The notes under the pieces: generated by a model
What the model was told of the DNA's origin: nothing
Databases searched by the model: none
What the model saw: only the letters and a program-made list of their open reading frames with translations
Program-made: the position numbers and the translations under genes
Shown here: positions 1 to 64,000 of the stretch, one piece after another
Numbering within the stretch: position 1 is the first letter of the stretch
How the letters are laid out: every line of letters begins with the position of its first letter
DNA from: Calditrichota bacterium
Lineage (GTDB): Bacteria > Calditrichota > Calditrichia > Calditrichales > J004
Reading direction: 5' to 3'
DNA length: 64,000 nucleotides
Assembly: GCA_024277115.1 (NCBI GenBank)
Contig: JAJRVW010000119.1
Span: 365 to 64,364 of the forward strand

Positions 1-138
1 AACTTACCAAACGGAAATTACACAACCCGTTGGAATGGCCTCACTTCTTCCGGCGCGGAAGCAGCAAGCGGCCTGTACTTTTACCAGATAAAAGCGGGTG
101 ATTTGAGAACTACAGGCAAGATGCTTTTGACCAAGTAG
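1..138 (+). CDS. 3' end of a secreted protein with FlgD/T9SS-type C-terminal domain (partial)
   Basis: Frame 1 reads NLPNGNYTTRWNGLTSSGAEAASGLYFYQIKAGDLRTTGKMLLTK*, the typical W-G...SGxYFY...KMLLxK sorting tail; not in the ORF track. Confidence 0.8.
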   Translation, partial: NLPNGNYTTRWNGLTSSGAEAASGLYFYQIKAGDLRTTGKMLLTK

Positions 139-165
139 CAGTTTTTTTTAGAATTTTTATTTTCC

Positions 166-200
166 ACAGTCCTCGGGTTCTTTCGGGGACTGTTTTTATT
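166..200 (+). terminator. Rho-independent terminator
   Basis: ACAGTCCTCGG/TCGGGGACTGT stem followed by TTTTATTT. Confidence 0.7.
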
Positions 201-418
201 TCCCCATTAATTTTTATTTCTTATAACTGGGTTTGATGTGACTCGAAACATTTTACGCTCTATTCTAATCCGTATATTTATCCGATCCCGTTTAGATAAT
301 TAGTTTTGTCAATATCTCTTATTCGCTTTTTTTAACTTTAGTGCGGGTCTGAATTAATTGACCACACTGAATTAAGTTGGCTCTCTTTTTATTTCAAAAT
401 TAAAACATTGGAGCAGAA

Positions 419-3400
419 ATGCGTATTTTGTTACAATTCTTTTTATCCCTTTTTCTCATAGTTCCCCTGTTTTCACAGTCCATTGAAAAGACATATTATT
501 ATGACGGTGAAGCCATCGAACTCATCCTTAAAGCAGATCAGTTAAACGTAACATTTAAAAATACCGTTACGGATAATGACGCTGAAAAGATATTGTCACA
601 AATTGGCGGGGCGGGATTTAAATCGGTACTTAGCTTCAATAATCAAGGCCAGAAACTGCTGCAATTGGCCACCTATTTTTCGGAAGCAGAACTTTCGAAC
701 CTAATTGAGCGGCTTAACAAGTCATCTGAAATTATTACCGCTGCGCCCGTTTTTATAAAAAACAATGTGCGCTCGCTGGTTACCAATCAATTTATAGTCC
801 GTTTTGAAGATGGCACACGGTTAACAGAAATTGAAGCGCTCAATGCCGAAAACGGTGTTTCAATAATCCGTAAAATTGCAGAGCAAACCTATCTGCTGGC
901 TACAAATAAATCAATACAAATGAATGGCCTGCAAGCCGCCAATATCTATCTTGATTTTGATGAAGTCTATTGGGCGCACCCAAATTTCAGTTATATAAAT
1001 AACGAGATTTTAAATGCCGTGAACGATCCGTATTATCCGCAACAGTGGGCGCATGTAAACACGGGGCAGGATGTGGCCAATAACGCGCCGGCGGGATTTC
1101 CACAATCGGTAAAAGGGTTTGTTGATGCCGACATGGATGTAGACCTGGCCTGGGAAGCCTTGCAGGGCAAAGGGATAAATCCCGGTGAAAATATTTTAGT
1201 CGGTGTGATGGACAGTGGCGTTGAGTTAAACCATCCCGATCTAAAAGCCAATATCGCCGATCCCGGAAAAGATTTTACCGGCAGCCAGCAAAATGACGGC
1301 AATGATGTGGAAGGGCACGGGACAAACGTAGCGGGGATTATTGCCGCCGTTGCCAATAATGGCGAAGGTGTTGCGGGGATCGCTTATGCCAGTAAGTTGC
1401 TTCCCGTAAAAATGAACAATGCCACCGATGCCAATATTGCCGAAGCTTTTGATTATGCCTGGCAATCAGGGGCGGATGTTTTAAGCAATAGTTGGAGTGG
1501 CACAAATCCGGTGCAGGTAGTAACCGATGCCATCAACCGGGCCAAAACGCAAGGTCGAAACGGAAAGGGCTGCGTGATCGTTTTTTCTTCCGGAAATGAA
1601 GGGCATGGTACGGTAAGTTACCCTGCACGACTAACTGATGTTATTGCGGTAGGCGCGGCCAATATGTTTAATGAGAAAACCAATCAGGCCAGCCGTGACG
1701 GGAATTTTGCCATTGGCAGTAATTATGGCGCTGAGCTCGATTTAGTTGCACCGACGCTTGTTTACACGACCAATCTGGAAAAAGGAAGTGGTTACGCCAA
1801 CGGCCCATACAACGATGCTTTTAACGGGACATCCGGCGCATGTCCGCACGTATCGGCCACGGCAGCGCTGATTTTATCCGCCGACCCCTCACTTTCTTCC
1901 GATCAGGTGCAGGATATTTTACAGCGCTCAACGGATCCAATCGAGCGTTATATGTACGATACAAAAGGCTGGAACAAACAGGTTGGCTACGGCCGCGTTA
2001 ATGCCTATAATGCGGTACGGCTTGCTCTGGGCAATGATGGTGATCTGCCCAATTTTTCTTTTAGCCGGATTGTTTCGGGGGTCGACACCCAGGCGCGTAA
2101 AATTACTATTGACATCACCGATGACTCGGGTATTGGCAAGGCCACTCTTTTTTACAGGACAAATTATCTAGGCACAGTTTCGGCCTGGAAGGAAATAGGT
2201 GCCGATGGTCAGAGTGGTAATACGTTCACCTTTTTAATTCCCGGACAGCAATGGGAAACACAAGTGGAGTATTATTTTTACGCCGAAGATGGCGCCGGCA
2301 ATTTTACAACCTTTCCTACTTTGGGCGATTTAAAAAATGCCCCGCAGTTGGTTCTTTTTTATCATGTGGCCGAGCTTGAGGTTAAAAATTATGCCAGTAA
2401 AGATGTGCCTAAAAACTGGGATACGGCGTATGAAATGATCTTTACCTCCACGCTTGATATTGCCGATGATTTTCTTATAGTTGATGCCGATGCGACGGTT
2501 TCCGTAAATGGCCAAATTCAGGATTTTGCCATTATTGTGGAAGCGCCATCCGGGGTTTCTACAACAATTCTCTCACAAAATGAAGGGGCAGAATATAGCA
2601 GTACAAATACCGATGATGAAGCTGCCACAGCAATCACCGATGGACAATCGCCGTACCGTGGTTCATTTCAACCGGATAATGGTTTGTTTGTCTTCAATGG
2701 CGAGCAATCTAAAGGGCAGTGGCTTTTGCGTGGCTGGGATGCATTTTGGTTTAATAATGGCGGATCGCTCACCAGCTGGAACCTGGACCTGACCCGCATG
2801 TTGCCCAATGCCGTACCGGTTGTAAAGGGCATCCCCAGCCAAACCATCGATGAAGGGGGCAGCTTTACATTAATCCAGCTAAATAATTATGTAACAGACG
2901 GCAACCACACAGATGCGGAGATGACCTGGACAAGCTCCGGAAACAGCGCCCTGATCGTTACCATCGACAACAATAAAAACACCGCCACTGTGCAAACGCC
3001 CAATAGTGATTGGTCGGGTACTGAAACGATTCGCTTTACGGCAACCGATCCCGGCGCGGCAAGCGGCAGCGAGGATGTGGTTTTTACGGTAAATAATATT
3101 AATGATGCGCCTGTTGTGGCAGATATTCCCGATCAGACTATTTCCGAGGGCGCCTCGTTTGCCACCATTACTTTAGATAATTATGTGAGCGATGTGGACA
3201 ATGCCGATTCGGAAATAAGCTGGACTTCCAGCGGGGCAAAAGAACTTACTGTTTCCATTGATCAAAACCGGGTTGCCACAATCAACGCGCCCAATGCCGA
3301 TTGGTATGGCGCAGAAACCATCACATTTACGGCGACTGATCCCGGCCAGCTTTCGGATAATGACGCGGCAGCTTTTACGGTTACGGCTGTAAACGACGCG

Positions 3401-6310
3401 CCGGTTGTGACAGATATTCCCGACCAGACCGTGGACGAGGGCAACACTTTTACCACTTTTGATCTCGATAATTATGTCTCCGATGTGGATAATTCTGACG
3501 GGGAGATGAGCTGGTCTTACTCGGGAAATAGCGAATTGACTGTGAGCATCGATAATTTTAATGTGGTGACTGTAACAATCCCAAACAGCTAATGGGCGGG
3601 GAGCGAAACCATTACATTTAAAGCCACCGATCCGGGACAGTTGTTTGATTCTGATCCGGCGGTTTTTACGGTAACCGCCATAAATGATGCGCCCGTAGTG
3701 AGCGACATTCCCAATCAAACCATCGATGAAGGCGCTACTTTTACTACAATAACTTTGGATAATTATGTGGGCGATCCTGATAATGCCGACTCGGAAATAA
3801 GCTGGACTTACTCGGGGAACAGCGCATTAAGTGTCTCTATCGATGCCAATCGCATCGCCACCATTACAATCCCTGATATAAACTGGAATGGTGCCGAAAC
3901 CATTACTTTTACGGCAACCGATCCCGGCAATCTTGCAGATAGCGACGCGGCGGTTTTTACGGTTAATTCGATTAATGATGCGCCTGTTGTAAGCGATATT
4001 CCCAACCAGGTTATTGACGAAGGCAGCAGTTTTGCAACCATCCCTTTGGATAATTATGTAACGGACGTGGATGATGACGATTCTGCAATTTCGTGGAGTT
4101 ACAGCGGGGCATCCGAGCTGACCGTGACGATAAGCAGCAACCGGGTAGCAACCATCTCAATTCCCAACGTAAACTGGTCAGGCAGCGAGACCATCACTTT
4201 TACGGCAATCGATCCGGGCAACCTGAACGATAGCGATCCGGCCAGTTTTACCGTAGCCGCCATAAATTACGCACCGGTTGTTGAAGGTATCCCCAACCAA
4301 AATATTTCTGAAGGTGGGAGTTTTAACACAATTGCCCTGGATAATTATGTGAGCGATGTGGACAATGCCGATAGCGAAATGAGTTGGAGTTATTCGGGAA
4401 ATACGGACTTGATTGTTTCCATCGATGCCAACCGAATTGCCACAATTTCTACACCGAACAGCCAATGGAATGGCAGCGAGACGATCACGTTTACCGCCGA
4501 AGATCCGGGCAAAGCAAGTGATTTTGACGCGGCTGTATTTTCTGTGGGGGCTCAAAATGATCCACCGGTTGTGAGCGGCATCCCTGACCAAACCATTACC
4601 GAGGGCAGCGGTTTTGCCACAATTTTATTGGATAATTATGTTGCCGATCCGGACAATAATGATTCGGAAATGAGCTGGACTTATTCCGGAAACAGTAATT
4701 TACAGGTCAGCATTAACGCTTCGCGCATTGCCACCATCACAGCGCCCAATACCGATTGGAACGGCAGCGAAACGATCACCTTTACGGCAACTGATCCCAC
4801 CAATCTTTCCGATAGCGATAATGCGCAGTTTACGGTTACGGCCATTAATGATGCGCCAATTGTGTCGGATATTCCAAACCAAACCATAAATGAGGGGGCA
4901 AGCTTTAGCGCTATTTCACTCGATGATTATGTGGCCGATGTAGATAACGGCGATGCGGAGATGAGCTGGTCTTACTCCGGCAACAGCGCGCTTACGGTTT
5001 CCATTGATCAAAACAGGGTGGCGACAATTGCGGCTCCCGATGCGAATTGGAATGGCAGCGAGACAATCACCTTTACAGCCAAAGACCCCGGTAATTTAAG
5101 CGATAACAGCACGGCGGTTTTTACGGTGAGCTCCGTAAATAATGCGCCGGTCGTCAGCTCTATCCCGGATCAGACCATAGATGAAGGGCAAAGTTTTGCA
5201 TCTATTCCGCTCGATAATTATGTGACAGACAGCGATAATAGTGACGATCAGATAAGCTGGTCTGCTACGGGCAATACAAGCTTGCAGGTTTCAATCGATG
5301 CCAATCGCATAGCGACTGTTTCGATCCCCAATGAAAACTGGAACGGGAGTGAGACGATCACCTTCACCGCTAAAGACCCCGGCAACCTTAGTGATTCCGA
5401 TGAGGCCAAGTTTACCATAAATGCCCAAAATGACGCGCCGGTAATTAACGCGGAGCTGCCTTTGCTCTCTTCAAAAGAGGATGTTCCTTTTGAACAATTG
5501 TTTTCAGCCTGGTACCCATTTGTGGACGATCCTGATAATGCCGATGAAGAACTGGCCTATCTTGTAAGCGGGGATGGCGGGCCGGTAACGCTGCAATCGA
5601 ATAAAAACAGTTACACGTTTAGCGCGCCGCAAAATTGGTTTGGCCAGGATACTTTTCTCTTAAAAATCAGCGATGGTTTTTTAGCGGACTCGGCTTTTTT
5701 TGTTGTAAGCTTTACTTCGGTTAATGACGCGCCAGAAATTATCAATTTTCCGGACAGCCTGGTTTTTGATAACAGCGAGACCTATGTTTTTGATTTAAGC
5801 GGACGTGAAAAGGATGTTGACTCGCCGGTAAAAAATTTGAAATGGCAATTTACGGCGACCGATTCAAATATTGTGCTGGATTATAGCCGGGATGAAAAAG
5901 TGCTTATTTTAACTGCAGAAGGATTTGTGGGCGGGGCGCAGCTTTTTGCTGTTTTACTGGATGACAGCAATGCCGTGGCCATGGACACTTTACAAGTAAA
6001 AGTTGAGGATAAGGTTACCGCGCTTAGCGGTCTTGAAACCATGCCGATGGCTTTCAGTTTATCACAAAATTACCCGAACCCATTTAATCCGTCGACAACC
6101 ATCCGTTATTCTTTGCCCACAAAAGCGCGGGTTCAGCTTCTGGTTTTTGATGTACGCGGCCGTAAAATTGCTGCTTTGGCAGATGGCTTTCAACAGGCGG
6201 GCAATTATTCGGTTCTTTTTGATAACAGCGAACTGGCAAGCGGGCTTTATATTTATATTTTAAGGGCAGGTCAATTTGTTCAACGCCGCAAAATGCTTTT
6301 GATTAAGTAG
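419..6310 (+). pseudogene. Large secreted S8 peptidase (signal peptide, S8 catalytic domain, P-domain, ~11 cadherin-like repeats, C-terminal sorting domain), about 1963 codons, interrupted by one in-frame TAA at 3590-3592
   Basis: DSG / HGT / GTSGACP catalytic motifs; ORFs 419..3592 and 3641..6310 share a frame; PNS*WAGSETITF matches sister repeat PNSQWNGSETITF; tail LSQNYPNPFNPSTTIRY...RKMLLIK. Confidence 0.85.
2807..5720 (+). repeat. Intragenic tandem repeats, 291-nt (97-aa) period, cadherin-like/Ig-like
   Basis: NDAPVV-type starts at about 3101, 3392, 3683, 3974, 4265, 4556, 4847, 5138 and 5429; conserved LDNYVxDxD and ETITFTAxDP motifs. Confidence 0.9.
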
Positions 6311-6459
6311 GCTGGTTGGGAACGGTGAGGAATATGATTTGGTTGCGGTTTTGGAACATGTATCTTTCAGTTTACATAGATGTTTATTTTGTGTAGTAAT
6401 TTTTATATTTAGAATTAATTTCGGCATGCCGTGTGTTTTTGTTGTGGTGTTGTTATTCT

Positions 6460-7220
6460 TCATTCATTTTCTTCGTAATAATATGAGTAATCAATACCTT
6501 TCATAAACATTTCACGGTCATTTATTTTTGTGGTAAGTACATTTTTTAAAAGCGTTTTTAAAACACTACTATTTGTCGGACTCAGCATTATAGCATTCAT
6601 ATAATCACGCTTGCTTATTTTACTCCAATCCACGCATTTCATAAGACGTTTCTTAAGAATCAAATCCAACCAAATCCGAGTACTTCTACCGTTTCCTTCC
6701 ATAAAAGAGTGGGCGATGTTCATTTCTACATATTTATCTATGATTTCATCAAATGTGTTTTCCGGCATTGCTTCTATTTGCTGTAAGCCATTGATTGTTC
6801 CAACTTCTATGCTGTTGATAAAAGAACTTTCAAAAAGGGCATACGCTTTTGTTTTACTTTTTCCGTCAATACTTTCGTCGCTGTAAGTAAACCATTCTAT
6901 AAAACGATTTGCCTTTTTACCCGGAAATTCTTTGCCTAAGGCAATAATTCCGTTGTAGTCAAGCATATCAGATAAGCGTTTTTTACCATCTGGGGCAAGT
7001 AGTTTCAACTGGGTAGTAGCGCTAACCACTTCACTGTTTTCTTTTTTAACTTCGCTTTAAGATATTTCCAATAGTTGCGTGTTTTGGTGTAGTCGTCTTG
7101 GTCGGTGAGCACAGCAACAATATCCAACACGCTAAACCACCATTTGGAATTTTGCTCGTCCCAAACGTCCCGGACTTCACGGTCATTAAAAAAACGTATG
7201 GATAGTTTCGCCTTATTCAT
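6460..7220 (-). pseudogene. fic: Fic-family adenylyltransferase with BRO-N-like N-terminus, frameshifted and probably internally deleted
   Basis: [12 protein letters not shown] Fic motif; adding one A to the A6 run (7042-7047) joins ...LKAKLKK to [13 protein letters not shown]. Confidence 0.8.
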
Positions 7221-7314
7221 AATTTTCTATTTGCTCAGTTATTCTCTAATTTATATCTGTAAAGGTAAAAACACCTGTTTTTTGTTGTATCTTGGCGTTT
7301 ATAGTTTTAATGCG

Positions 7315-7408
7315 CACTAACGGTTTGGCTATGCCCAGTAAGGGGTTTTGTAGCACTTCCGTTTCAATTTATAACTAAAATCCTTATTAGGTATAGCCTT
7401 TGTTGTGC
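7315..7408 (-). repeat. attC-like palindromic recombination site
   Basis: Minus strand GCACAAC...GTTAGTG ends with internal arms GGCTATACCTAATAAGGATTTT / AAAACCCCTTACTGGGCATAGCC; begins about 10 nt after the upstream gene's stop. Confidence 0.6.
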
Positions 7409-7417
7409 TTTCGTGCG

Positions 7418-10400
7418 TTATTTTCTAAAATGTTTTTTTATAAATTCTTCAAGAGAAATGCTTTCTTCTCTCCAAACTTTTGAATTTACTCTAAAACGAA
7501 TATTTCTATCTTCTATATCAACTGATATTCCATCTTGTTCAAGCATTATTGAACTCTTTTTTTCTTCCATTTCTTCAAATTCTTTTAGTATAGTTGATAA
7601 ATTTTGGCCAATATGATCAACTATTTTAGCATTCTTTTTTACATAATCTTTATCTGGTTCTGTTCCATCAAGTTCAACAACAACAAGAGCATAATTTGAT
7701 TTTTTTTCGACTGCTGTTTCAGCTTGTAGTTGTGTCATAGCAGCATAATCTTTTCCCGTTGCTTTTAATTCAACCAACCAATTACCAATTTGAAATATTT
7801 CTTCTGTTTTATTTTTATCTACTAAATCCGAAGAATCTTCTGTTAATATATAATCACTTCCGAAAGGTTTTCTTTCAATGTTGATATTTACACCTTCTGA
7901 TTTTAACTCTTCAATGATTTCACGGAATAAATTTTCAATTAATGCTCCTATTTGTTGATTTCTATTTATCAACTTCCTTTCATTTAATCTTTTTTCATAT
8001 TCTTTTTGGATATTTGGGTCTTTAAAAATTTCTTCTACTAATTCAGGGTCAACATTGCTTGTTATCATATTTGTTAATGCTTTATCCCATTTAATCCTTT
8101 CTTCATCAGATGATAATGTGTTGCGAATTAAATCAGAAACGCCAACACCTATTTGTGTTAAAAAATTAATTTGAGCTTCACCCTTAATTGTTGAAATAAT
8201 TTCTTCTTTATCTTTTAATAACTCTGACAAGTTTTTGGAGGAAGGTCTTTCTGAAATAAATTTCTTTTCATTTGATTCATCAATATTTATTGTATTAACC
8301 CAAAGAACATTTTTTGCCCTTTTTAACCATAAACTTTCATCAAATAGTATCTTTTTCCCATTTATTTCCTTTTCTTCAACTGATTGAAAGAAATTATCTT
8401 TAATGGTTGCTTCATTTAGTAAAAAATTTAGAATTTTGAGACTAAATGCTGATGTTGTATTTCTTGAATAAATATGACCGTCAGTTGCAGTAAGATATGC
8501 AAAATCGCTGTATTCAAACTCTATTTCTTCAATTAAACTACCATCATCATTTTTTATAAAGTTTGAGTCTTCTGAATTATGAATAAGTAAATCAATATCT
8601 TTTATGTTTATTTTCTCTTTTCTAATTACAAGCGGCATATAATGGATAAAGCCCATTTCGGATAACTTTTTAAACATGTCATCATTTAAAACTTCATTAT
8701 AAACAGTGTGTAAACAGTCTCGCTCCCTAATCAAATTTGCATAAAGCGGAAATTGTATTTTAAAAAAATTAATTGGTGAAAGTAACAAATGACGCCCATC
8801 AGGGAAAGTCCTCTTTATTACTTCATCATTTGAACCTTTTGATATAATCTTCAAATCTTTAATAATTTCAGGCAAGTTTTCTTGAATTAACCATAATAAA
8901 AATTCCGCATTAGCCTTTATTATATCTTTATTACTTAAAAATTCTAATTCTTTGAAATCGTTTAATTTATCTTTTATCTTTGATATAGCTTTATCCCTTG
9001 TATATTCATCGATACCATTTATTTTTATTTTCGAAATATTTGAGTTTATTAAAATTTCTCTTAAATCATCATTTATATTTTTTGATATATCTTTTAGTTT
9101 TTCCGGTACGTCATTATCCCAATAAATATTAAGTTTATCTTTGAAAATACTATTTTGGTTTAAAATAATTCTTTTATTAGAAGGAAATTCTTCTAAATCA
9201 ATAAGAATAAGTTTGTATAAATCGTCTAACCATAAATGTACATTCTCAATTTTTTTGTTTATATCATCAAATCTTTCGTGTTCTTCAACAAAACTTATTA
9301 AGCCTTTTGTGCCTATAATGTTTTCAAATCCAAAAATATCTTTGTCATAAATTTTAGATATATTTTTAAAAATGTGTTGCCAATATGTGAGGTTGCTTTT
9401 TTTAATTAAATTAAAAAAAATTATTTTTTCTAATAAATCATATAGTTTTTCAGAATGTTCATAATCATATAAGTATGGTATTATTAAATTTTTGAAAGCA
9501 ACTTTATTGTTTTACTATCTATAATTGACTGTTCTTTTAAGTTATCGAATAATTCTCGTTTTAAATTATTAAACCATTCATTATCAATCCATGAGTATTG
9601 TTTTGATACAGTAAAATTAAATAACTCAAATGAATTGTTAATTTGTTTAGTTATAATAAAATCTGGAAATATTTCAACTGCTTTACTTAAAGCGTTTGAT
9701 ATTATTTCTTTATTTCTTTCAACTCCATTTATTTCATTATTATCAGTAACTAAATATATACCATCTCTTTCAATTCTTGGGTCAAAGAAAGTCGAATTTA
9801 TTATAAAAGGAATACCAAATTCTTCTGTACCAATTAAAGGAAATGTAAAGAATAATTTAGGGTAGTTTTTAAGATTTATTAAACTTTCAGTATTTCCATT
9901 TATTTCTGATAGAATGCAAATCTCATATTCTTCTTCTTTTATCAAATAAGCCTTTATTTTTTGTTCACTTGCATCATCTTTTTTAGTTAACTCCCATTCT
10001 TCAACAAAACTATCTTTTTCTGTATGTTTTTGTATTAAATGCTTCTCAAAAAGAACATTCTTGTCAGAAAGCATGGAAATGTTATTTATTTGGTCATTAA
10101 ATATCTGTACTATTGGTATTAAGTTGTTTAAGCTTTTTAGTCCCTTATTTGCAGTGTTTTCACCATGCTCATTTAACACATATTTAAATTGGGTTTGAAA
10201 ATTATTATTTCCTAGATAACTCGTTTCTTTAATCGAATTAATAAAGTTTTCCTTTGATTCTTTTTGAAATTGAAAAAATTCTTTAATATCCTTTCCGTCT
10301 CTGTTAAGTAGAAATTGGAAAAAGCCATCATTTTCAGTTAAACGACCAGAAATTTCAACTTTTTTTGAAAGCAAATAAGTCGTCATAAAGCCAGTTCCAA

Positions 10401-10710
10401 ATCTTCCGGTTTTATCTTCTTTTTCTGTTTTTGTTGAACCTTGAAAAATAAGACTTAAAATTTCATCTAATTCAAAAGGCAGTCCAGTGTGTGAAAATAT
10501 TATTTCTTTTTCCTTTTTTGTTAACTTTACATCAATCTTTTCTCCGCTATTAATAGAATCTTTGGCATTTTGTAATAATTCCCAAAACCATCTTTCTTCG
10601 TAAATAGTTCTTTCTTTTTCTCTTGCTTGGATATCTCGGTACACACCACCAGCATGTCATTCTTCTGCTATTTCTCCACTTCTTTTTTCTATTTTACTTT
10701 TATTAATCAT
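7418..10710 (-). pseudogene. Sacsin-like GHKL ATPase with C-terminal PD-(D/E)xK-like (DUF3883/NOV-type) domain, about 1097 aa when reconstructed; in-frame TGA at 10657-10659 and -1 frameshift near 9510
   Basis: RWFWELLQNAKD and GRFGTGF GHKL motifs; C-terminal GSDY...VELKAT; the 7418..8875 frame stays open up to about 9510; ATG at 10710 reads MINKSKIEKRSGEIAEE*HAGGVYRDIQ. Confidence 0.8.
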
Positions 10711-10752
10711 TTTAATCTCTATGTTTCATATTTTTTTCGTTTTTCTTGCATG

Positions 10753-10790
10753 AAGCACAACATCGTACTATACCCATTGCGTATAGCACG
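10753..10790 (-). other. Putative cassette entry site (GTTGTGC core preceded by a 10-bp hairpin)
   Basis: 10753-10762 is the exact inverted complement of 7401-7410 (TGTTGTGCTT); hairpin CGTACTATAC/GTATAGCACG at 10764-10790. Confidence 0.45.
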
Positions 10791-10896
10791 AACATGTATT
10801 TCGTTTTGGTCTCGTTTACCATTCAATATAGCCTGCCAATAATGAAAAAACAAACTAAGCTTAGTGCGTTTATCAAAAGGCCTGCCATCGCTCTTT

Positions 10897-11802
10897 CTAT
10901 TTTCCGGATACTTTGGGTTTAACATCGCGCACAAACCAGATCCCTGTAAAAATAATTATCATGCCTGCAATTAATTTCCAGGAAATGGGCTCATCCAAAG
11001 CCAGCCAACCCCAGATAAGCGCCAACGGCGGCGTAATAAAAGTAATGGACGACATCATCACCGCCGAAGTATTTTTAAGCATCCAAAAATAAACAACAAA
11101 AGCAACGGCCGTACCCATAATGGCCAGATAACTTAATGAAAAAAGGGCCATGCCTGTAAATTGAACTAAGCTATGATTTTCAAAAAAAAGGGAAATCAAC
11201 AAAAAACTAAGGCTGGCATAAAGCAATGGCAATGTATTTAAAATGATAGGGTGAAAATCTTTTACAGCCCGCTTTCCAAGAATAGTCCCATAGGCCGAAA
11301 ACAGAGGGCTAAGTAATATCCCACCCATAGCAAAAGCCTGCAAATAACTGCCGATACCAATTTCCAATTGGCCGCCAAAAATCAACAAGGTCCCTGCCAG
11401 GCCGATAAAAATCCCAATGGTTTTATTGCGCGTCATGTCCTCTTCGGGTATCATTTTAGGCGCTAAAAGGGCCGTATAAAAAGGCATCACCGAGAAAAGA
11501 ACGCTTGTAATCCCGGAGTCAACATATTGTTCGCCCCAATAAACCAATCCGTAAGAAATTGTAAAAATGGCTTGGCCAAATAACAGAAAAAATAAGTGGG
11601 ATTTTAAGTCCTTCGGAAATTTTAGTTTTAAAAGGAAGGCGTAGATCGCCAGGGCCAAAAAAGCGATAAAAAAACGAATGCCCGCGCTTAAAAAAGGCGG
11701 CATGGTTTCCAGGCCCAGTTTTATAAAAAGCCAGGTTGAGCTCCAAATTAAGCAAAGCAGTAAAAATCCTAAAACCGATAAATTGGATTTAAAAAAATTC
11801 AT
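10897..11802 (-). CDS. EamA/DMT family transporter
   Basis: About 10 TM segments; IWSSTW...PPF..AGIRF and YLAIMGTAVAF motifs. Confidence 0.9.
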   Translation of the reverse strand: MNFFKSNLSVLGFLLLCLIWSSTWLFIKLGLETMPPFLSAGIRFFIAFLALAIYAFLLKLKFPKDLKSHLFFLLFGQAIFTISYGLVYWGEQYVDSGITSVLFSVMPFYTALLAPKMIPEEDMTRNKTIGIFIGLAGTLLIFGGQLEIGIGSYLQAFAMGGILLSPLFSAYGTILGKRAVKDFHPIILNTLPLLYASLSFLLISLFFENHSLVQFTGMALFSLSYLAIMGTAVAFVVYFWMLKNTSAVMMSSITFITPPLALIWGWLALDEPISWKLIAGMIIIFTGIWFVRDVKPKVSGK

Positions 11803-11900
11803 GATAACATTAAAAATAGGGTGAAGGGTAATGTGAAGGGTGGAAGATAAATATTGTTTGGCAGAACATCAAAAAATGTAGGGAAAGTTTCTTGTTTATT

Positions 11901-12917
11901 TTATACAGGATTTGTTTTCCGTATACCTTTTGATTTAGACCGACTAAAAAGCAACTCAATGGTTTTGTAATCATTATAAAGTTTATTGTGTTTACTGATA
12001 AGGAGCTCCAACTCAAAATTAGCGTCTTCTTTAATTTGATCAAACGATAAGAGCGGCTCCATATTCTGGTTCATACTCTCCACCTGGTTTTGCACAAGAT
12101 GGGGGATGGAGGCAAGTATGTCTTCCGCATCGGGTGCGGATTTTTGCCGTGAAAACAACCGTTCGTATTCTCTTTTAAACTGGGCAATTTTTGCAGCCTT
12201 GTTCCAGCCTAAAAATATATCAGCCACAATTCCACCAAGATAAGATTGCTTGACGATTAAATTAAATTCTTTACCCAGGTTTTTTTTAAACGCCAATTTT
12301 AGATTGTTTTGATAGCGGATCGCTAAAATTACCGAATTAGGAAGTTGCCATTTTTCTGCGATGATAGCGCCGGCCTGTGCCTGGGTAATCTTTAAAATAT
12401 TTTTTTCTACCAGTGCAAGCCTCACACCATATTCCCTGGCTTCTTCAATAATTTTCAGATAGTTTTTGCCCAGGTAGAACATAAAAACGAATGCACCCAG
12501 ATTTTGCAGGAGGGCTGCGATAAATGATTCGGACCGGCTGGTAGTTTTGGAAATATCCGATAGGAGGTTTGATGCAATCCCCGCACAAAGCGAACGGTAA
12601 AATAAGCTACGATAGGCGTGCAGGTCTTCTTGTGGAAAAAGATTGCTGAAGGAGACCATCACAGTTATGTCGCGCATAGTGCGCACGCCAAGTATGGAAA
12701 CAGCTTGATAAATATTACTGACAGGGGCGTTGAGTTTATAATAGCCCGAATTTACATTTTTTAAAATTCGGGTAACCATCGAGCTATCCGTTTCAATCAA
12801 TTTTGAAATTGAGTGCAGCGAAACTTCAGGATCGCTCATTAACTGATTGAGTTGAAATGTAATATTGGGAAGTGTTGGGAAATCTTCAGCGTTCTCAATA
12901 ATCTCGATTATATTCAT
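11901..12917 (-). CDS. HDOD domain protein (likely start MNIIEII at 12917)
   Basis: FPTLP...IETD..MVTRILKNVNSGYY...QAVSILG HDOD signature. Confidence 0.8.
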   Translation of the reverse strand: MNIIEIIENAEDFPTLPNITFQLNQLMSDPEVSLHSISKLIETDSSMVTRILKNVNSGYYKLNAPVSNIYQAVSILGVRTMRDITVMVSFSNLFPQEDLHAYRSLFYRSLCAGIASNLLSDISKTTSRSESFIAALLQNLGAFVFMFYLGKNYLKIIEEAREYGVRLALVEKNILKITQAQAGAIIAEKWQLPNSVILAIRYQNNLKLAFKKNLGKEFNLIVKQSYLGGIVADIFLGWNKAAKIAQFKREYERLFSRQKSAPDAEDILASIPHLVQNQVESMNQNMEPLLSFDQIKEDANFELELLISKHNKLYNDYKTIELLFSRSKSKGIRKTNPV

Positions 12918-13420
12918 TTTTGGCCGGCATTTTTGATATATATGAGCAATCGAATAGAAATAGATTATCTTTAAACTATTAATCAATCAGCTAAAATAGT
13001 TCTCAATTTTGGTTTTATGTAATTTAGCGTAGGTGATTAAATTGAGTCCTTAATCATACTCATACTCGCTTTTTAGTTTTAAAATATTGAATAAGTAAAC
13101 TTTTAGTTGTATACCTAATAGATTTATAAAGTTTTTCGTTGGTATGCTTTGTTTTTCCTTTTTGAAAGTTATGTAAAAGCGAGTCCCAATTAAAATCATC
13201 GAGGATTTTAAATAAGAGTAAGATAAAGATTATGAGAAAGAATTAAATACCTAAAAAATTGGTACTATTTATTAAATACAAAACTATATCTACACTATTC
13301 CATATCGAGGCGACAAAAAACATATATCCTCCAAAACTAAAAAAACCGGTAAAAAATTACCGGGCTCAGTATGCCGATTATCTAAAATAAGGTAAAAGAA
13401 TCGCGCATGGCTTTCAGCTC

Positions 13421-13477
13421 AGTCCCAAGGGGATTTGAACCCCTGTCGTCCACGATGGAATCGGGATATCCTAGACC
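13421..13477 (-). pseudogene. tRNA-Glu-derived fragment, copy 2 (D-arm 3' part to acceptor 3' strand, remodelled anticodon arm)
   Basis: 28 nt identical to the 3' end of tRNA-Glu; loop ATTCCAT; no 5' acceptor strand. Confidence 0.8.
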
Positions 13478-13725
13478 TCCTCCAAGCCAAAAGTTTTCAA
13501 GGTTTGAATTCTGCTTTTTAGTTTCTTAATTCTTTTTTCTTCTTTCATGGCTTCGGCTCGTGTATTGAATGATTTGTAAGCAAGAAGTTTCCATGGCATA
13601 CGTTGTTTTGTGTATGTACATCGTCCTTGGTTATGATAATTATTGACCCTTTCTTGAACGTCATTGGTCTGCCCAACATAATAGGTGCCAAACTTTATCG
13701 ACTCGATGAGATAGACATAAAACAT
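13471..13725 (-). CDS. GIY-YIG nuclease family protein, 84 aa, copy 2
   Basis: FYVYLI...YYVGQT..ER...HN...YTK..PWKL...A...EKRIK; GGAGA RBS before ATG at 13725. Confidence 0.9.
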   Translation of the reverse strand: MFYVYLIESIKFGTYYVGQTNDVQERVNNYHNQGRCTYTKQRMPWKLLAYKSFNTRAEAMKEEKRIKKLKSRIQTLKTFGLEEV

Positions 13726-13824
13726 GAAAGTCTCCAAAACTAAAAAAGCCCGGTAAAAAATTACCGGGCTCAGTATGCCGATTCTCTAAAGTCGGGCAAA
13801 TGAATCGTGCATGGCTTTCAGCTC

Positions 13825-13881
13825 AGTCCCAAGGGGATTTGAACCCCTGTCGTCCACGATGAAATCGGGATGTCCTAGACC
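13825..13881 (-). pseudogene. tRNA-Glu-derived fragment, copy 1
   Basis: GGTCTAGGACA-TCCCGATTTCATCGTGGA-CGACAGGGGTTCAAATCCCCTTGGGACT versus the tRNA-Glu gene. Confidence 0.8.
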
Positions 13882-14129
13882 TCTTCCAAGCCAAATGCTT
13901 TCAAAGTTTGAATTCTGCTTTTCAGTTTCTTAATTTTTTTTTCTTCTTTCATGGCTTCGGCTCGTGTATTGAATGATTTGTAAGCAAGAAGTTTCCATGG
14001 CATACGTTGTTTAGTGTATGTGCACCGCCCATGGTTATGATAGTTATTGATCCTTTCCTGAACATCATTGGTTTGGCCAACATAATAGGTGCCAAACTTT
14101 ATCGACTCAATGAGATAGACATAAAACAT
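13875..14129 (-). CDS. GIY-YIG nuclease family protein, 84 aa, copy 1
   Basis: Same motifs, 4 aa differences from copy 2; real start ATG 14129, not 14327. Confidence 0.9.
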   Translation of the reverse strand: MFYVYLIESIKFGTYYVGQTNDVQERINNYHNHGRCTYTKQRMPWKLLAYKSFNTRAEAMKEEKKIKKLKSRIQTLKAFGLEEV

Positions 14130-14145
14130 GAAAGTCTCCAAAACT

Positions 14146-14174
14146 AAAAAAGCCCGGTAAAAAATTACCGGGCT
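14146..14174 (-). terminator. tRNA operon terminator (repeated at 13742-13770 and 13339-13366)
   Basis: AGCCCGGTAATTTTTTACCGGGCT followed by a T-run. Confidence 0.8.
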
Positions 14175-14177
14175 CAG

Positions 14178-14250
14178 TAGTCCCAAGGGGATTTGAACCC
14201 CTGTCGCCGCCGTGAAAGGGCGGTGTCCTAGACCCCTAGACGATGGGACC
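14178..14250 (-). tRNA. tRNA-Glu(TTC)
   Basis: Cloverleaf GGTCCCA...CCGCC CTTTCAC GGCGG...GGTTCAAATCC...TGGGACTA; CCA not encoded. Confidence 0.95.
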
Positions 14251-14285
14251 GTAAATCTTTTAATTTCTATTTTCACCTTACTAAG

Positions 14286-14360
14286 GGTGAGTGATGGGAA
14301 TTGAACCCACGACCCCCAGAGCCACAATCTGGTGCTCTAACCAACTGAGCTACACCCACC
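14286..14360 (-). tRNA. tRNA-His(GTG)
   Basis: G-1, GTGGGTG/CACTCAC acceptor, CCAGA TTGTGGC TCTGG anticodon arm. Confidence 0.95.
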
Positions 14361-14373
14361 ATAAACATTGTTG

Positions 14374-14447
<74 letters not shown>

Positions 14448-14464
14448 TTATGCCCAAATCAAAG

Positions 14465-14539
14465 TCGGGGTGAGAGGATTCGAACCTCCGACCCCCTGCT
14501 CCCAAGGCAGGTGCGCTAACCGGGCTGCGCTACACCCCG
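14465..14539 (-). tRNA. tRNA-Pro(TGG)
   Basis: CGGGGTG...CCTGC CTTGGGA GCAGG...GGTTCGAATCC. Confidence 0.95.
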
Positions 14540-14567
14540 AACAATCTCTATTTAAATAGAGTCGATG

Positions 14568-14596
14568 AATATAACTATATCAACTTCTTATGTCAA
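14568..14596 (-). promoter_or_regulatory. Sigma70 promoter of the tRNA operon
   Basis: TTGACA (14596-14591), 17-nt spacer, TATATT (14573-14568). Confidence 0.75.
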
Positions 14597-14610
14597 AAAA
14601 AAAGAGCAAA

Positions 14611-15207
14611 TTAGATCATTTTTTTTAAATATTCCGTAAGTAAATTAACAGCTCTTCCACGATGACTGATTTGGTTTTTTTCTTCTGTACCTAATTGTGC
14701 AAAAGTCTTATTTAATTCATCAATAAAAAAAAGGGGATCGTAACCAAAGCCATTGCTGCCCACCGGATTCTCAATAATCCGGCCATAACACTTTCCTTCA
14801 AATATTTCTTCATGAGTGTCATCTTTATAAACTGTAACACAATGGAAAAATGCATTCCGCTTTTCTATCGGAAGCCCCGCAATTTTCTTAACAAGCAATG
14901 CATTATTTTCATTGTCCGAAGCGTGCGGCCCTGCATATCGGGCAGAATAAACACCGGGTTCGTTATTTAATTCTGGCACTGTTAAACCGGAGTCATCGGC
15001 TATAATGGGCTCTTGAAAAACTGAAAAATAGGCACGTGCTTTAATCAAAGCATTTTCAAGAAAAGTACTTCCTGTTTCTTCGACTTCGGGAATGGGTTGG
15101 TTTTTTAACGCATCCAATTTTATAAGGGAGATAGTTGGAATATTTAGAAGCTCATTGACTTCCTTTAGTTTTCCCCGATTTGTGGTGGCAAAAATAATTC
15201 TGGTCAT
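14611..15207 (-). CDS. rdgB: Non-canonical purine NTP pyrophosphatase (RdgB/HAM1)
   Basis: ATTNRGK, ADDSGL, PGVYSARYA, GFGYDP and SHRG motifs. Confidence 0.95.
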   Translation of the reverse strand: MTRIIFATTNRGKLKEVNELLNIPTISLIKLDALKNQPIPEVEETGSTFLENALIKARAYFSVFQEPIIADDSGLTVPELNNEPGVYSARYAGPHASDNENNALLVKKIAGLPIEKRNAFFHCVTVYKDDTHEEIFEGKCYGRIIENPVGSNGFGYDPLFFIDELNKTFAQLGTEEKNQISHRGRAVNLLTEYLKKMI

Positions 15208-15289
15208 TTTAATAGTTTTTTTAGTAATTGATTTAATTATTTATTTTTTATCCGATGTTTAAAATATTCCATTAACTAATTCAGGTGAA

Positions 15290-15571
15290 ATGAAAAATCT
15301 TTTTAAGATTATTTTCCTTATTTTTGTAATTATTCTTTTTCAGATGCTTTATATTCAGCATCGTCTAAATGAGCGTATTGGGGTCATTTACGCAGAACAG
15401 GTGATACTTTCTCATAAAATCGATAATATTAATGTAAGGGCCGGACAGATAAGTTTAAAGGTTAAAAAGGTTGTTTTAAGATGTAATAAAAGTAATGGCT
15501 TTAGAAAGCCAATATTGGTAGTCGTTGATAACTCATTTACTGTAAACCCTATCGAAGCAGGCCAACATTAG
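15290..15571 (+). CDS. Small hypothetical membrane-anchored protein
   Basis: AGGTG RBS, N-terminal hydrophobic helix, fills the intergenic space; no recognisable domain. Confidence 0.45.
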   Translation: MKNLFKIIFLIFVIILFQMLYIQHRLNERIGVIYAEQVILSHKIDNINVRAGQISLKVKKVVLRCNKSNGFRKPILVVVDNSFTVNPIEAGQH

Positions 15572-16141
15572 TTAAAACAATTTTCCACGTAATGCCTTGT
15601 TCAGCATTTCCCTTGCCCTAAAAATTCGGGCTTTTACTGTTCCCAATGGTAGCTCAAGGTCTTCTGATATCTGCTCATAACTATATTCTTTTTGATGACG
15701 CATTTCAATTACAATCCGATATTTCTCAGGTAGCTGATCAATAGCTGTGCGTATAATTTTTTTTCTCTCTTCGGCAACCAAGTCATATTCTACGTCCGGC
15801 TCGGGGTCGGCGTATTCCTGTTTAATTTCATCACCTTTATATTTGATCGATTCATCCATGGAATAGGTTTTTAATTTCCTTTTACGGAAAAAATCGATAC
15901 AATTATTTGTGGCAATTTTAAATAACCAGGTTGAGAAAGCATAGTCTTCATTAAATGAATTAATGGACTTATAGGCTTTGATAAATGCTTCCTGGGTGAG
16001 GTCTTCCGCTTCCTGTTTGTTGCGGACCATGCGGTACACAATACTAAAAACGACATCTTTATAAAGAAGTATTAATTTATCATACGCTTTACTGTCACCT
16101 AATTTTGCTTTTCGGACTAACTCAACGTCATCTTTTTTCAA
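15572..16141 (-). CDS. ECF sigma-70 factor (SigW/RpoE-like)
   Basis: AEDLTQEAFIKAY, FSTWLFKIATN and GTVKARIFRAR motifs. Confidence 0.92.
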   Translation of the reverse strand: MKKDDVELVRKAKLGDSKAYDKLILLYKDVVFSIVYRMVRNKQEAEDLTQEAFIKAYKSINSFNEDYAFSTWLFKIATNNCIDFFRKRKLKTYSMDESIKYKGDEIKQEYADPEPDVEYDLVAEERKKIIRTAIDQLPEKYRIVIEMRHQKEYSYEQISEDLELPLGTVKARIFRAREMLNKALRGKLF

Positions 16142-16347
16142 ATCAAAACCTTAGAAGATTAAAAGAAATTTGCTTGTTGCCTGTTACACTCGAAATTAGT
16201 TAAGTTTTGCTTTAATAACAGGTGTGAAACTAATTATTTGTTCCTTATCATGTCAAGATAGAATTATCTAGCGGAATAAAAATAATAGTTTAAGTTTATC
16301 AATCCAAAACATAAAAGCAATCCACCCCATTTTACAGGGAATTTACA

Positions 16348-17889
16348 ATGATAAGTGTTGTCACAGGCAATGAAATGCGTGAGATGGACCAACGGTCAAT
16401 AAATGATTTTGGCATTCCAGGGATTGTTTTAATGGAGAATGCCGGGCGTAATACAGCCGAGGCAATTTTAGAACTGTGTGATAAAGAAGAAATCTTTACA
16501 GTAATAATTTTTGCCGGAAAGGGAAATAACGGCGGTGATGGATTTGTAATTGCGCGCTACCTTGAGAAAAACGGTATTGATATTTATGTTTACCTGGCTG
16601 CAAAAAAGGAATCTATTAGCGGCGATGCGTTGACCAATTTACAAATATGTTTAAACAGTGGTATTGATATCATTGAGGTTAGTTCGGCGCAGGATATTGA
16701 GGTGCCTCAAAATCCATTCATTATAATCGATGCCCTCCTGGGTACAGGCATACAAGGTGGCTCAAGAGGTATCTATGCTGAATTGATTGAGTGGATTAAC
16801 GATCAGGGGCAATTTGTTTTTGCCGTTGATATACCGTCAGGTTTAAATAGTGATTTTAGCGTACCGGCCGGTCCTGTCGTGCTGGCAAACAAAACACTTA
16901 CTATGGGGTTGCCTAAGCTCAGTCAGTATTTTTATCCTGCCCGTTCTTTTGTTGGTGAACTGGAAATTATCGATATTGGTTTTCCGCTTGACGTTGAAGA
17001 TGACCCCAATATTGAAGTTCACCTAATTGACGAAAGTGATTTGTCCATAGAACCGCCTGATCCCGAGCTGCATAAACATACAGCCGGCCGGGTTTTTATT
17101 TTAGGCGGATCAACCGGAATGACTGGCGCTGTTGTGTTGGCGGCAAAAGGTGCATCACTTGCCGGGGCCGGGTTGGTTATAAGCGGTGTGGCGGAATCAT
17201 TAAACCCGGTGTTGGAAACTAAATTAACAGAACAAATGAGTCTGGCCTTGCCGGAGTATACGCCCGGTGTTTTGGGCAAGTCGGCATTTTCTTTAATAAA
17301 GGAAAAAATTGACTGGGCACATGGTGTGCTTGTTGGCCCGGGGATTGGCAGGGATGCGGAAACTATTCAACTTCTGGACCAAGTAATCCAATACGCTGTC
17401 AAACAAAAAAAGAAAATTATCATCGATGCCGATGCGTTGTTTTTTCTTTCAACTAAGCCTGAGATTATTAAGTCGTTAAATGGAAATGTACTACTTACGC
17501 CACATTTTGGTGAGTTTGGACGATTATTTCCAAAATCAAAAAAAGTGCTAAAAAACCAACCCTGGAAAGCTTTACAGGATTTTAACAAACAGTGCAAAGC
17601 CGTAACAAACCTGAAGGGTGCGCCATCTATGGTGGGTAAAAAGGAAGATGGGGTTTTCATCAACCCGACAGGAAATCCGGGTTTGGCAAAAGGGGGCACA
17701 GGCGATTTGCTTGCCGGAATAATAACCGGGTTAACTGCCGGTGGGATGGATTTAACCGAAGCAGCTGTCACGGCTAATTTTATCCATGGAAAAGCGGCAG
17801 ACAATGCTGTGGCAAAGTGGGGAATGCGATCGTTTACCCTGGAAAATTTAATGGATGAAATAAAGCTTGTCATTAACGAAATATCGTGA
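16348..17889 (+). CDS. nnr: Bifunctional NAD(P)HX epimerase/dehydratase
   Basis: LMENAG, GNNGGDG, DIPSG, TPHFGE and GGTGDLLAG motifs. Confidence 0.95.
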   Translation: MISVVTGNEMREMDQRSINDFGIPGIVLMENAGRNTAEAILELCDKEEIFTVIIFAGKGNNGGDGFVIARYLEKNGIDIYVYLAAKKESISGDALTNLQICLNSGIDIIEVSSAQDIEVPQNPFIIIDALLGTGIQGGSRGIYAELIEWINDQGQFVFAVDIPSGLNSDFSVPAGPVVLANKTLTMGLPKLSQYFYPARSFVGELEIIDIGFPLDVEDDPNIEVHLIDESDLSIEPPDPELHKHTAGRVFILGGSTGMTGAVVLAAKGASLAGAGLVISGVAESLNPVLETKLTEQMSLALPEYTPGVLGKSAFSLIKEKIDWAHGVLVGPGIGRDAETIQLLDQVIQYAVKQKKKIIIDADALFFLSTKPEIIKSLNGNVLLTPHFGEFGRLFPKSKKVLKNQPWKALQDFNKQCKAVTNLKGAPSMVGKKEDGVFINPTGNPGLAKGGTGDLLAGIITGLTAGGMDLTEAAVTANFIHGKAADNAVAKWGMRSFTLENLMDEIKLVINEIS

Positions 17890-17928
17890 TCGAATTTTTA
17901 ATAAAACAAAATAGTACGGATTAAAACT

Positions 17929-18744
17929 ATGTTAAAAATTAACCCGGAATGGGTTTGCAATGCCCTCGAATTATTTATTCGGGAGGAGTTGAATAAAATT
18001 GGCGTTACAAAAGCTGTCTTCGGGCTTTCCGGCGGTGTGGATTCTGCCGTGGTGGCCTGCCTGGCACAACGCGCTTTAGGTGCCGAAAATGTCCATGCCT
18101 TGATTATGCCTTACCGGTTAAGCAATCCTGAAAGCCAAAAACATGCGGAAATCCAGGCAAAGGAAATTAATATTTCGTATGATGTTGTGGATATTTCCGA
18201 ACCCGTTGATGCTTTTTTTAAATCAAAGAAAGACGCGGATAGTTTAAGGCAGGGCAACCGGATGGCACGGGAGAGAATGTGCCAACTGTATGATTATTCG
18301 TCTGCCTCCGGCGCCTTGGTTTTAGGTACGAGCAATAAAACGGAATTACTGGTAGGTTATGGTACAATTTTTGGCGACTTGGCCAGCGCTGTAAACCCCA
18401 TCGGTGATTTGTATAAATTGCAGATTTGGGAGCTGGCCCGTTATCTGAATGTTCCAAAAGAAATCATTGAGAAGGCGCCTTCGGCCGATTTATGGGAAGG
18501 ACAAACCGACGAGGATGAGCTGGGTTACTCGTATGCCCATCTCGATAAACTTTTATTTTATCTTGTCGATGAGCGCTACCCGGATGCGTTTATTTTGGAA
18601 AACGGCTATGACCAGGAAACCATCGACGATATAAAAAAACGTATTCAGCGCAGCCAGTTTAAAAGGCGCCCGCCAATTATTGCCAAGCTCTCCAACCGCA
18701 CCATCAACCAGGACTTTCGTTATTGCCGGGATTGGGGGGTATAA
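17929..18744 (+). CDS. nadE: NH3-dependent NAD+ synthetase
   Basis: LSGGVDS, GNRMARERM, APSADLWEGQTDE. Confidence 0.95.
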   Translation: MLKINPEWVCNALELFIREELNKIGVTKAVFGLSGGVDSAVVACLAQRALGAENVHALIMPYRLSNPESQKHAEIQAKEINISYDVVDISEPVDAFFKSKKDADSLRQGNRMARERMCQLYDYSSASGALVLGTSNKTELLVGYGTIFGDLASAVNPIGDLYKLQIWELARYLNVPKEIIEKAPSADLWEGQTDEDELGYSYAHLDKLLFYLVDERYPDAFILENGYDQETIDDIKKRIQRSQFKRRPPIIAKLSNRTINQDFRYCRDWGV

Positions 18745-18747
18745 TAT

Positions 18748-19473
18748 TTGGAGACAATTGAAAATGCCCTTTACCTTGTTGCCACGCCAATTGGCAACCT
18801 TGCGGATATTACTTACCGTGCTGTACATATTTTAAAATCAGTTGATTTAATTGCGGCCGAAGACACGCGTACCTCTTCTGTTTTGATGAACCATTATGCG
18901 ATCCAGACACCTTTAAAAAGTTATCACAGCCACAATATTCCTACCCAAACACCCTGGCTTGTAGAGAAACTAAAAGCAGGGGAATCCATCGCACTTATCT
19001 CGGATGCCGGGACACCGGGGATTTCTGATCCGGGTTATCATCTGGTTCGTGCCTGTGTGGAAAATGGGATCCGTGTTATCCCTATTCCGGGCGCGTCGGC
19101 TTTTATTGCCGCTTTGATTGCATCGGGCCTGCCCACGCAAAGCTTTGTTTATGAAGGCTTTCTGCCGCATAAAAAAGGGCGTCAAACCCGTATTGCCTCT
19201 CTTGTTGATGAAACCCGCACGATAATTTTTTACGAATCGCCGCACCGTATCCATAAAACCTTAGCCCAGCTTGCCGAGGCTTTGGGTGAACGGCGTTGTG
19301 TTCTTGCACGGGAGATTACAAAAAAGTTTGAAGAGTTTATCTCCGGTACCTTGCAAGAACTATCCGAATCATTGATAGATAAAAAAGTTAAGGGCGAACT
19401 GGTTTTGATTGTGGAAGGGAAAAGTAAAAAGAAATTACGAATTAAAAATTATGAATTACGGGAACAAGGTTGA
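18748..19473 (+). CDS. rsmI: 16S rRNA C1402 2'-O-methyltransferase
   Basis: ATPIGNL, AEDTR, SDAGTPGISDPG, YESPHR, REITKKFEE. Confidence 0.95.
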   Translation: METIENALYLVATPIGNLADITYRAVHILKSVDLIAAEDTRTSSVLMNHYAIQTPLKSYHSHNIPTQTPWLVEKLKAGESIALISDAGTPGISDPGYHLVRACVENGIRVIPIPGASAFIAALIASGLPTQSFVYEGFLPHKKGRQTRIASLVDETRTIIFYESPHRIHKTLAQLAEALGERRCVLAREITKKFEEFISGTLQELSESLIDKKVKGELVLIVEGKSKKKLRIKNYELREQG

Positions 19474-19648
19474 AAATTGTAGGAGCTGTCTCCTGACAGA
19501 GATAAAAAAGGTAAAGACAATTTTTTACTGTTCTATTCCAAGATTTTAATATCTTGGATAGACTGAAACAAAGTTTAAACTCATGAACGTTCCAAATCTG
19601 GAGATTTGGAACGAGGAAAACAATATTTGTAATTCATAATTTGAAATT
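19433..19648. repeat. Inverted heptamer arrays (AATTAxx) enclosing a REP-like palindrome
   Basis: AATTACG AATTAAA AATTATG AATTACG (19433-19460) versus TGTAATT CATAATT TGAAATT (19628-19648); CGTTCCAAATCT-GG-AGATTTGGAACG at 19588-19613. Confidence 0.55.
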
Positions 19649-19661
19649 AAAACAGGATAAA

Positions 19662-20294
19662 ATGATTTCTAAAGAACTAAACAAACGTTTCATCTCTTTT
19701 GAGGGGATAGATTTCTCGGGGAAAAGCACACAAATTGCGCGCCTAAAATCCTATCTTGAAAATAAAGGGCACAAGGTTTTTGTTTTGCGGGAGCCGGGCG
19801 GGACAGAAATTTCCGAACGAATCCGCGCCATACTTTTGGACAAAGAACATATCCGAATGAACGCCCGGGCCGAATTGCTTCTGTTTAGCGCGGCGAGGGT
19901 ACAGCTTACCGAAGAAAAAATAATCCCTTTATTAAAAAAAGGCCATTATGTTATTGCCGACCGTTTTGTGGACTCGACCAGCGCCTACCAGGGATTTGGC
20001 CGTGAATTGGAACAAGCGACAATCGAGCACGTTAATCAATTTGCAACTTTTGGGATTTTACCGGCGGTTACTTTTTATCTTAAGATAAGCCCGGAAGATG
20101 CTTTTCAGAGACGAATTGAGAGTGGCCAGGAGGCCGATCGGCTGGAATCTGCCGGATTGGATTTTTATAAAAAAGTATGTAATGGCTACGAAACACTTGC
20201 CCGAAGCCAGCCAGAGAGGTTTGTGATTATTAACGCTACTCAAGTTATCGAGGCAATTCACCGACAAATAATAGAACGCATAAACTTACCATAA
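19662..20294 (+). CDS. tmk: Thymidylate kinase
   Basis: FEGIDFSGKSTQ, REPGGT, DRFVDSTSAYQG; AGGA RBS before ATG 19662. Confidence 0.95.
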   Translation: MISKELNKRFISFEGIDFSGKSTQIARLKSYLENKGHKVFVLREPGGTEISERIRAILLDKEHIRMNARAELLLFSAARVQLTEEKIIPLLKKGHYVIADRFVDSTSAYQGFGRELEQATIEHVNQFATFGILPAVTFYLKISPEDAFQRRIESGQEADRLESAGLDFYKKVCNGYETLARSQPERFVIINATQVIEAIHRQIIERINLP

Positions 20295-20307
20295 AACGGA
20301 GATCATT

Positions 20308-21966
20308 ATGAAAAAAAGGAACCTGATATTATTATTCCTTTCCTTTTTCTTCCTTTCTGCCAGCGCCTGGCCACCCGAAGCCGAACAGGATTATTATTAT
20401 AAACTGAAAAAAAGCTGGCAGCACATGCAAAATGTGTTCGAACAAATCAATTTACATTATGTCGATGAAATCGATCCCTATCCACTGGTTAAGGCCGGGA
20501 TTGATGGCATGCTTGAGGAGCTAGACCCATACACGGTTTTTATCGAAGAAGATGGTGAACGCCGCTTAAAAATGATCACCACAGGCAAGTATGGCGGGCT
20601 TGGTATGGAAATCGGGATGAAAAATAAAAAAATTACAATCGTTTCTCCCATGGATAACTCACCGGCAAAACGTGCCGGAATCCAGGCAGGGGATATTATT
20701 GTAAATATCGACGGGCAAAATGTTGAAGGTTATAATATCAGTAAAGTATCTAAATTATTGCGTGGTGAAATCGGTACAACTATTGATTTGGAGCTTTATC
20801 GTGAAGGCTATTCTGAAAACCTTAAGATGACCCTTACACGTTCTGAAATTTTAATCGAAGATGTGGGTTATGCCGGGTTTATTGATCCGGGCGTTGCCTA
20901 TATAAGCCTAAATGGTTTTACCGATAAAGCAGCGCGGGAAGTAAAACGTGCCATCCGTGAGCTTAAAGAAAAAGGCACGATCAAAAAAGTTATTTTAGAT
21001 TTACGTGGCAATCCCGGTGGTTTATTGGATGCAGCTGTAGATATTGTTAGTATTTTTGTTCCCAAAGGCCAAACGGTAGTTTATACAAAAGGTTTTAGGG
21101 AAAACGAAGTTGTTTTTAAAACCCGCAACCAGCCCATTTTGGCGGATGTTCCGCTTGCGGTTTTGGTGGATGGCGGCAGCGCCAGCGCCTCAGAAATTGT
21201 GGCCGGCGCATTGCAGGATTTAGACAGGGCGGTAATTGTGGGGGAGAGGACCTTTGGAAAAGGGCTTGTCCAAAAAGTGTATAATGTGGATAAAAACAGT
21301 GATACCAAGGTTAAAATAACCACGGCAAAATATTATATCCCCAGTGGCCGGTCTATCCAGAAAAGAGATTATTCTTTTAAAAACGAGGTGGTTGTTGGCG
21401 GTACGAACCAGCCCGATACTTTGGCGGATATTTATTTTACACAGAATAAACGCGAGGTTTTTGACCATGGCGGTGTGCAGCCCGATTTGTATGTAAAAGG
21501 CGATTCTTTAGATTATGTGGTGATAGAACTAATCCGTAAAAATATGTTGTTCAATTTTGCCGTACATTATCATCAAATTCATCCACAATGGCAGGGAAAG
21601 TTTGAAATTAGCAATGCGATTCTTGCTGAGTTTAAGACCTATCTTAAAGAGAATAATTTTGACTATAGTGTTGAAGGAAGCCGTGAAATAAACCGTCTGA
21701 AAAAGATTGTGCGCAGAAAAGCCGCCAATAAAGAAATGCTTGCCCTGCTTGGCGATCTGGAACAAAAATTACTTTCAGAAAAAGAGAATTATCTGGCAAG
21801 TTGTGATACGCAAATCAAAAAGTTTTTGAAGCTCGAACTGGCCGAGAAGTATTTTGGCCGGAAGGGAAATTATCAATATTCTATTGATGATGATGCCCAG
21901 GTGGCCAGTGCCATCGAGGTATTAAAAAATCAATCGCAGTACAATAAAATTCTTGCTGTAAAGTGA
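20308..21966 (+). CDS. ctpA: S41A C-terminal processing peptidase
   Basis: PDZ domain, DLRGNPGGLL, SASASEIVAGALQD, TFGKG. Confidence 0.92.
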   Translation: MKKRNLILLFLSFFFLSASAWPPEAEQDYYYKLKKSWQHMQNVFEQINLHYVDEIDPYPLVKAGIDGMLEELDPYTVFIEEDGERRLKMITTGKYGGLGMEIGMKNKKITIVSPMDNSPAKRAGIQAGDIIVNIDGQNVEGYNISKVSKLLRGEIGTTIDLELYREGYSENLKMTLTRSEILIEDVGYAGFIDPGVAYISLNGFTDKAAREVKRAIRELKEKGTIKKVILDLRGNPGGLLDAAVDIVSIFVPKGQTVVYTKGFRENEVVFKTRNQPILADVPLAVLVDGGSASASEIVAGALQDLDRAVIVGERTFGKGLVQKVYNVDKNSDTKVKITTAKYYIPSGRSIQKRDYSFKNEVVVGGTNQPDTLADIYFTQNKREVFDHGGVQPDLYVKGDSLDYVVIELIRKNMLFNFAVHYHQIHPQWQGKFEISNAILAEFKTYLKENNFDYSVEGSREINRLKKIVRRKAANKEMLALLGDLEQKLLSEKENYLASCDTQIKKFLKLELAEKYFGRKGNYQYSIDDDAQVASAIEVLKNQSQYNKILAVK

Positions 21967-22006
21967 TTGAAAGATTGCCCAATCCATCCTAAATTACCTT
22001 CATAAC

Positions 22007-22041
22007 AAATCCTCCACATTTTGTGGGGGATTTTCTATTTT
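22007..22041 (+). terminator. Rho-independent terminator
   Basis: AAATCCTCCACA/TGTGGGGGATTT stem with T-rich tail. Confidence 0.65.
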
Positions 22042-22298
22042 TATTAGGCTTATGCAATTGGGAAGCCAAGCATGGGCTTTAATATACCAAAAATTCTAAA
22101 GTACAAAGGAACAATCACTTAAATGCCATATAAAAAGTCCCCTGTCGGGGAATATTTATAGCCCGGAGTTTAGGTTTGTTATTTGATACTTGTTTTTTGT
22201 GATCTTCTAAATTTTACTTTAGCAATTTAGGTAGTACATTTACTTTCGGAAAGCGTAAATGTTTTCGATTAGGGTTAATCACGAAGAGATAAAACGGT

Positions 22299-23678
22299 AT
22301 GACAGAAAATGAACTTTTTAAAAGAATAAACGCCATTGCGCAATCCTGTGATTACAAAATCTATGTGGTGGGTGGCTTTGTACGTGACAAGATTCTTGGT
22401 AAGCCGGGCAAAGATATCGATTTTGTCGTGGTCGGCGATGCCATGAAATTTGCCACTGTCCTGAAAAAAGAACTTAAGATTAAGACGCTTGTCCAGTATC
22501 CACGTTTTGGTACGTTTATGGCCAATTACAAAGGTTATAGCCTGGAATTTGTAAATGCCCGCGAGGAGTCTTACGATTTTAATTCGCGCAATCCGGTTAC
22601 AAAGCAGGCCGATCTTTTAACCGACTTAAGCCGCCGGGATTTTACCATAAATACCCTGGCCATGGATATTTCTGAAGAAAATTTCGGTGCGGTTATTGAT
22701 GTTTATAATGGCCGGGAAGATATAAAAAAAGGGATTATCCGAACGCCACTGGAGCCAGGTAAAACATTTAGCGATGACCCTTTACGCATGATGCGTGCCA
22801 TCCGCTTTGCCAGCCGTTTTAAATTTGAAATTGAGCAAGACACTTTTGAGGCCATCACAAAAAATGCCGAACGCCTCGCCATTATTTCTGTAGAACGGAT
22901 CCAGGATGAGTTTAATAAAATCCTGATGGCTGATGTGCCTTCTTTTGGGTTAAGGTTGTTGGAAGAGTGTGGGCTTTTAAAACAATTTTTACCCGAGGCA
23001 ATCGTGATGAAAGGGGTGGAACAGAAAAAAGAATTTCATCACAAAGATGTTTTTTACCACACCTTGGAGGTAATAGACAATCTTGCCAAAACAAGTAATA
23101 AGTTGGAATTGCGGTTGGCGGGGCTGTTCCATGATATTGCCAAGCCGCGGACCAAACGTTTTGTGGAAGCTACGGGTTGGACATTTCATGGCCACGAAGT
23201 TGTTGGTGAACGTATGGCGCGTGCCATCCTTAAACGTCTCAAATACTCCAATGAAATAATCGATTATGTAAAAAAACTGGTCCGTTTGCACCTGCGCCCC
23301 ATGGCATTAATCAGCGACGAAGTGACCGATTCGGCGATGCGCCGCTTGCTTTTTTTGGCCGGGAATGAGTTCGACGATTTGATGATCTTGTGCCGTGCAG
23401 ATATTACTTCAAAAAATCCCAACCGGGTAAAACGGTATTTGGGCAATTACGAATATCTTTTAAAAAAGGTAGTTGAAGTTGAAGAGCGTGACCGAATCCG
23501 AAATTTCCAGCCACCGGTGAACGGACAGGAAATTATGGCAATTTTTAACTGTAAACCGGGACGTTTAATCGGCGAGGTTAAGAAATTTGTGGAAGAAGCC
23601 ATTTTGGATGGCGAGGTAGAAAATGATCATGATGCCTGTATTAAATTTATCCTGGACAATAAAAATCGTTTTGAGTAA
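22299..23678 (+). CDS. cca: CCA tRNA nucleotidyltransferase with HD domain
   Basis: VGGFVRD..DIDF, RRDFTIN, DDPLRMMRAIRF, HDIAKP; consistent with local tRNAs lacking encoded CCA. Confidence 0.9.
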   Translation: MTENELFKRINAIAQSCDYKIYVVGGFVRDKILGKPGKDIDFVVVGDAMKFATVLKKELKIKTLVQYPRFGTFMANYKGYSLEFVNAREESYDFNSRNPVTKQADLLTDLSRRDFTINTLAMDISEENFGAVIDVYNGREDIKKGIIRTPLEPGKTFSDDPLRMMRAIRFASRFKFEIEQDTFEAITKNAERLAIISVERIQDEFNKILMADVPSFGLRLLEECGLLKQFLPEAIVMKGVEQKKEFHHKDVFYHTLEVIDNLAKTSNKLELRLAGLFHDIAKPRTKRFVEATGWTFHGHEVVGERMARAILKRLKYSNEIIDYVKKLVRLHLRPMALISDEVTDSAMRRLLFLAGNEFDDLMILCRADITSKNPNRVKRYLGNYEYLLKKVVEVEERDRIRNFQPPVNGQEIMAIFNCKPGRLIGEVKKFVEEAILDGEVENDHDACIKFILDNKNRFE

Positions 23679-23848
23679 ATAAAAAACATGCACTCAATTT
23701 AGGTTAGTGTAGCTGATTATTTCTTTTTTGTACTTTTCTCTTTCCCGTAGTATTTCAGGTAAATCCTTTATAAATTATTGCTCAAAAATACAATCTTGCA
23801 ACTTTTAAAATTACTTCACGTCAGTTAGATCGTTTTTAGGAGGCCAAA

Positions 23849-24565
23849 ATGACAGAACAAACCAATCAACAACCCGATGGTAATATGAACACTGTTTCAT
23901 TATTAACAAAAGTTTTTACTGACCCTCAACAAGTATTTGAAAGTTTAAGGACAAATCCAGTCTGGATTGTCCCCATTATTATAACGATGGCTTTTGGGCT
24001 TGTTTTTACTTATTCGACACAAGAGCTTCAGATGGAGTATTCCAAAAATATTATCAATGAATCTCAGATGATTCCGGAAACAGCCAAAGAAGCAGCGATA
24101 GATGACATAGAAAATCCTACAGATTTTAAAATATACTATATGCCGGCAATTACCATTGTACTGATGACATTTGTTATCCCGCTAGTTATTGCCCTTGTTT
24201 TATTGGTATTTGGTAATTTTGTTTTTGGTGGAAGCGCGTCGTATAAAACATTGTTTTCTGCATCGGCTTGGGCCGGATTGATAGGTGTGCTCGAAGGAAT
24301 CGTGAAACTGCCATTGATGCTTAGCAAGGGTACAATGGAAGTTTATACAAGCCTTGCATTACTGTTGGATTTGGATGATTCCAAAACATTTTTATTCCAG
24401 GTGTTAAATTTAGCGGATGTTTTTGTTATCTGGAAAATTTTCGTTTATTCAGTTGCCTTTTCCGTGATTTATAAATTCAGCGCGACAAAAAGTTACGCAA
24501 CAATTATTTCATTATACCTTGTGTATGCATTTATCGGAATCGGCTTTGCACAAATGTTTATGTAA
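23849..24565 (+). CDS. Yip1-domain membrane protein
   Basis: VFTDP..VFESLR..P.W pattern, about 5 TM segments, leads the efflux operon. Confidence 0.75.
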   Translation: MTEQTNQQPDGNMNTVSLLTKVFTDPQQVFESLRTNPVWIVPIIITMAFGLVFTYSTQELQMEYSKNIINESQMIPETAKEAAIDDIENPTDFKIYYMPAITIVLMTFVIPLVIALVLLVFGNFVFGGSASYKTLFSASAWAGLIGVLEGIVKLPLMLSKGTMEVYTSLALLLDLDDSKTFLFQVLNLADVFVIWKIFVYSVAFSVIYKFSATKSYATIISLYLVYAFIGIGFAQMFM

Positions 24566-24591
24566 TAAAATTTATTAAAGGAGATTTAAGT

Positions 24592-25956
24592 ATGAAATTG
24601 ATGATAATATTCATCGCGGTTTTAATGTTTACAGGAAACGTGCTTGCACAGGAAAAACTAGGCCTTAATGATTGTATAAGTATAGCTTTAAAAAACAATA
24701 GTACATTAAAACAAAAAGAATACAGTAACCAGGCTGCCCAAAAAGATATACTGAGTAGCTACTCCGGTATTTTGCCGACTATAGATTTGAGCTTTCGTAA
24801 GGGAGAGACCACCGTTGGTAGTTCGGAAAGAACACTTAACGATGTTGTTGTTGATGTTGATCCTCTTACAGGCCGGCCTATTTATGGTACCGCTAGAATT
24901 AAAACAGATAAGCAGTATGTTAAGGATAACTCGTTAAATCTCTCGGTAAACCAAAATATTGTTGATGGTGGACGTTGGTGGAATCGGATTAGCAAAGCAG
25001 CGGTTGATGAGAAATCGTCTGATTATGATTTAGCCGCAGAAATGAATGCGGTGATTTTGTCGGTTCAATCCAGCTATTTTGACCTGCTTAAACAAATTAA
25101 ATTGTACGAGGTAAATAAAGTAGCTGTTCAACGCAGCGAAGGCCAGCTAAAACTGACACAGAAAATGTTTGAACTTGGGTCTAAGGCCAAGCTGGATGTT
25201 TTTCAGGCTAAGGTGAACCTTGGTAATGATAAGATTAGCTTATTAAGCCAAAGAAACGTGATGGAAGCAGCGCGGCGTAATCTCAATTTGGCCTTGGGCA
25301 GAGAGCCTGACCACGCCCTGGAAATTCAAAGCGTTGTTGAAAACCAGGAAAAACTGCAATCAATAAATGCGCTTATCGACGATGCCCTGGAAAACCAGCC
25401 TGCTTTAAAACGGAATGAAGCGAATATTAAATCTTTTGAACATGGCGTCTCTTTGGCAGAAGCCCAGTACTACCCAAGCCTGTCCGCGTATTTTCAGTAT
25501 AATCGTCGTAACTCGGAGTTGGAAAAAATATATAAAAAATTGAATCTGGAATATGTTTGGAGCGTCGGGATTTCTTTAAACTGGAATTTATTTAACGGCA
25601 TGACGGATTATGTAAATGTTCAGAAAGCTAAAATCAATAAAATGAATTCCCAGGAAATCCAGGTCGCTTATTTGCGCTCATTAAAATCCCGGATTAAGGG
25701 ATATTATGATGATTATATCTCGTATGTGGAAATCACTCATATCAATGAAGAAAACCTGGAAGCCGCAAAAGAAGAGCTTCGTTTAGCGAAAGAACGCTAT
25801 ACAATTGGTGCTGGTACGTCACTTGATGTACGCGAAGCACAGGTAAAACTTACACGGGCGGAAGAGACATTGATCGCGGCCCGCTATAATACATTAATCA
25901 CCTTGGCGCAGTTGGACAATGAGCTTGGGATTACAGAAAAGAAACTGAAGAATTAA
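24592..25956 (+). CDS. TolC-family outer membrane protein
   Basis: Signal peptide, two OEP repeats (LNDCISIALKNN; ERYTIGAGTSLDV). Confidence 0.9.
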   Translation: MKLMIIFIAVLMFTGNVLAQEKLGLNDCISIALKNNSTLKQKEYSNQAAQKDILSSYSGILPTIDLSFRKGETTVGSSERTLNDVVVDVDPLTGRPIYGTARIKTDKQYVKDNSLNLSVNQNIVDGGRWWNRISKAAVDEKSSDYDLAAEMNAVILSVQSSYFDLLKQIKLYEVNKVAVQRSEGQLKLTQKMFELGSKAKLDVFQAKVNLGNDKISLLSQRNVMEAARRNLNLALGREPDHALEIQSVVENQEKLQSINALIDDALENQPALKRNEANIKSFEHGVSLAEAQYYPSLSAYFQYNRRNSELEKIYKKLNLEYVWSVGISLNWNLFNGMTDYVNVQKAKINKMNSQEIQVAYLRSLKSRIKGYYDDYISYVEITHINEENLEAAKEELRLAKERYTIGAGTSLDVREAQVKLTRAEETLIAARYNTLITLAQLDNELGITEKKLKN

Positions 25957-26002
25957 TTTACTCGGTTTGATCAATTCTGTTTATTGAGATTTGAGGAAAA
26001 AG

Positions 26003-27211
26003 ATGAAAAAAAAATTAATCATCATCGGGGTAGTGGTGATTGTAGGCGCGCTTATTATTGTAAATCTTTTAAAGGAAGAAAAAGGCCTGGAAGTTACCAC
26101 AGAAATAATTGAAAAGGGTACAGTCATAAAAAAAGTGACAGGTTCCGGCCAGGTAGAGCCTGCGGTGGAAGTAAAAGTAAGCGCCAATGTTTCCGGCAAA
26201 ATTGTAAACCTTACCGTTAAAGAAGGCGACCCGGTTAAAAAGGGCCAGCTTCTGGTGGAGTTGGAACGCAACCAGTACGCTGCCGCATTAAAAAGGGCCA
26301 ACTCGGCTTTGTTGGCGGCCATTGCCAATGAAAAAAAAGCGGCCAGCGATTTGGAACGCTCCAAAAAATTGCATGAACAAGGCTTGATTTCTGATGCCGA
26401 ATATGAATCGGCACTGGCAAGTTTTGATGCACAGTTGGGCAACCGCGAACAGATGGAAGCATCGAAAGACGAGGCTGCCGACCAATTAAGCAAAACCCGG
26501 CTTTTTGCCACGATGGATGGCGTCGTAACAAAACTTAATAAAGAACAAGGCGAGATCGCCATTGGCGCCACTTTTTCCGAAGATGTTATTTTGATTGTAT
26601 CCGATCTCTCTGTGATGGAATCGGTGATAGAGGTGGATGAAAATGAAGTTGTGGGGATTTCCATCGGCGATACGGCTGATGTTGAGTTAGACACTTTCCC
26701 CGATACAACTTTTAAAGGTGTTGTAACCGAGATCGCTAATTCGGCCATAACTAAAGGTTTAGGTACACAAGAACAGGTAACCAGTTTTAAGGTGACCATA
26801 ACAATTAAAAATGCCGATGAGCGTTTCCGCCCCGGGATGAGTACAACGGTAGATGTTTACACCGAAAAAATGGATAATATTTTGCGTGTGCCAATCCAAT
26901 CGGTAACTGTACGGGAAAAAGACCGGCTCACTCAGAAAAAGAATGTTGAAGACCATCCCGATGAAAATAAGGAAGCGGTTAATAAAAAAGATAAAGAAGA
27001 AATGGTTGAAGTCGTTTTTGTAAAAGAGGGCAAAGAAGCTGTGGCCAAACAGGTAAAGCTGGGTATCAGTGATGACACGCATTATGCGATTTTGAGTGGT
27101 TTAAATGAAGGCGATGAGGTTATTACCGCACCGTTCAAGGCAATAAATAAAACGCTTAAAAATAGCGATCGTATTAAACTAAAAGAAAAGGAAGATAAAA
27201 ATGCTGATTGA
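26003..27211 (+). CDS. Efflux periplasmic adaptor (MacA/HlyD-like)
   Basis: [22 protein letters not shown] lipoyl half; FRPGMS. Confidence 0.9.
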
Positions 27212-27884
27212 CATGAAGAGCCTTTATAAGGTTTATGATCTTGGTGAAACAGAAGTGTTCGCACTAAACGGTGTTGATGTTCAAATTGCAAAAAATGAGT
27301 ATGTTGCGATAATGGGGCCATCGGGTTCGGGCAAATCTACACTAATGAATATTATTGGCTGCCTGGATGTACCAAGCAATGGGGAATATGTTTTAAATGC
27401 CCAAAAAGTAAACGAACTTGTTGATGATGAACTGGCCGAGATACGCAACAAAGAAATCGGTTTTGTCTTCCAGACATTTAACCTTTTGCCGCGTGCCACC
27501 GCCCTGCATAATGTTGAATTACCGTTGATTTATAACGGGACAACCCGGCAAGAGCGGAAAGAGATTGCTAAAAATACCTTGGAAAAAGTTGGGCTTGGCG
27601 ACCGGATGCACCATAAACCGAACGAGCTATCCGGTGGACAAAGACAACGTGTGGCCGTGGCCCGCGCATTGGTCAACAACCCTTCAATAATTTTAGCCGA
27701 TTAACCGACAGGCAACCTTGATTCTAAAACAGGTAAAGAAATTATGCAGCTTTTTGATGATTTGCATAAAGCAGGCAACACAATAATTTTAGTAACGCAC
27801 GAAGAAGATATTGCCCAACATTCGCATCGTATTATCCGTTTGCTGGATGGTAAAATATTGTCGGACGAGCAGGTAAAACACTAG
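27201..27884 (+). pseudogene. MacB/LolD-type ABC ATPase with in-frame TAA at the Walker B glutamate (27702-27704)
   Basis: [29 protein letters not shown]...VTHE...LLDGKI; the frame continues to TAG at 27882-27884. Confidence 0.88.
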
Positions 27885-28009
27885 CATTGAAAGATTGAAG
27901 GCAGAATATCTCAAATGAAAAAAGTGTGCAGGTAAATAGTTTTAATAATTTTCGTATTTAAAAATTTTAAACATTTATAAAGAAAAGATATTTACAATCA
28001 TTTAAAATT

Positions 28010-29242
28010 ATGATTAAAAACAGTTTTGCGACAATCGCAGAATATTTTAGAATGGCCGGTGTTTCGATAGTTAGCCATAAACTGCGCTCCTTCCTTACAA
28101 CACTTGGTATTTTTATTGGCGTTACAACCATCATTACAATCTGGACAACCATTCAGGGCCTAAACGAATATATAAACTCGGTGCTATCGGATATTGGTTC
28201 ATCGGTGGTTTATGTGGAAAAATTTCCCTGGGTGCCTACCGAAGAATTTTGGACTTACCGCAATCGTAAAAACATAACCTGGCAAGAATATGAAGCTGTA
28301 GAAAAATACAGCACACTTGCCGACTTTGTGGCCCCCCAAATCGTTTCCATGAAAACCGTCGGCTTTAGAGAAACCAAATTTGAAAATATCCCCGTTCTTG
28401 GCACAACAGAAAAGTTTCTTGAAACATCGGGCATAGTGCCGGGGCAAGGGCGGTTTCTAACGGAACTGGATGTGCGTAACAAAGTCCCTGTATGTGTGCT
28501 GGGCTCGGATTTGGCCCAAAAATTATTTGAGACAAAAAACGCCCTGGGCGAGCGTATTAAAATTGATGGTTTAAAATACCGGGTTGTGGGCATTTTGGAA
28601 AAGCGTGGCAACTTTTTCGGGCAAAGCCGTGATAATTATGCCGTTGTTCCGGTGGGTACTTTTCGCAATGCCTTTGGTGGGCACCGTGGGCTAACAATCG
28701 CTGTGTTGACCGAAACACCCGAAAACGTAGAGGACATGAAAGAAGAACTGCGTGGAATCCTTCGACGTGAGCGCCATGTGCGTCCGGCCGAGAAAGATAA
28801 TTTTTCCATTAATGAACAGACCCAATTAACCGGGTTTTATAAGAACGCAACTTCGGGCCTCTACGCGATAATCATTATTATTGGCGCCATTTCTTTATTG
28901 GTGGGCGGCATTGGCATCACAAATATTATGTTGGTAAGCGTTACCGAACGTACAAAAGAAATCGGGCTGCGAAAAGCCGTTGGGGCCAGGCGGCGCAATA
29001 TTTTAAGCCAGTTTTTGCTGGAGTCTGTGGCCATTTCGTCCATCGGCGGGTTTATTGGGATTTTTGCCGGTATTATCGTTGGCTCTTTAATTTTAAATAT
29101 TATGACCGTGGAAGGTGGTGTGGCTTTTAGCTCCATTGCCGTTGGATTTTTGTTTTCTACATTTGTCGGGGTTGTTTCGGGATTTTATCCGGCTTATAAA
29201 GCAGCCAATATGAACCCGATTGATTCATTGAGGTATGAGTAA
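28010..29242 (+). CDS. MacB-like ABC permease
   Basis: RSFLTTLGIFIG, NIMLVSVTERTKEIGLRKAVGA, PIDSLRYE. Confidence 0.92.
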   Translation: MIKNSFATIAEYFRMAGVSIVSHKLRSFLTTLGIFIGVTTIITIWTTIQGLNEYINSVLSDIGSSVVYVEKFPWVPTEEFWTYRNRKNITWQEYEAVEKYSTLADFVAPQIVSMKTVGFRETKFENIPVLGTTEKFLETSGIVPGQGRFLTELDVRNKVPVCVLGSDLAQKLFETKNALGERIKIDGLKYRVVGILEKRGNFFGQSRDNYAVVPVGTFRNAFGGHRGLTIAVLTETPENVEDMKEELRGILRRERHVRPAEKDNFSINEQTQLTGFYKNATSGLYAIIIIIGAISLLVGGIGITNIMLVSVTERTKEIGLRKAVGARRRNILSQFLLESVAISSIGGFIGIFAGIIVGSLILNIMTVEGGVAFSSIAVGFLFSTFVGVVSGFYPAYKAANMNPIDSLRYE

Positions 29243-29315
29243 TCTTGATGCTGGATACTGGATGCTGGATGCTGGATGCTGGCTTTTGGATACTTGATAC
29301 TGGATATTTGAATTT
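29243..29315 (+). repeat. Heptamer tandem array (CTGGATR), left arm
   Basis: CTTGATG CTGGATA CTGGATG CTGGATG CTGGATG CTGGCTT TTGGATA CTTGATA CTGGATA TTTGAAT. Confidence 0.85.
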
Positions 29316-29367
29316 ATGTAGAGATTCTTTTTTGATGAGAACTAAGTTATCAAATTAAGGAAACAAT

Positions 29368-29742
29368 GTGAGTTTTAAAAAATTGGAAATTTGGCGGCTC
29401 GCACGGTAGATGACAATTGGAATTCATAAAATGAGTTTGTAATTGCCCAAGTTTGAACTGTATGAAGAAGGTAGTCAGATTCGACGCTCTTCAAAAAGTG
29501 TCCGATCAAATATTTTTGAAAAACATGGTCGTAGAAAGTAAAAAAATGATTTTATTCGGTTTATAGTTTATGCCCCTTCTTCAAACGACGAAACTATTGA
29601 TCATCTCGAAACGATGTTTGAAACAGGCGCATTAAAGGATGGAAAGCAATTTAATTTTTTATACAATAATCTTAATGTTTTGGGCAGAAAAAGAAATAAA
29701 TTTCTAAGCTCAGTAATATTAAAACATAGCGTTGAGAGATAA
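29368..29742 (+). pseudogene. Four-helix-bundle (23S rRNA IVS protein / TIGR02436-like) pseudogene with three in-frame stops
   Basis: Reads [62 protein letters not shown]...SNDETIDHLE; LxxW, LPxxExY, QIRRSSxSVxxNI family motifs. Confidence 0.85.
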
Positions 29743-29790
29743 ATCCAAAATCTAAAATCCAGTATCAAGTATCCAGCATCCAGTATCCAG
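29741..29790 (+). repeat. Heptamer tandem array (YATCCAG), right arm, inverted relative to the left arm
   Basis: AATCCAA AATCTAA AATCCAG TATCAAG TATCCAG CATCCAG TATCCAG. Confidence 0.85.
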
Positions 29791-29799
29791 AGAATTTCT

Positions 29800-31026
29800 A
29801 TGTTAAAAGATAATTTACAAATTGCACTGGCTCAATTGACATCGGGCAAACTGCGCTCTTTATTGACCGTCTTGGGCATTACCATCGGCATTGCCACGGT
29901 TATTGCCATTGTTGCCGTCCTCGAAGGCTATTTTGCGTCGCTTTCAGCTGATTTAAATATGTTGGGCGCTAACACTTTTCAGGTACAAAAATGGGATGCT
30001 TTCGGCGGGATTCAGGTTGGCGCAGGGGATAAACAATATCGGAAAAATTTGCAACCGGAACTGGCCGAAGTCGTGCGCGAGGAGTGTGACCTTGTTCTTA
30101 ATGCCGGCGCTGAAATATGGAAAGGCGGCCAGGTTATACAATATAGTGATAAGAAGACAAACCCTAATATCAGCGTAGCAGGCGGCGAGCCGGAGTTTTT
30201 TCCCAATAACGGCTATTTTATAACCGAAGGCCGGGCCATTACCCGTGAAGATGTTGCCAGTCGACGAAAGAATGTTGTTTTGGGCATGGACACTGTAGAA
30301 AAGCTTTTTCCTTTTGAAGACCCTGTTGGCAAGTTTGTAAAAATAAAAGGGCTAAAATTTAAAGTTGTGGGGTTTATCGAGGAACTGGGCGAACAAGCGT
30401 TGGGAGGGAGTAAAGACAATATTGTTGTGATTCCATTATCAACTTTTGTTGGGATTTTTGGAAGGGAACGATCGGCCAATATAACAATTAGCGTTAAAGA
30501 TGTAGACCTCTTTGAGGAAGCTAAGGATCAGGTAATCGGGGTTATCCGCCGTGAACGAAAAGTACCGCCGGGCGCGGATAATGATTTCGCCATTTTTTCC
30601 AATGATTCACTTGTAGATACTTTTCGTGGTATTGCCAATCAGGTTCAGATTGCCGCAATGTTCTTGGGGTTGATTTCACTTTTGGTAGGCAGTATTGGCG
30701 TGATGAACATTATGCTGGTCACGGTCACCGAACGAACTCGCGAAATTGGTATCCGCAAGGCTGTGGGTGCCAGGCGCAGTACAATTATGGCCCAGTTTTT
30801 AAATGAATCGATTCTGCTTAGTTTGGTTGGCGGTGTATTGGGCATGGCGCTGGGATTTGGTTTGGCCTTTGTTGCAAATATGTACCTCGATATTCCTTTT
30901 GTTATTCCCGTATGGATTGTTATTGCCGCAGTGTTTATAACGAGTATTGTTGGCCTGGGCGCGGGCCTTTACCCGGCCGCAAAAGCTGCGAAGATGGACC
31001 CGATTATTGCTTTAGGGCATGAGTAA
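29800..31026 (+). CDS. MacB-like ABC permease (second)
   Basis: RSLLTVLGITIG, NIMLVTVTERTREIGIRKAVGA. Confidence 0.92.
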   Translation: MLKDNLQIALAQLTSGKLRSLLTVLGITIGIATVIAIVAVLEGYFASLSADLNMLGANTFQVQKWDAFGGIQVGAGDKQYRKNLQPELAEVVREECDLVLNAGAEIWKGGQVIQYSDKKTNPNISVAGGEPEFFPNNGYFITEGRAITREDVASRRKNVVLGMDTVEKLFPFEDPVGKFVKIKGLKFKVVGFIEELGEQALGGSKDNIVVIPLSTFVGIFGRERSANITISVKDVDLFEEAKDQVIGVIRRERKVPPGADNDFAIFSNDSLVDTFRGIANQVQIAAMFLGLISLLVGSIGVMNIMLVTVTERTREIGIRKAVGARRSTIMAQFLNESILLSLVGGVLGMALGFGLAFVANMYLDIPFVIPVWIVIAAVFITSIVGLGAGLYPAAKAAKMDPIIALGHE

Positions 31027-31082
31027 TTTTTTTTAGCGTCAGAAGTAGTTGTGGCGTTGTACTAGTTTAAAATTTCAGAAAA

Positions 31083-32453
31083 TTAAACTTTTGACTTACC
31101 GATTAAAAACCCCACAAATAAAAATAGACTCACAATCAACCCCGGAATAAATGGTTCCAACCCAAAGGGATATAGATTGTTATTTAAGGTTCCTATTAAA
31201 AACCAGGCCAGGCTTGTTGTAAATCCTGAGATCATTAAAACAACAATATTATTGCCGGGCAGCTTTATTTTTGGATAAAGCGCGCTAACCACCGGGATAA
31301 GCAGTGGGGGGATAAACAAACTGCCCAGTGTGTACCACAAAGAAACCACCGATGGGAAAATCCAAATGAGCCCCAATGCAACAATCGCCGTAAGGCCAAG
31401 CCCAATTTGCGTGTAATGCTCAATTTCAGGGTCACTGTTCTTTTTATTCCAATAGGCGATTATATCCCGGCCAAATGTTTGTGCCGAAAGGAACGAAAAA
31501 CTATCGATGGTGGACATGGCTGTGGCCAATAATGCAATGATAAAAATACCTTTTAAAATGGGCGGCAATACCTGCTCTGCGATGAGCGGGTAAATCATCA
31601 ATGGGTCGATATTGGGTAAAAGGGCGGCGGCGTAAATACCTGTCCACAGCGTGAGCATATCAAAAACGAACCAAAATAAAACCGAAACCAGGATGGCTTT
31701 TTTTGCCGTGGCTGGGTTTTTGGCTGCTGCCGTGCGCTGATGAAAACCGGGATCGATAAAGGTCCAGCTGGCAATAAGAAACCAGACTAATATATTTTGG
31801 AAAGACATCCCACCGTTAAAACTTTGCTGTGATAGGCTGAGTTGTTCAAGCTGATTTAACGGGTTGCCATATTCAACCACTAAAAAAATAAACAATAAAA
31901 TAAACCCGCCAAACATAAGCAGAAATTGAAACTTGTCTGTTTGAACAACCGAATTGAAGCCTCCTTTAAAAACATAAATTATTGAAAACAGGGTTGCGGC
32001 AATCACAGAATAAAATAGTGGAATATGCAGCAAATAACTGATTAAAATACCGGTTATTAAAATATAGGGAGCCGGGGAGGTAATAAATAAAATAAAAAAG
32101 CTGCCAATTAAACCGGCAAGTGGGCCATAGTTTTTATAGAGTAAATCGGGGATTGAAATATATTTTGCCCGGCGTATCTTGGGCGCAACAAACAGCGCGA
32201 AGAGAATTGCAAAAAAGTAGTAAGGAATGCCAAAAACCACCCAAGCCGAGATGCCCTGTGTGTAAATGAATTCGCCTACGCCTAAAATGCCACCGTACCA
32301 AGTTGTAACCAGCGTAGCGACCAATGCGGGCAAACTTAATGAACGGCTGCTTAATAGATACGCTTCTTGTGTCGGGTTCTTTTGGCGGGCTTTCCAGCCA
32401 AGAAGCAGCAAAATAAAAATATAAATTGAAAAAATGGAAATATCTAAAAACAT
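31083..32453 (-). CDS. Sodium:solute symporter, probable thiamine or precursor uptake
   Basis: About 13 TM segments, GGFNSVVQTDKFQ, AMSTIDS; in a TPP-riboswitch operon. Confidence 0.85.
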   Translation of the reverse strand: MFLDISIFSIYIFILLLLGWKARQKNPTQEAYLLSSRSLSLPALVATLVTTWYGGILGVGEFIYTQGISAWVVFGIPYYFFAILFALFVAPKIRRAKYISIPDLLYKNYGPLAGLIGSFFILFITSPAPYILITGILISYLLHIPLFYSVIAATLFSIIYVFKGGFNSVVQTDKFQFLLMFGGFILLFIFLVVEYGNPLNQLEQLSLSQQSFNGGMSFQNILVWFLIASWTFIDPGFHQRTAAAKNPATAKKAILVSVLFWFVFDMLTLWTGIYAAALLPNIDPLMIYPLIAEQVLPPILKGIFIIALLATAMSTIDSFSFLSAQTFGRDIIAYWNKKNSDPEIEHYTQIGLGLTAIVALGLIWIFPSVVSLWYTLGSLFIPPLLIPVVSALYPKIKLPGNNIVVLMISGFTTSLAWFLIGTLNNNLYPFGLEPFIPGLIVSLFLFVGFLIGKSKV

Positions 32454-32583
32454 GAGGATAGCAGAATTATTGGATTAATGATTTGTATGATTAAAGACAT
32501 GGTGCGATGAGTTTTTGTCATCGCTTGTTACGCAATATACAGTTTATGAAACATTAATTCAGTAATTCATAATTTCACACTTC

Positions 32584-33207
32584 TTATTGATTCAGCTCGT
32601 AAACCAATAGCTTGCCTTTTTCAAAACTTATAGAGGCGCTGTCTTTTGCTATCATATTACTTACACCTAAAAATGGTGTTGCCAGTTTCTCTCTGTTTAC
32701 AGGGAACTCAAAACCATCTAACTGGATATCTAAGAGTTCTGAAAGGGCAAAAAGGGAAATGGTCTGGCCTTTCTTATTTGAAAACTTTTCTATTCCTGGC
32801 ATCAGTATCGAAAAAGTACCAAAATGGTCGTGCATAATAAGTTTTGGTCGTGCCGAATAATTGTTTAAAATAAAAACATTTCCCAGGCTATGGTCGGTCC
32901 GTTTTCCAAAAGAAGCAAAAACTTCAATCACTTCGGGGTTTAACGAAGCTGCATAAGCCAGGGCTTTTTGCATGTCGGTTGTATTTTGATCGGGAATCCT
33001 TAAAAGTTTTGTACTTTGTGATATGCCAACCGGAAGTGAGTCGAACGAATCCATGTCCCCAATCAGGCAATCGGGCGTTACATCATTGTCCAGGCACCAG
33101 CAAATTCCGCCATCAGCGGCAATAATATAGTCATACTGTGTTTTTATGGTTTTTAATTGGTCAGGTGTAGGTGGTTCGCCATTGGCGATGATCACAATCT
33201 TTTTCAA
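32584..33207 (-). CDS. thiN: Thiamine pyrophosphokinase
   Basis: IAADGG, IGDMDS, DQNTTDMQKAL, GKRTDHSLGN, GVSN. Confidence 0.9.
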   Translation of the reverse strand: MKKIVIIANGEPPTPDQLKTIKTQYDYIIAADGGICWCLDNDVTPDCLIGDMDSFDSLPVGISQSTKLLRIPDQNTTDMQKALAYAASLNPEVIEVFASFGKRTDHSLGNVFILNNYSARPKLIMHDHFGTFSILMPGIEKFSNKKGQTISLFALSELLDIQLDGFEFPVNREKLATPFLGVSNMIAKDSASISFEKGKLLVYELNQ

Positions 33208-33325
33208 TTTTCCCCCCTCAGAGAATTGTAAGAAAGCTGATTATTAGAGTAATTTCAGTATTCGGATAATTTAGTCTTTATGTAAACATGTTTTAATTGC
33301 CCCGTTGTGATAATTGTCCCACCTT

Positions 33326-35860
33326 TTACAGCATTAATTGCAGACCTGCATATATATTTCTGCCTGCTGCCGGCCAATAATAATTTTGGTTGGACCAGGG
33401 ATCGTAATATCCGGCAGTCTCATACTCTGCATCCAGTAGGTTATTAATTTTTAAGATTATCCTTACATCCGGCATATCATTATTTGTAATAATTTTATAA
33501 GATGAAAACAGCCCCATGGTGGTAAAGCTGTTTATAATACGGGATTCATTTTCGGTGTTATCAAGATATTGTTTACCAATATGCTGAACCGAAAGTGAGG
33601 TAAAAAGCGTCCCATAATTTGCTGTAAACTTGAGGTTGGCGATTATAGATGGAAAGCTGGAAATGTTATTGCCGCTTAAATCCACTTCATCGACCTTGCC
33701 GGTGCTCCAGTTATATTGCTTCTCAATAAATTTTTTAAAGAAGTTTTGGCTGTAGGCAAAATTACCGCTCACCTGAAAATGGTTGCCCAGCTTTGATGTG
33801 GCCGTTAATTCTATCCCACGGTGGATGGTACTTTCCGCATTGCCTTTTATGGGCGAGCCATCTTTATCCAGGCCACCGGATGCAATTATTTCATTACGAA
33901 AATCCATCCAATATAAATTGACCGACGCGTTGATAAATGTGTTGGTATAATTTATCCCCAGTTCAAAATCGACTAGTTCTTCCGGTTTTACATAAGGGTT
34001 TTTCCAATCAACGCCTGTAATTTTACCATTGCTGCGCAGTGTATCACTTTGGGCAAACAACGGCGCCACGCCAATATCATCAGGGCCGGTGAAGGTGTTG
34101 TATAAGTCATCATCCGATGGCTCACGCAGGGCACCTGATAGGTTGGAGTACAAGCTGAGATTTTTGTTGACTGTATAATTGATGCCCATGCGTGGGCTGA
34201 GAAAACTATAATCAATATTATAGCTGTTGATTTTGTCCCCGTTAAATAAAGCGGTTTCATTTTGCTTAAATCCGGCTGTTTTATATTCGTACAACAAATT
34301 GCTTAAAATATTTATATCGCTAGTATATTTATATAAATAATTTACAAAGGCAGAAAGTGATTTTTTATCTCCGTTATAATTATAATATTCGCGTTCAGGG
34401 CTGTATTGGCTTGGCAGGTTTTTGGCCCAAACCACTTTACCGTAGTGCTCGGAATTAAAAAGATAGCCTGAAAGCCCAATGGTCATTTTACCTTCATCAC
34501 TTTCAAAATTGGCCTTGCTGATAAAGCCCAGTTGTGTTTTATCGACCCATTTTTGGCGGACAAGGTCTGTCCGTTTTACAGAATATTGATTTCCACTTCG
34601 GATCAAAGTATCGGCATCAGAAAGATAATAATCCAGCGAATCGGTGCCAAAAAGCGAGGGGTCGGATGTTTGAAAAGTGGACATGCCGAAGTCGGATAAT
34701 TTTTTACCCGTTTTTAAATTTTCATAATAACCCAGCCCTTTAATCATATAAACAGAGTTTGAAAGTTGCAGGCGGTCGGAAATATCCCATTCGTTTATTA
34801 ACTGATAATGCTGCTGATGAAAATTATCAACACTATTATTATAAGTCTCCTTTTTATAAGTGCGGTCTTTGGCGAGGATGTTTTGCGGGATGCCATCCCA
34901 ATCCGGCTTAGTCAGTTCAGGGCCACCAAACAAGTTTAATTTGGTGACCATGTTGTCATCATAGCGTGCGGCATTAAAATAATAGGACCACAATTTACTT
35001 TCGGAGTTCTTACGGAAGCCGGTGCTCGATAATTGAGAATAACGCCCGTAGAAACTGTATTTCCCGGCAACCAGCCCTGAGTTGAAAGCGCTGGAAAATT
35101 TACGTGTATTAAAGGAACCCCCGCCATACTGAATAGTTAGTTTGGATTCCCCCGGTGTTGGCGAGGTGTTTATATTTATCGATCCGCCAAAAGTGGAGGT
35201 GCCATAAACCGAGCTGCCAATGCCACGTTGCACTTGTATGTCTTCAATATTCTCTGCGAGGTCGGGCATATCCACCCAATACACCTGCTGGTCTTCGGGG
35301 TCATTTAACGGAATATCGTTGATCATTACACCCACACGTTTCTGGTCAAATCCACGGATTTTTACAAAGGAGTAACCGATCTCGTCGCCGGTTAGCGAAT
35401 AAACATACATGTTGGGCATATCGTTGAGTAACATTGGCACATCACTGGCCGCGTAGCTGTTTTTTATTTCTTCTGCCGATTTGTTGCTAAAGGTTACCGG
35501 GGTCTCATGACGCGTTGCGCGGGTATCTGTAATAACAATAGGCTGGCTTTCCATCACATAAGGTTTTAGCCGGAAGAGAATAGTGTTCGGGGCATTAGAA
35601 AAGTTAAAAATTTTAGACTGGGGTAAATAGGCCACGTGTGTTGCCAAAAGTGTTACAGATGTGGTGGGTTCAATTTTTAGCGAGAAAGCTCCTTCACCGT
35701 TGGTTGTTGTGCCAGCGCCGTTTTCTTTGATTTTAATCTCGGCATTGACGATAGGTTTACCGGTTTCAACAGAAAGGACGCGGCCCTTAATTACTTGTGT
35801 CTGGGCGGAGAGAGAAGAAAGAAAAAGGAACAAAGAAAAAAGGAAAAAATGATGACGCAT
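33326..35860 (-). CDS. TonB-dependent receptor, thiamine-type
   Basis: Carboxypeptidase-like N-domain, plug IRGFDQ...NDIPLNDPE..VYWVDMPDL, C-terminal AGRNIYAGL; follows a TPP riboswitch. Confidence 0.9.
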   Translation of the reverse strand: MRHHFFLFSLFLFLSSLSAQTQVIKGRVLSVETGKPIVNAEIKIKENGAGTTTNGEGAFSLKIEPTTSVTLLATHVAYLPQSKIFNFSNAPNTILFRLKPYVMESQPIVITDTRATRHETPVTFSNKSAEEIKNSYAASDVPMLLNDMPNMYVYSLTGDEIGYSFVKIRGFDQKRVGVMINDIPLNDPEDQQVYWVDMPDLAENIEDIQVQRGIGSSVYGTSTFGGSININTSPTPGESKLTIQYGGGSFNTRKFSSAFNSGLVAGKYSFYGRYSQLSSTGFRKNSESKLWSYYFNAARYDDNMVTKLNLFGGPELTKPDWDGIPQNILAKDRTYKKETYNNSVDNFHQQHYQLINEWDISDRLQLSNSVYMIKGLGYYENLKTGKKLSDFGMSTFQTSDPSLFGTDSLDYYLSDADTLIRSGNQYSVKRTDLVRQKWVDKTQLGFISKANFESDEGKMTIGLSGYLFNSEHYGKVVWAKNLPSQYSPEREYYNYNGDKKSLSAFVNYLYKYTSDINILSNLLYEYKTAGFKQNETALFNGDKINSYNIDYSFLSPRMGINYTVNKNLSLYSNLSGALREPSDDDLYNTFTGPDDIGVAPLFAQSDTLRSNGKITGVDWKNPYVKPEELVDFELGINYTNTFINASVNLYWMDFRNEIIASGGLDKDGSPIKGNAESTIHRGIELTATSKLGNHFQVSGNFAYSQNFFKKFIEKQYNWSTGKVDEVDLSGNNISSFPSIIANLKFTANYGTLFTSLSVQHIGKQYLDNTENESRIINSFTTMGLFSSYKIITNNDMPDVRIILKINNLLDAEYETAGYYDPWSNQNYYWPAAGRNIYAGLQLML

Positions 35861-35981
35861 ATAAAAAAATCTCCAAAAAATGTACAGCTATTGATACGGT
35901 TATCTCGTTTGTGATTAGGTTTGATCAACCTGTGAACCAAAGTTTACCGACCCGACTTGAGCAGAGTGACAAAGTAAACTA

Positions 35982-36043
35982 TGTCATTCCGAGGCACGAA
36001 GCATCCCCCTCATCTGACTATTCTCGTGCCTCTCATAACGACA
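35982..36043. repeat. REP-like imperfect palindrome in the riboswitch leader
   Basis: TGTCATT-CCGAGGCACGA...TCGTGCCTC-TCATAACGACA. Confidence 0.45.
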
Positions 36044-36077
36044 AAACAACACATCTTTACTGTTGCATAAACAGGTT

Positions 36078-36113
36078 AAAACAAAAAAAGTCTGCCGGGG
36101 GATGGCAGACTTT
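36078..36113 (-). terminator. Riboswitch expression-platform terminator
   Basis: AAAGTCTGCC-ATCCCCC-GGCAGACTTTTTTTGTTTT immediately 3' of the aptamer. Confidence 0.8.
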
Positions 36114-36125
36114 ATAGTTCTTAAT

Positions 36126-36202
36126 GCTTCCTACGCCGGTATAAACCGGTTCAGGTTCAAAGGGTCTGCTCTCAGTCCCACTACTGGCGGGACACCCCTG
36201 CG
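36126..36202 (-). promoter_or_regulatory. TPP (THI-box) riboswitch
   Basis: GGGGTG...CTGAGA...ACCCTTTGAACCTGA.CCGG..TATACCGGCGTAGGAAG consensus, upstream of thiamine uptake and salvage genes. Confidence 0.93.
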
Positions 36203-36271
36203 TATGTTTTCAAGTGGCTAATCTACAAAATTCATTTTGGCAAAACAAAGAAAAGTTGAGAACAATTCCCC

Positions 36272-37987
36272 TTACTTCAACTTTTTCGCCTCGTCCAATA
36301 GCTGCGAGGCATTGTCCAAAGCCTGTTGGGAAAGCGAAACCCCGCCAAGCAAATTGGCGATTTCTGAAATCTGTTTTTCAAACGCAAGTTCGGTAATTGA
36401 GACTTCTGTAGTGCCTTGTTCCGCTTTTTTATCCACCTTATAATGGCTATCGGCAAAGGCGGCAATCTGTGGCAGGTGTGTGATACAAATAATTTGATGG
36501 TAACGCGAAAGCTCGCTGATTTTTTTACCGACAATCTGCGCCACTTTACCTGAGATGCCACTGTCAATCTCATCAAAAACCAAAATGGGCATTTTATCTT
36601 TTTCGGCCAACACAGATTTAAGCGCCAGCATAATGCGTGAAATTTCACCGCCCGAAGCAATCTTGTTAATAGGTTTTATGCCTTCGCCGGGATTGGGTGA
36701 AAAGTGGATTAAAACCTGATCAAAACCAGTAGCGAAAAGTTTTACCTTTTGTTGATTTATTTCAAAGGGGCTGTTCACATCATTCAGGCAATCCTGAACA
36801 AACTCGAAGCGACTGTCTTTCATGCCAATCTCATCTAAAAAAGCGCTTAACTTTCCTTCAAACTCCCGCGCGGCTTGTTTCCTTTTTTGCGATAGGCCAA
36901 TCCCACTTTTTAAGATTAGTTTTTCAAGCTGTGACTTTTCTTTTTCTAGTCTGGAGAGGTGCGCATCGTAGTTTTCAATTTCGCCAAGTTTGTCTTTTAG
37001 CTCATCTTTAAAACCGAGTAATTCAGAAATGCTTATTTTTTGATATTTTTTTAACAGGAACTCGATTTGTGCAATTTGTTGCCTTAGGGCTTCGGCGCGT
37101 TCCGGGTCAAATTCCAAATTGCCCAGGTAGCGCTCCGTAAACTGGCCGATTTCTTCGATGGTTTCCCGGGCGGAAATAAGGTTTTCGAGAAGCGCGTCAA
37201 ATTGTGAATCGATGGATGCCAAATTGCGCAGGTGCTCCTCGGAGCCGGTAACCAGCTGTGACGCATTGTCCTCGCCGCTAATCAGGTTCTTCGCAAGTAA
37301 TTGTGCCGCTTCGTGGATTTTTTCATAATTGGCCAATCGTGTCAATTCATCTTTAAGCTGTTCCAGATCAACTTCATCTAGGCCTGCTTCTTCAATTTCG
37401 GCCTGTTGTAAATGGAACAAATCACGCATTTGTAAGGCCTGCGCGCGTTCGGCCTCCAGCTTTGTTAGATTGGTTTTTAGGGTTTCGTATGTTTTTACGA
37501 GGCTACCAAAATCTTTAATGCTGCTATGCAGGCCGGCAAACGAATCCAGATAGCTGAGGTGGTTTTCCGGGTGCAAAAGGACCTGGTGTTGATGTTGGCC
37601 GTGCAGGTCAATTAAAAAAGTGCTAATCCGGTTAAGGTTGGTTAGATGGACGGGCGTATCGTTTAAAAAAATACGCGATGTGCCGGAGAGGTTAATTTCC
37701 TTGCGGATAAGCAGGGTGTTGTCCTCAACTTCTATTTCCAGTTGTTGCAGATGGGGCAAAAGTTCCGGACGCTCATTGAGGTCGATCTCAGCTTCTATGA
37801 TGGCTTTTTTTGCTCCGGCCCGGATAAAATCAAGATTGCTGCGTTCGCCACATAACTGACTGATGGCATTCACTAAAATTGATTTCCCCGCGCCACTTTC
37901 GCCGGTAATTATATTTAATCCTTTTTGAAAATGGATCTCGTTATGCTCGATTAAGGCGAAATTTTTTATTAATAAAGATTTGATCAT
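36272..37987 (-). CDS. recN: DNA repair protein RecN
   Basis: ITGESGAGKS, IDLHGQHQHQ, ASGGEISR, FDEIDSGISG, ITHLPQIAA. Confidence 0.96.
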   Translation of the reverse strand: MIKSLLIKNFALIEHNEIHFQKGLNIITGESGAGKSILVNAISQLCGERSNLDFIRAGAKKAIIEAEIDLNERPELLPHLQQLEIEVEDNTLLIRKEINLSGTSRIFLNDTPVHLTNLNRISTFLIDLHGQHQHQVLLHPENHLSYLDSFAGLHSSIKDFGSLVKTYETLKTNLTKLEAERAQALQMRDLFHLQQAEIEEAGLDEVDLEQLKDELTRLANYEKIHEAAQLLAKNLISGEDNASQLVTGSEEHLRNLASIDSQFDALLENLISARETIEEIGQFTERYLGNLEFDPERAEALRQQIAQIEFLLKKYQKISISELLGFKDELKDKLGEIENYDAHLSRLEKEKSQLEKLILKSGIGLSQKRKQAAREFEGKLSAFLDEIGMKDSRFEFVQDCLNDVNSPFEINQQKVKLFATGFDQVLIHFSPNPGEGIKPINKIASGGEISRIMLALKSVLAEKDKMPILVFDEIDSGISGKVAQIVGKKISELSRYHQIICITHLPQIAAFADSHYKVDKKAEQGTTEVSITELAFEKQISEIANLLGGVSLSQQALDNASQLLDEAKKLK

Positions 37988-38038
37988 TTTATTTAGATGT
38001 TTTAACGGGCGCGCTGTTTTTCAGTAATAATGTGACGC

Positions 38039-40381
38039 TTATTTTCTTACAACGGCAATTTTACCGCCAACGGATTTTCCGTCTTCGGTAAAGGCAAGAT
38101 AAAGATAAATCCCTGATGCTACAACATGTCCGTTGGAATCCCTGCCATTCCATTTGGCGCGGCTACCATCCACCTGCTTATTATTTGCGGTAAGTGTTTT
38201 AATTAGTTTGCCGTTAAGGTTTAGGATTTTTACTATCGAATTGTCTTTTAATTTTCTAATGGTGAACAGATCATTTTCACCATCTAAAATAAATGGGTTG
38301 GGCCCGGCAACCACAGTATCAAAATTCTTTTGTACTTCGGCAAAAGACCCTTTAAAAATAGAGAGTCCCCCTTCCGTTGCAATAAGTGCTTCGGCGCGGT
38401 CATTATCAACAAAAACACTATTTACGGAGTTGTGCACAAGGCCACTGTTTTCAGTTGTATACTGAATCCAGGCATCCGGATCGAATGGACTCAGGTCACC
38501 CTTTAATATAGTAAGGCCGCTCGCTGTAGCAATCCATTTGTTATTAAATTTATCGACAACTATCTGGCTGATAAGGTTATCGATCGGGCCGGTTTCACCA
38601 AAATGCCTAAAAATATTTTGCCCATCAAAAGAATGTAGTCCGCCACGCGTCCCTATCCAGATTACGCCGTCTGTATCAGTTGTTAATGCGGTAATTTGAT
38701 CGCTGATTATCGTGCTGTTGCTAACCTTAAAATAAGTAAAAGAATCATCGGATTTGCTGCTGAGGGTATTGTCAAAATCAAACAGGTAAAGACCGGCCCC
38801 GTTTGCACCGACCCATACACGTCCAAAATCATCAAAAGTAATACTAGAGTATCCATCACTAAGTTCTAGCCCATCAGTTTTACCAAAATACGACCAATTG
38901 TTTTTATCCAGGTTCAATGTACCATTGCTGTTGTATGGCGCTACGACAAGAAATTTTTCGTTCGATGCATAGGAATTGAGAATCCATAAATTCCCGTTAA
39001 AATCTTCTTTAAAGCCAGTAATTACGCCCTGGTCTTCCAGGTTACTGTTGTTGGGGCTAAAAAATCCCTGATGGTCGGGAGGTGTGGGTTCGATATCTTC
39101 ATAAATCACTGTATCCTGGTTGGTAATTACCCGTTGGCCGGGATGGCTGTGACTGTTGAAATAGCTGTATTTTTCTCCATCAAAAACGGCCAGAGTACCG
39201 CCCCACGATGCAAGCCAGACATTGTTAAAGCGGTCTTCATAAATGTAGTTGATCGAGCTCAGCCGTGACCATACTTCACCTTTAAAATAGATACTTTGCC
39301 AGCTGCCATTTTCATAAAGTGAATAACCCTTGTCCGGTGTAAGTTTAAATTTACCGTGGCTTGCCCAAATTCGTCCGGCCTTATCCCGGATTACAAAACG
39401 TAGCTGATTTTGTGCCGGTCCGTCAAGTAAAAGCGGGTTGTCCGTCTCACTATTTTGGATGCCCCCTTTTTCCAGGCCAAGCCAAATAGAGTTGCTGTCA
39501 TCAATCGCAAGTGCGTTGATATTTTTTGTATAACCGGTGCTTTTTTGGATGCCTGTCTCCGGTAAAAAATGATAAAGTGTTCTGCCACTTGCAACCAGCA
39601 ATGTATTGTCATTTTTTAACAGGCGATCAATACTTTTTTCATCAAAGGTGTTGTCCGTAACAATAGAATAGTTGTTGTCAATAACGGCAAGCCCGCTTTC
39701 TGTACCAACCCAAAGTTTATTTTCCAGGATAGAAAACGATAAAATATTATTATTGGGCAGGCCATCATCTGTTGTAAATAATTGCCAGTTTTCAGGATTG
39801 CTCATAGTAGAAAAATTAACATGCGCACTAAAAAGGCCTTTATCTGTTGCCAACCAAATTTGTTTATTATATAGGGCGATTTGATTAATGGAGGCGGCTA
39901 TATCGGGGAAGTTGACAAAAAAATCGTTAAACTCATATTGCCCATCTATTTTAATAAAAGCGGCGATGGTTTTTCCAGGAAAATTTTCGCTCTCTGTTGC
40001 CACCCAAATCGTATCGTCTTTTACAATCATATTTGAGATCGTAAGCCCTGTGAAAGAGATATCATCCCATTCATTGGAAGCGGGGTTATATACCTGAAGA
40101 TCGCCTTCTTTGCTTCCGGTGATTATATTCCCGCTGGCATCCACTGTTATGGCCTGAATATTAACTGATTTTAACCCGTTGGTATTTGTCCATTTTTGGA
40201 CTTCTGAGGTAGACCGGTTGTAGATAAAAGCACCACCATCGGTTGCAGCCCAAATAGCATCATCAATGATGGCAATGGATTTTACATTGTTCATATTGGT
40301 AATGGTCTCCCAATCCTGAAATTGGGCCGATAAATTTTGAGATAAAAGAATAAGGATAAAAAGAAAGAAGTTTTTTGACAT
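38039..40381 (-). CDS. PorZ-like double beta-propeller with C-terminal FlgD/T9SS-type domain
   Basis: Two-component-regulator propeller repeats; C-terminal AGPNPF...WNGRD..G..VASGIYL...GKIAVVRK. Confidence 0.75.
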   Translation of the reverse strand: MSKNFFLFILILLSQNLSAQFQDWETITNMNNVKSIAIIDDAIWAATDGGAFIYNRSTSEVQKWTNTNGLKSVNIQAITVDASGNIITGSKEGDLQVYNPASNEWDDISFTGLTISNMIVKDDTIWVATESENFPGKTIAAFIKIDGQYEFNDFFVNFPDIAASINQIALYNKQIWLATDKGLFSAHVNFSTMSNPENWQLFTTDDGLPNNNILSFSILENKLWVGTESGLAVIDNNYSIVTDNTFDEKSIDRLLKNDNTLLVASGRTLYHFLPETGIQKSTGYTKNINALAIDDSNSIWLGLEKGGIQNSETDNPLLLDGPAQNQLRFVIRDKAGRIWASHGKFKLTPDKGYSLYENGSWQSIYFKGEVWSRLSSINYIYEDRFNNVWLASWGGTLAVFDGEKYSYFNSHSHPGQRVITNQDTVIYEDIEPTPPDHQGFFSPNNSNLEDQGVITGFKEDFNGNLWILNSYASNEKFLVVAPYNSNGTLNLDKNNWSYFGKTDGLELSDGYSSITFDDFGRVWVGANGAGLYLFDFDNTLSSKSDDSFTYFKVSNSTIISDQITALTTDTDGVIWIGTRGGLHSFDGQNIFRHFGETGPIDNLISQIVVDKFNNKWIATASGLTILKGDLSPFDPDAWIQYTTENSGLVHNSVNSVFVDNDRAEALIATEGGLSIFKGSFAEVQKNFDTVVAGPNPFILDGENDLFTIRKLKDNSIVKILNLNGKLIKTLTANNKQVDGSRAKWNGRDSNGHVVASGIYLYLAFTEDGKSVGGKIAVVRK

Positions 40382-40385
40382 AGTA

Positions 40386-40850
40386 TTATAATTTTGTTAG
40401 AAGGTCAGCCATTTCAATAGCAGTCAATGCCGCGTCCCAACCTTTGTTTCCTGATTTTGTCCCTGCGCGTTCCAGGGCTTGTTCAATTGTTTCTGTAGTT
40501 AATACACCAAAGCTTACTGGTATTTCAGACTCAAGGTTTAACTGCCCTATGCCTCTGGCAACCATACCTGCAACATATTCAAAATGGGGTGTTGCCCCAC
40601 GGATAACCGCGCCAAGGCATATTACGGCATCATAAGAAGCAGAAGATACCATTTTTTTAGCAACTTGTGAAATTTCGAATGCCCCCGGGCACCATGCAAC
40701 TGAAATATTTTCTTCTTCCCCTTCGTGCCTGATAATGCAGTCTATCGCTACTTCAAGAAGCTTTGAGCTAATTAAAGAATTAAACCGGCCAACAACAATG
40801 CCAAATCTTTTCCCTTTTGCCGTAAGCTTACCTTCAATAATTTTGGTCAT
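40386..40850 (-). CDS. ribH: 6,7-dimethyl-8-ribityllumazine synthase
   Basis: [30 protein letters not shown]. Confidence 0.96.
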
Positions 40851-40912
40851 GTTTTTTCCCTGGTTTTACTGTATGACGATTTAATATTTCTGTTTTTAAA
40901 ACGAATCGACTA

Positions 40913-42136
40913 TCAATCTGCTTTTAATAAATGCCCTAGCTTTTCACGCTTGGTTTTTAAATAGCGATGGTTATTTTCGTTGGGGCAAATCTCAATGGGT
41001 ATTCTTTCTGTAATTTCCAGGTTATAACCTTTTAAGCCAATAATCTTTTTGGGGTTATTGGTTAATAAGCGGATTTTTTTTAAGCCTAAATCAATTAATA
41101 TTTGGGCGCCAATACCATAATCCCTCAAATCGGCCTTAAAACCCAGGATTTCATTTGCCTCAACGGTATCCTTTCCTTTTTCCTGAAGGGCGTATGCCAG
41201 GAGTTTGTTGACCAGCCCTATTCCACGGCCTTCCTGGCGCATATACAATACAACGCCTTTGCCTTCGTGCTCAATCTTGCGCATTGCCGTGCTTAGCTGG
41301 TCCCCGCAATCGCAGCGTAATGATCCAAAAACATCACCCGTCAAACATTCTGAATGCACGCGGACAAGCGTTGGCTCTTCCGCAGAGATTTCACCTTTTA
41401 CCAGTGCAACATGATGTTCGCTCGGGTTAAGCAGGCTCTCGTATGTGTACAGTTTAAAATTACCAAATTTAGTGGGCATATCAACGATGACTTTCCGTGT
41501 AATCAGTTTCTCCCTGGTACGCCGGTATTCAATCAAATCCGCAATGGTTATCATTTTAAGGTTATGCTTTTGGCAAAAGGAAGCCAGGTCGTGCACACGT
41601 GCCATCGAACCATCCTCATGCATTATTTCGCATAAAATCCCGGACGGTTTTAAACCAGCCAGTAGGGCTAAATCTACTGCGGCCTCTGTGTGCCCTGCGC
41701 GTCTTAAAACACCGCCTTTTTTTGCCACTAATGGAAAGATGTGTCCTGGCCGCGCAAAATCGTTTGCCTTTTTTTGTATATCAACCAATGCCCTGATTGT
41801 ACTTGCCCTGTCGTGGGCGGATATTCCGGTGGTTGTACCGTGTTTATAATCTACGGTTACAGTAAAAGGGGTTTGGTGCAAGGCCGTATTCTCACCGACC
41901 ATATAATCCAGGTCTAAGGCATCGGCCCTGCCAGCGGTAATCGCGGCGCATAACATGCCACGGGCCTCGCGCGTAATAAAATTTACATGCTCCGGGAGGA
42001 CCTTTTCTGAGGCCATGATTAAATCACCTTCATTTTCACGGTCTGCATCATCAACTACAACAACCATTTTACCTTGCCGGATATCTGCTAAGGCTTCTGC
42101 TATTGAAGCAAATCTGATCTCATTTTCTTTACCCAT
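40913..42136 (-). CDS. ribBA: Bifunctional DHBP synthase / GTP cyclohydrolase II
   Basis: [40 protein letters not shown]. Confidence 0.96.
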
Positions 42137-42137
42137 C

Positions 42138-42782
42138 TTAAAATCCTAAATCCTTTATTTTTTGAAATGATAGCTTTGCACTTGTTCCGTGTTGTTTAAA
42201 GGGTAAAAGTTTTTCAATATATTTGGCGATAACATCAACTTCAATATTCATGTTGTTACCTGTTTTTAAAGTGGCAAGATTGGTGTTTGCCCAAGTGTGT
42301 GGGATTATATTTATCCCGACCGTTGTGCCTGATAAACGGGCAATTGTTAAACTGATGCCATCCAAGGCAATAGAGCCTTCTAAAATTGTGTAGCGCTCAA
42401 GCTGTCGGTCTAAAACCACATCAAGCGCATAGTTCTCGCCTAGTTTCTCAATGCGCGTAATAACTGCCTTGCCATTAACATGGCCCTGAACCATGTGGCC
42501 GCCAAGCCGGGTTTGCAAACTTACCGCGCGTTCCAGGTTCACTTTTTGATTTGGCTTAAATGTGCCCAATGTGGTTTTTTTCAGGGTCTCGCCAACTGCG
42601 TCTACCCAAAAACCGCTTTCTGACACCTTGGTGGCCGTCAGGCAAATTCCATTAACCGCAACAGAATCATCTGTTTTAAGGTCATCCAAAATTTGCTTTG
42701 CCCCAATCTGTAACTTTATACCGCCTGCAATAGGGGCGATATTCTTAACAATACCTAATTCTTCTATGAGTCCTGTAAACAT
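42138..42782 (-). CDS. ribE: Riboflavin synthase
   Basis: MFTGLIEE N-terminus, GGHMVQGHV. Confidence 0.95.
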
Positions 42783-42824
42783 AGTTTAATCTAATCATTT
42801 TGTATGATTTAAAAGATAAAATTT

Positions 42825-43898
42825 TCAATCTTTTTTTCGTAAGTTTAAATAATAATCCTCACCCAATTGTCTGCTTTCATAAAATTTAAGGTCTATTTTG
42901 TTGGGAAATTGCGCGGAAGGCAGCCCGTTGCCAAAAAAAATGGGCGCTTGCAGTACAATTATTTCATCAAACAGGTTATGGGAAATAAATTGTGAAAATA
43001 CTTTATGCCCACCTTCCACCAGTAAACTGTTAATGCCCGATTTGCCTAAAACGGATAAAACATTATTTAAATCGATTTGTCCTGTATCATCACAAGCACA
43101 AGGAAATAAGCGCGTACCGGCACCGTTAAACAGAGCCGTTTTTTGGTCCGCAACGGTTTTATCGTGAAAAATCCAGGTTGCCCCTTTTTTTAAAATATGT
43201 GCTTCGGTGTTGGATGAAAGCTGTCCGTCAATAATTATTTTTAGCGGGTCCCTACCTTTAACATGGCGTACATCTAATTGCGGATTGTCCGAAATAATTG
43301 TACCTGCCCCAACTAAAATGGCGTCATACGTTGCCCTTAGCATGTGCACATACCGCGCAGCTTCTTTGCCTGTAATCCATGTTTGGGTATTTTTCCCCTT
43401 ACTGATTTTTGCATCCATTGTCTGGGCAATTTTGAGGGTGACCCATGGTTTCTGTTCAACAATGTGCTTAAAGAAAAAACGGTTTAATTCACGGCCTTCT
43501 TTCTCCAGGATATTTTCAATTACTTCAATCCCCGCTTTGCGCATTAGTTTTATGGACATGCCCGATACCTGCGGATTTGGATCGCCATTGGAAAGAACAA
43601 CCCTCTTAATGCCCGAGCTAATAACCAGTGGCAAACAAGGCGGTGTCTTTTTTTTTATGTGGCAGCAGGGTTCAAGGTTGCAATATAAGGTAGCGCCTTT
43701 AAGATTGCCTCCGGCCTTTTTTATGGCCATGGCCTCTGCATGGTCCGCACCGGGTTTTGTATGCCAGCCCTCGGAAACCATACGGTCGTCTTTAGTAATC
43801 ACCGCGCCGACTAATGGGTTTGGGCTTACCTTTGCAATACCCCTCCGCGCCAGTTTAAAGCAACGTTTTATAAAATATTTATCTTTTTCAGGATTCAT
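42825..43898 (-). CDS. ribD: Riboflavin biosynthesis deaminase/reductase
   Basis: PNPLVGAV, HAE, LEPCCH...TPPC, VEGG. Confidence 0.95.
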   Translation of the reverse strand: MNPEKDKYFIKRCFKLARRGIAKVSPNPLVGAVITKDDRMVSEGWHTKPGADHAEAMAIKKAGGNLKGATLYCNLEPCCHIKKKTPPCLPLVISSGIKRVVLSNGDPNPQVSGMSIKLMRKAGIEVIENILEKEGRELNRFFFKHIVEQKPWVTLKIAQTMDAKISKGKNTQTWITGKEAARYVHMLRATYDAILVGAGTIISDNPQLDVRHVKGRDPLKIIIDGQLSSNTEAHILKKGATWIFHDKTVADQKTALFNGAGTRLFPCACDDTGQIDLNNVLSVLGKSGINSLLVEGGHKVFSQFISHNLFDEIIVLQAPIFFGNGLPSAQFPNKIDLKFYESRQLGEDYYLNLRKKD

Positions 43899-44598
43899 CG
43901 GTTTGTTTTATGGTTGGCCCGGAATCCCCGTCTTTTGTCCGGACTATTTCATTGCCAATATCCCGTTGTAAGCCAAAAATAATGGAGAGAAAATTACTGA
44001 TTAAGAATCCGGTAACGCCCCAAATAACATCACCATTAAAATTATAATAATGGATTTTCCACTCATGGCCATAGCGGGTAATTTTTTGTATACGAAATAT
44101 TTCTTCGTTGAGCAGATGGAGAAGGGGCACTTCAATCAGCCGGTCAATTTCATCTTTGCTGACGGTATAATTGTATGGATGCGGGTATGCCCCAACAAAT
44201 GGGCTTACTAAGAAATCTGAATTTGTAAGAAAAATATCCGTTTGGCCAAATACCTCAATTTTATTCGGTTTAATTCCTACTTCTTCCTCCGTTTCGCGTA
44301 ATGCCGTAAACAATAAATCGGGGTCAGTATCATCCTTGCGGCCACCGGGGAAGGAAATTTGCCCTTTATGTGTTGCCACTTTTGTAGTGCGTTTTGTAAA
44401 TAAAATATGTGCCTGGCCGTCTTTAAAAAATAATGGGATTAAAACAGCGGCTGGCGAGGATGAGCCTTCTTTGTAAATAAAAGATTTTTGATCCCTATTG
44501 GCCAGGGTTTGTTTTATGTGGGAGTACAGCATTTGGGGTGAATGGCATAAATCCTTAATGTGTTCAGGATTTGATTCTGGCTTAATTGAATTCTTCAT
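43888..44598 (-). CDS. Nudix CoA pyrophosphatase (NudL-like)
   Basis: AAVLIPL, HKGQISFPGG, ALRETEEEVG, IWGVTG. Confidence 0.9.
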   Translation of the reverse strand: MKNSIKPESNPEHIKDLCHSPQMLYSHIKQTLANRDQKSFIYKEGSSSPAAVLIPLFFKDGQAHILFTKRTTKVATHKGQISFPGGRKDDTDPDLLFTALRETEEEVGIKPNKIEVFGQTDIFLTNSDFLVSPFVGAYPHPYNYTVSKDEIDRLIEVPLLHLLNEEIFRIQKITRYGHEWKIHYYNFNGDVIWGVTGFLISNFLSIIFGLQRDIGNEIVRTKDGDSGPTIKQTDES

Positions 44599-45931
44599 CT
44601 TTTATATCGTAATCTTCTAATTTGTTATATAAGGAGCGCCGGGAGATACCAAGCATTTCTGCTGCACGTAGTTTATTGCCTTTGGCCAGCGATAGTGTTT
44701 TAACAATAGATTTCCGTTCGATCTCCGGCAATGGCGTACCTGCGGGAAAACGGATTTCCTGCCCCGGGAGCATACCTTTCCGGATCATTTCCGGCAGGTC
44801 TTTTTTATGGATAATTTCTTTTGCCGAAATCATGGATCGAAGTAATATGTTGCGTAACTCCCTAATATTGCCCGGCCAGGAATATTTTTGAAGAATGGCA
44901 GAGGCTTCATCGTCCACCGCAACAATCTTTTTATTGTATTCTTTGTTAAATTTTTCCAGAAAATAATTATTGATCAGGGGAATGTCATCCGTCCGGTCAC
45001 GAAGGGGAGGTAGTTCAATATTATATACATTCAGCCTGTAATATAAGTCTTCCCTAAACTTTCCGGAAGCGATCATATCTTCCATATTTTCGTTGGTGGC
45101 AGCTACAATGCGCACGTTGATGGGGATTTCCCGCGCTCCGCCAACCCGGTCAATTTTATGGTTTTCCAACACACGTAGTAGGGCAATTTGCACTTGTTCG
45201 CTCATGGAGCTTATCTCATCGAGGAAAAGTGTCCCGCCATCGGCTTCTTCAAACTTGCCTTTTTTATTGTCTACAGCGCCTGTAAATGCGCCTTTAACAT
45301 GGCCGAATAATTCAGAACTAATTAAATCTTTTGGGATGGCCCCTGTATTTACGGCAATAAAAGGTGCGTTACTTCGTGTCGAGGCCGAATGAATGGCGTG
45401 GGCAACCAGCTCTTTACCTGTCCCGCTTTCACCAAAAATTAAAACAGGTACATCAATATTGGTGATTTCATTAATCTTTTTTACAACATTTTTTATGGGA
45501 CGGGATTTCCCGATAATTTCACCAAAATGGACGAACCGTTCGGGGACGGCCATATTTTTTTCCATGGCGGGCAACTCCAAAAGTCGTTCAATAACTTGTT
45601 TTAATTTGGTCTGGTCAACGGGTTTGGCGATATAATCGATGGCGCCAAGGTGGATTGCTTCAACAGCGTGTTCGATTGAGCTGAATCCTGTGACCATGAT
45701 AACCTTTAATAACGGGTCAAAATCATTGATCATTTTCAACAGTTCCATGCCGTCAACATCCTGCATTTTAAAATCGGTTATTACCAGGTCGTAATAATTT
45801 TTATAGACCAATTCCATGGCCGCTTTGGCGCCGTCGGCCTGGTCGACTTCGTATTTATATGTTTGCAGTAAAAGGACAAGGCCTTCACGATGGTTTTGGT
45901 CATCATCGATGACGAGTAAACGAGGGGTCAT
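44582..45931 (-). CDS. Sigma-54-dependent response regulator (NtrC family)
   Basis: REC domain, GESGTGKE, GAFTGA, FREDLYYRL, WPGNIREL, Fis HTH. Confidence 0.94.
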   Translation of the reverse strand: MTPRLLVIDDDQNHREGLVLLLQTYKYEVDQADGAKAAMELVYKNYYDLVITDFKMQDVDGMELLKMINDFDPLLKVIMVTGFSSIEHAVEAIHLGAIDYIAKPVDQTKLKQVIERLLELPAMEKNMAVPERFVHFGEIIGKSRPIKNVVKKINEITNIDVPVLIFGESGTGKELVAHAIHSASTRSNAPFIAVNTGAIPKDLISSELFGHVKGAFTGAVDNKKGKFEEADGGTLFLDEISSMSEQVQIALLRVLENHKIDRVGGAREIPINVRIVAATNENMEDMIASGKFREDLYYRLNVYNIELPPLRDRTDDIPLINNYFLEKFNKEYNKKIVAVDDEASAILQKYSWPGNIRELRNILLRSMISAKEIIHKKDLPEMIRKGMLPGQEIRFPAGTPLPEIERKSIVKTLSLAKGNKLRAAEMLGISRRSLYNKLEDYDIKDEEFN

Positions 45932-46132
45932 ATTTTTCTTAACAAATTATACTATTTTATTCTTTCGGTCTTGATTTTGAAATCTAAAAAAAGAAGGTGT
46001 AAAATTAAAATAATTCGCAGTTTAGGGCTTTGTTTTGGGACACAAACCACACGCCCATATATCGGCTATTTATTTTTCGCCCAAAAAGAGTTATGTTTGC
46101 CCTACTTCAAAACTCACAGAGAATTTTTTTTT

Positions 46133-47845
46133 ATGGCCATAAACCTTTCTGCAAAACAAAAAACCCAAGGGATTGGTGCAGAACAGGAAGGAGTCCTGAC
46201 ATTTTATAAGAGGCTTTTTAATTACAAATATTTGTACATTTTTCCGCCGGTTAAAAGTAATGTAATCAGCCCTTCTACAGCGCTTGGCCGGGAAGAGAAC
46301 CTCACCTTTTATAATGCCCGTGATATTGACTGGCTTAATTTTTATCATAAAATACTCAGCCTGGAAACCCTGAATGGCGAAAGCTCAATAAACCAGTTTT
46401 TTGATCATTACGAAATAGACCGTCTTTATCCGATCAGATTAAATGACGAATGTTTCGGGTTTATGGCGTTGGGCTCGCATGGCCGGCAAAGCAACCATCT
46501 GGAAAACCAGATTGCCCACCTCATTATCCGCTACCTTGCTTCGTTGTGGCATAATAATAATTTATTGGAAGATATTGAAAATTCTTCCCGTAAAACAGAG
46601 CAGGTCCTTGCCGAAATTTCCACTTTGCTGGAGGTAACACAAGCGATAGAATCCGGTGGTAAAATCCAGAATTTACTGGAAATGACCATGGAAAAGTGTA
46701 TGAAGGTGATGACGGTGGAAGCCGTTTCGCTGATGCTTATTACACGGGATAAAAAGTTTTTGGAATTTCGTGTAGCGCTGGGCCCAAAAGGAAAAGATGT
46801 AAAACGCTATAAAATAAAAATGGGGCAGGGCATTGCCGGAACCGTCGCCAAAACGGGAAAATCCTTACTTGTGCCCGATGCGTATGCGGACGATCGGTTT
46901 GACCCCCGTTTTGACCGGGTGAGTGGTTTTAAGACAGAAAGTATTTTATGCGTTCCATTAGTTTATCATAAAAAAGTATTGGGCGTGGTGCAGGCTTTAA
47001 ACCGCTTTGACGGCAAAGTTTTTACCGAACATGATTTAAGCACTTTTAAGATTTTTGCCACCCAGGCCGCTTTGGCCATCCAGAATACCCGTTTATTGCA
47101 TAAAGCCATAGAAAATGAAAAACTAAAAGCCGAAATTGCCATTGCTTCGGAAATCCAACATTTAATTGTACCGCAGGAGTTGCCCGATATTAAAGGCCTG
47201 GAAATGAGCGGATGTTATATCCCAAGCCAGGGTATTGGTGGCGATTTTTATGCCGTCCAAAAAATAAATGATTCCGAATCCATCTTTTGTATTGCCGATG
47301 TTTCAGGCAAAAGTGTTTCCGGCGCGTTATTGGTTTCTACCTTACATGCCACCTTACGGGCCTACCTGGAGTTTACAACTGATCTTGAAATAATCATGAA
47401 AAAGCTAAATGAATTGATTATTAACCTCTCCACCGCCAACCGTTTTATAACTTTATTTATTGCCCGTTATGATGCACAACACGGGCAACTGGAATACATC
47501 AGCGCCGGGCATAACCCACAGTATTTACTGCGCCAGCCGTTTAAAATTGATAAACTTCCATCAACAGGCGTATGTGTTGGCCTAATTCCTTTTGAGTATA
47601 AAGTTAGTAAAGTGAACCTGCAAAAAGGGGATATGATTATTTTGTACACCGATGGCATTGTTGAGGCCAGGAATAAAAAGAAAAATATATTTGGTGAAGA
47701 TAGGTTAGGAAAAATATTATTTGAGAACCTCGGCCGCCCCTGTGATTTTATCCAAAAACAGATTATCCGTGCTGTAGAAGTTTTTAGCCCGGATGCCCAC
47801 AAACAGGATGACCTGACACTTCTTGTTATCCGGAAAACGGAATAA
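46133..47845 (+). CDS. GAF-domain SpoIIE/RsbU-type PP2C phosphatase
   Basis: GAF (GQGIAG..DAYADDRF), GGDFY, ADVSGK, AGH, YTDG, DDLT; likely start ATG 46133. Confidence 0.9.
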   Translation: MAINLSAKQKTQGIGAEQEGVLTFYKRLFNYKYLYIFPPVKSNVISPSTALGREENLTFYNARDIDWLNFYHKILSLETLNGESSINQFFDHYEIDRLYPIRLNDECFGFMALGSHGRQSNHLENQIAHLIIRYLASLWHNNNLLEDIENSSRKTEQVLAEISTLLEVTQAIESGGKIQNLLEMTMEKCMKVMTVEAVSLMLITRDKKFLEFRVALGPKGKDVKRYKIKMGQGIAGTVAKTGKSLLVPDAYADDRFDPRFDRVSGFKTESILCVPLVYHKKVLGVVQALNRFDGKVFTEHDLSTFKIFATQAALAIQNTRLLHKAIENEKLKAEIAIASEIQHLIVPQELPDIKGLEMSGCYIPSQGIGGDFYAVQKINDSESIFCIADVSGKSVSGALLVSTLHATLRAYLEFTTDLEIIMKKLNELIINLSTANRFITLFIARYDAQHGQLEYISAGHNPQYLLRQPFKIDKLPSTGVCVGLIPFEYKVSKVNLQKGDMIILYTDGIVEARNKKKNIFGEDRLGKILFENLGRPCDFIQKQIIRAVEVFSPDAHKQDDLTLLVIRKTE

Positions 47846-47958
47846 TTAGTCCAGTTTAACACTTTTTATTCATATTTATAATTGATGTTGTTTGATCAAG
47901 ATTGTTTTTATCGCGGCGAATATAGGAAGCCTTTAAAAGTTGAATACTGCGCATATCG

Positions 47959-49902
47959 ATGAACAGCACCGCCGGGCAAAATAATATAGATTATGTAAAA
48001 CCTGCATTTTTACAAATCCTAAAAAGATTTGTTTTAACATTTGCGCCGCTTTTTATCTTCGTGGTAATTATCCTCTCTACAATATACTATTCCCAGCTAA
48101 ATGCATTGATGAATAAAATCTATGATGTTGAATATTTAGTTGTCAACCTTCAGAAGCGCCAAATTCAACTACATTCTGCATCATTGTTATCGCATATCCG
48201 TTTTCTCACACAGAGTGAACACTTTGAACAGGTTCTTGATAAAGCCGGTAAGGTGGACAGTAAAGCCAAAGCGATCATTACCAAAGAGTTTCTTAATTTC
48301 TCGAAGACAAGCCTAATGTATGACCAGATTCGTTTTGTTGGTGATAGCGGAATGGAATTAGTACGGGTTAACCTAAACAATGGCAGCCCGTATGTGGTTG
48401 ATGATGATAAACTCCAAAATAAAAAAGATCGGTATTATTTTCGTTTAATTTCCCGGATGGAAAAGGACCATATTTATATTTCGGACCTAGATTTGAATAT
48501 TGAGCGGAATGAGGTTGAAATACCTTACAAGCCAATGCTGCGGCTGGGTATGCCTGTTTTTAACGCGAAGGGAAAAAGAATGGGTATGGTAATAATTAAT
48601 TATCTTGCCAACCATTTTTTAACTCTCATGGCGGAAACAGGACAAATTAACCCCGGAGAGTTTATGCTTTTAAATGACAGGGGATATTGGCTTAAATCAA
48701 AAAATCCGGATGATGAATGGGGTTTTATGTTTTCTAATAAGGTTAACCGGCGGTTTGCAAATAAGTATGAAACGGAATGGCATAAAATAAAAGAAATGGA
48801 ATCCGGTCAATTTGAAAGCACTTCCGGGCTTTTTACCTTTGAGACTGTCTATCCGTTCCGTGACAAAAAACGTCTCACCTCTAAAACAGAGTTGATGGCA
48901 AACAGCAAAATATTTTGGAAAATAGTTTCCCTGGTCCCTGTGGCGTATATCCAGTCAGAAAAAAGAGATTTAATCTACGCGATATTTCCGATGTTGTTTT
49001 TATTGACGACCGTACTGGTTTTCGGGTCTTGGCGCTTGGCACTTTTATCGATTCAAAAAACGCACAAAGATAGAGAGCTCGTAAAAATTAACGAACAGCT
49101 TGAGGAAAAAGTAACTAGCCGGACACGGCAGCTTACGGCGATAAATAAAGACCTTGCCAAGCAGATAAACATACAAAAGCGGACTGAAAAACAATTGCAA
49201 AAACAAACGGTGGAGTTGCAACGATCTAACAAAGAACTTGTTGAATTTGCCCATGTTGCATCGCATGACCTGCAAGAACCTTTGCGTAAAATTAAAAGTT
49301 TTTCCGATCTGTTGGCAAGGCGCTATCAGGGGAAATTTGATGCCCAGGGCGATACCTATCTCACTTTTATCAGCAGTGCCGTAGACCGGATGAGCAACCT
49401 GATTTTTGACCTGTTAAAATACTCGCGTGTGGGCAGCGCAGAATTAACACTTGCCCCGGTTGATTTGAATGATGTTTTGAAGATTGTAGAAAATGATCTG
49501 GAAATGCGAATTAATGAAACCAATACAGAAATTAGCTATAAAAATTTACCCGAGGTTATTGCAGATAAAACACAAATTGTTCAATTGATGCAAAACCTGG
49601 TGGCAAATGCTATTAAATACCAAAGCCCGGAAGAAGAAAACCACCCTAAAATTAAAATATTTGCAGAAGGGCAACAGGGGAGTTGGCTTATCGCCGTTGA
49701 AGATAATGGCATTGGGATCGACCCAAAGCATTACGAAAAAATATTTGTTATTTTTCAGCGTTTACATGGCCGCAATGAATATTCGGGTACGGGTATTGGC
49801 CTGGGCGTTTGTAAAAAAATTGTTGAACGACATGGTGGCACAATCTGGGTGGAATCGGAAACGGGAAAAGGGTCTACGTTTTATTTTACGATTGCTGCCT
49901 AA
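47959..49902 (+). CDS. Membrane sensor histidine kinase (Cache-like periplasmic domain)
   Basis: 2 TM segments, ASHDLQEPLR H-box, NLVANAIKY, DNGIGI, GTGIGL. Confidence 0.92.
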   Translation: MNSTAGQNNIDYVKPAFLQILKRFVLTFAPLFIFVVIILSTIYYSQLNALMNKIYDVEYLVVNLQKRQIQLHSASLLSHIRFLTQSEHFEQVLDKAGKVDSKAKAIITKEFLNFSKTSLMYDQIRFVGDSGMELVRVNLNNGSPYVVDDDKLQNKKDRYYFRLISRMEKDHIYISDLDLNIERNEVEIPYKPMLRLGMPVFNAKGKRMGMVIINYLANHFLTLMAETGQINPGEFMLLNDRGYWLKSKNPDDEWGFMFSNKVNRRFANKYETEWHKIKEMESGQFESTSGLFTFETVYPFRDKKRLTSKTELMANSKIFWKIVSLVPVAYIQSEKRDLIYAIFPMLFLLTTVLVFGSWRLALLSIQKTHKDRELVKINEQLEEKVTSRTRQLTAINKDLAKQINIQKRTEKQLQKQTVELQRSNKELVEFAHVASHDLQEPLRKIKSFSDLLARRYQGKFDAQGDTYLTFISSAVDRMSNLIFDLLKYSRVGSAELTLAPVDLNDVLKIVENDLEMRINETNTEISYKNLPEVIADKTQIVQLMQNLVANAIKYQSPEEENHPKIKIFAEGQQGSWLIAVEDNGIGIDPKHYEKIFVIFQRLHGRNEYSGTGIGLGVCKKIVERHGGTIWVESETGKGSTFYFTIAA

Positions 49903-51623
49903 AATTCCGGCAGGTTTAATCCTAAAGAAAAAGCAACTTTTAAGGCCGTTGTTTTAACCTGGTTGGCCACCTGCTCATCTTCACTTTTCATCAACAAATC
50001 TACAAGATTTAAATAGAACGTGTTGCCCATGCCATAAATTGAATCGATGGAATCCTTTTTTAAATGGCAGGAAGCAGATAAATTTATATGGGAGCGGATG
50101 AGCGAGATGGTTTTTTCTGCAGGTATAAAACTTTGGATTTGAGAAATAAGTGTGTTGGATGCTTGTAAGTACAGGGCTTTCTCGATACCCTCCTTCACAT
50201 CGTCCACTTTATTGATGCCAACTTGTAAAAGTTTTAAGCGTTCAACAAAATAATTTATATCCTTTCCTTCAATCAGTTTACCAAAACGCGGGGCGATTAT
50301 TTTAGGCTTAGGCTCCAGCTCACTAATAATATTTAGTACTTTTAATTGCGCTTTGTTAGATGAAATATTTTTCTCGTGAAAACTCCGCATCGACTCCCAG
50401 TCTTCTTCTTTGGCATATAAACGGCAATCATTTTTATCCGATGGCAGACAATAAGAGCTGAATAGCGCGCCACTAAAAAGTACCTGGCTTTTTCTATCAT
50501 AAATCATAAATGCGCTGCCCGATCCACAAAAAGGGGTTTCGATAAATTGTAAACTGTGGCCGGATGCAAGTGTAACATTTTGTGTCTTTTTTGTATCGAC
50601 TTTTTTTACGCTTTTTGGGTTGATGTCGTAATGTTTTATGCTTTCCCAGTTGTTGCGGCTTGTCATACATACGGCGCGTGGGTTGGCTTTTCTTAAAAAA
50701 ACACTATTCAGACAAACTTCCGGCGCGGCATCCATGGGGATGTAAATATTTATATTGGATATGTTGCCCAATACAGTGGCGATCTTTTCGGAAAAACTAT
50801 AAAAATAAAGAGGTGAACCGGGATCAATTACAGCGCATATCATTTTTTTGTCTTTTTTAAACTTGCGCAGATATACATTTTGCTGAACACCTTTTGTCTC
50901 ATCTATGTGGCCAACCCACCACACGTTTTCGCGGATTTCATTCGGGCTGTTTAAATCTATTTTCGGGCTGCTAATTTCCTGCTCGACCTTAATTTTAATA
51001 TCCAATGGCCTCACTACAAAAGTACCTTTGGTCCAACTGCGCATGGCATCAAGCGCTACTTCGTCTTTCATATCATTAAAAGAGACCGAAATAATATCGC
51101 CGTGCTCCAGCTTTATTACGCCTACATCACTTTCATTTTGTAAAACAAGTTCACCACTAATATTTTCGCGCAGGCACGATTCAATAATTTTCTCTACGGC
51201 AACATCTTCTATGCGCCCTTTCTGTTGGCTCGCTTGTTCGCGTGATTGTGAAACCCTGCGGAACATAGTCTCAATTTTTATCAGCACCTCTTCTATATTA
51301 AAAGGCTTCATCAAAAAATCATCACCGCCAACATTTAGTCCCTCAATCATTTTTTCTTTTTTTGCCGTAAGAAAAATAAAAGGGACAGATTTTGTTACAG
51401 GGTTTTCGCGTACTTTTTTACAGAGGGCAATGCCATCCAAATTGGGCATGCTAATATCAGAAATAATTAAATCGGGGATAATGGTTTGAAGTTTCTCCAG
51501 GGCAATGGCGCCATCCTGTGCCAACACTGCTTCGTACTCACCGGTAAGCTCGAGAATGCGTTGAAGGGCAATCAGGATAGGTTCTTCATCTTCTACGATG
51601 AGAATGGTTCTTTTTGAATTCAT
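49899..51623 (-). CDS. Response regulator: REC + DUF4388-like + degenerate ODP/MBL-fold domain
   Basis: REC (SDISMP, KPF); C-terminal EIRENVWWVG..NVYLR..IDPGS..TPFC..YDRKSQVLFSG..RSFHE..IAPRFG. Confidence 0.8.
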   Translation of the reverse strand: MNSKRTILIVEDEEPILIALQRILELTGEYEAVLAQDGAIALEKLQTIIPDLIISDISMPNLDGIALCKKVRENPVTKSVPFIFLTAKKEKMIEGLNVGGDDFLMKPFNIEEVLIKIETMFRRVSQSREQASQQKGRIEDVAVEKIIESCLRENISGELVLQNESDVGVIKLEHGDIISVSFNDMKDEVALDAMRSWTKGTFVVRPLDIKIKVEQEISSPKIDLNSPNEIRENVWWVGHIDETKGVQQNVYLRKFKKDKKMICAVIDPGSPLYFYSFSEKIATVLGNISNINIYIPMDAAPEVCLNSVFLRKANPRAVCMTSRNNWESIKHYDINPKSVKKVDTKKTQNVTLASGHSLQFIETPFCGSGSAFMIYDRKSQVLFSGALFSSYCLPSDKNDCRLYAKEEDWESMRSFHEKNISSNKAQLKVLNIISELEPKPKIIAPRFGKLIEGKDINYFVERLKLLQVGINKVDDVKEGIEKALYLQASNTLISQIQSFIPAEKTISLIRSHINLSASCHLKKDSIDSIYGMGNTFYLNLVDLLMKSEDEQVANQVKTTALKVAFSLGLNLPEF

Positions 51624-51903
51624 TTCTGCCTCATTTATCGCGGGCCCCTATTTTAGTTCTGGGAAAGGCCACCAATTTTATTGTAATATTTGTCAAACAA
51701 TTATAAATTTAAAATCAGGTAAAACCCATTATTCATTTGTTCAACCTAAACATAAGGGGTTTTGAAATATAATGAAAGATGTGCCATAAAATAGTGCCAC
51801 ACCTTAAATAGTTTAGCCTAAATGGGTTTGGGATATTGGTTTTTAAAGATGCATGTTATCATAATAATCAATAAATTTTTATAAAAGACAGGACAAATAA
51901 TTA

Positions 51904-52341
51904 ATGAGTGATTCTTTAGAAAAACTTAAAAAAAGCGCAGAAGGAAGTTATTCCACTGTGCTCAATAATGCGGTTAATTTAAAAGATTTGGCCGAGGGTT
52001 ATGGTAAAATCGCCAAATTAAAGTTTGAATTACACCAGTTGAAATCTGCAAGGGAAAAAAAACTGGCCTTGCTCGGCAAAACTGTTTTTCCCTATTTGTT
52101 AGAAAACAATACAAAGGCGTTGCAAACACACGAAACGTTGCAAATGCTGTTAGATGAAATAAAAAATCTTGGCAACCAGGTGGAACTGGTGCAACATGCT
52201 ATCAGCGATATTTCGGACAGGGAAAAAGTATACACCGAAAAGGATCATGGTAAAATCCAGGGTGAGATCGAAATACTTGAGCGGCAGATAGAAGAACAAC
52301 TGGAAGAGTTGAAAGCTGTTAAAAAGGCATTGGACAAATAA
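51904..52341 (+). CDS. Hypothetical coiled-coil protein
   Basis: AGGA RBS; heptad-rich, charged sequence. Confidence 0.65.
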   Translation: MSDSLEKLKKSAEGSYSTVLNNAVNLKDLAEGYGKIAKLKFELHQLKSAREKKLALLGKTVFPYLLENNTKALQTHETLQMLLDEIKNLGNQVELVQHAISDISDREKVYTEKDHGKIQGEIEILERQIEEQLEELKAVKKALDK

Positions 52342-52494
52342 GAAGGGTTTCGGTAAATTTTAGGTGCCAATTTTACTTTGGGGCATCGTTAAAAAAATTA
52401 ATACGTATTATCTCTGCCATGAAATTGAACTACGACACTTAACATCTTGATTTTAAATATCCTTATGTCTATTTTCATGTGATCTAATTATACG

Positions 52495-53160
52495 ATGGAG
52501 GCTTTAATGCATCACAATAAATTTGATGCTTCTGAAATATTTGGCGCGAGCCGTTTAAACAGGCATTTTCTCGGCCTTTTTAAAAAGAAAAAAGTACGTG
52601 TCCGGCCGGGCGCTTTAACGCCAGAGGAATTAAAGACGATTGTGAACCAAATCGGAAAAAACAAAAAAGTCAATATTGTTCGGGTGGAATATGATGGTAC
52701 GCCGGAAGACAAACCCGTCGCAATAAAAATTGCCGATATTCAGGAAGATTATTTTACCGGGGTGATTGTTAACCTGGAACGCAGCATCAAACAAGAAATG
52801 GACCAAAAACTTGTTTTTGTAAAAGGTGGCGGCGGGACAATCGATTTTTATTTTAATGAAGGCGATATCAAAAGCGTAGTCGAAGATATCGATGAGAGTA
52901 TTCTTGAGCCGAAAGACCCGGCCGAGTTGTTGGAAATTTTAGATGCGCTCGATTTGGACGAAGCAATTTTGCTCAGTTTTTATGATCGGGACAAGGGCGG
53001 CGTAATGAATGGCTCCGGCAAGTTGGTCGAGAAAGATGTTGAGAATAAAACATTTAAGGTCGAGTTAAACCTTATCAACGATATTGAGTTGGATGTGCCA
53101 AAAACAATCCAGCTTGATCTTGACAAGGATACTGTTTTAGACCTTGAAATTGTAATCTAA
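52495..53160 (+). CDS. Hypothetical acidic protein
   Basis: 221-aa ORF followed by a terminator; no recognised domain. Confidence 0.7.
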   Translation: MEALMHHNKFDASEIFGASRLNRHFLGLFKKKKVRVRPGALTPEELKTIVNQIGKNKKVNIVRVEYDGTPEDKPVAIKIADIQEDYFTGVIVNLERSIKQEMDQKLVFVKGGGGTIDFYFNEGDIKSVVEDIDESILEPKDPAELLEILDALDLDEAILLSFYDRDKGGVMNGSGKLVEKDVENKTFKVELNLINDIELDVPKTIQLDLDKDTVLDLEIVI

Positions 53161-53186
53161 GCGAATACGGCAACAATTTTTTTGAT

Positions 53187-53225
53187 AATGCCCGGTAATT
53201 AATTTGCCGGGCATTTTTTATTTTT
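53187..53225 (+). terminator. Rho-independent terminator
   Basis: AATGCCCGGTAA/TTGCCGGGCATT stem plus T-run. Confidence 0.75.
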
Positions 53226-53356
53226 AAGAACCGAGAATATTATGTCACTTTCCATTGTTAAAACAATCCAATAAGTAAAAATTATCATTTTTGAACGCAT
53301 TACCCGATACTGCAACTTTATATATTTTAAATTAAAATTTTGTACAGGAGAAAAAC

Positions 53357-54397
53357 ATGCCATCAAAACAAGAAATTGTTGATCAACTAAAAGAAGTAAG
53401 CTACCCGGGCTTTACACGTGATATTGTCTCTTTTGGTGTTGTAAGCGATGTCGTTATCGACGGCAACAACATTGCGGTAATTATAAACCTTAAAAGCCAG
53501 GACCCTAAAATTGCCGAACAGGTAAAAAAAGATGTGGAAGCCCACCTGAAAGATAAAAACAACGATATGACGATTGAAGCAAAAGTGAGCCTGCAACAAG
53601 CCGCCCCTGCAGCCGGCGGTGTCCAGCAGATGTCCCTCTTAAAAGATGTAAAATATAAGGTGGCCGTAGCCAGTGGTAAAGGCGGTGTTGGTAAATCGAC
53701 CGTGGCGGTTAACCTGGCCGTGGCAATGGCTAAGCAAGGATTAAAGGTTGGATTGTTGGACGCGGATATTTATGGTCCAAGCATTCCTTTGATGTTGGGC
53801 GTTACCGAACAACCAAAATTTGATGGTGAAAAATTAATCCCAATTGAAAAGTTTGGTGTAAAACTAATGTCTCTTGGGTTTCTCGTGGATAGTAATGATC
53901 CTGTAATTTGGCGTGGCGCCTTGGTTACGCGGGCATTGCAACAATTAATGACCGATGTAAAATGGGGCGATTTGGATGTGATGCTTTTTGATATGCCTCC
54001 GGGAACAGGCGATGCACAGTTGACTTTATCACAAAGTGTGGCATTAGATGGTGCAATAATTGTTTCAACACCGCAGGATGTGGCGCTGGCCGATGCTGTT
54101 AAAGGGGTCCAGATGTTCCGAAAAGTAAACGTACCAATCTTAGGCGTAATTGAAAATATGAGTTATTTTGTTTGCGCCCATTGTGGTGGCCGGCATGAGA
54201 TTTTTGACCATGGCGGTGTTGAACGTGAATGCAAACGAATTGGCGCGGACCTGCTTGGCGAAATCCCTCTTGATGCTGAAATCCGTATTGGTGGCGATAA
54301 AGGTATCCCTGTTGTGTCGGATAGCGAGAACAAACCGCAGGCCATTGCTTTTCAGGAAGTAGCCAAAAAAGTAAGTGAAAAACTGAATAATAATTAA
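53357..54397 (+). CDS. mrp: Mrp/ApbC Fe-S cluster carrier ATPase
   Basis: DUF59 N-terminus, SGKGGVGKST, DADIYGPS, DMPPGTGD, ENMSYFVCAHC. Confidence 0.95.
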   Translation: MPSKQEIVDQLKEVSYPGFTRDIVSFGVVSDVVIDGNNIAVIINLKSQDPKIAEQVKKDVEAHLKDKNNDMTIEAKVSLQQAAPAAGGVQQMSLLKDVKYKVAVASGKGGVGKSTVAVNLAVAMAKQGLKVGLLDADIYGPSIPLMLGVTEQPKFDGEKLIPIEKFGVKLMSLGFLVDSNDPVIWRGALVTRALQQLMTDVKWGDLDVMLFDMPPGTGDAQLTLSQSVALDGAIIVSTPQDVALADAVKGVQMFRKVNVPILGVIENMSYFVCAHCGGRHEIFDHGGVERECKRIGADLLGEIPLDAEIRIGGDKGIPVVSDSENKPQAIAFQEVAKKVSEKLNNN

Positions 54398-54403
54398 TTT
54401 CAA

Positions 54404-54436
54404 AGCCTTCCGGGTTCTCCCGGAGGGCTGATTTTT
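54404..54436 (+). terminator. Rho-independent terminator
   Basis: AGCCTTCCGGG/CCCGGAGGGCT stem plus GATTTTT. Confidence 0.65.
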
Positions 54437-54637
54437 CCTCCGCTTTGCATACCTTTTTTTACAAATCGATTATATCGTTTCAACGAAAAATTAAAATCAA
54501 AAGAATAATTATAACACGAATAAAATAAAACTTTCTGCCCTCATTTTTAAGACTGATAACTTTCCACGCCTTTAGTTGATATAATTAAAAATATAGACCC
54601 GCCTGCCCGATACCTAAAGTTAATTATAAATTAACCT

Positions 54638-55510
54638 ATGGTTTCCCATTTTATGAAAATTATAAGCTTACTTCTTTTTGTCTTCCTTTTTAGTGCATGC
54701 AGCGTTCTATCGGTTTTTGTAGATAGAGATACGGACAAAAAAGATAATCAAAATAATTTATCGATTAGCTACCCGGAAATTGAAGGTATGGTTTATGTGC
54801 CCGGTGGATGGTTTAAGATGGGTTCAAAGATGAGGGCAGACGAATCGCCAGTGCGAAAGGTTTTTATTGAAGGTATTTATATGGACCGAACAGAAGTAAC
54901 CGTGGCCGAATATCGGAAATTTGCCAAGGCGACCAAAAGAAAAATGCCCAAACAACCCGATTGGAATTTAGAAAATCATCCGGTAGTTAATGTTACCTGG
55001 CAAGACGCCAATGCCTATGCGCGTTGGGTTGGAAAGCGTTTGCCAACAGAGGCCGAGTGGGAATATGTGGCCCGGGGCGGTAGTAAAAATTTTAGATATG
55101 TTTATCAGAATAATAACCAGTATGGAAAAAATTATGAAAACATCGCAGATGAATCTATGCGTACTTATAAATATCATTTTCCGGTTGTAAGTGGTTATGA
55201 CGATGGTTATATCTTTACCGCGCCTGTTGGGATATTTGCCCCCAATGTATTTGGCGTACACGATATGAATGGCAATGTACTTGAATGGTGTTCGGACTGG
55301 TACTCTGATAAAAATATAAAAGGTGAACAAAAAAATCCGGTGGGCCCCGCTTCAGGAAACTATAAAGTTATCCGGGGTGCATCGTGGAACCGCAGTGGAA
55401 ATTATATGCGTGCTACTTACAGGACCTACTACACCATGAGCGTACGGTTTGATTTTATTGGATTCCGTTGCGCAAAAAATGCCGAGCTCCCAATTACTCA
55501 GGTAAATTAG
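54638..55510 (+). CDS. FGE-sulfatase (SUMF1) domain lipoprotein
   Basis: Lipobox FSAC, RLPTEAEWEY, DMNGNVLEW, GFRC; no FGE catalytic CxxxxC. Confidence 0.88.
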   Translation: MVSHFMKIISLLLFVFLFSACSVLSVFVDRDTDKKDNQNNLSISYPEIEGMVYVPGGWFKMGSKMRADESPVRKVFIEGIYMDRTEVTVAEYRKFAKATKRKMPKQPDWNLENHPVVNVTWQDANAYARWVGKRLPTEAEWEYVARGGSKNFRYVYQNNNQYGKNYENIADESMRTYKYHFPVVSGYDDGYIFTAPVGIFAPNVFGVHDMNGNVLEWCSDWYSDKNIKGEQKNPVGPASGNYKVIRGASWNRSGNYMRATYRTYYTMSVRFDFIGFRCAKNAELPITQVN

Positions 55511-55679
55511 TCTTTATATCGCGATCTGATTAAATACATTCCTCTTGTAAATTAATTGTATTGATTTTAACTAAAAAACCTGTCTCTCCCATTTACTTAC
55601 TTTTTTGTAGGTTTGATCCTTGATAATATTATTATTTTCTTAAATTAACAGAACTAATTATAATTTATAAAAGGAAAAT

Positions 55680-58517
55680 ATGTCCAGGTTTATCCTCCTC
55701 ATTTTAATATTGGCTTCAAGTCAGCTTTTTGCAGAAGAAGGCTGGAGTTTTTTAAATACGGGTCGTATTGGTGCTGCCCGGTTTTTAAAAGAACGCCCAA
55801 ATGCCGACGGAAAAAATACAATCATTTTTATAATGGATAGTGGTGTAGACCCCGGTGTGGCCGGCCTGAAATCCTTGCCCAATGGCAGCCCAAAAGTGAT
55901 TGATGTGCATGATTTTAGCGGCGAAGGCGATGTGTATCTTGAAGAAGCCGAAAAAGGCGAAGAGAACGACGAGTATTTTCTTACAACGGGCTACGGGTAT
56001 AAATTGTTCGGTTATAAGCTACTTAAAGAAGAACCGGTCGACAGCCTTTATCTGATCGGTGTGTTGGAGGAGCGGAATTTTTTAAATACAAAGGTGCGTG
56101 ATATAAACGCCAATGGAAAAACAGATGACCGCTTTGGTGTGATCCTTTTTAAAAATAATAATAATAAATGGGTTGCCTATGTTGACCTTGATGCGGATGG
56201 AAATATCTCCGATGAAAAACCACAAATAGATTATTCAGAAAATAAACAGGTTTTACAATTTCGTGGTTATGATAAAAAATATGACTATCTCCCCTTAAAT
56301 ATGGCATTGAAAATATTTCCGGATGAAGAGAAAGTAAATTTTCATTTTGATGGTACTGGGCATGGAACACATGTGGCGGGGATTGCCGCCGGGTATAAAA
56401 TAAATGGCCTTGAAACCCTAAATGGCATTGCGCCGGGCGCTAAAATAATCAGTTTAAAAATTGGCATGACCCGTTTTAAAGGGGCCGGCACGGTGACAGG
56501 AAGTATGCGCTCGGCTTACGAGTTTGTTGCCGGGTATGTTCAAAACAATGATACGCCTGTTGTAATAAATATGAGTTATGGCATCACCTCGGTGGCCGAG
56601 GGTTTCTCGGATATGGAGGGTTTTCTAAATGATTATCTCGCAGAGAACCCAAATATTGTTGTTTGCCTGAGCGCTGGAAATGAGGGGCCGGGGATATCAT
56701 CGGTAGGCCTGCCCGCGGCAGCTTCTTCAGCCATTAGTGTTGGCGCTTTAAACACGGTGCAGAATGCAAAGGACCTTTATGGCGGAAATATTAAATCAGA
56801 TAAAATTTTTATTTTTAGCTCCCGTGGTGGTGAGGTAAATAAGCCGGAGATTATTGCGCCAGGCGCCGCTTCTTCTACCATTCCACCGTTTTCTTCATCG
56901 GAAGTAAAGTGGGGGACTAGTATGGCATCGCCACAGGTGAGTGGCGCGGTTTCTGTACTGCTCTCTGCCTTGGGCGAGGAGTTTCCAAATAATAGGGCCG
57001 ATGCTTTTATGGTGAAAAGGGCATTGCTCAACTCTGCTGTGCCGGTGCCGGGTTATTCGGTTCTGGATCAGGGTAATGGCGTGGTTAATATTCCGGATGC
57101 TTACACGCTTTTAAAAAAATATGTGCAAAAAGACGAGGCAATCACAGGTTTTGAAGTGAGTACAATCAGCCCTGCTTTTGATGATGGCTATGGCCCGGCT
57201 GTTTACTGGCGGCATGGATTGGCACATCCGACGAAAGAGAAAAAACAGACAATTTATATAAATGCCCAATTTAAGGAAGGTCTTTCTGTTGAGCGGAAAA
57301 GAGGGTTTTATCGGGCTTTTAAATTATCATCGGGCGCTGACTGGTTAAAGGTTAAGCAGGGTAGTGTCTATTTAAAAGGTGAGGCACCGGCTGAAATCGA
57401 GGTATATTGTGACGAAGAAAAAATTAAAAAACCGGGTCTGTACTCAACCTATATTTATGGTTTTGAAAAAAGCAGTTTTCTTAGCTCCAAATCGGATGTG
57501 AATAAACAATTCCAGATTTTATGCACGGTTATAATCCCAGAGACAGTCGATGAAAATGTGGCGTTGTCCATCCATAAATCCAAAATTAAACTTAGTCCCG
57601 GCGATATTCATCGTGTGTTTGTTTTAGTCCCAAACAGTAGCTCTGCCATGAGTTTGCGTGTAAAACAGAACGGGCGGGAATATGGCAACCTGCGGATATA
57701 TGCTTTTAATCAGCAAGGGAGTGAGGGGGCAAAAACTTTATATTGGGATGCGCAAAAATCAGGTGAAGCATTACGCCGGATCACCACCGATGAGCTGACG
57801 CCCGGCACATGGGAATTTGTATTTTACGCGCCTTTTACAAATATAAAAATGTCTCTTTTTGATTTTGAGATCAGCTTTTCGGGATTGGAAATCCTGCAAA
57901 AAGAGATTTCACGATTTAGAATCCGAAACGGGGAAAACCCCACGGGCACGTTCTCGGCAATCAACCATTTTGGACAAACCCTAAACGGTAAAGTTGGTGG
58001 ACGCATTCGAGGCGTACAAAAAAGTTTTTCGTTGAGGGAAGAGTATGGCAGCTATCAGCACGCGTTTAACGTGGGGGATTTATACCGATCGGTCGAGTTT
58101 GAATTTGACATGTCCAAATCGGTTTATAATAAACTGACTGATTTTACCATAAATATTAAAAATACGAACGGCAAAGTTTTAAAAACTGTTGGGATAGACG
58201 GCACGCATACAAAAGTTACTTTTATCCCACCCTCATCGGATAGTTACACGCTTGAGCTCGTACCGGCCTTTACTTACGAAGGCCAAAGCTGGAACATACA
58301 AATCAAAGAATCTTTTTTCTATTTCAGGCAGCCAGCTGTTACGAGCCGACGGGTAGACTTTTATCCTTTTACAAAAAAGAAGGTTTATTTCTCATTGGAT
58401 AGCCCGATTAATGTTGCGCCGGACGGCTTTCACCTTTTTGGTGAAATTTGGATCGACAGCCTGGACAAAAATAAAATACGTACCATGGTTCCAATTAAGA
58501 TGGATTCAAGTCTTTAA
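55680..58517 (+). CDS. Secreted S8 peptidase, tripeptidyl-peptidase II-like
   Basis: DSGVDPGVAGL...KVIDVHDFSGEGDV, long D-H insert, HGTHVAGIAAG, SAGNEGPG, GTSMASP. Confidence 0.85.
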   Translation: MSRFILLILILASSQLFAEEGWSFLNTGRIGAARFLKERPNADGKNTIIFIMDSGVDPGVAGLKSLPNGSPKVIDVHDFSGEGDVYLEEAEKGEENDEYFLTTGYGYKLFGYKLLKEEPVDSLYLIGVLEERNFLNTKVRDINANGKTDDRFGVILFKNNNNKWVAYVDLDADGNISDEKPQIDYSENKQVLQFRGYDKKYDYLPLNMALKIFPDEEKVNFHFDGTGHGTHVAGIAAGYKINGLETLNGIAPGAKIISLKIGMTRFKGAGTVTGSMRSAYEFVAGYVQNNDTPVVINMSYGITSVAEGFSDMEGFLNDYLAENPNIVVCLSAGNEGPGISSVGLPAAASSAISVGALNTVQNAKDLYGGNIKSDKIFIFSSRGGEVNKPEIIAPGAASSTIPPFSSSEVKWGTSMASPQVSGAVSVLLSALGEEFPNNRADAFMVKRALLNSAVPVPGYSVLDQGNGVVNIPDAYTLLKKYVQKDEAITGFEVSTISPAFDDGYGPAVYWRHGLAHPTKEKKQTIYINAQFKEGLSVERKRGFYRAFKLSSGADWLKVKQGSVYLKGEAPAEIEVYCDEEKIKKPGLYSTYIYGFEKSSFLSSKSDVNKQFQILCTVIIPETVDENVALSIHKSKIKLSPGDIHRVFVLVPNSSSAMSLRVKQNGREYGNLRIYAFNQQGSEGAKTLYWDAQKSGEALRRITTDELTPGTWEFVFYAPFTNIKMSLFDFEISFSGLEILQKEISRFRIRNGENPTGTFSAINHFGQTLNGKVGGRIRGVQKSFSLREEYGSYQHAFNVGDLYRSVEFEFDMSKSVYNKLTDFTINIKNTNGKVLKTVGIDGTHTKVTFIPPSSDSYTLELVPAFTYEGQSWNIQIKESFFYFRQPAVTSRRVDFYPFTKKKVYFSLDSPINVAPDGFHLFGEIWIDSLDKNKIRTMVPIKMDSSL

Positions 58518-58545
58518 TAATTTCTAAAAATTAATCAGGTAAAAG

Positions 58546-59118
58546 ATGAACTCAACTACTAAAAGATTATTTCTATTTTTTTTCATACTCCTTCTTGCTT
58601 CATGTGCCATTTTAAATCCTAAAAAAGAGGTCGTTCATGATCCGGGAGATATAGTTAGATGGACTGAAAATTATAAACTTACCTGGGATGATTTTAAAGC
58701 TACACCCATTAAAGGGGCACAACACACATCAGAGATATACATATATCTTAGTGCAGAGTACAACAGGCCTGCATTATTTTTACCGGGAGAACCAATAGTT
58801 GAATGTTATATGGATAAAAATTCTTCCTGGGTGGTAAAGTCAAGCGCATCAAAAACTATACTGTTTTATCACCAGACTATTTTTGATATTTATGAACTGT
58901 ATGCACGCAAACTGAGAAAAAAGCTGGCAGAAAAAAATTTGGGAATAGTTGACCCAATGGGTGTATTCAATAGCATTTATAAGACAAACAATAATGCTTT
59001 AAATAAGGAAATTAATACATTTCGCACAGAGTCAAAGATGGGTACTGATTTCGATATAATGAAATTATGGTCAGAGAAAACAATCAAGAAAATTTTGGCT
59101 TTAGACGGTTACAGGTAA
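58546..59118 (+). CDS. Hypothetical lipoprotein (DUF922-like)
   Basis: Lipobox LASC; W...KLTWDDFK...FDIYELYARKLR. Confidence 0.65.
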   Translation: MNSTTKRLFLFFFILLLASCAILNPKKEVVHDPGDIVRWTENYKLTWDDFKATPIKGAQHTSEIYIYLSAEYNRPALFLPGEPIVECYMDKNSSWVVKSSASKTILFYHQTIFDIYELYARKLRKKLAEKNLGIVDPMGVFNSIYKTNNNALNKEINTFRTESKMGTDFDIMKLWSEKTIKKILALDGYR

Positions 59119-59221
59119 TAATATTTTGATATTTCATGTAAAAAATGTGGGATGGTAAAATTAAAATAAGTAATTTCATCATTAACTCGTAGTTGCACTA
59201 AATTTTGATAAATAGGATGAA

Positions 59222-59910
59222 GTGTTCGTGGAATTTATTGGCTTAAGCGCCCTAATAGCTTTATTTGGCCTGGATCAAAACACGCTTTTCAGCTTGCCCT
59301 TTCCCAACCGTTAATATTGTGCTCTGCCATTGGTTTGTTTTTGGGCGATTTCCAAACGGCGATTTATTTTGGGTTGTTTGTGCAGCTTATCTGGTTGGGC
59401 AACCTGCCTGTGGGTGCATCCATCACCCCCGAGGGTAACCTGGCTTCGGCCATCGGCTGCGTCCTTTATGTTCAATTTAACGAGAGTTACATTGCGTTTG
59501 GACAATTATTGTTGCTAATCGTTTTTTTCTATACAATTATTGTCAGTTATTTTGGCGGCCAGTTGGATGTGGCAATGCGTAAGTTTAACATCCGGCTTTT
59601 TAATTACACAATAAGCAGTATTAATGATCAAAAAAAAGCAAATGTAGGCAAGATTGCATTTTTGGCGTTATTATTACAATACAGTGTCCTCTTTATTTTT
59701 ATTCTTTTAACAATACACGCCGGCAACCTGCTGTTTTCAAACATTTCCGATTTTTTTTCAGAGGAATATACGCCGCTTTGGCAATACACAAATGTAGCGA
59801 TTGTTGGCGTTGGTGTTGGTATGGTGATGAGTGTTTACAAAGGACGGGACTTAAAAAAAATTATTTTGGCCGTGAGTATATTTGGCCTTATTCTTTTTAA
59901 GATAATATAA
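59222..59910 (+). pseudogene. PTS mannose-family IIC, 1-bp frameshift at the A-run 59277-59280
   Basis: GTG-FVEFIGLSALIALFGLDQ in one frame continues as HAFQLALSQPLILCSAIG...QLIWLGNLPVGASITP in the other. Confidence 0.78.
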
Positions 59911-59911
59911 A

Positions 59912-60673
59912 ATGCGGCGATACCTGACATATATCAAAATATTTTTACGTTCCTTTTTTGTCCAGAGTGGCTGGAACTACAAAAGCATGCTGTCCATAGG
60001 GTTTTGTTTTGCCCTTCTTCCTGTGGCCAAAAAGCTTTATAAAAATGATATTGTAAAATACAACCAGTTTGTACGAAGGCATCTCGGATTTTTTAATGCC
60101 CATCCATATTTTACCGCCTATGCCTTAGGGGCAATTACCCGCTTGGAAGAAGATGTAGCCCGGAACAAAGGTTCGGAAGTTCAGGTGGAACGGTTTAAAA
60201 ATGCTTTGATTGGGCCTTTTGGCGCATTGGGTGATCAAATATTTTGGGCGACAGTAAAACCGGCAACGTTCACTTTGGGAGTCCTTGCTTTTTTACTGGT
60301 AGAAAGTTTTAGCGCCCGTTTGACTTTTTTAATGCTTTTAGGTATTCTTTACAATCTACCTCACCTGTATGTTCGGATTTTTGGTATGCTTCAGGGCTAT
60401 CAACAGGGATTTTCGATTTGTAAACATCTTAAAATAGACAATTTTAAATTTATTAAAAAAACCTATTTAATAGTGGGGATTTTATCCATATGTCTTGTAG
60501 TTGGCTACATCGGGACTTTTTGGGTAGGTAATGATCTTTTTGCCATGCTGGTTTTTGTTAGCAGCATTATTGTGTCAGTATATTTAAAATCGAAGAAGGC
60601 GAAAACATACCTGGCTATGCTTCTCCCTCTCTTAATAGCCATAATTGTTGGATTAATAAAAAGCAGGATATGA
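59912..60673 (+). CDS. PTS mannose-family IID
   Basis: RSFFVQSGWNY, RHLGFFNAHPY, GPFGALGDQIFW. Confidence 0.9.
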   Translation: MRRYLTYIKIFLRSFFVQSGWNYKSMLSIGFCFALLPVAKKLYKNDIVKYNQFVRRHLGFFNAHPYFTAYALGAITRLEEDVARNKGSEVQVERFKNALIGPFGALGDQIFWATVKPATFTLGVLAFLLVESFSARLTFLMLLGILYNLPHLYVRIFGMLQGYQQGFSICKHLKIDNFKFIKKTYLIVGILSICLVVGYIGTFWVGNDLFAMLVFVSSIIVSVYLKSKKAKTYLAMLLPLLIAIIVGLIKSRI

Positions 60674-60936
60674 TAGAAGAAACTTTAAAAATAACAAATA
60701 AACACGGCTTGCATGCCCGGCCGGCGGCACATCTGGTTAAAATTGCCGGAAAGTTTAAATCGGAAGTAAAAATATTTAAAGATGGGCTAGAGGTAAATGC
60801 CAAAAGCATTATGGGTGTTATGATGCTGGCAGCGGAGCCCGGAAGCGATGTATTGGTGCATATTGATGGTGAGGACGAAAAGGAAGCTTTTATAGAAATT
60901 AAAGAATTATTTGACAATAAATTTAATGAAGAATAA
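60670..60936 (+). CDS. ptsH: Phosphocarrier protein HPr
   Basis: GLHARPAA, NAKSIMGVMML. Confidence 0.96.
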   Translation: MIEETLKITNKHGLHARPAAHLVKIAGKFKSEVKIFKDGLEVNAKSIMGVMMLAAEPGSDVLVHIDGEDEKEAFIEIKELFDNKFNEE

Positions 60937-62701
60937 AGAGAGCACAAAGCAAATAATCATTAAGGGGCTTGCCACAGCCCCGGGAATTGCTGTTGGTTCC
61001 GCTTATGTCTTTAAACCATTTGCCATTAACCTGACGGAGCTAGATTCGGTAGCGCCTTCTGCAGAAGAAGAGTGCGAGCAATTTAAAACTGCGCGGGCCA
61101 AGGTTTTAGAGCAGTTAAAATTTGCCTCCAAACAAAGTTTAGAGTCTTATGGTGATGAATTCTCGGACATATTTGATAGCCAAATTGCCTTTTTAAAAGA
61201 CACCCTCTTGCTCGAAGAAATAAGCGCTAAAATTTACGAGTCTAATCAATCGGCCGCTTACGCTGTTACCGCAGTCCTTTCGCAAAAAAGTAACCACTTT
61301 ATCAACCTCGAAAACAGATACTTCCGCGAGCGTGCTTTTGATATAATCGACCTCAAACAAAAACTTCTCATGGCCCTGTTCGGGATTAAAATAGATTATC
61401 ATCTTACGGCCCCATCAATCATTATCTCCGAGAACCTTTCACCAACCGATACAGTCAATTTTAACCGGAACTTAATCCTTGGTTTTTTAACGGACCAGGG
61501 AGGGAAAACGTCGCATTCGGCGATCCTGGCGCGGGGTTTGAAAATTCCATCGGTCGTAAATGGTAAGGGGCTTTCCAAGGTCATTAAAAATGGCGATGAA
61601 ATAATCCTGGATGGTTTTGAGGGGACGATCGTCATTAACCCGGAGCCTGAAACACGGGGGCGCTATCTTGAACTAAAAGAAAATTATGGGCAGCGGCAGG
61701 CCGTGCTTGTTGCAGAGAATGTTAAAGAGGCGGTCACCAAAGATAATACTAAGATAAATTTGCTGGCCAATATCGAATTTGCCCACGAGCTTTCGGAAGT
61801 TACAGGGTATGATGCAGACGGTATCGGGCTTTTCCGGACAGAGGCTTTATTTATCGAAAACAATTCTGTACCGTCTGAGCAAGAACAATTTAAAATCTAT
61901 AAAAAAATAGCCAAAAGCTTAGAGAAAGGTTTTTTTGTAATTCGTACCATTGACCTTGGTGGGGATAAATTGCTTGAAGGGTTGACCGATGCCGAAGAGT
62001 CCAATCCTTTTTTAGGTTGGCGTGCCATCCGTTTTTGCCTGGATAACCCGCAAATATTTAAGCCGCAGTTACGGGCAATTTTACGCGCTTCGGCACATGG
62101 CAATGTGCGTATTCTTTTACCCATGATAAGTTCTATCTCAGAAATATTACAGGTAAAAGAATTGCTAAGCGAAACCAGGCACGAGTTGCAAACAAAAGGG
62201 TTTAAAATCCCATCCAAAGTAGAATTGGGTGTGATGATCGAAACACCGTCCGCCGCAATCATGGCGCCGACAATCGGGAAATATGTAGATTTTTTAAGCA
62301 TCGGGAGTAATGACCTGACCCAGTACACATTGGCTGTTGACCGGACTAATTCAAAGGTTGCCCATAGTTACAGTTCTTTCGATCCCGCAGTGATCCGGCT
62401 TATGCACTCTGCGACGAATGCGGGGATTGCCAATAATATTCCTGTTTCAATTTGTGGCGAGTTTGCCAGTGTGCCATCTGCCGTGCCGCTTCTTTTAGCC
62501 ATGGGCCTGCGTAGCCTCAGCGTTACACCGCATTTTATTCCGCGTATAAAAAAAATTATTCGCTCGGTTCATATTAAGTCTTGTATTAAATTATATGATA
62601 AAATTCAGACACTGCATTCAGCATCAGAAATTGAACATGAATGTGATGAATTTATCCAAACACATGTTCCGGAATTATCTATTTCAAAGGAGGATATTTA
62701 G
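60926..62701 (+). CDS. ptsI: PTS enzyme I
   Basis: GGKTSHSAILAR, GLFRTE, NPFLGWRAIR, SIGSNDLTQY, CGE; likely start ATG 60926. Confidence 0.95.
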   Translation: MKNKESTKQIIIKGLATAPGIAVGSAYVFKPFAINLTELDSVAPSAEEECEQFKTARAKVLEQLKFASKQSLESYGDEFSDIFDSQIAFLKDTLLLEEISAKIYESNQSAAYAVTAVLSQKSNHFINLENRYFRERAFDIIDLKQKLLMALFGIKIDYHLTAPSIIISENLSPTDTVNFNRNLILGFLTDQGGKTSHSAILARGLKIPSVVNGKGLSKVIKNGDEIILDGFEGTIVINPEPETRGRYLELKENYGQRQAVLVAENVKEAVTKDNTKINLLANIEFAHELSEVTGYDADGIGLFRTEALFIENNSVPSEQEQFKIYKKIAKSLEKGFFVIRTIDLGGDKLLEGLTDAEESNPFLGWRAIRFCLDNPQIFKPQLRAILRASAHGNVRILLPMISSISEILQVKELLSETRHELQTKGFKIPSKVELGVMIETPSAAIMAPTIGKYVDFLSIGSNDLTQYTLAVDRTNSKVAHSYSSFDPAVIRLMHSATNAGIANNIPVSICGEFASVPSAVPLLLAMGLRSLSVTPHFIPRIKKIIRSVHIKSCIKLYDKIQTLHSASEIEHECDEFIQTHVPELSISKEDI

Positions 62702-62703
62702 CT

Positions 62704-63744
62704 ATGTTTTCACACGATAAATCGGGATTCAAACAATTATTATTAGATTTTTATAAACAGATTGATACCGCGGATGAGATAGTAAATTCTGCACATATCA
62801 AGATTGATGCGTCAAGGGTTAAAAATATTTTATATTTTGGCATGGGTGGCTCGGCCATTTCCGGCGATCTTTTAAACGATATTTTATTTAAAGAGTTGAA
62901 AGTGCCCATCAAGGTAGTACGGGGCTATATGTGCCCACAGTTTTGTTCGGAGGAGACACTTGTAATTATCTCAAGCTATTCGGGTAATACGGAGGAGACA
63001 ATCAGCGCGGCAAATATGGCTGCAGAAAGCGGTGCGCAGTTTTTAGCCGTCACATCGGGTGGTACAATAGGTGATTTGGCCAAACAGCATGGTTGGAGCA
63101 GAATTAATCTGCCGGAAGGTTTTCCACCGCGACAAGCTTTAGGCGTTATGTTCTTTTCACTTTATCATGCGCTCGGCAAAGCTGGCCTTACAGATAATTA
63201 CACTGCAGATTTAAGCAATTTACGCAAATTCGCCATTCACGAGATTTCCAAGCACGATACACTAAAACACGATGGACATGTTCTTGCGCAGGAGTTGGCG
63301 CGTACGATCCTTCACAACTTACCTGTAATTTATTCCACTTCGCCCTTTTTAAAAACAGTTTCGCGTCGCTGGCAAAACCAGTTGCACGAAAACTCAAAAT
63401 CATTAGCATTTTGCAATGTAATCCCAGAAATGAACCACAACGAAATTGTAGGCTGGGAAATGGAGAGCGATATGAAAAAATCCATTATCGCTGTTTTCCT
63501 TGAAAATGAAGAAGTCCATCCACGTATACGCGAACGCATCGAACTTTCTAAAACAATCATTAAAGAGAACGGTGCAAAGGTCGTGGATGTGTATGCTTCG
63601 GGGAAAACGATCCTTGAAAAAGTGTTCTCATTGATCATCCTGGGGGATTGGGTGAGCTATTACCTGGCGATGTTGCATAAAAAAGACCCATATACCATAA
63701 AGAATATCGATTTTCTTAAAAGTGAACTTGGCAAAACATTGTAA
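62704..63744 (+). CDS. Bifunctional phosphoglucose/phosphomannose isomerase
   Basis: GMGGSAISG, SYSGNTEET, PPRQAL, ENSK, PEMNHNEIVGW. Confidence 0.92.
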   Translation: MFSHDKSGFKQLLLDFYKQIDTADEIVNSAHIKIDASRVKNILYFGMGGSAISGDLLNDILFKELKVPIKVVRGYMCPQFCSEETLVIISSYSGNTEETISAANMAAESGAQFLAVTSGGTIGDLAKQHGWSRINLPEGFPPRQALGVMFFSLYHALGKAGLTDNYTADLSNLRKFAIHEISKHDTLKHDGHVLAQELARTILHNLPVIYSTSPFLKTVSRRWQNQLHENSKSLAFCNVIPEMNHNEIVGWEMESDMKKSIIAVFLENEEVHPRIRERIELSKTIIKENGAKVVDVYASGKTILEKVFSLIILGDWVSYYLAMLHKKDPYTIKNIDFLKSELGKTL

Positions 63745-63841
63745 AATTAAGAATTAAAAAAAAGAGTGTACAAATATTTGTAGCTAAATCTGAATTTATT
63801 ATATTTTGCGCTTGTGTTAAAAATTGAAACAGGAGTCATGA

Positions 63842-64000
63842 ATGTCAGAATATTTATTTTCATCAGAATCTGTAACAGAAGGGCATCCCGATAAAGTTGC
63901 CGATCAGATCTCGGATGCAGTTCTTGATGAAGTCCTCTCGAAAGACCCATTTGCCCGTGTGGCGTGTGAAACCTTTGTAACAACCGGCCTTGCACTTATT
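63842..64000 (+). CDS. metK: S-adenosylmethionine synthetase, 5' part (runs off the window)
   Basis: [29 protein letters not shown]...RVACET; AGGAG RBS; missed by the ORF track. Confidence 0.95.

What the first reader, a model, noticed from the sequence alone, without database searches (positions are those of the whole stretch)
13329..14250. tRNA-Glu-anchored tandem array of minimal GIY-YIG genes that regenerates a tRNA fragment with every unit
Seen: directly 3' of tRNA-Glu(TTC) are two 404-bp units. Each is [tRNA terminator, GGAGA RBS, 84-aa GIY-YIG ORF, tRNA-Glu-like fragment, 50-nt insert], and a third terminator/RBS stub ends the array at about 13329. The GIY-YIG stop codon (TAG) lies inside the copied tRNA D-arm sequence GGTCTAGGA, so gene and tRNA copy are fused. 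The two genes differ at 4 aa and at several synonymous sites, which suggests conserved function rather than an assembly echo. No integrase, transposase or reverse transcriptase is nearby. Known: GIY-YIG domains serve as homing and mobility endonucleases, and tRNA 3' ends are integration hot spots. Inference: a minimal nuclease-only selfish element that cuts at or near the tRNA gene and amplifies by recombinational repair, or a nuclease paired with a tRNA-mimic RNA (decoy or antitoxin-like).
Basis: partly seen in the sequence, partly recalled or inferred. Interest (0 to 1): 0.82.

Follow-up and report, generated by a model that had tools for sequence, protein, structure and literature searches.

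The report
tRNA-embedded mini GIY-YIG nuclease cassette array
Right after an essential tRNA-Glu gene sit two and a bit tandem copies of a tiny nuclease gene, each ending inside a crippled copy of that tRNA, and the same arrangement recurs next to many tRNA genes in many bacteria, so it looks like an undescribed family of tRNA-hitchhiking genetic cassettes.

Summary
There are 2.1 units of 404 bp. Each unit holds a terminator, an 84-aa GIY-YIG ORF, a tRNA-Glu-like piece that contains the ORF's stop codon, and a 52-nt insert.

The array is one case of a widespread pattern. In 92 family hits from two protein-search samples, most lie within 150 nt downstream of a tRNA gene, inside an array, or read into a tRNA. 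Arrays of 2-5 units recur, and protein clades follow the linked tRNA type.

Each ORF is followed or preceded by a pseudo-tRNA ("tRNA*"). Its 3' part and terminator copy the neighbouring real tRNA. Its anticodon arm is replaced by a conserved TCCCG-loop-CGGGA hairpin.

At the orthologous tRNA-Glu locus of 30 relatives the cassette is present in 10, decayed in 5, absent in 12 and undetermined in 3.

Both window copies are under purifying selection (omega 0.06). No integrase lies nearby.

My best reading, at confidence 0.5, is a tRNA-type-specific, nuclease-only selfish cassette. It would be kept and amplified by recombination between the tRNA and tRNA*, as phage SegB amplifies tRNA loci. Nuclease targets are untested. 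Ten literature searches found no description of this.

The parts
14568..14596 (-). promoter-like site upstream of the tRNA operon (TTGACA-17-TATATT)
   Evidence: 11 of 12 consensus matches. It is the only strong match upstream of the tRNAs, and no comparable site lies between any terminator and a GIY ORF.
14285..14539 (-). tRNA-Pro(TGG), tRNA-Arg(TCT) and tRNA-His(GTG), the upstream members of the tRNA operon
   Evidence: Rfam tRNA 67.7-74.5 bits. The cluster is conserved in 41 of 41 relatives.
14177..14250 (-). real tRNA-Glu(TTC), the only tRNA-Glu(TTC) among 40 tRNA genes found in the genome
   Evidence: 61.4 bits; tRNA census of G000.
14150..14175 (-). intrinsic terminator 1 (11-bp stem plus T run), followed by GGAGA and the ORF1 start
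13875..14129 (-). mini GIY-YIG ORF 1 (84 aa, Slx1-like/UPF0213 type)
   Evidence: PF01541, E 1.4e-15; PDB 1zg2, E 1.9e-9; 1ywl, E 1.5e-6; family-invariant Y5, Y16, G18, R26, H31, E63 are present.
13825..13881 (-). pseudo-tRNA-Glu (tRNA*) 1, running from the D-loop to the 3' acceptor; it contains the ORF1 stop codon
   Evidence: tRNA positions 45-72 and 17-27 are repeated at 100% identity.
13853..13870 (-). signature hairpin replacing the anticodon arm (TCCCGAT-TTC-ATCG(T)GGA; 7 bp with one bulge)
   Evidence: fold; the same core hairpin in 92 places in related loci.
13773..13824 (-). 52-nt insert between tRNA* and the next terminator; it forms its own hairpin and is unique to this array
   Evidence: and (no other copy in the genome).
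13746..13771 (-). terminator 2, identical to terminator 1
   Evidence: There are no differences in the first 67 nt of the unit.
13471..13725 (-). mini GIY-YIG ORF 2 (84 aa, 4 amino-acid differences from ORF 1)
   Evidence: E 1.9e-15; 14 synonymous and 4 non-synonymous differences; omega 0.057.
13421..13477 (-). pseudo-tRNA-Glu (tRNA*) 2, with hairpin at 13449-13466 and loop TCC
13369..13420 (-). 52-nt insert, copy 2 (88% identical to copy 1)
13312..13368 (-). stub: third terminator (13346-13363), RBS and the decayed first codons of a third ORF
   Evidence: (59 nt, 88% identity to the unit start).

Best explanation
The locus is a tandem array of a tRNA-embedded mini-GIY-YIG cassette. This is a widespread, tRNA-type-specific family of nuclease-only genetic elements.

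One unit is a roughly 80-100-aa Slx1-like (UPF0213) GIY-YIG ORF plus a pseudo-tRNA, here called tRNA*.
- The ORF has no stop codon of its own and reads into tRNA*, usually stopping at the D-loop TAG.
- The 3' part of tRNA* and its terminator copy the adjacent real tRNA.
- The anticodon arm of tRNA* is replaced by a conserved TCCCG-loop-CGGGA hairpin.

The cassette sits inside the transcription unit of an essential, highly conserved tRNA. In this window it can be expressed only by read-through of the tRNA terminator.

Inferred mechanism. The real tRNA and tRNA* act as built-in homology arms.
- Recombination between them (unequal crossover, gene conversion, loop-out and Campbell-type re-integration) would create, homogenise, expand, shrink and precisely delete the array.
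- The same recombination would let the cassette enter a cognate tRNA gene whatever the flanking DNA.
- The structure-specific nuclease presumably supplies the recombinogenic nick or break at the tRNA gene or at the hairpin. Phage SegB drives tandem amplification of tRNA-segB units in a comparable way.

Shown here: the anatomy, the family-wide tRNA linkage, the arrays, gain/loss/decay, purifying selection, and concerted evolution of tRNA and tRNA*.
Inferred only: nuclease activity, its target, the direction of transfer, and selfishness.
For: 1. tRNA linkage.
- In the relatives-plus-own sample, 35 family hits had at least 200 nt of upstream sequence. Of these, 16 have a real same-strand tRNA ending within 150 nt upstream, 10 are array-internal, 1 has a tRNA at its stop, and 8 have none. 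Six of those 8 carry the hairpin or a tRNA 170-210 nt upstream.
- In a phylogenetically diverse sample of 43 hits the split is 20, 8, 1 and 14.
- In 14 further loci, 10 have a real tRNA within 150 nt or overlapping the stop. Three more have a tRNA 3'-end-like piece plus terminator directly upstream, and one has a tRNA 399 nt upstream.
- The genome has only 40 tRNA genes in 4.97 Mb.

2. Arrays of 2-5 units recur. They are seen in G001, G002, G016, G019, G021 and G031 and in loci L038, L039, L041, L052, L055 and L109, including single-contig genomes.

3. Protein clades follow tRNA type. A tree of 66 proteins needs 29 label changes against a shuffled mean of 48.5; 0 of 200 shuffles were as low.

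4. tRNA positions from about 44 to the 3' end, plus the terminator, are repeated after the ORF at 93-100% identity in most class A loci. The G000-specific T-loop variant TTCAAAT is shared by tRNA and tRNA*, while the relatives' real tRNAs have TTCGAAT, except L104 with TTCGACT. This indicates gene conversion between the two.

5. The hairpin lies within -60 to +110 nt of the stop in 20 of 43 and 6 of 45 ORFs, against 27 of 5000 random genome windows. Its sixth base pair covaries: A-T 54, G-C 11, C-G 9, T-A 2.

6. Two mirror architectures exist. Either the real tRNA is upstream, or tRNA* is upstream and the ORF reads into the real tRNA (L039, L036, L037, L040, L027, L125). Crossovers on either side of the anticodon arm would give exactly these two forms.

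7. At the orthologous tRNA-Glu locus in 30 relatives there are 9 occupied plus 1 probable, 5 decayed or ORF-less remnants, 12 clean empty sites and 3 undetermined. Many hits carry internal stop codons.

8. Selection: omega is 0.057 between the window copies and 0.064 in L020. The catalytic residues are invariant in 26 aligned members.

9. No integrase, transposase or reverse transcriptase is nearby.

10. Experimental analogue: in T6 phage, 718-bp tRNA-Tyr-segB tandem repeats require SegB catalysis and UvsX/UvsY, and there is microhomology between the tRNA 5' end and the segB 3' end (PMC13096335, passages read).
Against: - No cleavage, transfer or excision event is observed, so everything mechanistic is inference.
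- G000 and G001 GIY proteins are 69% identical, similar to the flanking HDOD (77%) and Ham1 (65%) proteins. Synteny is also kept. This fits vertical inheritance with selection as well as it fits mobility.
- 48 of 56 genomes of the phylum carry at least one member. Such prevalence could mean a host function.
- The protein is only a catalytic domain and has no DNA-binding domain to give sequence specificity.
- The hairpin is not exclusive to the cassette and does not track GIY presence. Among five genomes without a GIY match, G010 has an ORF-less tRNA-Asp* array, G026 has the motif in a repeat without any tRNA, G047 has 3 and two have none. Among five GIY-rich genomes, two have none.
- The alphaproteobacterial/Verrucomicrobial clade is tRNA-adjacent but has no tRNA*.
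- Array decay shows no consistent polarity. Distal copies are decayed in the window, L020, L052 and L003, but proximal copies are decayed in L041 and G001.
- A break made in the real, single-copy tRNA-Glu gene would be dangerous to the host.
Confidence: 0.5

Rival explanations
1. A domesticated host gene. A small Slx1-like structure-specific nuclease is co-expressed with tRNA operons. It might process stalled forks or R-loops at highly transcribed tRNA genes, or act on tRNA itself. Under this view the arrays and tRNA* pieces are passive by-products of unequal crossover between short repeats.
For: - omega is 0.057 in both tandem copies.
- Divergence between congeners is like that of housekeeping neighbours.
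- 48 of 56 genomes of the phylum have at least one member.
- The family review reports a fusion of a prokaryotic Slx1-like domain to a TrmH-like tRNA methyltransferase, and a role for Slx1 in rDNA repeat maintenance (PMC1564403, passages read).
Against: - A trans-acting enzyme has no need to sit in cis at many different tRNA genes, with clades matching tRNA type.
- It also has no need to read into a pseudo-tRNA.
- Genomes hold 0-10 matches, many with internal stops.
- At the orthologous locus, 12 of 30 sites are empty and 5 of 30 are decayed.
- Passive duplication does not explain a conserved, covarying hairpin.
Confidence: 0.25
2. An RNA-level toxin-antidote pair. The GIY-YIG protein attacks its cognate tRNA or another nucleic acid. 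The tRNA* transcript, a tRNA body with a dead anticodon arm, acts as a pseudo-substrate antitoxin or decoy. The terminator sets the ratio, as in type III toxin-antitoxin loci (that architecture is recalled, not checked here).
For: - Protein clades are tRNA-type specific.
- The tRNA* body equals the cognate tRNA but its anticodon arm is replaced.
- Some tRNA* copies are nearly full length, in L020, L042 and L128.
- The layout is repeat, terminator, then ORF.
Against: - In the window and most loci tRNA* lacks the 5' acceptor strand, so no cloverleaf can form.
- Half-tRNA* arrays without an ORF lie behind terminators where little transcription is expected (G000 C99; L076; L132).
- As far as I recall, GIY-YIG enzymes are known as DNases.
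- Tandem toxin genes would be unusual.
Confidence: 0.1
3. Leftover attachment-site repeats of an integrase-borne island that once used the tRNA-Glu 3' end, with the GIY-YIG genes as cargo.
For: A direct repeat of the tRNA 3' part flanks the insert, as at tRNA-targeting islands.
Against: - No integrase is found in 10 flanking ORFs.
- The unit is only 404 bp.
- The same design recurs at many tRNAs and in many phyla without integrases being noted.
- The repeat includes the terminator and a replaced anticodon arm, which att hybrids do not explain.
Confidence: 0.02
4. An assembly artefact, that is, a repeat echo.
For: Many related hits lie at contig ends.
Against: - The units differ at 27 of 404 positions in a coding-like pattern.
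- Arrays are present in single-contig genomes.
Confidence: 0.01

Closest known systems
Phage T-even SegB: a free-standing GIY-YIG homing endonuclease in tRNA gene clusters that drives tandem amplification of tRNA-segB units (PMC13096335; passages read)
   Same: - It is a GIY-YIG nuclease gene embedded among tRNA genes.
- The tandem repeat unit is a tRNA plus the nuclease gene.
- There is homology between the tRNA and the 3' end of the nuclease gene.
- Amplification depends on homologous recombination.
- The nuclease gene is statistically co-located with tRNAs.
   Different: - SegB is a phage protein with a DNA-binding part and belongs to the homing-endonuclease/UvrC branch.
- The window protein is an 84-aa catalytic domain of the Slx1-like/UPF0213 branch.
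- It sits on bacterial chromosomes; only 4 weak matches were found in 50,697 phage records.
- The repeated tRNA is a disabled pseudo-tRNA with a signature hairpin, and clades are tRNA-type specific.
- The SegB survey covered virus proteins only.
Bacterial Slx1-like minimal GIY-YIG proteins (UPF0213/COG2827; PDB 1zg2 BH0048 and 1ywl EF2693)
   Same: The fold, size and motif set match. These are the best solved-structure matches, at E 1.9e-9 and 1.5e-6. The family is described as the minimal stand-alone GIY-YIG domain predicted to act in repair (PMC1564403).
   Different: In the passages read, that review does not mention linkage to tRNA genes, arrays or pseudo-tRNAs. Its 3 occurrences of 'tRNA' include the TrmH fusion, but not every occurrence was viewed. 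Function is untested in either case.
Integrase-mediated genomic islands and prophages at tRNA genes
   Same: The insert lies directly 3' of a tRNA, the tRNA 3' part is duplicated at the far end, and the real tRNA stays intact.
   Different: There is no integrase. The unit is only 300-400 bp. The repeat extends through the terminator. The anticodon arm of the copy is replaced by a conserved hairpin. Units are tandem.
REP elements with RAYT transposases, and type III toxin-antitoxin loci such as ToxIN (both architectures recalled, not tested)
   Same: Small conserved hairpins or tandem RNA-like repeats are linked to a single small enzyme gene. ToxIN also has a terminator between the repeats and the ORF.
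   Different: The enzyme folds differ. The hairpin here sits inside tRNA copies next to tRNA genes rather than being dispersed genome-wide. tRNA* is usually incomplete.

Membership tests
GIY-YIG nuclease superfamily (Pfam PF01541) | Profile match above the curated cut-off | tested here: met
   57.7 and 57.3 bits against a cut-off of 22.6; E 1.4e-15 and 1.9e-15.
GIY-YIG nuclease superfamily (Pfam PF01541) | Catalytic motif residues: Tyr of GIY, Tyr/Gly of YIG, Arg, and the metal-binding Glu | tested here: met
   Y5, Y16, G18, R26, H31 and E63 are invariant in 26 aligned members, including both window copies. Assigning these residues to catalytic roles is from recall.
Bacterial Slx1-like / UPF0213 (COG2827) minimal GIY-YIG | Stand-alone catalytic domain of about 80-110 aa without auxiliary domains, closest to UPF0213 structures | tested here: met
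   The protein is 84 aa. Only PDB 1zg2 and 1ywl (UPF0213) match. The family description comes from PMC1564403.
Bacterial Slx1-like / UPF0213 (COG2827) minimal GIY-YIG | Structure-specific endonuclease activity | not testable with these tools
   Needs biochemistry.
Free-standing homing endonuclease gene (Seg-like) | A sequence-specific DNA-binding domain joined to the nuclease domain | tested here: not met
   The whole 84-aa protein is covered by the catalytic domain, residues 1-72 of 84. NCBIfam group I intron endonuclease TIGR01453 scores only 17.8 bits against a cut-off of 56.
Free-standing homing endonuclease gene (Seg-like) | Cleaves the element-free allele and is copied into it by repair; patchy presence at a conserved site | tested here: inconclusive
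   Patchy presence is shown: 10 occupied, 5 decayed and 12 empty of 30. Cleavage and transfer are not testable here.
Integrase-mediated tRNA-targeting island | A tyrosine or serine integrase gene next to the tRNA | tested here: not met
   ten flanking ORFs give EamA, HDOD, Ham1, sigma-70, YjeF, NAD synthase, TP methylase, thymidylate kinase and two without a Pfam match. None is an integrase.
Type III toxin-antitoxin (ToxIN-like) | A tandem RNA antitoxin repeat, then a terminator, then a ToxN/AbiQ-fold endoribonuclease | tested here: not met
   The ORF is GIY-YIG, not ToxN, and the repeats follow the ORF here. Only the terminator-before-ORF layout resembles ToxIN.

The most novel reading that the evidence does not exclude
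This would be a previously undescribed class of minimal mobile element.

- It is a roughly 300-400-bp cassette whose only cis requirement is a pseudo-tRNA. That pseudo-tRNA supplies portable homology arms to any cognate tRNA gene.
- Its domain-only Slx1-like nuclease recognises the conserved TCCCG hairpin or cruciform, or the tRNA gene's own stem-loops, and so triggers recombination, amplification and transfer.
- The ORF-less hairpin-tRNA* arrays would be its non-autonomous derivatives.
- The cassette would parasitise the transcription units of essential tRNAs. In the Ser type, the ORF could even be released as a leaderless mRNA by tRNA 3' processing.
Probability: 0.3. Interest if true: 0.9.

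Novelty: new variant of a known kind. Interest (0 to 1): 0.78.

Why it matters
- If confirmed, a very common and unstudied bacterial protein family (UPF0213/Slx1-like "GIY-YIG nuclease family protein") gains a concrete genomic context and a testable role.
- tRNA genes would then be targets not only of integrases but also of nuclease-only cassettes that carry a disabled copy of their target.
- It would be a chromosomal counterpart of the recently shown SegB-driven tRNA amplification in phages.
- It would explain a class of assembly breaks and pseudo-tRNA calls next to tRNA genes.
- It would offer a minimal nuclease-plus-hairpin pair for studying how an 80-aa enzyme finds its site.

Tried and rejected
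- **Public reads.** No RNA holder was listed. Only low-depth contigs of four metagenome runs could be laid, and none spans the array. Run X2 has a 434-nt contig covering one unit with 17 differences. That length fits a collapsed 404-bp cycle but proves nothing. I therefore make no statement on expression or copy number in reads.
- **Rfam.** Apart from the four tRNAs, nothing reaches a gathering score. tRNA* is not a known RNA family.
- **Hairpin versus GIY co-occurrence.** The narrow pattern TCCCGAT-N2-6-ATCGGGA occurs in 3 of 5 genomes without a GIY match and in 3 of 5 GIY-rich genomes. This gives no support for trans-mobilisation. One hit lies in coding DNA and two lie in a repeat without a tRNA.
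- **Polarity of decay in arrays.** It is inconsistent, with four arrays decayed distally and two proximally.
- **Phage carriers.** Only 4 weak partial matches were found, all in Listeria phage records.
- **Distal spacer 12987-13311.** There is no further unit remnant, and the 52-nt insert has no other copy in the genome.
- **Integrase island and assembly echo.** Both were rejected (see rivals).
- **Literature.** Ten searches found no paper describing bacterial tRNA-linked mini GIY-YIG cassettes, their arrays or the hairpin pseudo-tRNA. Subscription journals and supplementary files were not visible. The supplementary data of PMC13096335 in particular could hold relevant neighbours.
- **Steps not taken.** Complex prediction, structure prediction and the search of protein representatives were not used, because no claim here rests on them.
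- **First submission.** It was returned for a formatting fault (an unclosed field). The same report was sent again with the field closed and the confidence value added.
Full report
**What is in the window**

All features are on the minus strand. A promoter-like site at 14596-14568 matches 11 of 12 consensus positions. It precedes tRNA-Pro, -Arg, -His and -Glu(TTC) at 14539-14177.

Directly after tRNA-Glu comes an 11-bp-stem terminator, then GGAGA, then an 84-aa ORF. Tandem Repeats Finder reports 13329-14179 as 2.1 copies of a 404-bp unit at 93% identity. Both ORFs match Pfam GIY-YIG at E about 1e-15.

Each ORF ends at a TAG inside GGTCTAG, which is the D-loop motif of the real tRNA-Glu. After it comes a 57-nt tRNA-Glu-like piece, a 52-nt insert that folds on its own and is unique in the genome, and the next terminator.

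The array ends in a stub made of a third terminator, an RBS and the first dozen bases of a decayed third ORF. Ten flanking ORFs encode housekeeping-type proteins, and none is an integrase, transposase or reverse transcriptase.

**The copies are real and selected**

The units differ at 27 of 404 positions. None of these lie in the first 67 nt (terminator, RBS, ORF start) or in the T-arm/acceptor part of the tRNA copy. Eighteen lie in the ORF: 14 synonymous and 4 non-synonymous, giving dS 0.35 and omega 0.057. This is not an assembly echo, and both copies have been kept functional.

The tRNA-Glu of this genome has a private T-loop variant, TTCAAAT. The relatives have TTCGAAT, except L104 with TTCGACT. 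The pseudo-copies share the private variant. So the real tRNA and its copies exchange sequence, yet the anticodon arm stays different.

**It is one case of a family-wide pattern**

In the window's own genome another member follows tRNA-Pro(CGG) and reads into a tRNA-Pro-like copy (L003). A third begins after tRNA-Val(TAC) at a contig end (L138).

Among 41 related genomes, 34 have a match at E<=1e-5, with many tandem pairs or triplets and many hits at contig ends. ARAGORN finds tRNAs in 21 of 29 loci. In the other 8 the locus is cut by a contig end no more than 167 nt upstream of the ORF.

Counting family hits that have at least 200 nt of upstream sequence gives:

| Sample | Hits | Real tRNA within 150 nt upstream | Array-internal | tRNA at the stop | None |
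|---|---|---|---|---|---|
| Relatives plus own | 35 | 16 | 10 | 1 | 8 |
| Diverse phyla | 43 | 20 | 8 | 1 | 14 |

Six of the 8 "none" cases in the first sample have a hairpin or a tRNA 170-210 nt upstream. The other two are distant paralogues. The diverse sample covers Ignavibacteriota, Bacteroidota, candidate phyla, Proteobacteria, Verrucomicrobiota and Chloroflexota, and its 14 "none" cases are mostly the weakest matches.

A profile search found at least one match in 48 of 56 genomes of the phylum that are at least 90% complete. Of 14 new loci, 10 have a real tRNA within 150 nt upstream or overlapping the stop. Three show a tRNA 3' fragment plus terminator directly upstream, and one has a tRNA 399 nt upstream. 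The genome has 40 tRNA genes in 4.97 Mb, so chance adjacency is negligible.

**The unit is the ORF plus a pseudo-tRNA with a signature hairpin**

After the ORF, tRNA positions from about 44 to the 3' end, plus the terminator, are repeated at 93-100% identity in most loci where the real tRNA lies upstream. Sometimes the 5' half is repeated too, so that the ORF's last codons are encoded by a tRNA 5' half (L020, L039).

The anticodon arm of the copy is replaced by TCCCG-loop-CGGGA. This holds for Glu, Val, Pro, Asp, Asn, Ala and Gly types. In some lineages a second such hairpin replaces the T-loop.

A strict version of the hairpin lies within -60 to +110 nt of the stop in 20 of 43 and 6 of 45 ORFs. 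The background is 27 of 5000 random genome windows. The pair inside the 5-bp core covaries: A-T 54, G-C 11, C-G 9, T-A 2, with about 11 non-pairs. The window's version has one bulged base.

Two mirror architectures exist:
- real tRNA, terminator, then repeated [ORF reading into tRNA*, terminator], as in the window;
- repeated [tRNA* 5' half plus hairpins, ORF], with the last ORF reading into the real tRNA (L039, L036, L037, L040, L027, L125).

ORF-less arrays of half-tRNA* units also occur. There are at least 8 units after tRNA-Leu(TAA) in the window's genome (L137). Three units lie upstream of tRNA-Glu in G019. Four lie after tRNA-Asp in G010, a genome without a GIY match.

**Specificity and turnover**

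A tree of 66 proteins groups them by the linked tRNA type. It needs 29 label changes against a shuffled mean of 48.5, and 0 of 200 shuffles were as low. Val, Glu, Asp, Asn, Pro(TGG) and Ser(CGA) each form largely coherent groups. An alphaproteobacterial clade is promiscuous and lacks tRNA*.

At the orthologous Pro-Arg-His-Glu cluster of 30 relatives the cassette is present in 9 plus 1 probable. It is reduced to ORF-less or decayed remnants in 5, cleanly absent in 12 and undetermined in 3. One relative has two complete tRNA-Glu genes, each followed by an ORF (L097). The congener G001 has at least 4-5 units split over two contigs. Many hits carry internal stops.

Against rapid turnover, G000 and G001 proteins are 69% identical, which is like the flanking HDOD (77%) and Ham1 (65%) proteins. 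Synteny is also kept.

**What the protein is**

Only two solved structures match: 1zg2 and 1ywl, both "UPF0213" proteins. These are the bacterial Slx1-like minimal GIY-YIG domains of the 2006 superfamily analysis. That analysis calls them predicted repair enzymes. It notes a TrmH-like fusion and the role of Slx1 in rDNA repeat maintenance. It does not mention tRNA-gene linkage in the passages I read (PMC1564403).

Y5, Y16, G18, R26, H31 and E63 are invariant in 26 members. There is no room for a DNA-binding domain.

**How it most likely works**

Shown: the anatomy and its recurrence.

Inferred: the real tRNA and tRNA* are direct repeats that flank the ORF. Recombination between them would account for several observations:
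- identical terminators and T arms;
- arrays and precise empty sites;
- both mirror architectures, through crossover on either side of the heterologous anticodon arm;
- the tRNA-type specificity of clades.

Because the homology arms are the tRNA itself, entry into a cognate tRNA gene would not need flanking homology.

Expression in the window must come from terminator read-through of a strong tRNA operon, because no promoter-like site lies between terminator and ORF. In Ser-type members the ATG follows the tRNA 3' end by 0-3 nt.

I take the nuclease to supply the recombinogenic lesion. The nearest experimental precedent is T6 phage. There, SegB catalysis plus UvsX/UvsY produce 718-bp tRNA-Tyr-segB tandem repeats, with microhomology between the tRNA 5' end and the segB 3' end (PMC13096335).

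What the conserved hairpin does is open. It could be the nuclease's site, a block that keeps the repeats from deleting the ORF, or an RNA-level signal. It does not co-occur cleanly with GIY genes.

**Rivals**

- A domesticated tRNA-operon nuclease is my second choice, at 0.25.
- A toxin plus tRNA-mimic pair is at 0.1. It is weakened because most tRNA* copies, including the window's, cannot form a cloverleaf.
- An integrase relic (0.02) and an assembly artefact (0.01) are nearly excluded.

**Novelty**

Ten full-text searches found nothing on this arrangement. The SegB study surveyed virus proteins only.

I file this as a new variant of a known kind: a nuclease-only selfish gene at tRNA loci. 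There is a 0.3 chance that it is a distinct class of mobile element.

Noticed in passing
L137 (G000:C99:13500-14700), minus strand, about 150-840 in locus coordinates: After the tRNA Gly-Cys-Leu(TAA) cluster there are at least 8 ORF-less tandem units of about 95 bp. Each is a terminator plus a tRNA-Leu 3' fragment whose T arm is replaced by a TCCCGA(T/C)..ATCGGGA hairpin.
   Followed up: partly
L138 (G000:C200:1-700), minus strand: A pseudo-tRNA-Val with the hairpin in place of the anticodon arm lies about 70 nt upstream of the real tRNA-Val(TAC). That tRNA is followed by a terminator and the start of another mini GIY-YIG ORF, which is cut by the contig end.
   Followed up: partly
L139 (G000:C176:8150-8650) and L140 (G000:C232:24850-25400): Solo pseudo-tRNA-Ala and pseudo-tRNA-Ser copies carrying the same hairpin lie about 100-120 nt upstream of the real tRNA-Ala(GGC) and tRNA-Ser(GGA). 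No ORF lies between them.
   Followed up: no
L023, L024, L028, L032, L128, L131 (ORF starts): In Ser-type members the ATG lies 0-3 nt after the tRNA-Ser 3' end, with no terminator or RBS. tRNA 3' processing could therefore release a leaderless mRNA.
   Followed up: no
L005 (about 1492-1797, minus orientation) and L006 (1489-1779): Two more distant small GIY-YIG paralogues in the same genome are not tRNA-linked. They are followed by a different palindromic repeat of the GTCATTC..GAATC kind.
   Followed up: no
L135 (G026:C113:3300-4700), about 600-880: A repeat array with (T/C)CCCGAT-AA-ATCGGG(A/G) hairpins flanked by GATTCTTC / TCAGAATG has no tRNA nearby. The hairpin core is therefore not exclusive to pseudo-tRNAs.
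   Followed up: partly
window 7418-8875 and 9484-10644 (minus strand): Two long ORFs (485 and 386 aa) have no Pfam match at E<=1e-5.
   Followed up: no
L097 (G008:C160:1-2609): Two complete tRNA-Glu(TTC) genes are each followed by a GIY ORF, and a full-length pseudo-tRNA-Glu with the hairpin is also present. This is a duplication in which the tRNA stayed intact.
   Followed up: partly
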